This document shows positions 1 through 30,244 of a DNA stretch of 30,244 nucleotides, one piece after another. Both the position numbers and the translations under genes were made by a program. Each line of letters opens with the position of its first letter. Within the stretch, counting starts at the first letter, position 1. Location of the stretch: positions 1 through 30,244 of the IMG/VR virus record IMGVR_UViG_3300012953_000137; one strand, written 5' to 3'. Under the pieces are notes generated by a model. It did no database searches. It had not been told where the DNA came from and worked only from the letters and a program-made list of their open reading frames with translations. The stretch comes from a virus (Duplodnaviria > Caudoviricetes).

Positions 1-822
1 CAGATTAGTCTTGCAAGTATGATGATGCATCTGAATATGAACAAGGCTACAAAACCAGATGGTAATATGGTAAGACATATGATACTAAATTCACTACGTA
101 TGTACAGATCAAAGTTCTGTGATGAGTATGGTGAGTTGGTATTGTGTTATGACTCCAAACACTATTGGAGGCGTGACTATTTTCCACAATACAAGGCTGG
201 ACGTAAAAAGACTAGAGAAGACTCCAATCTGGAATGGGATGCAATATTTGAATGTCTCAATGAGATTAAACAGGAACTAAAAGATATTTTCCCTTACAAA
301 CACCTAGAAGTATATGGTGCAGAGGCAGATGATATCATCGCTGCATTGTGTCTAGAACTTGAGTTTGACAACGGTAAGACATTGATCTTGTCTGGTGATA
401 AAGACTTTATTCAGTTACAGAAGTATACCAATGTAACACAGTATAGTCCAATCACTAAGAAGTTTGTTAATGGTGAAGACCCTGTGCAGTATCTAAAAGA
501 ACACATACTAAAAGGTGACTCTAGTGATGGTGTACCTAATGTACTATCGCCAGATCACACCTTTGTAGAAGGTATACGTCAACGTCCTCTTGGTAAGAAG
601 AAGATAGAGAAAATTATTTCTGATGGTTATCCTAATGATGAGATAGAGAGGAACGCTCAAAGGAATGAAAGACTGATTGACTTAACCAAGAGTCCAAAGA
701 ATATCTTTATAGATTGTTTAAAGGCATATCAAGAAGCACCAGAAGGTGACCGTAGCAAACTACTAAATTACTTTACACAAAAGAGGTTGCGTAACCTCGT
801 TGAATCCATAGGAGAATTTTAA
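1..822 (+). CDS. rnh: T4-like RNase H (5'-3' exonuclease, FEN family); N-terminus cut by window edge
   Basis: Frame open from base 1 (QISLAS...). Motifs YWRRDYFPQYKAGR, EADDIIA, ILSGDKDFIQL and KGDSSDGVPNVLS match T4 RNase H/FEN nucleases. Confidence 0.93.
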   Translation, partial: QISLASMMMHLNMNKATKPDGNMVRHMILNSLRMYRSKFCDEYGELVLCYDSKHYWRRDYFPQYKAGRKKTREDSNLEWDAIFECLNEIKQELKDIFPYKHLEVYGAEADDIIAALCLELEFDNGKTLILSGDKDFIQLQKYTNVTQYSPITKKFVNGEDPVQYLKEHILKGDSSDGVPNVLSPDHTFVEGIRQRPLGKKKIEKIISDGYPNDEIERNAQRNERLIDLTKSPKNIFIDCLKAYQEAPEGDRSKLLNYFTQKRLRNLVESIGEF

Positions 823-823
823 C

Positions 824-1321
824 ATGGCATTTGATACTTATACACCTCTCTTTTCAGAGATTTTCGAGAAGGTTGGTAAACTTAAAACTAAAAAAGAGAA
901 GGTTAGATACCTTCAAGACCATAACACCGATGCACTACGCATGGTTATTAAATCATCGTTTGATCCTAACATCAAGTGGTTGCTACCAGAAGGTAGTGTA
1001 CCATATGTGCCTAACGATGCACCAGAGGGTACAGAACACAATGTACTTTCTTATGAGAGTAGGAAACTCTACCACTTCATAGAAGGTGGTAATCCTACAC
1101 TAACACAGAACAAACGTGAGACAATGTTTGTACAATTGTTAGAGGGATTGCATGGGGATGAGGCAGAAGTTCTTGTTGCTGCAAAAGACAAGATACTACA
1201 CCAAAAGTATAAGGGGTTGTCCAATAATGTTGTAAAGGAAGCTTTCTTCTGGAATGATGAATATAAGGTTATTGATGATAATACGTATGATCAGGTGCCT
1301 GGGTCTGCTTCTGGTGCTTAG
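824..1321 (+). CDS. Conserved T4-like phage hypothetical protein
   Basis: 165-aa ORF with SD (AGGAG) abutting rnh. LPEG..PY and KRE.MF.QLLEGLH..EAEVL resemble the protein that follows rnh in marine T4-like phages. Confidence 0.7.
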   Translation: MAFDTYTPLFSEIFEKVGKLKTKKEKVRYLQDHNTDALRMVIKSSFDPNIKWLLPEGSVPYVPNDAPEGTEHNVLSYESRKLYHFIEGGNPTLTQNKRETMFVQLLEGLHGDEAEVLVAAKDKILHQKYKGLSNNVVKEAFFWNDEYKVIDDNTYDQVPGSASGA

Positions 1322-1383
1322 TGACATTTTTGCAACACAATTACCCTAAATACATTTAAATTCACTTTATTTGACATTTTCTA

Positions 1384-1412
1384 TTGACATATAATTCTGT
1401 ATATGGTATGAT
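1384..1412 (+). promoter_or_regulatory. Sigma70-like early promoter
   Basis: TTGACA(1384)-17 nt-TATGAT(1407) with extended -10 TG. Confidence 0.8.
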
Positions 1413-1436
1413 TAATCATAATCGGAAAGGAATTCA

Positions 1437-1925
1437 ATGCTTCTAGAGATAACAGGTTCGACAAAAAATGTGAGAAAACTCGTTGAGATCGCTGCATGGA
1501 ATTATGCAGAGAGATTGATGGGTAAGAGACTTATGAAGACTCTCTTCATCAAGATAGACTTGCATAGAACCCTTTTGAGTAAAGATGGAATGGAAGGTTC
1601 ATGCATATGGGACGAATGGGACGATCTAAAGAAGACTCCTAGAGACTTTCATATCGAACTTGATTCTACAATTAACATTAGAGATATACTTATCAACCTA
1701 GCCCATGAGATGGTTCATGTGAAACAGTGGGTTAAAGGTGAGATGTATGAATACGCTAATCCCAATGAAGTTAGATGGATGAAGACAAAGTATGACATGA
1801 ATGATATGGACTACTATGATTATCCTTGGGAGATTGATGCGTTTGGTCGCCAGTTAGGACTGTTCGTAAGGATGTGTGAAGAAACTGGTAATGGTGATAA
1901 CCCTAAAATGATGGAGAATGTATAA
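1437..1925 (+). CDS. Zincin-like metallopeptidase domain protein
   Basis: LAHEMVHVKQ (HExxH) plus downstream PWEIDA glutamate motif. Confidence 0.75.
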   Translation: MLLEITGSTKNVRKLVEIAAWNYAERLMGKRLMKTLFIKIDLHRTLLSKDGMEGSCIWDEWDDLKKTPRDFHIELDSTINIRDILINLAHEMVHVKQWVKGEMYEYANPNEVRWMKTKYDMNDMDYYDYPWEIDAFGRQLGLFVRMCEETGNGDNPKMMENV

Positions 1926-2161
1926 TGGGTAAAATGAAAAATTTCATGATGGACGAAGATGAAAAGTTTTGGTCATCTATGTCCGATGTGTGTGGTGAGT
2001 CTGAATCATGTGCAGAGTTTGTTTCTGTGATGATGGCAAAACCAGAAGTGGAGTCGGTGATTGCTATGAACGGTGGGTTGACTCCTTGGGTAGATTCCAA
2101 AGAGGAACTTGTTGAACAATTAGAGGACTCATGGAATGAGTTCTGGTCAAAATACGAATAG
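1925..2161 (+). CDS. Hypothetical protein
   Basis: 78-aa acidic ORF, SD GGAG, TAATG overlap with upstream gene. Confidence 0.65.
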   Translation: MGKMKNFMMDEDEKFWSSMSDVCGESESCAEFVSVMMAKPEVESVIAMNGGLTPWVDSKEELVEQLEDSWNEFWSKYE

Positions 2162-2170
2162 GAGAACTGT

Positions 2171-2719
2171 ATGAATATTATTGAATCTCTTATGGCGGGA
2201 CTTTTATTTTTAAATCCCGCCTATGCAGACACACAACCAAGCAATGTAGAGATTGCTCAAAAACAACATGCACAGTGTCTTGCAATGAATATGTATCATG
2301 AGGCAAGAGGTCAAGGTAGTGCTGGATTACTTGCCGTCTCCTCTGTAGTTCTAAACAGAGTAGCAGACAAAAGATTTCCCAACGATATATGTGAGGTTAT
2401 AAAACAAGGCCCCACCAGAGAGTCATGGAAGACTAAACAAACACCCGATCCTACAGATGCGGTGTTTTATCCTATTAGGCATAAATGCCAGTTCAGTTGG
2501 TGGTGTGACGGTAGAAGTGATGTACCAAAGGACAAAAAAACTTACAAAAGGTTATTGACAATAGCGAGTTCTATAGTGTATAATAAGTTTGATTTTGTCG
2601 ATATAACAGATGGTGCGACATTTTATCATGCAGATTATGTAACACCAGCATGGGCAAAGACTAAGAAGAAAACCGTGGAAATACAAGACCACATATTTTA
2701 TAGATGGGAAGTACAATGA
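2171..2719 (+). CDS. SleB/CwlJ-type cell wall hydrolase (Hydrolase_2) with signal peptide
   Basis: [38 protein letters not shown] and HIFY motifs; hydrophobic N-terminus ending AYA. Confidence 0.9.
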
Positions 2720-3024
2720 CATTTGATGAGTATCAAGAATTTGCAAGATCAACTGCAATCTACCCAGATGAATGTAAAATCACATATCCGACATTAGGAC
2801 TATGTGGTGAAGCAGGCGAGGTTGCAGAGAAGGTGAAGAAGAATATCAGAGATGGTAAGTCTCTTGAGGGTGTAGGTTTAGAGTTGGGTGATGTGCTGTG
2901 GTATATCTCTGCACTTGCTGATGACCTTGGTGTGACTCTAGAAGAGGTAGCACAAACGAATGTTGATAAGTTGCGTTCTAGAATGGAACGGAATAAGATC
3001 AGTGGGTCTGGTGACAATAGATGA
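2716..3024 (+). CDS. mazG: MazG-like NTP pyrophosphohydrolase
   Basis: [16 protein letters not shown] and ELGDVLWY motifs, ends GSGDNR; ATG 2716 overlaps the previous stop. Confidence 0.9.
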
Positions 3025-3212
3025 ATTGGTTGTTGGTTTTAACTGTATGTGGGCCCTTGAGTGTCTATGACTGCAAATCCCAAATAGTTTCTGTACATGA
3101 AAAGATAGAAGAGTGTACAGAAGCACAACTAAACTTAACCGATATGCCTATTGATGGTGATTGGAAGACTGTAATTTATGAATGTAAACTAAAGAATGGA
3201 TTGGAAACATGA
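3021..3212 (+). CDS. Small Cys-containing, putatively exported protein
   Basis: 63 aa, hydrophobic N-terminus, four Cys; ATGA overlap with mazG. Confidence 0.6.
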
Positions 3213-3246
3213 ACGCTTGGTGGGACATTTTGAACGGAGATAATGA

Positions 3247-3774
3247 ATGAATATATTTTACCTCAACAAAGACCCTGTGGTTGCTGCACAGATGATGTGT
3301 GACAAGCATGTGGTTAAGATGATATTGGAGAGTGCTCAGATGCTTTCCACAGCTCATCGTATATCTAGTGAAGAGTATGCTACCGCAAAAGGACTGTACA
3401 AGATGGCTCATAAGAATCATCCTAGTACGATCTGGGTTCGTTCTTCTGATGAACATTACAAGTGGTTGTTTACACATATGATTGCTCTAATGGAAGAATA
3501 TACTTACAGGTATGGTAAACATCATGCTACAGAACGTCTTATTGAACCACTACGTACACTCCCCTTCTTCATTGACAAGAATGGTTTCGTTGATCCACCT
3601 CAATGTATGCCTGAAGAGTGTAAGGGGAATGATACTGTACTTGCATATCAAAAGTACTATATAGTAGAGAAGTCTGGTTTTGCGACTTGGAAACTGAGGT
3701 CTATACCAGAGTGGTGGAAGGATGGTTCAGATGCGAGAAGGTTATTGGGATTACATGGGGCGCAGGCTGCGTGA
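3247..3774 (+). CDS. Pyrimidine-dimer DNA glycosylase (DenV/endonuclease V-like family)
   Basis: MNIFYL..DP..AA...CDKHVVKMILESAQMLSTAH, H.NHPST.W and AY..YY...K motifs. Confidence 0.8.
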   Translation: MNIFYLNKDPVVAAQMMCDKHVVKMILESAQMLSTAHRISSEEYATAKGLYKMAHKNHPSTIWVRSSDEHYKWLFTHMIALMEEYTYRYGKHHATERLIEPLRTLPFFIDKNGFVDPPQCMPEECKGNDTVLAYQKYYIVEKSGFATWKLRSIPEWWKDGSDARRLLGLHGAQAA

Positions 3775-3964
3775 AGACGAGGAACAGTTAAGTATGAATG
3801 ACATGTGGAAGAAAGAGATTCAAGAAATGCAAGGTAACGTACATACTCTACAGTTGAGGGTTAAATCTCTAACTGAAAGAGTTCATGAGTTAACTTTAAA
3901 GGTGACATCGCTTGGGGGCGATCCTGATCAATTAGAATTGGAATTTAAGGATGTTACCAGATAA
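3722..3964 (+). CDS. Hypothetical coiled-coil protein
   Basis: 80-aa ORF with heptad-like C-terminal half; true start may be a downstream Met. Confidence 0.55.
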   Translation: MVQMREGYWDYMGRRLREDEEQLSMNDMWKKEIQEMQGNVHTLQLRVKSLTERVHELTLKVTSLGGDPDQLELEFKDVTR

Positions 3965-4046
3965 TACATTTGCAATGATTTTAGGTATTGCAGTTATAGG
4001 ACTCGTTATGTGGGGTTTTGTACAGTTAGGTGGGGGATTAAATTAA
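3951..4046 (+). CDS. 31-aa single-TM peptide (not in ORF track)
   Basis: MLPDNTFAMILGIAVIGLVMWGFVQLGGGLN*; fills the gap and its stop overlaps the next ATG (TAATG). Confidence 0.55.
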   Translation: MLPDNTFAMILGIAVIGLVMWGFVQLGGGLN

Positions 4047-4360
4047 TGCCGACATATACTTTTATTGATGAATCCATTGATGGTGGATTGGAATGGGATG
4101 AGATGATGTCCATTTCAGATAAAGAAAATTTTCTTAAAAAGAACAAACAAATTAGACAGGTTATAAAACCTGTTGCACTTGCTGGTGACCATATCATGGG
4201 CGTAGGCCCTAAAGTTGATGGTGGTTTCAATGAGAATATGCAACGTATCGCTGCTGCCCATCCCGGCAGTCCACTTGCAGATAGGTATGGGGGTGGAGAG
4301 TCACATAAAAGGATTAAAATTAGGGATGCAGTTGATAAATATAAAAAGAAGAATAAATAA
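4046..4360 (+). CDS. Conserved T4-like hypothetical protein (FmdB-like MPTYTF N-terminus)
   Basis: Start moved to ATG 4046 (MPTYTF...); RIAAAHPGS motif as recalled for the gene preceding phoH in T4-like phages. Confidence 0.65.
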   Translation: MPTYTFIDESIDGGLEWDEMMSISDKENFLKKNKQIRQVIKPVALAGDHIMGVGPKVDGGFNENMQRIAAAHPGSPLADRYGGGESHKRIKIRDAVDKYKKKNK

Positions 4361-4377
4361 TGTATAGTTTAGGCAGT

Positions 4378-4492
4378 TTGGTGCAAGCGAGAGAACATAC
4401 TTCAGCAAGGGATGTACTACATCTACGCAAGCTGGGAAGTCAATCCGCTTATGCATCAGAGGGGGGAATGACGCCCCCGGCTTTCCCCCCTC
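4378..4492 (+). ncRNA. Candidate structured RNA of unknown class (rod hairpin plus 3' GC stem)
   Basis: Nested complementary segments across 4379-4458 and a perfect 10-bp stem 4459-4468/4483-4492, downstream of late-promoter-like ATAAATA (4353-4359). Confidence 0.5.
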
Positions 4493-4526
4493 ACCTTATT
4501 TGTGATTTATATGAAAGAGAAGAACA

Positions 4527-5237
4527 ATGGCAACAAAGAAATCAAAAGAAATCAATCATAACAATCTAACTACCATCAAGGGTATTACAGATAACCAGAA
4601 GGTAGTTTTTGATACATGGAAGAAAGGTAAGAACCAATTTTTGTTTGGTTCTGCTGGTACAGGTAAAACTTTCGTTTCATTATATCTTGCGTTTAACGAT
4701 ATATTTGACTTGAAGAAACCTTATGACAAAGTTGTACTTGTCCGTTCACTCATACCTACTAGGGAGATTGGTTTTCTGCCTGGTGATGAGGAAGACAAGG
4801 CTGCACTGTATCAAGTACCATACCAGAACATGGTACAGTTTATGTTTGAACAACCCAATGAACAACAGTTTAATAGTTTATATGATCGACTAAAAGGACA
4901 GGGATCACTATACTTTCTATCAACTTCTTTTCTAAGGGGGTTGACATTTGACAATAGTATCATTATAGTAGATGAATGTCAGAACTTAAACTTTCACGAA
5001 TTAGATACAATTATCACTAGGGTAGGACAGGATTCTAAGATTGTATTCTGTGGTGACTTTGACCAGACTGATCTACAGAAACATAATGAGAAGAACGGTT
5101 TACATAGTTTCTTACGTATCCTAGAGGAAATGGATGAGTTTAACGTAACAGAGTTTACACTGGGCGACATTGTTCGATCTGGTTTTGTTCGTAGTTACCT
5201 TATCAACAAAACCAAATTAGGAATAGGAATGGAATAA
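4527..5237 (+). CDS. phoH: PhoH-family ATPase
   Basis: GSAGTGKT Walker A, IGFLPG, FLRGLTF, IIVDECQN, TRVG, GD..Q.DL and DIVRSG motifs. Confidence 0.95.
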   Translation: MATKKSKEINHNNLTTIKGITDNQKVVFDTWKKGKNQFLFGSAGTGKTFVSLYLAFNDIFDLKKPYDKVVLVRSLIPTREIGFLPGDEEDKAALYQVPYQNMVQFMFEQPNEQQFNSLYDRLKGQGSLYFLSTSFLRGLTFDNSIIIVDECQNLNFHELDTIITRVGQDSKIVFCGDFDQTDLQKHNEKNGLHSFLRILEEMDEFNVTEFTLGDIVRSGFVRSYLINKTKLGIGME

Positions 5238-5347
5238 TGAAATATATTTGCCCCGATTGTGGTCATATTCATGAAGGAGATGAACCACCTACAGAGGACT
5301 GCCCCATATGTGGTTGTCCCGCTGACGATTATGAAAAGGAAGACTAA
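5237..5347 (+). CDS. Minimal rubredoxin-like protein, 36 aa (not in ORF track)
   Basis: MKYICPDCGHIHEGDEPPTEDCPICGCPADDYEKED*; two CxxCG knuckles; TAATG overlaps at both ends. Confidence 0.85.
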   Translation: MKYICPDCGHIHEGDEPPTEDCPICGCPADDYEKED

Positions 5348-5790
5348 TGGATTTACAAGCATTAAGAGAAGAACTAACAGAAGACGAGGGCTGTGTATAT
5401 GAAGTATACAATGATCATCTTGGTTACCCTACTTTTGGTATCGGCCATCTTATATTGGACTCCGACCCAGAATACGGTTCCGACACCGGCACTGCCGTCA
5501 GTGAGTCCAGAGTCATTGAGGCCTTCGAATCGGATATCGTGGGAGTCCTGTCTGATTGCGAAACCCTCTATGATGACTTCGAGGATTTGCCAGAAGAGGC
5601 TCAGAGAATAATTGCGAACATGATGTTCAATATGGGCCGACCTCGTTTGAGTAAATTTAAAGGTATGAAACGTGGTGTAGACGCAAGGGATTGGAACGCT
5701 GCTGCTGATGAAATGGTAGACAGCAATTGGTATCGACAAGTAACTAATCGGGCTGACCGTTTAGTAGTGAGAATGAGGAGTATAGGTTAA
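5347..5790 (+). CDS. T4-type lysozyme (GH24 muramidase)
   Basis: DEG....Y.DHLGYPTFGIGHL (E-x8-D-x5-T triad), NMMFNMG, W..AA.EM.DS.WY.Q..NRA.RL. Confidence 0.92.
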   Translation: MDLQALREELTEDEGCVYEVYNDHLGYPTFGIGHLILDSDPEYGSDTGTAVSESRVIEAFESDIVGVLSDCETLYDDFEDLPEEAQRIIANMMFNMGRPRLSKFKGMKRGVDARDWNAAADEMVDSNWYRQVTNRADRLVVRMRSIG

Positions 5791-5792
5791 TC

Positions 5793-5975
5793 ATGGAAAG
5801 ACGACAAAGTGACAAGGTGTGGGATTATGATGCAATTGACAAACAACGTAATGAGGATTGGAACGGTATCCACAAACTCGTAACGGATCATGCAGTAGAA
5901 AAACGTGTAACAGCAGAAGAGATTGCAAAACGTAATTCTATCTTCTATAATCATAGAGAGATTAACAAACCATGA
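5793..5975 (+). CDS. Hypothetical protein
   Basis: 60-aa ORF packed in the operon. Confidence 0.55.
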   Translation: MERRQSDKVWDYDAIDKQRNEDWNGIHKLVTDHAVEKRVTAEEIAKRNSIFYNHREINKP

Positions 5976-6154
5976 TTGAACCAATTGCTCCGATAAATCC
6001 TGTATCGGTTTATTATGAAAATAGGATTAGTTATGAAAAGAAATGGGAAGGAACAATCTCTATAACAGAGACTCCCCATATCACATATGACAAATCTGGT
6101 AGACTTATCATAACACCAGATCAATCTTTTGCTTTAGGGCCAAAATATGTTTAA
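5972..6154 (+). CDS. Hypothetical protein
   Basis: 60-aa ORF overlapping both neighbours. Confidence 0.55.
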   Translation: MIEPIAPINPVSVYYENRISYEKKWEGTISITETPHITYDKSGRLIITPDQSFALGPKYV

Positions 6155-6875
6155 TCATTTGAATGTGGAGTTGCCCCCTATAACTGCAACAAATACTGAT
6201 GGTGTTCGTCTATATGAGACACCAGAAGGTAACAAGTATCCATCTATAACAACTATTCTATCTGTTCGGAATAAATCTGGACTGATGGAGTGGCGTAAAC
6301 GTGTAGGTGAAAAGACTGCGAACTACATTGCTGGTAAGGCTGCAGCTCGTGGTACTCATGTACATCATATGTGTGAAGACTATTTAAACAATGTGTACAC
6401 TAATTTTCCATCTGATTGGGAAAAACACAAAAAGAACTTCCTACCATATTGTCTTTTTACACAATTAAAGGATCAAGTGTTGTGCAATGTGAATAACATC
6501 CATGCACAAGAGGTAGGACTCTATAGTGATAAATATAAAGTAGCGGGTAGAGTTGACTGTATTGCAGAGTACAATGGTGTACTGTCTATTATAGACTTCA
6601 AGACTTCAACTAAAGAACGCAATGATGATTGGAATGAAAACTATTACATACAATGTTCTGCTTATGCAGAGATGTACGAAGAAAGAACAGGTACAGAGAT
6701 TAAACAGATCGTAATCCTATGTGTTACTGAAGATGGTACTGTACAAGAGTTCGTAAAAGAAAAGTTTAATTACCTTGACTTATTGGTGGAAACCGCTGAG
6801 GAATGGAGAAACCAAAATGAAACACCTAGTAGCAATAATGGCGGTGTTTCTGTTAATGGGTTGTCAAACCACTGA
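6147..6875 (+). CDS. PD-(D/E)XK exonuclease (Cas4/RecB-like) of T4-like phages
   Basis: YPSITT.L, RGT..H, AGRVDCIAEY.G..SIIDFKTS and Q..AYA.M motifs. Confidence 0.9.
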   Translation: MFNHLNVELPPITATNTDGVRLYETPEGNKYPSITTILSVRNKSGLMEWRKRVGEKTANYIAGKAAARGTHVHHMCEDYLNNVYTNFPSDWEKHKKNFLPYCLFTQLKDQVLCNVNNIHAQEVGLYSDKYKVAGRVDCIAEYNGVLSIIDFKTSTKERNDDWNENYYIQCSAYAEMYEERTGTEIKQIVILCVTEDGTVQEFVKEKFNYLDLLVETAEEWRNQNETPSSNNGGVSVNGLSNH

Positions 6876-7245
6876 TACTACTCCCAAAGACACATCGCCC
6901 ACTAAACCAGTAGAACACACTGAAGAGAAACCACAAGAGCAAGAGGGTCTTGAACCCAGTAAAGCAATGCAAGTAATGAAACCTATTTTCTGTGCAGATA
7001 TAGAAACTGTACATGAGGGACTCGAAACAAATTCAGAAGAGAAACCTCATATGATTTGGAAAGATGCAGTGAATGGTTACACTACAATGCTCTGGTTGAA
7101 TAGAGTGAAAAGGACGGTGACTGTAATGGAATATGCTGCTCCAGAGATGGGATGTTTTACAGCTGTGGGTATAGATTTACAAATCAATGATCGTAGTCAA
7201 AAAACTAAGGGTATGCCAATTTTACATCAAATGGGACTTGACTAA
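6817..7245 (+). CDS. Putative lipoprotein
   Basis: Start moved to ATG 6817 (SD GGAG); MKHLVAIMAVFLLMG-C lipobox followed by a disordered linker. Confidence 0.75.
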   Translation: MKHLVAIMAVFLLMGCQTTDTTPKDTSPTKPVEHTEEKPQEQEGLEPSKAMQVMKPIFCADIETVHEGLETNSEEKPHMIWKDAVNGYTTMLWLNRVKRTVTVMEYAAPEMGCFTAVGIDLQINDRSQKTKGMPILHQMGLD

Positions 7246-7268
7246 TAAACTAATAGATGGTATAAATA
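7238..7268 (+). promoter_or_regulatory. Overlapping sigma70-like and T4 late promoter for the tmRNA gene
   Basis: TTGACT(7238)-17 nt-TATAAA(7261); the -10 box lies within a perfect T4 late consensus TATAAATA (7261-7268). Confidence 0.8.
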
Positions 7269-7272
7269 AGAT

Positions 7273-7336
7273 ACAATTTGATGACACGAATTGAAGACTG
7301 AACTGGACGAGGGTGCAATTCCCTCCGCCTCCACCA
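7273..7336 (+). ncRNA. ssrA: Permuted tmRNA, acceptor piece (tRNA-like 3' part)
   Basis: GGAC, T-arm GAGGG-TGCAATT-CCCTC (7309-7325), acceptor strand CGCCTCC, discriminator A and encoded CCA ending at 7336; 5' end approximate. Confidence 0.93.
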
Positions 7337-7349
7337 AAAGGAGATTAGG

Positions 7350-7454
7350 ATGTTAAAATTTATCAAAAACCTTTTCACTAGAGTTAGTGGAAATTGCTTT
7401 GATGCAAACTATCGAAGGAAGTGCAATGCAGAATACGATGACCTTTGCATGTAG
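7350..7454 (+). CDS. 34-aa Cys-containing peptide inside the tmRNA intervening segment
   Basis: AAGGAG SD directly after the CCA; MLKFIKNLFTRVSGNCFDANYRRKCNAEYDDLCM*. Confidence 0.6.
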   Translation: MLKFIKNLFTRVSGNCFDANYRRKCNAEYDDLCM

Positions 7455-7474
7455 TTTCCTATTAGGGGATTCAG

Positions 7475-7591
7475 ATGAAGAACCCCTTAGTACGAGAGGT
7501 AAGTAAGTGGATGTTAAGAGCCTATATTCTTTGGAGTATTTGTGCAGACATAACCTTACTTGCAGGCATTATATACCTAGTCTTTTTTTGA
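7475..7591 (+). CDS. 38-aa membrane peptide inside the tmRNA intervening segment
   Basis: SD-like AGGGGA; MKNPLVREVSKWMLRAYILWSICADITLLAGIIYLVFF*; a single base separates its stop from tmRNA G1. Confidence 0.6.
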   Translation: MKNPLVREVSKWMLRAYILWSICADITLLAGIIYLVFF

Positions 7592-7592
7592 T

Positions 7593-7762
7593 GGGGGCGA
7601 ATTAGGATCGACAGGCAGAGATAGATGAGTCGAGAATTGTCGGATGACTGCGTTATTGGTCAATTTAGTAAATGCAAACGATAATTTTGCATCTCAAGAT
7701 TTTGCACTAGCTGCTTAATCGGATAGGGTTTCGGGGGTTTCCTAGTAACAGAATAACCCCCA
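7593..7762 (+). ncRNA. ssrA: Permuted tmRNA, coding piece; tag ANDNFASQDFALAA
   Basis: Starts GGGGGCGAA..GGATCGAC; GGGGGCG pairs with CGCCTCC (7326-7332), giving the G3.U70 Ala determinant. Tag frame 7674-7718. 3' hairpin GGGGGTT..CCTAGTAACAGAAT..AACCCCC resembles alphaproteobacterial coding pieces. Confidence 0.93.
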
Positions 7763-7764
7763 CT

Positions 7765-7960
7765 TTATACTAACGCACTAAGGCGAGTATAATTTTAATC
7801 CCAAAGAAGTGAAGAGTAACAATCTGACTATCTGAGGGTAACATACAAAAGGAGAGTGGTGAAGTTAGATACCAATTGTAAATCATTTATTCCGCTGGTA
7901 TACGGAAACACAAAAGGGTGATGCCTTAATACATCCGTGGGGGGTCACGGTTAACCCCCC
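7765..7960 (+). ncRNA. Candidate structured RNA downstream of the tmRNA
   Basis: ~200 nt with no long ORF, several stems, ending in a GGGGGGT/ACCCCCC hairpin. Confidence 0.4.
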
Positions 7961-7981
7961 AAACTTAAATATGGAGAGATT

Positions 7982-8200
7982 ATGGCGTTAAATACACCCA
8001 AGAAGTTCACTCTAGAAATAGAGAACATCGTTAAAGAGAAATCAATATCTCATATGGAAGCAATTCTCTGGTATTGCGAACAACAAGACATAGAACCAGA
8101 TTCAGTAAAATCATTAGTGACAAAAGGTTTAAAAGAGAAGATCGAAGCAAATGCTAGAGAACTTAACTTTTTACCTAAACAGGCGCAATTACCAATTTAG
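7982..8200 (+). CDS. gp33: Late promoter transcription co-activator gp33
   Basis: F..EIE.IV, AI..YCE...IE, LKEKIEA.A.ELNFLPK; lies upstream of gp59 and gp32 as in T4. Confidence 0.9.
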   Translation: MALNTPKKFTLEIENIVKEKSISHMEAILWYCEQQDIEPDSVKSLVTKGLKEKIEANARELNFLPKQAQLPI

Positions 8201-8205
8201 GAAGG

Positions 8206-8463
8206 TTGATGAATAAATTTTTAGTAGTATTAGTAGTAACAATGTTAGGAGCGTGTTCGCCAGGACACATTGCATCAAACAACAACGGTAAAGCAGAGTA
8301 TGTATGGATAGGTTGTCATGTGGTAACACAGAGTCCTAAACATGGTGCATATGCAATCGGGCCAGGTGGTGATCTTGAAATTGGAGATACCTTCTATTTC
8401 AAACAAGTGGGTCACGATGGTAAAGTTGGTGAAGTGGTAACTGGCAAACCCTGTGAGGATTAA
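8206..8463 (+). CDS. Putative lipoprotein
   Basis: MNKFLVVLVVTMLGA-C lipobox; SD AGGAAGG. Confidence 0.7.
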   Translation: MMNKFLVVLVVTMLGACSPGHIASNNNGKAEYVWIGCHVVTQSPKHGAYAIGPGGDLEIGDTFYFKQVGHDGKVGEVVTGKPCED

Positions 8464-9035
8464 TGGAGCCAATTGACGTATATCTTATGTACTGTGCAAT
8501 GAAGACGCATTTTACTAGAAAAGATTATGACTACCACAAATACGGTGGTAAAACCAAGATTAAAAGAGATTCCTTCTATAAACGTAAGGACAGGTACTTC
8601 TTCACCAAGATAGCAAAGAAGTATGACAAACCAGAAGACTATCTACTCTCAAACTTTATTAGAGACAAAAAGGGTTACATTGCAAATTTCAATGATGAAA
8701 ACTACCAATCATGGAAACTCAAAAGACAGGGGTTCTTTGATTTGTTTACTGTAGAGTTACAGCCCTACATTAAGAATTTAAATCCACTGTTCAAGGTGGA
8801 GAAGAATCAACATCCAACTTTGTTAAAAGAGTTTCTAGGTGGGCGTGTCTCTCTAGAAACTATGATTATATTAGATGAATTGGTAAACTATACCAAGGAG
8901 TGGGATAACAAGTTGGGTGATGATATTGTCTGGAAAGACCTTAATTTTTTTATGAAAAAGTACAAAGGGTTCTTGACAATTGATGCTAAACGGTATAGAA
9001 TAAAACTATTAAATCTTATAGAGGAGTCCAGTTAA
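8463..9035 (+). CDS. gp59: Helicase loader gp59
   Basis: Y.MY.A.K.HF...YDY.KY.GK, F.KRKDRYFF.K, HP.LLK and VSLET.IILD; synteny with gp33 and gp32. Confidence 0.9.
   Translation: MEPIDVYLMYCAMKTHFTRKDYDYHKYGGKTKIKRDSFYKRKDRYFFTKIAKKYDKPEDYLLSNFIRDKKGYIANFNDENYQSWKLKRQGFFDLFTVELQPYIKNLNPLFKVEKNQHPTLLKEFLGGRVSLETMIILDELVNYTKEWDNKLGDDIVWKDLNFFMKKYKGFLTIDAKRYRIKLLNLIEESS
8973..9001 (+). promoter_or_regulatory. Sigma70-like promoter within the 3' end of gp59
   Basis: TTGACA(8973)-17 nt-TAGAAT(8996). Confidence 0.65.
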
Positions 9036-9277
9036 TGGAAGTTACGGTTTATTTGGATAAGGGTGATGCCCTACGTGAAGAAGGGTTCTTTGAATCCAAA
9101 GTTACAGACCTTGAGAATAAGCTCAAGGCACTAAACTTCGACAATGCCGAGTTGGCAAAGTCAAATGAAGAGTTGAGGGATAGAGTTAAGTCCCTTGCAT
9201 CCCGACAACCACAGTGGCCGAAAGGATATCGTCCACGTAGGTATGTCCCAAAAGGGAAGAAACCTAATGGTCAGTGA
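9035..9277 (+). CDS. Hypothetical coiled-coil protein with basic C-terminus
   Basis: SD GAGGAG, TAATG overlap, heptad pattern. Confidence 0.7.
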   Translation: MEVTVYLDKGDALREEGFFESKVTDLENKLKALNFDNAELAKSNEELRDRVKSLASRQPQWPKGYRPRRYVPKGKKPNGQ

Positions 9278-9932
9278 TATGACTGTAACGCTGGTAGATC
9301 ACATGGGGAGTGATCTATCAGTGGTTAATGCTGCTAGGGTATCTTTCTCTAAGACCTCTCAATGGGAGACAATTCCAGAGGCAGGGCCTACGCCAGGACT
9401 TCTTAAAAATGGAGATGAGAAACTTATTAACTTTCTCGCAAAACATGACCACTGGAGTCCCTTTGGTCATGCATCCCTACAATTCCATATCAAGGCACCA
9501 GTATTTGTTGCTCGACAACTGGTAAAACACCAAGTCGGTTTGGTGTGGAATGAAGTATCAAGACGATACGTTGACTATGAACCAGAGTTCTATGAACCTA
9601 CTGAATGGCGACTTGCTGCAGAGGACAAGAAACAAGGTTCATCAGATGAAACTGTGGAGTACGATATTTCGTATCTCCATGAAAAGTGCAGTGAAGTTTA
9701 CGAGTATATGTTAAACGATGGTATTGCACCAGAAATGGCCAGAATGGTCTTACCACAATCTATGATGACAGAATGGTATTGGAGTGGAACACTCTATGCA
9801 TTTGCTCGTGTATGTAACCTACGATGCAAACCTGATGCTCAAGTTGAAACCCAAATGGTTGCAAATCAAATAGATAAACTTGCGGAAGAGAAGTTTCCGT
9901 ATTCGTGGGAGGCGTTAAGAGATGGGAAATAG
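9267..9932 (+). CDS. thyX: Flavin-dependent thymidylate synthase
   Basis: VVNAARVS, HWSPF.H, ARQLVKH..G..WNEVSRRY, PEMARMVLPQ and R....AQ.E motifs; start probably 9267 or 9279. Confidence 0.95.
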   Translation: MVSDMTVTLVDHMGSDLSVVNAARVSFSKTSQWETIPEAGPTPGLLKNGDEKLINFLAKHDHWSPFGHASLQFHIKAPVFVARQLVKHQVGLVWNEVSRRYVDYEPEFYEPTEWRLAAEDKKQGSSDETVEYDISYLHEKCSEVYEYMLNDGIAPEMARMVLPQSMMTEWYWSGTLYAFARVCNLRCKPDAQVETQMVANQIDKLAEEKFPYSWEALRDGK

Positions 9933-10110
9933 GGATGTATATTCTAATGAATGGAACATAGCAACAGTTGATAGGATTGTTATGTTGATGGAAGAGATTG
10001 CCGTGCTGGAGAATAAGTTTGAGGAAAACTCTGGTATGGGTAATATCAATACTGCCATTGGCGTATTGAAACAACGTGTGCTTGAATTGAAAGGAAGAAT
10101 TCATGGTTAA
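9922..10110 (+). CDS. Hypothetical protein
   Basis: 62-aa helical ORF with SD GGAGG. Confidence 0.65.
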   Translation: MGNRDVYSNEWNIATVDRIVMLMEEIAVLENKFEENSGMGNINTAIGVLKQRVLELKGRIHG

Positions 10111-10420
10111 GACCTTTATGTTATTGCTTGCCTTCACGATTACTGATCCTGATGGTTTTGAAAGAGATGAGAAGGTTCATATATTATCAAGACATTTTGA
10201 TACACAAAATGAGTGTGTCGAATTTGTTAATGATTGGAGCGGTACTATTAAGTCGAGAGGCTTGGGTACGGTAAGGGGTATGATGGCTGATGGATGGGAA
10301 GTTGATATCGCAGAAATCGGATGTGCCGTTAACCCTACCCAAGCAATTGAGAAAGTTACCATTGCAAAATTTGTTGATGGTGAGAATGTGTTATCTACCC
10401 AAATGCATGAGAATGAGTGA
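10103..10420 (+). CDS. Small protein with hydrophobic N-terminus and Cys pair
   Basis: 105 aa; FDTQNEC and a later GC; overlaps neighbours. Confidence 0.6.
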   Translation: MVKTFMLLLAFTITDPDGFERDEKVHILSRHFDTQNECVEFVNDWSGTIKSRGLGTVRGMMADGWEVDIAEIGCAVNPTQAIEKVTIAKFVDGENVLSTQMHENE

Positions 10421-11295
10421 TGCTTGATATCCCATATCCAAAACCTGTCAACCCTAACCCTATGATAAACTTACATGATGCAATGACCAAAGCAGTTGTA
10501 TTTGGTAATGGTGAATCTAGGAGATGGGTTGACACAGCGTTATGGAATATTGATGCTCAGACATGGGGATGTAATGCAATCTATCGTGATATGTGGGTAG
10601 ACAACCTAGTGTCTGTAGACTATGCAATGCAACAAGAAATCTATAGTGAAGACCTATGCCAAGACACAATGCAATTACATTTTGCAAATTGGAGTCCTGT
10701 TCCTGCTGAGATAGCAGACATGATGTTTATGGGATATGATATTCCAGAGGCGTTCATACACAAAACAGAAAGGGCTGGTCATCACACAGAACAGTGTGTC
10801 ATATCTGGTAAAGACCCTGTTACGTTACATGAGAATGTTGAGGCTGCAATAAGTATGCATCCCGATTTAGACATGAAAGACCTTTCCATGAAGATGGAAA
10901 AGGACATTGGTATTTGGATTACATATGTCAAAGATAATGACGGTGTAAAATCTATAGACTATCCTGTAGGATGGTCAGCTGGGAATACTGCACTACATCT
11001 TGCTTGTCAAGAAGGTGTAGAGGAAGTATATTTGTTAGGATTTGATTTGTCTTCATATGATGAACCTCTGAATAACATATATAAAGGGACAGATAATTAT
11101 CTGCCAAGTGATGCAAAAGGTTTCAATTCAGTTAATTGGTTGAACCAGATGCATACTGTCTTTACAGAGTACAAAAACACCACCTTTTGTTGGGTAGACC
11201 CTATCCATCGTAAAGGTGAAATATTTGATAGAGATTATTATAATATAAGGTACTTGACAAAAGAACAGTTTTGTGATACATTTAACATACTTTAA
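10417..11295 (+). CDS. Maf/DUF115/GT42-like nucleotide-sugar-utilising protein
   Basis: VFGNGESR, WGCNA, VSVD, GWSAG..AL.LA and EVYLLGFD motifs; exact activity unknown. Confidence 0.6.
   Translation: MMLDIPYPKPVNPNPMINLHDAMTKAVVFGNGESRRWVDTALWNIDAQTWGCNAIYRDMWVDNLVSVDYAMQQEIYSEDLCQDTMQLHFANWSPVPAEIADMMFMGYDIPEAFIHKTERAGHHTEQCVISGKDPVTLHENVEAAISMHPDLDMKDLSMKMEKDIGIWITYVKDNDGVKSIDYPVGWSAGNTALHLACQEGVEEVYLLGFDLSSYDEPLNNIYKGTDNYLPSDAKGFNSVNWLNQMHTVFTEYKNTTFCWVDPIHRKGEIFDRDYYNIRYLTKEQFCDTFNIL
11254..11282 (+). promoter_or_regulatory. Sigma70-like promoter for gp32
   Basis: TTGACA(11254)-17 nt-TACATT(11277) with extended -10 TG. Confidence 0.7.
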
Positions 11296-11331
11296 ACATA
11301 CGAAACATATATTAACATAAGGAGAATAGAT

Positions 11332-12225
11332 ATGTCGTTAGAAGCGCTTAAGAAGCAAAACTCTTTGGATAAACTGCTTGGTGCAGTTGAAACCGAAAAC
11401 AAACCCCAAGAAAAGAAGTCCTACGTTGATGAACGTCTGTGGAAACCAGAGGTAGATAAGTCTGGTAATGGTTATGCAGTCATTCGTTTTCTACCAGCGG
11501 TTAAGGGAGAAGACCTTCCTTGGGCAAAGGTCTGGAACCATGCGTTTCAAGGCCCCACTGGTCAGTGGTACATTGAGAACTCTCTCACTACTATTGGACA
11601 GAACGATCCTGTATCAGAAATGAACAGTGCGTATTGGAACTCTGGTGTTGAGAGTGATAAAGAGATCGCTCGTAAACAGAAGAGGAAGTTGCAATACTTC
11701 GCTAACATCTATGTTGTCAGTGATCCAAAACATCCAGAGAATGAAGGTAAAGTAATGCTTTATCGCTTTGGTAAGAAAATCTTCGATAAGTGTATGGAAG
11801 CAATGCAGCCTGCATTTGAAGATGAATCCCCAATCAATCCGTTTGATTTTTGGGAAGGTGCGAACTTCAAGTTGAAGATTCGTAAGGTTGATGGTTACTG
11901 GAACTATGACAAGTCAGAGTTTGCAGCACCATCTGCATTGTTAGATAATGACGATGCACTTGAGAAGTTGTGGGCAAGTCAGTACTCTCTTGAAGAGTTT
12001 ACTTCTTCTACAAACTTCAAATCATATGATGAACTTAAAACTCGTCTGGATACGGTACTTGCTGGTACTACTACTGTTGGTAATGTTACTAGTGTGATGG
12101 AAGATGAACCTACAGCTACCGTTACTGTTGATACAAAGGAGTCTCCTGCTCCTACTGTAGAAGTCAAACAAGATGAAGAAGATGATTCGATAGATTATTT
12201 TCAAAAACTTGCTGATGAGGGTTAA
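11332..12225 (+). CDS. gp32: Single-stranded DNA-binding protein gp32
   Basis: D.RLWK...DKSGNGYAVIRFLP, H.FQGP.G.WYIEN, YRFGKKIFDK, GANFKLK and NYDKSEF motifs; acidic tail. Confidence 0.97.
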   Translation: MSLEALKKQNSLDKLLGAVETENKPQEKKSYVDERLWKPEVDKSGNGYAVIRFLPAVKGEDLPWAKVWNHAFQGPTGQWYIENSLTTIGQNDPVSEMNSAYWNSGVESDKEIARKQKRKLQYFANIYVVSDPKHPENEGKVMLYRFGKKIFDKCMEAMQPAFEDESPINPFDFWEGANFKLKIRKVDGYWNYDKSEFAAPSALLDNDDALEKLWASQYSLEEFTSSTNFKSYDELKTRLDTVLAGTTTVGNVTSVMEDEPTATVTVDTKESPAPTVEVKQDEEDDSIDYFQKLADEG

Positions 12226-12227
12226 GG

Positions 12228-12256
12228 AAAAGGGGAACTTCGGTTCCCCTTTTTTT
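12228..12256. terminator. Bidirectional intrinsic terminator
   Basis: AAAAGGGGAAC-TTCG-GTTCCCCTTTTTTT between convergent genes; cUUCGg tetraloop. Confidence 0.92.
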
Positions 12257-14159
12257 ACCAAGGCCCAGCGTATGCTGGTACGTTTCTAGTAGGCATTTGG
12301 TGTATCGGATGAGCAGAAGTTTCTGTTCTACTATTATCCGAAACATTATTAATAACTTGCGTACCACCATTTTGTTGTTGAGCAGCTGCATCCTTCTGCA
12401 TATTCTGTAACTCACCATTGAACGCTTTAATAGATTCAATAAATTCTGTTAGTCCTTTATCTGCTTCTTGCATGGATTTAAATGTGTCTTTTTGACTGAT
12501 AAAGAAATCTCTACCTCTAGACCTTGCAACACTTGACATACTCTCACCTTCAACTACCTTACCAGGCAAAAACTTGGATGCTAATGCTGCTTGTTCTTTA
12601 GTTAACCTCTGATTACCAAATGTTCTCTTCGCCCAATTTTGATAAGTATCGTTTACCATCGTTGGTTTACCATCTCTACCCAATATTGGGTTACCACGAT
12701 GATCTGTATATGCGACCTTTTTGTTTCTATCAAACATGTTACCTTCACTAAGACCAAACATCTCTCTGAACTTAGCACGTTCTGCCATCGTCTTTTGTAG
12801 TGATGCTTGTTCACCTTGTAGTTTAGGTAGCATATCTTTGTTTTTTTCCAATTCTCTCATGAGAATTGCAACATCAATACCAGCACTCGCCGCTGTTCCT
12901 GCTCCAGGCACTAGTGATGCACCACCAGATGCCAATTCTAAAAGCGCACCAGTTGTGTCACCTTCCATCAATTTTCCAACAGCAAACGCACCACCCGCTA
13001 ACAAACCAAAGCCAGGTATCTTCTTCAACAAACTCTTTCCTGCTGCTCGTGCCGCCATTGCTTTCATAAGTTTGTTAGTCGGTTTTAGAGTTGCTTTTAC
13101 AGCAGGCGACTTTCCTAAGTTCTTTGCCATCTGGAACTTTGGATTGACTTTTCCTTTATCAGTAAACTCTCTTACGATATTCCCATCCTTAGACATTATT
13201 GCTTTACCTAATTTTGGGTCTGCTTTAGTTGCGGCCTTGAGTGTTTTTGCTGTTGCCTTATTGAGACTAGGTTTCATGAAACCCAAAAAGGAACCGATAC
13301 CCTTAACTGCTGACCAAAGTAGTTTAAATCCTTTCCATATTCCTTTAATTGCAAACAGAATACCACCAGCAAGTAATGCCTTTGGTAACACAAGTGCTGC
13401 AACAATACCAACAATTGCGAGTTCTAAACCACTAAAGTTTTTCCACATATCTGCAAGGCCACCCAGAATACCTTTTTCTTTAAAGGATGAGAATGTGTTT
13501 GATATTCTCGCAAACAATCCTTGACCATCATTTTTTCCATCTTCAGTTGTACCACCCATAAAGTAAGTGTATATACCACCAAGTATGTTTTTAAATCCAG
13601 CAATTAACCCATCTAACTTTTTCATCATTTTTTTGAAATCAAAATTCTTTATTTTCTCTTTTATATTTTCCCACTCCTCACTCTCAAGGAAATTGTACAA
13701 CATCAACAAACCAGTTGCAATGAAAAATGCTTTGAGTCCAAACTTTGCTTTACTCGCAATACTACCTAAGAAACCCTTAGTGAACTTAGAAATGTTTGCA
13801 GCCATACCCTTCATTAAAGCACCACTTCTACTGCTCATTATCGCTTCTTTTCTTTTTGCAAAGGACTCTGCTGCATCAGTTCTCATTTGACCCATACGAT
13901 CTTTTGCATTTGCTAGGTTCATACCTTGCATAGACTTCTGTATTCTCTCAAGGAAAGATGATTGTTTCTCTTCAGTCTCTTTCACTTTCGGGTCTGGTTT
14001 TGAGGTGTTAAGAATAGTATCTTTAAGTTGTGTCTGACCTTCTTCGGTTGCGCCACCAGATGAAGCAACAGTCTGTTCAAGTTTTGCAATTGCATTACTT
14101 AATACATTAGTTGATTCTTTCTGTGCGTCTACTATTTGCTTAGTTGGTTCATCTGCCAT
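12255..14159 (-). CDS. Tail tape-measure / gp29-like baseplate hub protein
   Basis: 634 aa, helical, Gly/Ala/Lys-rich with hydrophobic segments and a KKIPG.GLLAGG block; lies downstream of gp26/gp51. Confidence 0.6.
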   Translation of the reverse strand: MADEPTKQIVDAQKESTNVLSNAIAKLEQTVASSGGATEEGQTQLKDTILNTSKPDPKVKETEEKQSSFLERIQKSMQGMNLANAKDRMGQMRTDAAESFAKRKEAIMSSRSGALMKGMAANISKFTKGFLGSIASKAKFGLKAFFIATGLLMLYNFLESEEWENIKEKIKNFDFKKMMKKLDGLIAGFKNILGGIYTYFMGGTTEDGKNDGQGLFARISNTFSSFKEKGILGGLADMWKNFSGLELAIVGIVAALVLPKALLAGGILFAIKGIWKGFKLLWSAVKGIGSFLGFMKPSLNKATAKTLKAATKADPKLGKAIMSKDGNIVREFTDKGKVNPKFQMAKNLGKSPAVKATLKPTNKLMKAMAARAAGKSLLKKIPGFGLLAGGAFAVGKLMEGDTTGALLELASGGASLVPGAGTAASAGIDVAILMRELEKNKDMLPKLQGEQASLQKTMAERAKFREMFGLSEGNMFDRNKKVAYTDHRGNPILGRDGKPTMVNDTYQNWAKRTFGNQRLTKEQAALASKFLPGKVVEGESMSSVARSRGRDFFISQKDTFKSMQEADKGLTEFIESIKAFNGELQNMQKDAAAQQQNGGTQVINNVSDNSRTETSAHPIHQMPTRNVPAYAGPW

Positions 14160-14167
14160 GTGTATTC

Positions 14168-14539
14168 CTATTTTTTAGGTGGGGTGCCTTTGTCCTTACT
14201 CTTAGCATATGCTTCCTTACCGTAGAAGGCAGCGACAATCGCTGCAACAGATACGAAATAGGTTGCTGCCATATCTCCCAATACCTTACCCGCTTGATCT
14301 AAATTAATAAGATATGCTAACACAACTAAAGAAGGATATAGTAACATCCCTGCTAATGCAAACCATGCCATATTACGTTGTGCATCTTCTTTCTTATCCT
14401 CATTTTCAATATCTGACTTCATATCTTGAAGTCGTAACATTCTCTCATCCAATTCAAGCTCCTCATCAGTAACAATACCATCGCCATCTATATCAAGGTG
14501 TGCATATTCACTATCTTTTTGTAGTTTCTTCTGTACCAT
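14168..14539 (-). CDS. Two-TM membrane protein with EF-hand-like loop
   Basis: DIDGDGIVTDEE loop, two hydrophobic segments, basic C-terminus; late-promoter-like CTAAATA at 14561-14567 (minus strand). Confidence 0.7.
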   Translation of the reverse strand: MVQKKLQKDSEYAHLDIDGDGIVTDEELELDERMLRLQDMKSDIENEDKKEDAQRNMAWFALAGMLLYPSLVVLAYLINLDQAGKVLGDMAATYFVSVAAIVAAFYGKEAYAKSKDKGTPPKK

Positions 14540-14555
14540 AGATACGATCCTTTTT

Positions 14556-14759
14556 TTATCTATTTAGTTTTCTTTGTTCCTCTTTTTGCTTCTCATTCTC
14601 TTCTTTTATGTGATTAACTAGCATTCCTACGTAAATTTCCCTCTCCCACGGTAACATATTCTCTAACTCTTCTAAGTTCCAATTATGATGTTGTTTCATC
14701 GCAAAGTTTGTCTCGTAATAGTTACTCAACGTATCATGTGAGAGGGCTATACGAAAAAA
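14556..14759 (-). CDS. gp51: Baseplate hub assembly protein gp51 domain (not in ORF track; first ATG at 14699)
   Basis: -1 frame of gp26 reads FFRIALSHDTLSNYYETNFAMKQHHNWNLEELENMLPWEREIYVGMLVNHIKEEN...; NYY..NF, E.ENM.PWER.IY motifs of gp51. Confidence 0.85.
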   Translation of the reverse strand, partial: FFRIALSHDTLSNYYETNFAMKQHHNWNLEELENMLPWEREIYVGMLVNHIKEENEKQKEEQRKLNR

Positions 14760-15448
14760 CTTTGAAAACCCTCCAATACAACCTTACCTGTTTTACCAGT
14801 GTTGGGGTTTTTAACTGATACTTCGTGTGTTAACTTAGGCATACTCTCAAAGAAATGTGTTATATCTTCTAAGTTAATAGTAGTCATTGATCCAATAAAC
14901 TCTTCCATTTCTTCTTTAGATATGTCAACGTCTTGGTGTACGGTTTCTCCCTCAACCACCTGATAAATGTTGTTTCCAATCATGTCAAACAGTGCTTGTG
15001 TTTCTGAATCAGACACAATAGAAACGTCTTTCAATGTGGGATATTTCATAACAAGTTTAACACCTTTTGCGATATCTATCTCATTAGTGTGTCCAGCATG
15101 CATTGTACATTCAATCTTTGATAAGTCAATTTTTTTCTGCACAACAGTCTCACCATCATCTGGACAAGTGATACCTAACTCAACGGTTTCTCCCACTGAT
15201 TTTGATCTCACCTTCAAGAAGATATATTCTACATCAAATGCAGGCATCCCCCATGAGTCGAATTTATTAAATGTGCAATCTTCTATACACTTTGCAATTG
15301 CATTTTGAATTTCTTTTTCATTGTCAGACTCTTGTGCGAGCATAAGATTCTTTTGTTCTGACATTAGGAAAGGTCTGTATTCTATTTCCTCTCCAGAAGA
15401 CGGTAAGTTTAATGTATACGTCACCGCATTTAGTTTAGGTAAAGCCAT
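14747..15448 (-). CDS. gp26: Baseplate hub subunit/chaperone gp26
   Basis: MALPKL...Y.L.LPS.G..I.YRPFL..E.K.L, FD.EYIFL..R.KSVGE, CPDD.ET, FF..MPKL and C-terminal LEG..SFF. Confidence 0.92.
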   Translation of the reverse strand: MALPKLNAVTYTLNLPSSGEEIEYRPFLMSEQKNLMLAQESDNEKEIQNAIAKCIEDCTFNKFDSWGMPAFDVEYIFLKVRSKSVGETVELGITCPDDGETVVQKKIDLSKIECTMHAGHTNEIDIAKGVKLVMKYPTLKDVSIVSDSETQALFDMIGNNIYQVVEGETVHQDVDISKEEMEEFIGSMTTINLEDITHFFESMPKLTHEVSVKNPNTGKTGKVVLEGFQSFFV

Positions 15449-15466
15449 AATATTTCATCCTTTATG

Positions 15467-16222
15467 TTATAAATTTAGTATTCTTGGAACATTCCTAGAT
15501 ATATTTCTAGAAACATGATCAACAGCGGTTTCTGCAAGATTACCAATGATGCTACCGCCCGGCATTCTTTCCTTATCTGCAACTGTCCAGTATCTAAACT
15601 GGAATGTTACAGGTAGGAGTATGATTTCGTTTTGACTTGCGTAAGTCAGATCATTACCTCCAATAGTTTTGGGATATGCTTCCCAACACTTCAATCCATA
15701 CCTTCTTTTATCGTTTTTGTCAAGTATGAAAACAGATATAGAACCAACGTAGTCATTGTAATAACTCATGTTCCATGTATCCTCATTGAACATTGCGTTT
15801 TGCCAGTTCTCGAAAAACTTTCTCTCTTCTAGTCCAGAACTTGCTTGGAACTGTAGGTTCAAGTCTTCTGCATAGTTGATACCACTTGCAACTCTACGGA
15901 CAGGCCCGTATATGTTTACATCATCTACGGTTTCTATATTTCTACCAGGCAGGGTTACTTGTGCTGCTCTCAACTGTATACTTCTTAGTCCACCACCTTT
16001 ACCACCTTGTGCAAGTCCCGATATTGCAGAGGGTAACAATGATGCAAATGCAGCAGTGAGTGAGTTGGGATTTCCCGATGAACCACCACCTGATTGTATA
16101 ATTTTCGGTAATCCAATTTCTATCTCATATCTATTGGGTTGTGCATAACCATCTTCTGATCGTAAAGCTCCCAATACATCATTCAATAGACCATAACCAA
16201 GTCCTTCAAAACTTGATATCAT
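15467..16222 (-). CDS. Tail-tube-fold baseplate protein (gp54-like tube initiator)
   Basis: A.PNRYE, V.LPGR, E.KFFE.WQ, YY.DY, AYP.TI and VTF.FRYW motifs; between gp2 and gp26. Confidence 0.7.
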   Translation of the reverse strand: MISSFEGLGYGLLNDVLGALRSEDGYAQPNRYEIEIGLPKIIQSGGGSSGNPNSLTAAFASLLPSAISGLAQGGKGGGLRSIQLRAAQVTLPGRNIETVDDVNIYGPVRRVASGINYAEDLNLQFQASSGLEERKFFENWQNAMFNEDTWNMSYYNDYVGSISVFILDKNDKRRYGLKCWEAYPKTIGGNDLTYASQNEIILLPVTFQFRYWTVADKERMPGGSIIGNLAETAVDHVSRNISRNVPRILNL

Positions 16223-16779
16223 TAGATCATACTCCTTGATTCTCTCCAGACTTCTTTATCAGATGCTTTCTGGAATCTTTGTACAGGTAGTAATGCAGCG
16301 ACTGTAAATTCGTCTGCATCTATCCTACGAAACTGTGATTTCGTATATCCTGCTAAGTACTTATGTAGTGTGGGTTTAATTAGATTGATATTTTTTAATT
16401 TCTGATAATCAACGTCTAGTCTCGTACTCTCATCAAACTTTGTATTGTTGGAGTAATCTACTAAACGGTCTAGTAATCTAATCCGTAGTGGAATAGGTAA
16501 ATAATGGAAGTTCACACCTAGAAACCCATCGTTGTATTTCTCCAGAGGTAACACTAAAGGGAATGTATCATAATATGGTAGCGTAGACTTGAACTTAGGT
16601 GAATAGAAGAACATATTGAGTCTACCATAGAAGGGACTACTACTTCTTTTACCATCCCTGATCAGGTCAAGAGCGCCTGGTTTCCCAAACTCTTTAATCT
16701 TGTCTCTATACCAATCAGTAGATCGTGGTCTACCACCAGCTGCATTAACTACAGATTGTACAAATTTACTTTGTGCCAT
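16222..16779 (-). CDS. gp2: DNA end protector protein gp2
   Basis: G...F.Y.PK.K.TLPYYD.FPLV, GFLG.NFHYLP and A..LP..RF.K.....VW..S motifs. Confidence 0.9.
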   Translation of the reverse strand: MAQSKFVQSVVNAAGGRPRSTDWYRDKIKEFGKPGALDLIRDGKRSSSPFYGRLNMFFYSPKFKSTLPYYDTFPLVLPLEKYNDGFLGVNFHYLPIPLRIRLLDRLVDYSNNTKFDESTRLDVDYQKLKNINLIKPTLHKYLAGYTKSQFRRIDADEFTVAALLPVQRFQKASDKEVWRESRSMI

Positions 16780-16796
16780 AAAAAATCTCCATAATA

Positions 16797-17240
16797 CTAT
16801 TTATACTTAATGTTCAGATGATCCTCTGTTAATATCTTAAATTCCATGTCGTTGTTCTTGCACCAAGCGGTAGCATATTTCCACTTTGATGAGTTAACAC
16901 CCCATGCCTTAACTTCGTTCATCCATCGTTTTGTCTTACGTTTAGGTTCTTTTGGTGGAGAGCATTGCACTTTAGGTTTGACCTCAATGATATACCTTTT
17001 CAGTTTACCATCGTGCTGACGTACTTTTATATAAAAATCTGGGAAATATCTGTGCATCCGACCATCCCAAGGGGATAAATAGGGTATGATGATCTCTTCA
17101 CTGCCCCATTCAATAATGTTATCACTGGTATCACAATATACCATGAACTTCCGTTCCCATAGAGAACGGTAGATTATGTTATGATGATCCCCTTTATATT
17201 TTTTGGGATGAATAGGATTATATCGACCTTTGTACGCCAT
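16797..17240 (-). CDS. gp4: Head completion nuclease gp4
   Basis: Y.G...P..P.KYKGD, IYRSLWE..FM..CD, W.SEE, HRYFPDF, IEVKP and KW..A...C....F.ILTE motifs. Confidence 0.93.
   Translation of the reverse strand: MAYKGRYNPIHPKKYKGDHHNIIYRSLWERKFMVYCDTSDNIIEWGSEEIIIPYLSPWDGRMHRYFPDFYIKVRQHDGKLKRYIIEVKPKVQCSPPKEPKRKTKRWMNEVKAWGVNSSKWKYATAWCKNNDMEFKILTEDHLNIKYK
16798..16805 (-). promoter_or_regulatory. T4 late promoter for gp2
   Basis: TATAAATA on the minus strand in the last codons of gp4. Confidence 0.8.
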
Positions 17241-17244
17241 AGTG

Positions 17245-17280
17245 TATAAATAGTTAAAAGTGTTTTATAAGGATATTTAG
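17245..17280. promoter_or_regulatory. Face-to-face late promoters between divergent gp4 and gp48
   Basis: TATAAATA on plus (17245-17252) and CTAAATA on minus (17274-17280). Confidence 0.75.
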
Positions 17281-17282
17281 AC

Positions 17283-18536
17283 ATGTCAAATGCAGTACGT
17301 CAAGTAGTCTCTGGACAAATTCAATCTTTCGGTAGAGGATTAATTAAGAATGTCGCTGGTGGTATCAAGGATATGATTGGTGGTGTGGGAGACAACTCGC
17401 CTGGAGCTGCACTACAAAACAAGAGTAAATTCCACACAAAGAACCTTCAGTATCCTCTTAACGTAGAGGGCGATCCCATGCAAGGACACTACATTCTATT
17501 TGGTATCAATCAATTCAATGGTGAGACTAAACTTGCTACCGCACGATCCAAAAGTATGAAGAAGATTGTCGATGGTATAGAAAAAAACATGGGGTTATCA
17601 AAAGCAAATGTTGCTCGAACTGGTGGACGTACAGGTGGAGGCAGAACTATTGATGTTGCAACAAAAGTGGGGGGTGTTGCAATTGACTCTCCTAGTGGTG
17701 CTGTTCCTATAAAAGATACTGGACAAGGTAAGCCCGCTGTAGGTGGTGCAAAGGGTGGTAACTTATACGCTATGCAAAAATCAATGAAAAGGTTAGATAC
17801 CTCGATTGCACTATACATGCCAGCATCAGTTAGTAGTAATTATTCTTTTAATTATGCAGACACAGAGATTGGTATATTCTCTGAAGCAATATCTCAAATG
17901 GCAGAAATGTTAACTAAAGGATTTAAAGAGGGATTTTCGTCAATTGAAGGATCAAAAGGTAATAAACTTTTGAAGACAGGCGAAGAAGCAGTAAAACGTG
18001 GTGCGTTAAAAATGATTGATTCAGTTGCTCCAGGCGTAAGAGCAAGAGCACAGATAGAAAATGGTAAGATATTATCAAATCGTATGGAGTTAAGTTTCCA
18101 AGGTGTTAACCGCAGAGAATTTTCTTTTACATTTGTGTTCATGCCTAAGAGTGAACAGGAAGCACAGGTTGTTCAACAGATTGTCCACCTGTTTAAATTT
18201 CACTCTCATGGTGCCTTTGGTACAAACCAAATGGGTGCAAGAGGTGCTGTTCCTAATTCGCCTGATGATGAAGGTATGGGTTATGAAATGACCATACCAG
18301 ATACCTTTGATATACAATACATGTACCAAGGAAGTCAGAACACATTCTTAAACAAGATATCAACTTGTTTTTGTAATGGTGTGAGTGTACAGTATGGTGG
18401 TGACAGATACGTTGCATATAACCCAGCACAGAGTTTACACGGAGACACATCTCCGCCTCCCCAAAGAACAACTCTAACTTTGAGTTTTAAAGAAATGGAA
18501 ATTCTAGACAGAACACGTATTGATCAAGGATACTAA
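17283..18536 (+). CDS. gp48: Baseplate tail-tube cap gp48
   Basis: L.YP, I.LYMP, N..EL.F.GV..R.FSF.F.F.PKS..EA, P..F.I.Y and L.L.F.E.E motifs; precedes gp53. Confidence 0.85.
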   Translation: MSNAVRQVVSGQIQSFGRGLIKNVAGGIKDMIGGVGDNSPGAALQNKSKFHTKNLQYPLNVEGDPMQGHYILFGINQFNGETKLATARSKSMKKIVDGIEKNMGLSKANVARTGGRTGGGRTIDVATKVGGVAIDSPSGAVPIKDTGQGKPAVGGAKGGNLYAMQKSMKRLDTSIALYMPASVSSNYSFNYADTEIGIFSEAISQMAEMLTKGFKEGFSSIEGSKGNKLLKTGEEAVKRGALKMIDSVAPGVRARAQIENGKILSNRMELSFQGVNRREFSFTFVFMPKSEQEAQVVQQIVHLFKFHSHGAFGTNQMGARGAVPNSPDDEGMGYEMTIPDTFDIQYMYQGSQNTFLNKISTCFCNGVSVQYGGDRYVAYNPAQSLHGDTSPPPQRTTLTLSFKEMEILDRTRIDQGY

Positions 18537-18538
18537 AC

Positions 18539-19066
18539 ATGTATTTTAATTATTTCCCAGATATAATCTATGATGTAAATGGAAACGGACAATTTGAGAT
18601 TTGTAAAAATATCCTACGCCGTGTTGCAGTAAGAGAAAAGGTTAGAACCAATACCCTATTATATGACACATATGATGTCAAAGAGGGCGAATCTCCAGAA
18701 AGTTTAGCACATAGACTATATGGTAGTACAGATTATCATTGGGTAGTCTTGATGGTTAACGATATGACTGATAGATATCATGACTGGCCTATGAGTACAC
18801 CACAATTTCTTGATTTTGTCAATGAGAAATATACAAACCCTGATGCTACCCACCATTACGAGATATCGCAAAGTTCTGGAGATACCAGTGTCAAGATTGA
18901 CATTGGAACAGATAATTCTGATTATCCATCGGCATCAGTGGTAACAAACTATGGATTTGAACAGGCAAGACAGGACAAAATTCGTCAAATTAAACTGTTA
19001 GACCCAGCATATCTTAATCAATTTGTAACAGAATTTGAAGAACTAATGAAAGAAAGCATCCTTTAA
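18539..19066 (+). CDS. gp53: Baseplate wedge protein gp53
   Basis: YF..FP.I.Y, LysM-like Y.VKEGE.PE.LA..LYG...YHWVVL..N, DWP and R.IKLL.P.YL motifs. Confidence 0.92.
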   Translation: MYFNYFPDIIYDVNGNGQFEICKNILRRVAVREKVRTNTLLYDTYDVKEGESPESLAHRLYGSTDYHWVVLMVNDMTDRYHDWPMSTPQFLDFVNEKYTNPDATHHYEISQSSGDTSVKIDIGTDNSDYPSASVVTNYGFEQARQDKIRQIKLLDPAYLNQFVTEFEELMKESIL

Positions 19067-20514
19067 TGGAAAAACTAGAACGTCCCGGCCAGTTTGTACT
19101 TGATACATGTCTACTACACACCTCTGGAAATGCTGTAATTGATCTAGTGGGTGGTGGTAACGTCATCCACCTCACCTTTTTTGAGGATATGTTAACACCA
19201 TACGTCCAAGGTAGTATTGTAATTCAGAACCAAGGTGGAGCATCGAATGTCGGGCCTATCATTGGACAAGAGACTCTAGAACTTGTAATCAGAACACCTA
19301 CAATGAAAGAAGAACATGAAATCCTGAGTTTCACAGGTAAGAATAGACTACAGTGTACAAGAGTCAACAGTAAACGTAGGGTAGGTGCAGGCACAGAGTT
19401 CATATCCCTAGAGTTTTTCTCTGGAGAGTGGGTTAGGAATAGTAGGACAAAGGTATCTAAGACATTAAGAGGAAACATCAGCGGAATGGCAAAAACACTG
19501 TTAGGTGATGTTGGTTGTTTCAAGAAAATGTACATAGAAAAAAGTAGAGAGAATAAACAGTATATTGCACCTAACATGCGTCCATTTGATGTTATCAATC
19601 ATTTAATGCCACAGGCAGTTAGTGCGTCAGGTGGAGATCAACCAGAGAATACTTACCTGTTTTGGGAAAACAAGAGAGGGTATAATTTTAGGAGTTTGAC
19701 CAGTATTGTCAGGGGAGATACTGATTATTCAAGTAAAGACCTACCAGTACACACATACACACATAAAGAAATTAATATAGGTGAAGGTGGTACGTTAGAT
19801 GTTCTTAGTAGACTATACGCTATATTAGACTTTGAGACACGACATAGTGACAAATTTCACAACCATATTATGGGACAGCTAGGTTCTGAAATGATCACAC
19901 ATGACCTATATAATAAAACATATACCAACACGAATTTTAACTATTTCGATTCTTATGACAACATGACACACATGAACACACACAAGAGGAAAAGTTCAAC
20001 CTATCCAATATACAGTGAGTCACCTGATGTTTTTGGTAACCGTGTATCAGATTATCAATCAAAGACATTTCTATATCCAGAAACCAAGACACGCAATGGT
20101 CACGATGCTGGAATGACTGATCCTAACGGAAACTACATATTTTCACCATACAGACCAGAGTTTTGGGTACAAAAAAGAAGAGGACACTTGGGTATATTGT
20201 TTGGAGGCATATCTGCAACACTACACGTACACGGCAATACCATTATTAACGCTGGAGACATGATAGAAGTCAAACTACCATACTTTGGTATTAAGGACAA
20301 GGAAAATTCGTCAAGAATGGACAGGTTTCTAAATGGGAATATGTTGGTACACCAAATTTCCCATGAATTCGATGTTGCAAACTTTGAACACAAAATGAAA
20401 TTGACTGTAGTTTCAGATGACATAGAAGAACAACTGCCTATGTCAGATGAAGACAGTCCAGAGGGTGAGAAATCACCTCAACCAGAGGAAGTCTATGAAG
20501 ACTTCTACCTATAA
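19066..20514 (+). CDS. Probable baseplate hub protein (gp27-like)
   Basis: 482 aa following gp53; FEDM..P...G.I, PIIGQE.L, PN..PFD.I, YLFWE...GY.F.SL, V.GN.....GD.I; typical of the hub gene at this position. Confidence 0.6.
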   Translation: MEKLERPGQFVLDTCLLHTSGNAVIDLVGGGNVIHLTFFEDMLTPYVQGSIVIQNQGGASNVGPIIGQETLELVIRTPTMKEEHEILSFTGKNRLQCTRVNSKRRVGAGTEFISLEFFSGEWVRNSRTKVSKTLRGNISGMAKTLLGDVGCFKKMYIEKSRENKQYIAPNMRPFDVINHLMPQAVSASGGDQPENTYLFWENKRGYNFRSLTSIVRGDTDYSSKDLPVHTYTHKEINIGEGGTLDVLSRLYAILDFETRHSDKFHNHIMGQLGSEMITHDLYNKTYTNTNFNYFDSYDNMTHMNTHKRKSSTYPIYSESPDVFGNRVSDYQSKTFLYPETKTRNGHDAGMTDPNGNYIFSPYRPEFWVQKRRGHLGILFGGISATLHVHGNTIINAGDMIEVKLPYFGIKDKENSSRMDRFLNGNMLVHQISHEFDVANFEHKMKLTVVSDDIEEQLPMSDEDSPEGEKSPQPEEVYEDFYL

Positions 20515-20585
20515 CAAGAGGAGGATAAACCATTAACTCAAAAGGTATCAAACTGAAACAATTAAAACTGAAAAGGAACGAGAAA

Positions 20586-20765
20586 ATGGCTAAGACCAAA
20601 AATAGAATCAAGAAGATGACATTCCAGAGACAGACAAGAACAATTACTACCCCAATTTCAGATGATGATAAATACGTTATAGAATTAGCAGGATATCGAA
20701 ATAGACAGTTAATGGAGAATACTCAGTATGAAAAAATACCAAGATTTGCAAGAGGGAGTTTATGA
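20586..20765 (+). CDS. 59-aa basic hypothetical protein (not in ORF track)
   Basis: MAKTKNRIKKMTFQRQ...; weak SD AAGGAA; overlaps the next gene by 38 nt. Confidence 0.4.
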   Translation: MAKTKNRIKKMTFQRQTRTITTPISDDDKYVIELAGYRNRQLMENTQYEKIPRFARGSL

Positions 20766-21393
20766 TCCCAATATATTTAAAGCATTCTTCTTAGCGGGTG
20801 GGCCTGGCAGCGGTAAATCATACGTTGTCAGGCGTACCACTGGTGGAACTGGACTCAAGACGGTCAATTCAGATGACCAATTTGAGTTCATGTTGAAGAA
20901 GGCGGGTCTTTCTCTCAAGATGCCTAAGTCTGAAGAGGAACCTAGAGATGCAGTGCGAGCTCGTGCAAAAGAGATGACTGCAAAGAAGAAGAGCAACTAT
21001 CTAGATGGTAGATTAGGACTAATCATTGACGGCACAGGTAGAGAAGCAGAAAAGATCATTCATCAACACCGATCACTTAAAGAACTAGGTTACGACACTC
21101 ACATGATATTTGTCAATACCTCACTTGATGTTGCACTTCAGCGCAATGCAGAACGTGCTCGTTCAGTACCAGAACCTATTGTAGTCAAATCATGGAAGGA
21201 TGTACAGTCTAATATGGGTACATTTAGTCAGACATTCCGTCAAGGGTTCATTGTAGTAGACAACAATGATGCTGGTGAGGATGTATTTGTCAAGGTATTC
21301 AAACAAATCAAGGGACTCCTACGTAAGAAACCCACTAGTGGTATCGCAAAGAACTGGATTGCAAACGAACTTGCTAAGAAAAGACGCAAGTGA
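20728..21393 (+). CDS. Zeta-toxin-like / AAA_33 P-loop kinase
   Basis: FLAGGPGSGKS Walker A, VNSD, IIDGTG, MIFV.T...VA..RN..R.R.VP; ATAAATA at 20668-20674 upstream. Confidence 0.85.
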   Translation: MKKYQDLQEGVYDPNIFKAFFLAGGPGSGKSYVVRRTTGGTGLKTVNSDDQFEFMLKKAGLSLKMPKSEEEPRDAVRARAKEMTAKKKSNYLDGRLGLIIDGTGREAEKIIHQHRSLKELGYDTHMIFVNTSLDVALQRNAERARSVPEPIVVKSWKDVQSNMGTFSQTFRQGFIVVDNNDAGEDVFVKVFKQIKGLLRKKPTSGIAKNWIANELAKKRRK

Positions 21394-21452
21394 CATAATT
21401 GTCACACTTTCCCCCTAATTACATTTAAATGCATATTTAATGTCGATTTTTG

Positions 21453-21481
21453 TTGACAAACTCACTTCTATACCCTATACT
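21453..21481 (+). promoter_or_regulatory. Sigma70-like early promoter
   Basis: TTGACA(21453)-17 nt-TATACT(21476). Confidence 0.85.
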
Positions 21482-21516
21482 AAGGTATAAACTGAGAAAA
21501 CAACGAAAGAGAGACT

Positions 21517-21702
21517 ATGCTAAACGTACTAATCACCAAAGATACTTGGATACCCTCTAAACCTTGGAGGATCGACCTGATCACTCCAAAAGGTAAGTGT
21601 CACATGTCTAGTCATGCGACTAAAAAGGCTGCAATCGCAATCGTGAAAGATTGTTCGCCCAATGCGATAATCACGGACACCGCTACAGGAAAGGTACTTT
21701 AA
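21517..21702 (+). CDS. Early hypothetical protein
   Basis: 61-aa ORF directly after the promoter. Confidence 0.65.
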   Translation: MLNVLITKDTWIPSKPWRIDLITPKGKCHMSSHATKKAAIAIVKDCSPNAIITDTATGKVL

Positions 21703-21703
21703 T

Positions 21704-21988
21704 ATGTTAGTCTCTGAATGGAAAGAAAACTTCGAAGGTTTCGGAGTTTGGACTGCCACTAACTGTGCCACAGAAGGCCCCCATGCACCTAAGATCGTTG
21801 AGTCTTCAAGTGGTACATTTGGTGTGTTTGGTGTGTTTGGAGAGTCCCTTAATATGGGCGAATCATTTAAGTCATTTGAGACTGCTGCAGAGTTTCTAGA
21901 AAGTGTCTTAACTTGGTCAGTTATGCTGAATGGTCACACATTAACACTAACAGGCGATAGTGTTGTGAAGGTTGAAGAAAATGTCTAA
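21704..21988 (+). CDS. Early hypothetical protein
   Basis: 94-aa ORF packed in the operon. Confidence 0.6.
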   Translation: MLVSEWKENFEGFGVWTATNCATEGPHAPKIVESSSGTFGVFGVFGESLNMGESFKSFETAAEFLESVLTWSVMLNGHTLTLTGDSVVKVEENV

Positions 21989-22247
21989 CGAATTCAATTT
22001 CATCCATCCTAATATGTCAGAAAAAGATATGAAATCTTTCGGGTTCTGGGAAGATAAGGACTCTGCATGGCATATTGAGGACAATTGGTTGATGGCACAT
22101 ATAATGCATCTTGCTGGTGTGTTCCCTAGTGTGCGAATCGCACGTAAAAATGGGTGGAATAAACCCATTCCAGAGGGGTTTTCTGAGTTTACTGTGGGTA
22201 AGAGTAAGAAAAAAGTTTGGATTCTCAATGAAATCAAGGACTTATAA
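21981..22247 (+). CDS. Small protein resembling the TyrRS C-terminal S4-like domain
   Basis: AHIMHLAGVFPS...ARK and C-terminal F.VGK.KK; family call tentative; start ATG 21981 chosen. Confidence 0.5.
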   Translation: MSNEFNFIHPNMSEKDMKSFGFWEDKDSAWHIEDNWLMAHIMHLAGVFPSVRIARKNGWNKPIPEGFSEFTVGKSKKKVWILNEIKDL

Positions 22248-22260
22248 GGTACGATTTTGC

Positions 22261-22289
22261 TTGACTTATAGTGCTATGTGTAGTACTAT
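22261..22289 (+). promoter_or_regulatory. Sigma70-like early promoter
   Basis: TTGACT(22261)-17 nt-TACTAT(22284). Confidence 0.7.
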
Positions 22290-22325
22290 GTATATATGAT
22301 GAGAAACAACGAGAGAGAAAACACT

Positions 22326-22562
22326 ATGAAAAACGAATTTGGAATGTTTACCAAAAAAGGTAATGATGCAGTTGGAAAGATTGTTGATGCCGCTATCGCT
22401 GGTGAATGGGGTTGGGAAAAGACTGACGCCGCATTGACTGCCCTTGGTGGAAATGTTATCGGTGGTGAGTTTGAAGAAGCGACTGACACTGAAGTTAGAG
22501 AATTAGTTTGGGAAGCCATGATTACTTACAATCCTGGCATGGATTATGGAGTTGCGAAATAA
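22326..22562 (+). CDS. Early hypothetical protein
   Basis: MKNEFGMFT..GN.AV and EA.DTEVRE.V; start ATG 22326 after a purine-rich leader. Confidence 0.7.
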   Translation: MKNEFGMFTKKGNDAVGKIVDAAIAGEWGWEKTDAALTALGGNVIGGEFEEATDTEVRELVWEAMITYNPGMDYGVAK

Positions 22563-22900
22563 TGACTGTTAAGATTGAAAAGACATTTGATAATGTCGAT
22601 GACGGAATTGCGAATATGATCGCTGCCGCCAACCATGACTACGGAAAGATGAATTTCAACGAGAGAATGAACGATGAGTTCGTTAATGGTTGGACAATCA
22701 AAAAAGGTAAGAAATACATTAAACTTACCGCTGGATATTCTGCTTGGGGTTTCATTGTCAACACTGATGATGACAAGAAGTTCAAGAAGGGTGACCTTCT
22801 GAAGTGTGCTGGTTACAGTGCGCCTGCAAGAAACGCTGCAAGGGGTAACGTCCTTGAAGGTGGTTTCAACATCAATTGGACAGGGCCCCTATATCTCTAG
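22562..22900 (+). CDS. Conserved phage hypothetical protein
   Basis: KGKKYIK, S.WGFI and KFK.GD.LK.AG..APA.N.ARGN motifs; TAATG overlap at the start. Confidence 0.75.
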   Translation: MTVKIEKTFDNVDDGIANMIAAANHDYGKMNFNERMNDEFVNGWTIKKGKKYIKLTAGYSAWGFIVNTDDDKKFKKGDLLKCAGYSAPARNAARGNVLEGGFNINWTGPLYL

Positions 22901-22914
22901 GGGTCATTTTGTGC

Positions 22915-22943
22915 TTGACAAATCCCATTTAGTGTGGTAATAT
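22915..22943 (+). promoter_or_regulatory. Sigma70-like early promoter
   Basis: TTGACA(22915)-17 nt-TAATAT(22938) with extended -10 TG. Confidence 0.8.
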
Positions 22944-22970
22944 AAGACATAAACTGAGAAAGAGGTTATT

Positions 22971-23210
22971 ATGGAAATAGGAACAAAAATAGTTGGAAAT
23001 TTCGGTGCGATGATACCACTGTCTTTTGGTGAGATTGTCAAGGTTGACAAGAAGACCAAATTGATGGATGCGTATGGCATTGATGTGAAATGGGATAACG
23101 GTTCTATCAGTAAAATGATGACTTCTGAAGTGTGTACTTTAGAGTTGTTGCCTGAGAGAGGACTTTCCCCTATTGGTTATTATACAGAGGAGGCTTACTA
23201 TGAGTCTTAA
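22971..23210 (+). CDS. Early hypothetical protein (small beta-barrel-like)
   Basis: 79 aa with SD GAGG; IG.K..., G.I..V and V.WD.G pattern. Confidence 0.7.
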   Translation: MEIGTKIVGNFGAMIPLSFGEIVKVDKKTKLMDAYGIDVKWDNGSISKMMTSEVCTLELLPERGLSPIGYYTEEAYYES

Positions 23211-23295
23211 AAAGAAAATCGTGGAAATTGTCGGTGGCACTTTCTTTATGTTAACCCTATTTGGTGCCGCTTGGTTCTGTTTGGTTGTGTTCTGA
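23200..23295 (+). CDS. 31-aa single-TM peptide (not in ORF track)
   Basis: SD GAGGAGG; MSLKKKIVEIVGGTFFMLTLFGAAWFCLVVF*. Confidence 0.65.
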   Translation: MSLKKKIVEIVGGTFFMLTLFGAAWFCLVVF

Positions 23296-23347
23296 TGATA
23301 CTTAACATTCTATATGGATTGTTTTTGATGAGTTTCCCACTCCTAAT

Positions 23348-23668
23348 GTGGTGGGCAGCATGAGTGCCAAGTTGGATGCATTATTAAAAACGTATGAAGG
23401 TGTAGACAAGGTTTCTGTTATACACGCTGCGTTTGGTGACAGCCCACACGTTGTCGCATTTGTCGAGTGCCCTGGCACTATGAGTACAAGTGATAAGTTG
23501 GAATTTGCGTTTATGAAGACCAACTCTATTGAGGATGCGTGGTACAACAACCCAGAAGTTACTAAGATGTTTGATGGTAAGGGTTGTCGTTCAACGAGTG
23601 TTGGCGATATGGTACTAGTTGGTACTGAGAAGTTTTTATGTGAAAGTACAGGATGGAGTAAAGTATGA
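23348..23668 (+). CDS. Hypothetical protein with YodL-like C-terminal motif
   Basis: RSTSVGDMV and C...GW; start uncertain (23348-23360). Confidence 0.65.
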   Translation: MVGSMSAKLDALLKTYEGVDKVSVIHAAFGDSPHVVAFVECPGTMSTSDKLEFAFMKTNSIEDAWYNNPEVTKMFDGKGCRSTSVGDMVLVGTEKFLCESTGWSKV

Positions 23669-23985
23669 AGTTTTTTAATGTTTCAAGAGAGGTAGATCAA
23701 ACTCTCACAGGTTCTAGTTTGCAAGGTTATATCAAGACCACATATGCAGACTTGGTTGAGAAGTTTGGTGAACCAGAAAATTATGATCTTGACAAATCTA
23801 CCGCCGAGTGGTGTGTAGAATTTTGTGTCGATGAGGGTAGTGGTGACTACAAGTATGTCAACGCTACAATCTACGATTGGAAAACAGACTCAACACCAAT
23901 GGGTGAATACGACTGGCATATTGGTGGTTTTGATTTTGATGCCGTCAACGCTGTAACTGACTATATGGAAGGACAAAATGCCTAA
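23665..23985 (+). CDS. Conserved phage hypothetical protein
   Basis: G..LQGYI..TY..LV..FGEP, DK...EW, TIYDWK and WHIGG motifs. Confidence 0.75.
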   Translation: MKFFNVSREVDQTLTGSSLQGYIKTTYADLVEKFGEPENYDLDKSTAEWCVEFCVDEGSGDYKYVNATIYDWKTDSTPMGEYDWHIGGFDFDAVNAVTDYMEGQNA

Positions 23986-24226
23986 GTCAACAAAACAGAC
24001 TCGCATTGATAATGCGAAGAACAAGGCACCTAGTGTGCCTGGTTATACGTGCCCGTCAATTGACTATGCACAAGAGATCATTGACCAGATCGCCAATCGT
24101 GGTGATGATTGGGCAATGAAACAATCTGACGTAGTGAGGGATGTACTAGAATATGTACGTGCATCTAACGATGAACTACGTGAGAGTTCGAAATACTGGT
24201 ACAAGAAGTACAAGGAGGCTGCATGA
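23978..24226 (+). CDS. Hypothetical protein
   Basis: 82 aa; TCP.ID and LE..R..N..LR helical motif. Confidence 0.7.
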   Translation: MPKSTKQTRIDNAKNKAPSVPGYTCPSIDYAQEIIDQIANRGDDWAMKQSDVVRDVLEYVRASNDELRESSKYWYKKYKEAA

Positions 24227-24516
24227 TAAAAGCACTATTAGTCGTAACCGCATTGAGTGGTGGTGTGGATTACACCACCAAAATGCCTAGTATGGAGTCT
24301 TGCCTGAAGGCAAGAGATGCAATCACTATACAAGATGCATCAATAAAAACCCTTTGTGTTCCTATAAGTGAAGAAGATGAGTCAAAGAAAATTCAAACCT
24401 TCTTCAACATCTTTATGAACATGATTGATCAACTCAAGGAGTATGAGGAAATTGACAGACTTAACAGAGAGGAGAATTGCGAACGCCCACCTAGCATTGG
24501 AGAATGTGAAGGGTGA
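24223..24516 (+). CDS. Small protein with hydrophobic N-terminus and Cys pair
   Basis: SD GGAGG; MPSMESC and a later LCVP. Confidence 0.65.
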   Translation: MIKALLVVTALSGGVDYTTKMPSMESCLKARDAITIQDASIKTLCVPISEEDESKKIQTFFNIFMNMIDQLKEYEEIDRLNREENCERPPSIGECEG

Positions 24517-24591
24517 ATGGGGTAAGAACTATTGGACAGTTGTAATTGCATCATTACTGAGAAGTGCAAATAGATTGAACTAAATAGTTCT

Positions 24592-24897
24592 ATGGTAATT
24601 CTAACAGACAAAGCAAAAGACTATCTCAAGTCGGTATGCAACGGAGACTATGTAACCCTCGGCGTAAAAGGCGGGGGTTGTTCTGGATTCCAATACGTGT
24701 GGGACTTGAAGAGTAATTGGCCAGACGTTAAATGGTCAGACCCAATTGAAGATGTACTAGTAGTAGACCCTGTAGCAGAGATATACTTACTAGGTAGTAC
24801 TGTAGACTATATTGAAGAACTTGGTGGATCATTTTTATCAATCACAAATCCTATGTCTACTTCCAGTTGCGGTTGTGGTGAGAGTTTTGGTGTATGA
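24592..24897 (+). CDS. HesB/IscA/SufA-family A-type Fe-S carrier
   Basis: GVKGGGCSGF.Y, G..VDY and NP....CGCGESF; CTAAATA at 24580-24586 just upstream. Confidence 0.93.
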   Translation: MVILTDKAKDYLKSVCNGDYVTLGVKGGGCSGFQYVWDLKSNWPDVKWSDPIEDVLVVDPVAEIYLLGSTVDYIEELGGSFLSITNPMSTSSCGCGESFGV

Positions 24898-25145
24898 AAA
24901 TATTCTGGATACTATTCTCTATATGGACAGGCGGAGACGGCTCCGATATGTACGTATTCGAAAAACCAGTCTTTGAACAGAAGATTGAGTGCGAGAATTT
25001 CGTGCGATTCAACTTTCCTGTATTGAATGACCATGTAAATGATGTTCACGATGGTAAAGGTGAAATACCTAATCTGTTCTATTGCATACGTGCAGATGAA
25101 CTCAAAGAAAAGATTAGTAGTTGGGAAAAAGGACAAAAGATTTGA
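24894..25145 (+). CDS. Small protein with hydrophobic N-terminus and Cys pair
   Basis: 83 aa; FEQKIEC and a later YCIR; ATGA overlap. Confidence 0.6.
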   Translation: MKIFWILFSIWTGGDGSDMYVFEKPVFEQKIECENFVRFNFPVLNDHVNDVHDGKGEIPNLFYCIRADELKEKISSWEKGQKI

Positions 25146-26380
25146 AAGTAGTTGGTTATGCTGGTGGGTTCTACAAGAACCTACTACAATGGAATCCACT
25201 AGAAATCCCGATAAAAGATGAGTGGAAGACACTAGAGAAAGATTGGAAGTCAATCGGATCACCCCTGATGGAAATACACCCTGATCTGAATCCCTATATT
25301 GGGGATTGGAGGCGTATTGGTGAGCTTGGTGAGAACTACCTATATGCATTGGGGCGTCTTGTTGCTTGTCCCTTACCTATGGATAGGACAGACCAATGGA
25401 ATTTATTCAATCTCGCATTAGACCCCATTCCACCTACAGGGGGAATTAATTTCAAGTATGAAGATGTTGTTCTCATGAGAGCAGAACATATATGGAAACA
25501 AAACAAACCAGTAAGAGTGTGGTGGAGCGGTGGTATAGACTCGACTACTGCCCTATGTGCATTGTTGACCACAAAACCTGTTGGTGCAGAACTGATCATT
25601 CTGATGAGTGAGGCAACTAAGATTGAAAACCCTTCCATGGCTGATACTATACTAGGTAATGTGTTTGATGTCAAGATAGAATGGTCAACAAAAGAGAATA
25701 TGTGGACAAATACGAATCGCTGGGATGGAACAACTCTGAACATTACAGGTGAATGTGGTGATCCCATGTACGGTACATTTGTGGTAGAACATCACATAGA
25801 AGAGATTGATGAGCCTTGGGAAAAAATATTTGAATGGGATGATGTCAATTTCATATACAATCGACCATCTAAGGAAAATCAAATCCACAGAGGGAAGTGC
25901 ATAGAATTTTGTAGAGAATACATCAAGTCATGTCCATTTCCAATAAAGACCACTTTCGATTTCACATGGTGGTTGGCATTCACGATTAAGTGGCAGTGGA
26001 TAGATCGAAGATTGTTCGCATATCTGGAAGACCCTAGTGGATGGCAGAATATGTGGTCATTCTACAATACCCCAGAATTTCAGAAGTGGAGTATGATGAA
26101 CCATGATCTCAAACATAAAGGCACATGGAAGACATATAAGTGGCCAAGTAAAGAGTTCATATATAAGTTTAACAGAGATGCGACCTATCGAGACAATAAG
26201 GTAAAAGAAACATCGTTTCCTAAGACTGCTCCTGTAGGTCTTGAGTCGATACGCAATAAACTTATCATGGATGACGGTACATATTATCGTAGACAAAAAC
26301 CATTACCCCCAACGATAAATAAGTGGGACGTTCTCTGTAAACCCACATTTGAACGAATAAAGGAGAAAATTAATGTTTGA
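25121..26380 (+). CDS. Asparagine-synthetase-like PP-loop ATP pyrophosphatase lacking a glutaminase domain
   Basis: WSGGIDST PP-loop and ITGECGDPMYG (AsnB-type SGEG.DE.FG motif); start may be TTG 25142. Confidence 0.75.
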   Translation: MGKRTKDLKVVGYAGGFYKNLLQWNPLEIPIKDEWKTLEKDWKSIGSPLMEIHPDLNPYIGDWRRIGELGENYLYALGRLVACPLPMDRTDQWNLFNLALDPIPPTGGINFKYEDVVLMRAEHIWKQNKPVRVWWSGGIDSTTALCALLTTKPVGAELIILMSEATKIENPSMADTILGNVFDVKIEWSTKENMWTNTNRWDGTTLNITGECGDPMYGTFVVEHHIEEIDEPWEKIFEWDDVNFIYNRPSKENQIHRGKCIEFCREYIKSCPFPIKTTFDFTWWLAFTIKWQWIDRRLFAYLEDPSGWQNMWSFYNTPEFQKWSMMNHDLKHKGTWKTYKWPSKEFIYKFNRDATYRDNKVKETSFPKTAPVGLESIRNKLIMDDGTYYRRQKPLPPTINKWDVLCKPTFERIKEKINV

Positions 26381-26780
26381 GTACCCCTGTAAAGTAGTCC
26401 ATATCGTGGATGGTGATACGGTTGATGTAGACATTGACCTCGGCTTTGGTATATGGATTCATAAAGAACGAATAAGACTATACGGTATAGACACACCTGA
26501 GTCAAGGACAAGAGACTTGGAAGAAAAGAAATACGGTTTCGCTGCAAAGGACTATCTCACTGGCATGCTAGATGACACACAGATACTACTTAAAACCCAC
26601 AAGGATGACAAGGGTAAATTTGGACGTATTCTGGGCGAGTTGTGGAGAACATCCAACTATGCAGATAAGAGCATAAACGAGTACATGATTGAGAAACATC
26701 ACGCTGTACGGTATATGGGACAATCCAAGGAAGATATAGCAGAGGAGCATATCAGAAACCGAGAATATGTCACTCTTTGA
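26373..26780 (+). CDS. Thermonuclease (SNase)-family nuclease
   Basis: VDGDTVD, RIRLYGIDTPE and KGKFGRILG motifs. Confidence 0.92.
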   Translation: MFEYPCKVVHIVDGDTVDVDIDLGFGIWIHKERIRLYGIDTPESRTRDLEEKKYGFAAKDYLTGMLDDTQILLKTHKDDKGKFGRILGELWRTSNYADKSINEYMIEKHHAVRYMGQSKEDIAEEHIRNREYVTL

Positions 26781-27279
26781 ACGCACAAATGTACAGTATG
26801 ACATTGAACAAATACTACGAGAATGGGAGTCCATTCGTCCTAAAATAGTCTGGTACGGAAAGGGAAGTCAAACCGCATTGCAATATGCGGAAGGCCAGGA
26901 CTGTCCATATACAGACCCTTGCGGAAGTTTCACAAATCGAGTCGGAAAGACGGTAAACGAAGAAAAAGACATATCCGTACTCACTCCCGCCTACAAAAAC
27001 ACCATATTCGAAACGATAATAAAAGAACAGAATGCCTATAGAATGAGGGTGCTTTGTCGTAAAAAACAGACCACATACACCATTCATACGGATGTAACCC
27101 CCTTTCGATTTCACCTTGCACTGATTACGAATCCAGACTCTTATGTGGTATATCCGAACCAACAAAAACTTTATCACGTACCAGCGGACGGCTATGTGTA
27201 TCGTGTGGACACTTCTGTACCTCATACGGTGATGAACTGTGGCCCTGATCGGTATCACCTTGTGTGGGGAAGTAAGTAA
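26767..27279 (+). CDS. Fe(II)/2OG oxygenase, Asp/Asn beta-hydroxylase-like
   Basis: HTD, RFHL.LITN, HTV.N and R.HLV motifs (HxD...H...R). Confidence 0.75.
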   Translation: MSLFERTNVQYDIEQILREWESIRPKIVWYGKGSQTALQYAEGQDCPYTDPCGSFTNRVGKTVNEEKDISVLTPAYKNTIFETIIKEQNAYRMRVLCRKKQTTYTIHTDVTPFRFHLALITNPDSYVVYPNQQKLYHVPADGYVYRVDTSVPHTVMNCGPDRYHLVWGSK

Positions 27280-27861
27280 ATGTTCTGTCATTTAAACTAC
27301 AAAGTGGACAAGACATACCTGAGAGAGTACTTTTACGACCATTATGAGTCGGGGGAATGGCATCGTTTTGATCCACCCAAACTGATGTGGTGGAAATTGT
27401 TTGTATATGATGACGTTGTAAAAAACATAATGAAAGACCTTGGTATAGACTCAATGAACGTAAAACCACGATTTTCCTTTCAATTTCCTCATACAACACT
27501 CCAAGAACACCTAGATTATCAACGAATCGTAGGTATCAACTTCAATCTAGAACCAAGTACCACTCCTGATCTGCATATTCATGGAAAAGACTATCCATAC
27601 GAGGCATGTCTTGCTGACGTAGGTGCAGTAGGACATAGTGTAGAATCCGTCCCATATGAGAGACTTATACTGAAATTCGCAATAAGAGAACCATATAATA
27701 CCATATATGACGCACTGGAGTCAAGGGGTTTGATAGATCACGAAAAAACAACAAAGATCAATCCATCCTATAAATCATGGGAATCGACCATATCAAAACA
27801 AGATGAACGATATCTGACAGGTAAATATCTTGCAAATCAACTGTTGCAGTACAAGTCATGA
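27280..27861 (+). CDS. Putative cupin / Fe(II)-2OG oxygenase
   Basis: EHLD, INF.L, HSV and RLILK motifs (HxD...H...R). Confidence 0.55.
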   Translation: MFCHLNYKVDKTYLREYFYDHYESGEWHRFDPPKLMWWKLFVYDDVVKNIMKDLGIDSMNVKPRFSFQFPHTTLQEHLDYQRIVGINFNLEPSTTPDLHIHGKDYPYEACLADVGAVGHSVESVPYERLILKFAIREPYNTIYDALESRGLIDHEKTTKINPSYKSWESTISKQDERYLTGKYLANQLLQYKS

Positions 27862-28400
27862 TAACCAGTGATAATTGGATAGATGATTCGCATTACAAAG
27901 CCCTATGTTCATTACACATAGAATATAACAGTGTACACTGGTTAGGATATAACGCAAAACCTCTTCATGCGTTACATGACCTAATGCTGAAGGATAAACC
28001 GACAATACCACACAGAGGGGCAACCGCTTGGTATAACATAAGACCGATAGACCCACAATGGCACAATGACATAGATTCATATTGTACAGTGAACGGTAAT
28101 ACGCAATATCCGATAAAACGCCCCGAAAGAACAAACCTATATTACCTAAAAACACCCGATGAAGGGGGAGAACTAGAACTAAAAGATGGAACACGAATAA
28201 AACCCCTCGTAAATCGTCATGTATCATTTGATTGCACTATAACACATAGAGTACGACCATACAAGGGAAATCGTGTATCAATAGGTATCATATGGTGGTA
28301 TGACACGCCTATATACGGTGATTTACCTATGAACAAATCTTTAACATTGCATAGACAATGGGAGATAGAGGATGCTAAGACAGTTGCGGAGAACAACTAG
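27858..28400 (+). CDS. Fe(II)/2OG oxygenase, prolyl-4-hydroxylase-like
   Basis: WHND, YYL, GGEL, P..NR.V.FD, HRV and RVSI motifs. Confidence 0.8.
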   Translation: MITSDNWIDDSHYKALCSLHIEYNSVHWLGYNAKPLHALHDLMLKDKPTIPHRGATAWYNIRPIDPQWHNDIDSYCTVNGNTQYPIKRPERTNLYYLKTPDEGGELELKDGTRIKPLVNRHVSFDCTITHRVRPYKGNRVSIGIIWWYDTPIYGDLPMNKSLTLHRQWEIEDAKTVAENN

Positions 28401-28536
28401 AGACATAAAAAACGACAGTCCATGCATAGGCGTATGTACATTAAACGAACAAAACATATGTATAGGATGCAATCGCCATATAGATGAGATAATACAAAGG
28501 GGGAATGATGATAAAAGAACACCTAATAAAGAGTAA
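28372..28536 (+). CDS. DUF1289-like small Cys4 protein, 54 aa (not in ORF track)
   Basis: SPCIGVCTLNEQNICIGCNRHIDEI signature; SD GGAG upstream of ATG 28372. Confidence 0.75.
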   Translation: MLRQLRRTTRDIKNDSPCIGVCTLNEQNICIGCNRHIDEIIQRGNDDKRTPNKE

Positions 28537-28762
28537 TGTATCATATACAGCTCACACATACCATGCCATAGTAACAGGATTTAGACTTATATGGGGAGGA
28601 ATAACCAGTATAATACACGGTATATGCCCTGTATTCTTTGATGGAAATGCACCTAGAATGATCATTGATATCTACCATGACCATCTTATATCACATAAGA
28701 ACAAGGAATACAAGGAAATGATCTCACAGGCACGTATGCGGAACAAAGTTAAAAAGGTTTAA
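28505..28762 (+). CDS. DUF6356-like small membrane-associated protein
   Basis: HL......Y..H and G....IHG..P..F motifs; family call from memory. Confidence 0.6.
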   Translation: MMIKEHLIKSNVSYTAHTYHAIVTGFRLIWGGITSIIHGICPVFFDGNAPRMIIDIYHDHLISHKNKEYKEMISQARMRNKVKKV

Positions 28763-28846
28763 ATAAACATAGAGTTGTTGTGATACAAGTCTGTAGGGTA
28801 TCGCCAGAAAATCCTCAGTATGCTCAGAATTATTTCGAAAAGGGAC

Positions 28847-28970
28847 TTGACAATGCACTCAGAATGGGGTATATTGACTATGCTGGGTTTCACCAAGTAC
28901 ATTCTATATGCAATTTAATTCAAAATAAATGAAAATAAAGCTTGACAAACCCCTCTGAGTGTCGTATACT
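28847..28970 (+). promoter_or_regulatory. Tandem sigma70-like promoters
   Basis: TTGACA(28847)-17-TATATT(28870); TTGACT(28874)-18-TACATT(28898); A-tract UP-like element then TTGACA(28942)-17-TATACT(28965). Confidence 0.8.
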
Positions 28971-28976
28971 GTGTAT

Positions 28977-29385
28977 ATGATGAGAGTTAAGGATGGTTGG
29001 TCTACAGTAAAGTTCCTCAAGAGAGGTGTAGAGGTTGCGTGTTTCTCATCAAAGTTATTCGGGAGAGGCCGAGAGAGTTCTGGAGTGCCTGTGGCACTAG
29101 GGTGTTTAGTCACCACTGTTTCTCTCTCCCCCACAACAGTAGGAGTACCATGCTCATTCATGGTTATAGGAGTGCCATGCTAATGGTTTAGAGTGACCAC
29201 AGTAGTCCACACATAAGGCGTTGAGAGCTCGCAGTGGACGGAAACCGCAAGTACCATACCATCACTATGGGAACGCTATGTGGAAGGTAGGTTGAGTGAT
29301 GGAGAGTCCCCCCGACATACAGGTGTAGGGACTCTAATTGTATCTGGAGAGCTACCCCCCCAAAAAGTAAACGGTAGGTTCCATC
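28977..29385 (+). ncRNA. Candidate large multi-domain structured RNA of unknown class
   Basis: Starts at the predicted +1 of a near-consensus promoter; GC-richer than flanks; about ten readable stems; no credible protein ORF. Confidence 0.6.
29140..29181 (+). repeat. Tandem 15-nt repeat TAGGAGTRCCATGCT, period 27
   Basis: Copies at 29140-29154 and 29167-29181, each followed by ATGGTT; partial GGAGTGCC at 29082-29089. Confidence 0.85.
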
Positions 29386-29482
29386 AATCTATAAATGCAA
29401 TAAGTATCCAATGAAATATTTCGAGTACCCCCCATACCCCATTTCTTTTTGACACTTAACTGGACTTCTAAATATACCCATA

Positions 29483-29800
29483 ATGAAATTCCTCTATATT
29501 GTTCTATTCATAACATTAGTGTCTGCATGTGCATTACCATGGCCTGTTACTGTATTGTCTACTGGTGTAGATATTATAATGAAGAAACAAACTGGTAAGA
29601 CACCCCTAGAACATGGTGCAAGTTCAATTACTGGTACTGACTGTAACTTTACGAGAGTGATAGATGGAGTATTTCCTTGCATGACTTCTGAGGAATACGT
29701 GGATTATCTCTTTGACATGGATTGTGATGAGTATACATGGGATAACATGTTACAGATACCGATATGCAAAAAAGTGCTTGACAATCCCTCTAAAGGATGA
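29483..29800 (+). CDS. Putative lipoprotein
   Basis: MKFLYIVLFITLVSA-C lipobox, TGK...H..S..TG.DC motif; CTAAATA at 29468-29474. Confidence 0.75.
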   Translation: MKFLYIVLFITLVSACALPWPVTVLSTGVDIIMKKQTGKTPLEHGASSITGTDCNFTRVIDGVFPCMTSEEYVDYLFDMDCDEYTWDNMLQIPICKKVLDNPSKG

Positions 29801-29806
29801 TATAGT
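29778..29806 (+). promoter_or_regulatory. Sigma70-like early promoter
   Basis: TTGACA(29778)-17 nt-TATAGT(29801) with extended -10 TG. Confidence 0.8.
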
Positions 29807-29836
29807 CATAGTTACATTAAACTTAGGAATAGTACA

Positions 29837-30103
29837 ATGACATTTAATATAAACGATACTGTGAATTACTCTTATGGTGATTCGATAAAAAACGGAGTTA
29901 TTACGGAGATATCCTCTGACATGGACTCTTATGATGATATGAGGTTGGAGGACGGTGTTCCTCTGTATTGGTCGAAGAAGATGAAGAAGTTCACACCTGT
30001 CAAGGATAAGAACATGAGCACAGTGTTTCTCACAGTATGCTCTGGTAAGGGACTTCAAGAACAGTTTGATTTTATCACAATGGATGAGGTTATTCATGGA
30101 TAA
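29837..30103 (+). CDS. Early hypothetical protein
   Basis: 88 aa with SD AGGA after the promoter. Confidence 0.7.
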   Translation: MTFNINDTVNYSYGDSIKNGVITEISSDMDSYDDMRLEDGVPLYWSKKMKKFTPVKDKNMSTVFLTVCSGKGLQEQFDFITMDEVIHG

Positions 30104-30244
30104 CGTAAAACTAAAAGAACTTCAGAATGAGTTGTGGAACATTGTGAATAAATACGTTGGCCCCGAAGACCGTGGCGCCGTTCTCGGAATATCGGGAATG
30201 ATGATCTCTATTGCTATTGAACTATATACTGTAGTTCTTCAAGA
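30096..30244 (+). CDS. Hypothetical protein, truncated by window end
   Basis: SD GAGG; MDNVKLKELQNELWNIV... open to the last base. Confidence 0.6.
   Translation, partial: MDNVKLKELQNELWNIVNKYVGPEDRGAVLGISGMMISIAIELYTVVLQ

Follow-up and report, generated by a model that had tools for sequence, protein, structure and literature searches.

The closest described relatives of the locus reported here are the permuted tmRNA genes of the Alphaproteobacteria (RF04321, RF01849; PMC11915505). They share with our locus the order acceptor piece, intervening segment (IVS), coding piece, as well as the encoded CCA, the G1 motif, the alpha-type tag frame and a stem-closed IVS that often ends in TGAT. The bacterial IVSs, however, are short hairpins, whereas phage IVSs have a median length of 81 nt and often bear genes. 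The available part of PMC11915505 describes a tRNA-Ala inside one IVS and a repetitive element inside another, and does not mention small protein genes. Two-piece ssrA genes have also been published for the marine myophages Melnitz and Mosig (PMC9004378), which show the same synteny as our locus: a PD-(D/E)XK nuclease, ssrA, the gp33 coactivator, and then a helicase loader or ThyX. The IVS goes undiscussed in the available part of that article, and the available part of PMC4131195 lists phage ssrA genes and leaves their IVSs unmentioned. A protein ORF in a stem-closed spacer cut from a stable-RNA precursor is known from 23S rRNA, where the accessible part of PMC4990558 describes an IVS with an S23p ORF, excision by RNase III, one ORF family, reductive evolution and a product that is probably not translated in vivo. 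The IVSs studied here differ in holding many interchangeable families of selected small genes, in belonging to phages and in having tRNA-type processing boundaries. Small genes also lie between the tRNA genes of T4-type phage tRNA clusters. There, too, an ORF in a processed precursor is flanked by a CCA end on one side and an RNase P site on the other, and two relatives of the first peptide described below are so placed, between processed tRNA ends (L204 after tRNA-Glu, L202 before tRNA-Tyr). In the permuted tmRNA, by contrast, both boundaries belong to one RNA gene, and because the spacer ends must pair by the acceptor stem, the SD is placed in a stem.

The DNA analyzed here (the window) is a linear virus record of 30,244 nt in which T4-like genes surround ssrA; PhoH, lysozyme, exonuclease, the gp33 late coactivator, helicase loader and ThyX lie near it. 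The window derives from a marine T4-like phage whose ssrA is of the permuted alpha type: Rfam covariance models match permuted tmRNA (RF04321) at 7273-7718 with 115 bits and alpha_tmRNA (RF01849) at 7234-7764 with 98 bits, and the match puts the acceptor piece upstream of the coding piece. ARAGORN called no tmRNA in the window. The tag frame is intact and ends in Ala-Ala (ANDNFASQDFALAA at 7674-7718), and the best cultured match to the tmRNA region is Melnitz. Judged from the tmRNA type, the host is likely an alphaproteobacterium; this type is, however, also present in Melnitz, a phage of another class according to the available part of PMC9004378. Elsewhere in the window, a block of minus-strand ORFs (12255-16779 and 16797-17240) breaks an otherwise plus-strand record. 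A conserved element (GGGTGATGCC..AATACATCCG) lies upstream of gp33, at 7916-7965, and an H-type pseudoknot that shows compensatory changes comes after it. This element, present in 36 distinct versions in the loci compared, Melnitz included, has no Rfam match at gathering score and is possibly a leader or a processed RNA. The features of the ssrA locus are as follows.

7238..7268, plus strand: promoter region; an exact T4 late-type box, TATAAATA, at 7261-7268 overlaps a sigma70-like TTGACT-17-TATAAA
7273..7336, plus strand: tmRNA acceptor piece (T-arm, 3' acceptor strand, encoded CCA at 7334-7336), from the RF04321/RF01849 alignment
7337..7349, plus strand: closing stem, 5' arm, holding the ORF1 SD (AAGGAG, 7338-7343), from the MFE and centroid folds
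7350..7454, plus strand: ORF1, 34 aa, three Cys, with an amphipathic N-terminus, a conserved Arg and a C-terminal Y[DE]D[LV]CM
7460..7492, plus strand: hairpin over the ORF2 SD (AGGGGA, 7464-7469) with the AUG in its loop, from the centroid fold
7475..7591, plus strand: ORF2, 38 aa, predicted single-pass membrane peptide with a WSICAD motif, from dN/dS and relatives
7576..7588, plus strand: closing stem, 3' arm, formed by the last codons of ORF2, from the fold
7593..7718, plus strand: coding piece of the tmRNA, starting at G1 (inferred RNase P site) and ending with the tag frame, from the Rfam alignment
7719..7764, plus strand: 3' hairpin region, part of the alpha_tmRNA model, from Rfam and the fold

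The sigma70-like site was spotted by eye and was not listed by a consensus scan; TATAAATA is what we take to be the T4 late promoter box, identical to the T4 late consensus. With the CCA at 7334-7336 and G1 at 7593, the IVS spans 7337-7592, or 256 nt. The SD of ORF1 starts one base after the CCA, and one base separates the TGA of ORF2 (7589-7591) from G1. The sequence-only reading had proposed just this IVS with these two ORFs, an SD near the CCA and a stop next to G1, and every coordinate proved accurate. Two non-overlapping, SD-led ORFs of at least 30 aa arose in 0 of 5000 dinucleotide shuffles of the window IVS. The layout is no assembly accident, since it recurs in other contigs (L164, identical to L456; L158, cut upstream; L462), with divergent ORF1 proteins, and since contigs of run X10, possibly the window's own sample, match 7319-7502 and 7473-7601 with zero differences. 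The one-base gap before G1, which the earlier reading had singled out, is real and reflects a widespread feature: a TGAT end closes 73 of 108 distinct phage IVSs, 36 of the 58 short ones (<100 nt) and 36 of 120 bacterial IVSs, and the ORF2 stop reuses this common end.

Selection on the second ORF was estimated by counting methods. Among 27 distinct 38-aa copies that reside in IVSs, dN/dS is 0.146 (bootstrap 0.08-0.28), while the other forward frames of the same set give 1.06 and 2.01, all with stops. A 44-aa form gives 0.135 (12 copies), and over all ORF2 estimates the other forward frames range from 0.9 to 2.6, again with stops; seven further ORF2-bearing IVSs were left out because their coding part was a duplicate or their length differed. 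As protein similarity had been the route to most copies, we repeated the estimate on eight copies selected by tmRNA motif, IVS length and first bases only, and obtained 0.18 (0.10-0.31). The 39 distinct 38- and 44-aa IVS copies, eight of them picked by DNA features alone, contain no stop codon. Purifying selection is confined to the annotated frame, and on this evidence ORF2 is a real gene under purifying selection. Its family was confirmed in 263 of 412 candidate stretches from viral contigs; among the best 80 of these 263, 74 lie inside an ssrA IVS (68 assigned by script and 6 by eye, the latter with variant motifs or at contig ends) and 6 outside ssrA (L136, L137, L139, L147, L153, L167), a ratio that favors the IVS because the query came from IVS copies. 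The Trp-Ser-x-x-Ala-Asp motif is conserved. A search of the protein database gave 136 relatives that lack both a Pfam domain and an informative name; no cultured phage in INPHARED encodes ORF2, and the family was not found in 401 sampled bacterial genomes (class of G001) or in 5 further ones, in a search whose positive control on the phage's own record succeeded, a sampling result that does not amount to absence. In two database proteins (P0031, P0052), a shift at the T-run before the stop joins ORF2 in frame to the peptide of the tmRNA tag; these fusions are probably homopolymer errors, and possibly slippage variants.

ORF1 has a different distribution. A DNA pattern for its C-terminal motif has an estimated 500 matches; the 120 that were listed include three inside an IVS (two distinct sequences), three that neighbor tRNA genes and two that look like chance. 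The other listed matches are free-standing genes of 25-66 aa with the same build, in unrelated phage contexts. Two more relatives lie in tRNA clusters. Over the last 18 codons of four IVS copies, pS is 0.80 (saturated) against a pN of 0.18, a contrast that is partly circular because this stretch contains the extraction motif. With 277 database relatives and no family name, and judged by these homologues and this selection, ORF1 is a real gene of a widespread, mostly free-standing family of phage peptides. The search of INPHARED gave only matches at E 7-8 to the first 16 residues, which we took as chance, and the family was not found in the same 401 bacterial genomes, under the same positive control. 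The peptide has no hydrophobic stretch; its N-terminal helix is amphipathic, and its acidic-hydrophobic C-terminus is conserved. The three cysteines noted by the sequence-only reading are present, but only the final one is invariant in the family, and we rejected a three-cysteine metal or disulfide motif on that ground. A role in lysis was likewise rejected: some free-standing copies precede lysozyme or holin genes, yet the context is not fixed, and in the 28 of 99 neighborhoods scanned the other neighbors include Hsp20, RegA, gp33, gp25, ribonucleotide reductase, terminase and DNA polymerase genes. Peptides ending in Y[DE]D[LV]CM recur in unrelated marine phage types (L205-L324), often just 5' of lysozyme, holin or Hsp20, and have no family entry.

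Neither peptide is named by PHROGs, Pfam, NCBIfam or PDB sequences, and the ESM Atlas returned hypothetical clusters only, with AzuC-named clusters for ORF1 at 0.79 as a mere lead. Candidates considered and set aside are a type I toxin, a holin or another named small membrane protein (no curated-family or solved-structure match for either peptide); the S23p family (no Pfam or NCBIfam match for either ORF, and a tmRNA as carrier); and a group I intron with a homing endonuclease (no Rfam intron match, an insert after the CCA rather than in the T-loop, and ORFs of only 34 and 38 aa). ORF2 has the hydrophobic stretch expected from its earlier description as a transmembrane peptide (19 residues, Kyte-Doolittle mean 2.13). 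Most ORF1 relatives, and 6 of the best 80 ORF2 relatives, are independent of ssrA. Both peptides are likely to be accessory factors that are directed at the host, act at the inner membrane and have no link to trans-translation; this membrane role is read from hydropathy alone and is the weakest step of our argument.

To see how common such cargo is, we compared ssrA loci collected with the G1 motif: 120 viral loci, of about 850 estimated, of which 117 could be delimited, and 120 bacterial loci, of which 119 could be delimited. Fifty of the 117 phage IVSs are at least 100 nt long, and ORFs fill 30 of these 50 (3.1 expected); of the 20 other long ones, 10 are alleles with a leader plus ORF2, whose first ORF fails the length rule. 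Bacterial IVSs have a median of 34 nt, 2 of 119 reach 100 nt, and none of the 119 contains an SD-led ORF of 20 aa, which, for bacteria, bears out the earlier statement that this segment is short and non-coding. The window, with 256 nt and two ORFs, falls outside this bacterial type. The phage IVSs include many unrelated ORF families and many hairpin-only inserts, and 58 of 108 distinct ones are shorter than 100 nt, many of them bare hairpins. Some non-coding hairpin inserts of 60-160 nt are themselves recurrent (L006/L067/L081, L008/L011/L039, L021/L079, L061/L062, L057/L106, L060/L192, L080/L084). No known RNA family is called by Rfam in the window IVS, nor in 20 further loci, most of them selected because their IVS is of the hairpin type. 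One IVS of 111 nt (L102) looks by eye like a tRNA remnant, with D-loop and T-loop motifs; ARAGORN and Rfam call nothing in it.

The contents of the IVS are exchanged between phages. Among 163 distinct viral genes, 17 pairs of loci have tmRNA cores 93-100% identical and IVSs of different classes, although metagenomic chimeras could yield some such pairs. The three complete two-gene IVSs do not group as one clade on the core tree, requiring three changes in all bootstrap trees (201 columns, with many forks left open). A contig of run X13 that matches the window exactly over 7255-7348 enters ORF2 via a 17-base leader that replaces ORF1, at near flank depth, while ORF1 is essentially uncovered. 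In run X10, the allele with ORF1 has a depth of 3.7 against 10-13 for the flanks, and contigs that match the window flanks carry the one-gene allele. Together, the one-gene allele in X13 and the low depth in X10 indicate that ORF1 is optional even among near-identical phages. A shorter allele is also seen in both runs, as a class of contigs over window 7348-7505 with 20 other bases in place of ORF1 and the first ten ORF2 codons. Two loci (L190, L192) have a hairpin insert and ORF2 stacked in one IVS, showing that cassettes can accumulate. The IVS is thus a swappable slot. Of the two explanations offered by the sequence-only reading, this is the one it gave as an alternative, a tolerant landing site for cargo, and both the ORF-filled fraction and the IVS exchange strongly support it. 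The comparison of spacer length, ORF content and dN/dS that it had proposed as a check found recurrent ORFs and purifying selection on them.

A reading of the ORFs as inert passengers, in which phage genes that once had a function now merely reside in a tolerant spacer whose stem keeps them silent, would agree with the lack of ORF1 in the commonest allele of a near-identical population, with its lack in any RNA contig and with the fate reported for the 23S rRNA ORF in the available part of PMC4990558. We consider it highly improbable, because dN/dS is far below 1 among copies that reside in the IVS, the 39 distinct ORF2 copies are free of stops, and ATG and GTG interchange at a fixed place behind an SD.

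The IVS is also structured in a way that bears on its expression. The window IVS folds better than its shuffles (z = -4.2), and 7337-7349 pairs with 7576-7588 in a stem that adjoins the acceptor stem. Such a closing stem is found in 46 of the 50 phage IVSs of at least 100 nt, against 9.6 expected. Across 76 IVSs, one pairing register is formed in 93% of cells, compared with 37-62% for the other eight, by many pair types. Pairs 3-10 of the stem are formed in 45 of 45 ORF2-bearing IVSs, again by several pair types. The hairpin over the ORF2 start is similar across ORF2-bearing IVSs, its core pairs forming in 38-44 of 46, with register shifts between alleles. We used equilibrium folding of truncated sequences as a measure of start-site accessibility. 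The predicted probability that the ORF1 SD is unpaired is 0.01 in the folded excised IVS and 0.35-0.42 in the nascent precursor; opening it costs 4.5-5.2 kcal/mol in nascent RNA, and this cost rises to 12.2 in the excised IVS and to 16.9 in the folded precursor. The ORF1 AUG, too, is predicted to be paired in nascent RNA (0.14-0.28), which speaks against the reading that we prefer below.

A second line of evidence comes from ORFs that run past the processing site. In 10 of the 30 ORF-filled phage IVSs (L012, L014, L064, L068, L069, L087, L003, L037, L066, L082), the ORF stops beyond G1, at a stop codon 13 nt past it; a script had counted 11, from which we dropped L024, whose conserved ORF ends inside the IVS. 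One such family, with six copies, has a pS of 0.77 against a pN of 0.24. Melnitz itself (EXVC044M, MZ577097) has an SD-led IVS ORF that crosses G1 (L472:1300-1464) and is without annotation in its record. This ORF shares a KYLS/G motif with L015, L045, L071 and L110 and belongs to a family other than those of the window ORFs; the IVS of Mosig is a short hairpin.

These observations argue against a spacer that serves as messenger after its release, the main proposal of the sequence-only reading, according to which the excised spacer acts as a bicistronic mRNA. Such a stable, stem-protected RNA would be released by processing and translated afterwards. Consistent with it, both window ORFs have their SDs and stops wholly inside the IVS, the closing stem could shield the RNA from exonucleases, the first ORF ends inside in 19 of the 30 ORF-filled IVSs (20 with L024 reassigned), and the hairpin-only inserts of 60-110 nt suggest released spacers with a life of their own. 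In the excised form, however, the ORF1 SD is predicted to be sealed and the ORF2 SD lies in a hairpin; the ORFs that terminate only past G1 would be left without a stop codon in an excised spacer; and contigs from RNA libraries over ORF2, which may be DNA, run into the coding piece, one of them bridging G1 with 84 and 67 letters. We therefore regard translation from the excised spacer as unlikely. SD access in the different RNA states and the G1-crossing ORFs point instead to the precursor as messenger. Run contigs also cover ORF2 in a relative's one-gene allele. In the contigs of six RNA runs (X1-X4, X6, X7), none covers ORF1 or the flanking protein genes in their window form, so that these runs are uninformative on expression; eight of nine small-share runs are recorded as RNA.

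How ORF2 would be opened may differ between alleles. In the two-gene allele, ORF1 takes the place of the leader found in one-gene alleles, and the ORF1 stop lies 20 nt from the ORF2 start in 4 of 4 contigs, with three distinct spacers. When 7455-7463 is masked to represent a terminating ribosome, the ORF2 SD is still predicted to be mostly paired (unpaired probability 0.21-0.22; 9.2 kcal/mol to open), and its opening cost drops to 2.6 kcal/mol only when the mask reaches 7466. These values count against a relay in this allele, for which coupling from the ORF1 stop to ORF2 is no more than plausible. In one-gene ORF2 IVSs, a start codon lies at position 14-15 in 41 of 41 (ATG in 19, GTG in 22), followed by a frame that is open over the ORF2 start; the other frames contain stops in 39 of 41 and 10 of 41. 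The amino acids of this leader are near neutral (dN/dS 0.78), and a start and frame that are kept while the amino acids drift are the signature of a leader that delivers ribosomes.

Our preferred reading is that the spacer is a stem-closed, swappable slot with two selected small-protein genes, whose peptides are likely made from the uncut precursor and not from the excised spacer; we assign it a probability of roughly 0.6. The slot, its exchange, the purifying selection on both ORFs and the conserved closing stem are observed, and the sequence of transcription and translation is our reconstruction, as follows. Transcription would begin at the ssrA promoter, and ribosomes would load on the ORF1 SD before the 3' arm of the stem exists, in a brief co-transcriptional window. 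A ribosome at the ORF1 stop would loosen the ORF2 start hairpin, and ORF2 would then be read; in the commoner one-gene allele, a ribosome crossing the out-of-frame leader would do the same. After the 3' arm has been transcribed and ribosomes have cleared it, the stem would close and seal the ORF1 SD. RNase P and 3' trimming would then release a spacer RNA that is hairpin-closed and silent, leaving the two-piece tmRNA to mature. In this way a strong, late-capable promoter would supply the phage with two membrane-associated accessory peptides in a small amount that limits itself, and the tmRNA would bear no cost. Of 117 phage ssrA genes, 82 have the TATAAATA box upstream, compared with 0 of 118 bacterial ones, and with such a box before phage ssrA the IVS cargo would be expressible late.

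Translation of the spacer could instead serve chiefly to regulate tmRNA maturation, with ribosomes blocking both acceptor-stem formation and RNase P cleavage and so setting the amount of tmRNA, the peptides being secondary. With the ORF1 SD one base past the CCA and the ORF2 stop one base before G1, both ribosome footprints would cover the processing sites, and the retention of leader start and frame without amino-acid conservation counts in the same direction; a coupling of spacer translation to tmRNA maturation is geometrically plausible from the positions of these sites. The strong amino-acid selection and the free-standing copies indicate, however, that the peptides matter in themselves, and the many phage IVSs under 100 nt that are bare hairpins imply that related tmRNAs mature without any ORF. 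Regulation as the main purpose is thus a rather remote explanation, though not so improbable as inert passengers.

In the G1-crossing alleles, cleavage by RNase P would leave a non-stop mRNA. A comparable situation is the control of arfA by trans-translation of a non-stop mRNA, as described in the available part of PMC10107115: in the sister alleles, too, the message would lose its stop codon on cleavage and become open to tagging by tmRNA. The differences are that the window ORFs stop inside the IVS and are thus exempt, that the putative cutter is RNase P and that the mRNA is the tmRNA precursor itself. A bolder and doubtful, if still conceivable, extension is that the tmRNA precursor is both a dual-use transcript and a gene-shuttling vector, in which the stem would act as a timer allowing one burst of small protein per transcript, ribosome traffic would gate maturation by RNase P, and, in G1-crossing alleles, the cut would create a non-stop mRNA tagged by the phage's own tmRNA, closing a feedback loop.

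In the literature searched (mostly open-access), we found no description of a small protein encoded in an IVS. A selected two-gene IVS thus appears to be undescribed in that literature, while its kind, cargo in the processed spacer of a stable RNA, is already known. What is added here is the two-gene allele, the logic of an SD placed in a stem, the G1-crossing ORFs and the unannotated IVS ORF of Melnitz.

In these phages, an abundant marine group, a segment that has been regarded as a discarded by-product of processing serves as a slot for genes. At least 30 of the 117 sampled phage ssrA genes hide a small gene, or about 40 if the alleles with a leader plus ORF2 are included, and annotation misses these genes because they lie inside a called tmRNA, as in Melnitz. 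The slot is a source of selected, unnamed small phage proteins, and it offers a natural case in which tRNA-type processing and translation compete for one RNA. The IVS genes also give an experimental handle on why phages carry ssrA, and Melnitz, with its own IVS ORF, is a ready test system.

Follow-up and report, generated by a model that had tools for sequence, protein, structure and literature searches.

The described system closest in kind to the locus reported here is the tRNA cluster of phage T4 with its rnaC and rnaD where, as at loci related to ours, tRNAs lie beside small RNAs of unassigned function. In the available part of the literature (PMC9697503), RNA C and RNA D are counted among the late RNAs, again with no function assigned. 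Unlike these late RNAs, the cassette we describe has a host sigma-70-type promoter, contains no tRNA in the slot of the window (the whole 30,244-nt stretch of viral DNA analysed) and consists of units that are shuffled between phages. A further comparable system is the promoter-early stem-loop (PeSL) cassette of phages RB49 and phi1, which the accessible text portrays as a simple terminator, mostly within or over a promoter, repeated genome-wide and ending in the Shine-Dalgarno (SD) sequence and start of a gene (PMC2839356). As far as that text goes, our cassette shares with PeSL strong sigma-70-like promoters, AT-rich upstream DNA, a hypervariable region, modular shuffling and C- and G-runs near the 3′ edge; its folds, in contrast, are multi-helix, lie after the +1, are single-copy in the window and form the very cargo that is shuffled.

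RNA anti-CRISPRs (Racrs) are, in the portion of their description at hand, solitary CRISPR-repeat mimics that serve as trans decoys for a host defence complex (PMC10651486). Small phage RNAs acting as trans decoys are likewise our working model for the cassette, although its units, unlike Racrs so described, are multi-helix folds of 60-170 nt with no Rfam CRISPR-repeat match. Fremin et al. (2023) listed 8,495 structured-RNA candidates of 29-151 nt from IMG/VR (PMC10690425, available in part); units A and B of the cassette are similar in size and, like those candidates, are structured phage or prophage RNAs without assigned function, and A or B may be among the unnamed ones. In contrast to the large ornate RNAs GOLLD, ROOL and OLE, the units are separable and have no Rfam match. 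The accessible text of a pelagimyophage survey gave no match for non-coding terms (PMC7029224), and the papers listed in a search of mainly open-access literature include no description of these units. The RNA families described here are new, and their locus, the phage small-RNA cluster, is of a kind already known.

The window is a fragment of a T4-like myovirus genome, with PHROG matches to single-strand DNA-binding protein, helicase loader, tail tube, baseplate and head-closure proteins. Its gp32-type protein has its closest relative in Methylophilales phage Melnitz (65% identity). The window also encodes a permuted, alphaproteobacterial-type tmRNA (7234-7764), in two pieces with an intervening segment of ~240 nt. 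According to the available part of its description, Melnitz carries a permuted tmRNA of the same type and has OM43 as its host (PMC9004378), so the tmRNA type does not fix the host of the window phage.

Promoters, composition and homologues of the region

A preliminary description had read positions 28977-29385 as one large, multi-domain structured RNA of unrecognised class, starting at a predicted +1 behind stacked strong promoters. Both promoters hold up, each being a sigma-70-type match at 11 of 12 consensus bases (Table 1), and the ~7 nt between the second -10 box and the first helix agree with a start at the predicted +1. The complementary arms it listed are all present. From the promoter consensus we infer that expression of the RNA would be high and early. 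The stretch between the promoters (28875-28941) varies among relatives and is GC-rich in some (L003, L004); the upstream promoter may yield a further small RNA. One relative, L002, carries a glutamine riboswitch aptamer (196-247, 60.3 bits) before a small ORF inserted upstream of the cassette promoters, an insertion absent from the window.

The 409 nt of the region have the highest GC content of 597 stretches of this length (49% versus 39%). Folding energy of the entire stretch is not above that of shuffles (z -0.39; repeat -0.42), and single domains reach z -1.7 to -3.1. In keeping with the claim that no known RNA class is present, the Rfam 15 covariance models (including GOLLD, ROOL, RNase P, SRP, 6S, Y RNA, T-box and ribozymes), run in an Infernal-type check at E≤1 over the whole window and E≤10 over the region, gave nothing in the RNA except an antisense snoRNA match (E 4.8) that we judged to be chance. 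Over 32 related loci, Rfam matches were confined to a tRNA, one chance match and a glutamine riboswitch that lies beyond the cassette. Because the fold of the whole region is no better than that of shuffles and Rfam is empty, the case for a structured RNA rests on homologues.

An 18-nt pattern yielded one relative, with compensatory changes in four helices and without the duplicated stretch (Table 1). A neighbouring protein led to further relatives, which exposed a fixed frame of promoters upstream and a 19-nt motif downstream; used as a pattern, this motif retrieved 67 viral loci. A domain-C pattern retrieved 18 metagenome loci, one of which (L103) was the window's own contig and was dropped, while L097, near-identical to the window, was retained in the C-D-E alignment (A3). 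A viral pattern search with the duplicated SD/AUG unit gave 0 matches; a linker pattern gave 13, which by eye were four true and already known and nine chance. When the region was compared with 50,697 phage records by blastn, none of the 20 matches listed, out of 90, fell inside the RNA, and two related cassettes matched annotated phages through the 3′ motif alone, in Melnitz and Mosig. Unit A was not found in these two isolates or in three viral contigs.

Table 1. Features of the cassette and its flanks, in window coordinates
Feature	Coordinates	Strand	Remarks
Conserved AT-rich motif upstream of promoters	28751..28770	+	Visual inspection of L002-L006 and L008
Upstream sigma-70-type promoter match, TTGACA-17-TATATT	28847..28875	+	11/12 consensus bases; relatives have a match at the same place
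Sigma-70-type promoter match, TTGACA-17-TATACT	28942..28970	+	11/12 consensus bases; predicted cassette driver, predicted +1 near 28977
Unit A	28978..29051	+	31 copies; closing helix 28978-86/29043-51
Unit A internal loop	28987-29000	+	Large; three invariant GG doublets
Unit A inner helix	29001-05/29028-32	+	Covariation in 31 copies
Unit A A-rich bulge	29008-14	+	Within unit A
Unit A hairpin	29015-26	+	Variable length
Unit B, three-way junction	29071..29128	+	14 copies; closing helix 29071-77/29122-28
Unit B variable hairpins	29084-98, 29101-14	+	Covariation in 14 copies
Tandem duplication of SD/AUG stretch	29140..29184	+	18-nt unit, 27 nt apart (family D6); origin of two CCAT/ATGG hairpins
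Minigene	29168..29191	+	AGGAG 29168-72, ATG 29177 and 29183, stop TAG 29189-91
Domain C	29196..29258	+	Helix 29205-10/29234-39, 7-nt bulge, 3-bp helix 29218-20/29230-32, 9-nt apical loop
Linker after domain C	29240-58	+	Single-stranded, near-invariant (alignment A3)
Domain D	29259..29302	+	Helix 29259-66/29295-302, invariant inner hairpin 29267-79, purine-rich bulge
Domain E	29303..29343	+	Helix 29303-10/29328-35, conserved YGUA bulge
Tentative 3-bp helix closing D and E	29256-58/29341-43	+	88% paired; no compensatory changes
Variable spacer with C-run (G-run in many relatives)	29345..29385	+	Not a conserved RNA hairpin
Conserved 19-nt motif, 3′ edge of slot	29386..29404	+	67 viral loci; TATAAAT core 29390-96

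Comparative support for units A, B and C-D-E

Judged by its homologues, the stretch is a modular cassette of three independent conserved units (A, B, and a minigene with C-D-E), not one 410-nt fold, and the comparison supports its reading as a real, non-coding, structured and uncatalogued RNA on the + strand.

Across 31 copies of unit A, its three helices are paired in 94.7% of cells, against 63.6% when shuffled and 43-59% when slid, with both-sided changes in 14/16 pairs. Compensatory changes thereby back the TGATGAGA/TCTCATCA, TCTACA/TGTAGA and CCTC/GAGG stems of the preliminary description. No copy deviates at the three GG doublets of the 5′ loop, at two GU dinucleotides, or at two As and one U of the bulge. 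The doublets, with spacer loops of 1-3 nt, are present in all 31 aligned copies and in both copies found by the model only, a set in which no fourth GG tract is conserved. One-sided G-U changes (for example, AU 17 and GU 12 at one pair) point to an RNA from the + strand. In a held-out test, a pattern made of loop residues only found 29 loci, 12 of them on contigs new to the analysis. The unit A model scored 11 of these 12 at 54-78 bits, all 11 before a variant of the 3′ motif; the twelfth, in a coding context, scored 21 bits. Pairs were kept in 89.4% of held-out cases versus 70.4% when shuffled, in an alignment that was fitted to the model and includes the weak match. A cellular scan for unit A returned 120 loci, of which 100 were scored; the best (22.9 bits) lies antisense to a gene end and was judged to be chance. 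We also rejected an SD-decoy reading of unit A, as the spacing of the G-tracts does not fit, except in L004.

The predicted +1 coincides with the A of an ATG opening a 68-codon frame across A and B, as would be seen in a leaderless mRNA, and an ATG in this frame stands at the 5′ end of 13/31 A copies. However, the ATG is missing in 18/31, several A copies have internal stops or one-base shifts, and the frame diverges past codon 21 even in the closest relatives, so that we regard this alternative as extremely improbable. All three ORFs overlapping the region show stops and frame changes in homologues, as expected from the earlier view that they are not protein-coding, and none has a PHROG match.

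Unit B was counted from motif anchors because MAFFT misaligned it, and its figures are lowered by one mis-parsed row of 14 (L028): 82/84 cells of the closing helix are paired, and pairing reaches 98% in one hairpin (71% when shuffled) and 93% in the other (63%). The junction strands CUGGA, AG and ACUG are near-invariant. The GA-rich/CT-rich helix proposed beforehand, together with its two hairpins, is thus seen to carry compensatory changes in homologues. A model built without the window, from six copies in other phages, matches the window at 29.3 bits (E 1.8e-6, E-values being rough). Unit B also occurs nested inside itself (L074 1155-1242, - strand) and with a doubled first hairpin (L059 599-691, - strand), suggesting a small binding motif that can be multiplied.

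The 14 copies of C-D-E (29196-29343) are close kin, with a mean identity of 81% and three invariant helices. Their pairs are formed in 98.9% of cells, against 90.3% when shuffled and 29-47% when slid, and 11/34 pairs show both-sided changes, located in D, E and the inner helix of C. Such changes affect 4/8 pairs of the domain D helix, which is paired in 100% of cells, and 6/8 pairs of the domain E helix, backing the CCATCACT/AGTGATGG and AGAGTCCC/GGGACTCT helices; an inner pair of domain C is CG in 8/14 and UA in 6/14 copies. For the GTCCAC/GTGGAC element, the arms are present as claimed, but the helix is invariant in the 14 copies and covariation is confined to the inner 3-bp helix. Since neither the outer C helix nor the inner D hairpin ever varies, both count as unproven. 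Applied to 49 other loci, the C-D-E model found no additional copy.

Several proposed elements are not conserved at the 14 loci used for this check, namely the window, the near-identical L097 and 12 others. The alternative ACTGTT/AACAGT stem recurs in 0/3 other B-bearing loci. The twin CCAT/ATGG hairpins are both present only in the window and L097 (a single copy in 1/12 others, none in 11) and amount to a local duplication. The TGGA..CTACC/GGTAG..TCCA hairpin is whole in 0/11 and present as a core in 1/11 of the other loci that reach it. The minimum-energy fold, in which the unit A loop pairs with the C-D linker and two covarying helices would be broken, was rejected because its long-range helix shrinks to 4-6 bp in homologues. 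We also rejected a hammerhead ribozyme, a motif with an invariant catalytic core and three helices: the look-alike around helix C has other residues in place of G5 and G8, is not constant at the position of A13, lacks stems I and III, and has no Rfam match.

Ahead of C-D-E lies a minigene that the preliminary description had missed, with the predicted product Met-Leu-Met-Val or Met-Val. An SD, an ATG, 1-3 codons and a stop (TAG or TGA) are kept in 15/15 distinct leaders (22 loci), with the stop ending 13-17 nt before helix C; codons and stop type change, and spacing is fixed. Shuffled leaders pass the minigene test at ~0.1%, a rate to be read with the facts that the test was defined after the pattern was seen and that the leaders are related. 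Going by the footprint of a ribosome, helix C would sit immediately outside the mRNA entry channel when this stop codon occupies the A site.

The minigene raises the possibility that translation is redirected, with C-D-E trapping or modifying the terminating ribosome or holding a tRNA; the invariant UGG of unit A could, in addition, pair with the CCA end of a tRNA. Besides the fixed spacing in all 15 leaders, this reading draws on the tRNAs and T-arm RNAs that share the slot and on the tmRNA in the same genome. The domain C loop contains UGAGA, which we take to be a T-loop-like pentamer. The layout of domain C (a 5′-side bulge, a short helix and an apical loop) resembles the tRNA-elbow platform of T-box Stem I, whose distal bulge and apical loop, in the available text, form interdigitated T-loops that bind the tRNA elbow (PMC6197855). 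Unlike a T-box, however, it has no Rfam T-box match and no downstream amino-acid gene, and inspection of A3 by eye revealed neither a specifier loop nor a K-turn or antiterminator. Furthermore, no frame is open beyond the minigene stop, hence no readthrough product, and the idea fits C-D-E better than A and B. We consider it unlikely, with the proviso that it overlaps the decoy reading developed below if the ribosome is the bound partner.

Shuffling of units within the slot

The notion of a single large multi-domain RNA is not supported by comparison with relatives, where the domains are found alone, reordered or with other partners. For a census of the slot, 50 distinct loci extending 500 nt or more upstream of the motif were sorted with rough patterns; the model later recovered two A copies that these patterns had overlooked. 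The arrangements were AC in 9 loci, A in 7, ABC in 4, and B and A+T-arm in 3 each; B+tRNA, HBGT, HA, BG and H in 2 each; and BA, AB, BAT, G, GT and HT in 1 each, with none recognised in 8. The AC and ABC counts are inflated because 9/50 loci were fetched for C. Units stand first, in the middle or last in their cassettes, and tRNA-Asp or tRNA-Cys lies in or beside the slot at 7/56 loci scanned. The window, itself a genome fragment, has A, B and C-D-E once each. Wherever a locus is long enough for the order to be read, C-D-E comes after A; since it is seen only downstream of A, the two may cooperate.

A single integrated 410-nt RNA with one tertiary fold, having A, B and C-D-E as its core and optional domains, would account for the contiguity of A-B-C-D-E in 4 distinct loci and of A-C-D-E in 9, and for the one promoter, none being matched between the units in the window. 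Against this, A and B occur without C-D-E and also reversed, the chain is interrupted by the minigene, no inter-unit helix is backed by covariation, and the whole-length z is ~ -0.4. We judge such a fold to be very unlikely.

Other elements share the slot. Unit G is a stem-closed RNA with a conserved GAAUGGUC...GUGGAC core, found ~60-250 nt before the motif in L015, L047, L055, L059 and L063; it is absent from the window and has no Rfam match among the loci scanned. Unit H is larger, conserved and often first after the promoter (L018, L022, L035, L040, L066, L067, L070, L073), and is likewise absent from the window. RNAs ending in a tRNA-type T-arm (L004 1730-1760; L013, L018, L019, L030, L035, L055, L067, L074) were called by neither ARAGORN nor Rfam and are possible tRNA mimics. 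A conserved ORF of 85 residues lies among RNA units inside the slot (L049, L052, L070), its product being a candidate RNA- or DNA-binding partner.

Starts within 22 nt of a sigma-70-type -10 box are seen for 12/24 A and 7/16 B copies, whose transcripts would thus begin with the unit, and U-rich tails follow several of the units' closing helices. Both features would suit PeSL-like, cis-acting elements, that is, riboswitch-like aptamers, attenuators or 5′ stabilisers for downstream genes, tRNAs or RNAs, and true riboswitches do occur in these phages (the glutamine aptamer of L002; PMC9004378, in the text available). The downstream gene, however, is not constant: an SD-led ORF of at least 40 codons starts within 50 nt of 1/24 A copies (after 42 nt) and 3/16 B copies (small ORFs after 10-20 nt), by a filter that overlooks ORFs without a clear SD, such as one at 29483. 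In these few cases the unit is placed as a leader would be. Units are also placed last or mid-cassette, the alternative fold is not conserved, the region has no terminator-like site, and the invariant inner loops exceed what a terminator needs. On balance, a cis-acting role seems rather unlikely to us. Identity with PeSL itself was rejected on the same ORF counts and the absence of a terminator over a promoter with a gene start.

The 19-nt motif at the 3′ edge is usually preceded by a C-run or G-run and TAAAACTG. Its TATAAAT core is likely a T4-type late promoter, the same heptamer standing before virion genes (16799, 17245) and before the tmRNA (7261), and a variant of the motif occurs in the isolates Melnitz and Mosig (L089 3001-3031; L090 3001-3031). 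Conservation of the slot motif is far above that of other late-promoter sites, and the motif could serve as a special promoter or as DNA bound by a protein. Origins of T4 use promoter-derived R-loops, and the strong promoters, GC-rich tract, C- or G-run and motif conserved in 67 loci could mark an R-loop-primed replication origin or a recombination hotspot served by the folds. The one-sided G-U changes fit a + strand RNA instead, the units are wholly different between phages, and in Melnitz the motif lies directly behind the promoter, without unit A. A DNA-level function of the slot is therefore highly improbable, though the 3′ motif alone may have one.

Possible roles of the cassette

We tentatively favour a reading in which the cassette is promoter-led and swappable and its units act in trans, early in infection, as decoys for host molecules. 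It is based on the lack of a constant downstream gene, the lack of complementarity, the host-type promoter and the disposition of conserved residues: fixed loop and junction residues inside variable helices are the layout predicted for a binding site. In T4 biology, a host-type promoter implies immediate expression. Marine T4-like phages would gain, lose and reorder the units in one genomic slot, and host RNA polymerase would transcribe the cassette at once from its sigma-70-type promoters. The end-closing helices of A and B would let each persist as a small RNA of its own or, like beads on a string, within a common transcript, with the fixed loop residues forming a binding site on a helical scaffold for host proteins, ribosomes or small signalling molecules. 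A ribosome that loads on the minigene would halt where domain C directly follows its mRNA entry channel, and would either protect C-D-E or be held by it. The patchy, shuffled distribution would fit selection by host defence.

As to complementarity, neither sense nor antisense matches of the conserved segments exceed chance, be it against the remainder of the window or against the rRNAs of two alphaproteobacterial sets. We rejected rRNA mimicry or antisense action, since 12 segments against 4 rRNAs in 2 senses gave a lowest shuffle p of 0.02 in 96 tests. A host counterpart of the decoys was found in 0/151 Alphaproteobacteria genomes, a search with no positive control for a phage whose host may lie elsewhere; nor did the cellular scan for unit A, with its best score of 22.9 bits, turn one up.

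A more specific proposal makes the slot an RNA-made anti-defence or host-takeover island of interchangeable aptamers, in which the three GG tracts of unit A would form a G-vacancy quadruplex that takes up a guanine nucleotide signal (cGAMP, c-di-GMP or ppGpp) to become complete, and the minigene with C-D-E would be a trap parking terminating 70S ribosomes. In this combined form we think it quite unlikely. Should the sponge role of unit A be true, RNA sponges that capture an immune or stress messenger would have their first example.

Together, these comparisons add three RNA families, strongly supported by comparison and absent from Rfam, from widespread uncultured marine myoviruses, with at least three further unit types in the same slot. 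The units are short and their invariant residues sharply defined, making ligand screens, pull-downs and structures feasible, and the constant spacing between a start-stop minigene and a conserved fold offers a testable handle on ribosome control. If the units are decoys, phage counter-defence would include a modular RNA arsenal missed by protein-based screens. The cassette also bears on an old question, namely what the small stable RNAs of T4-type phages do.
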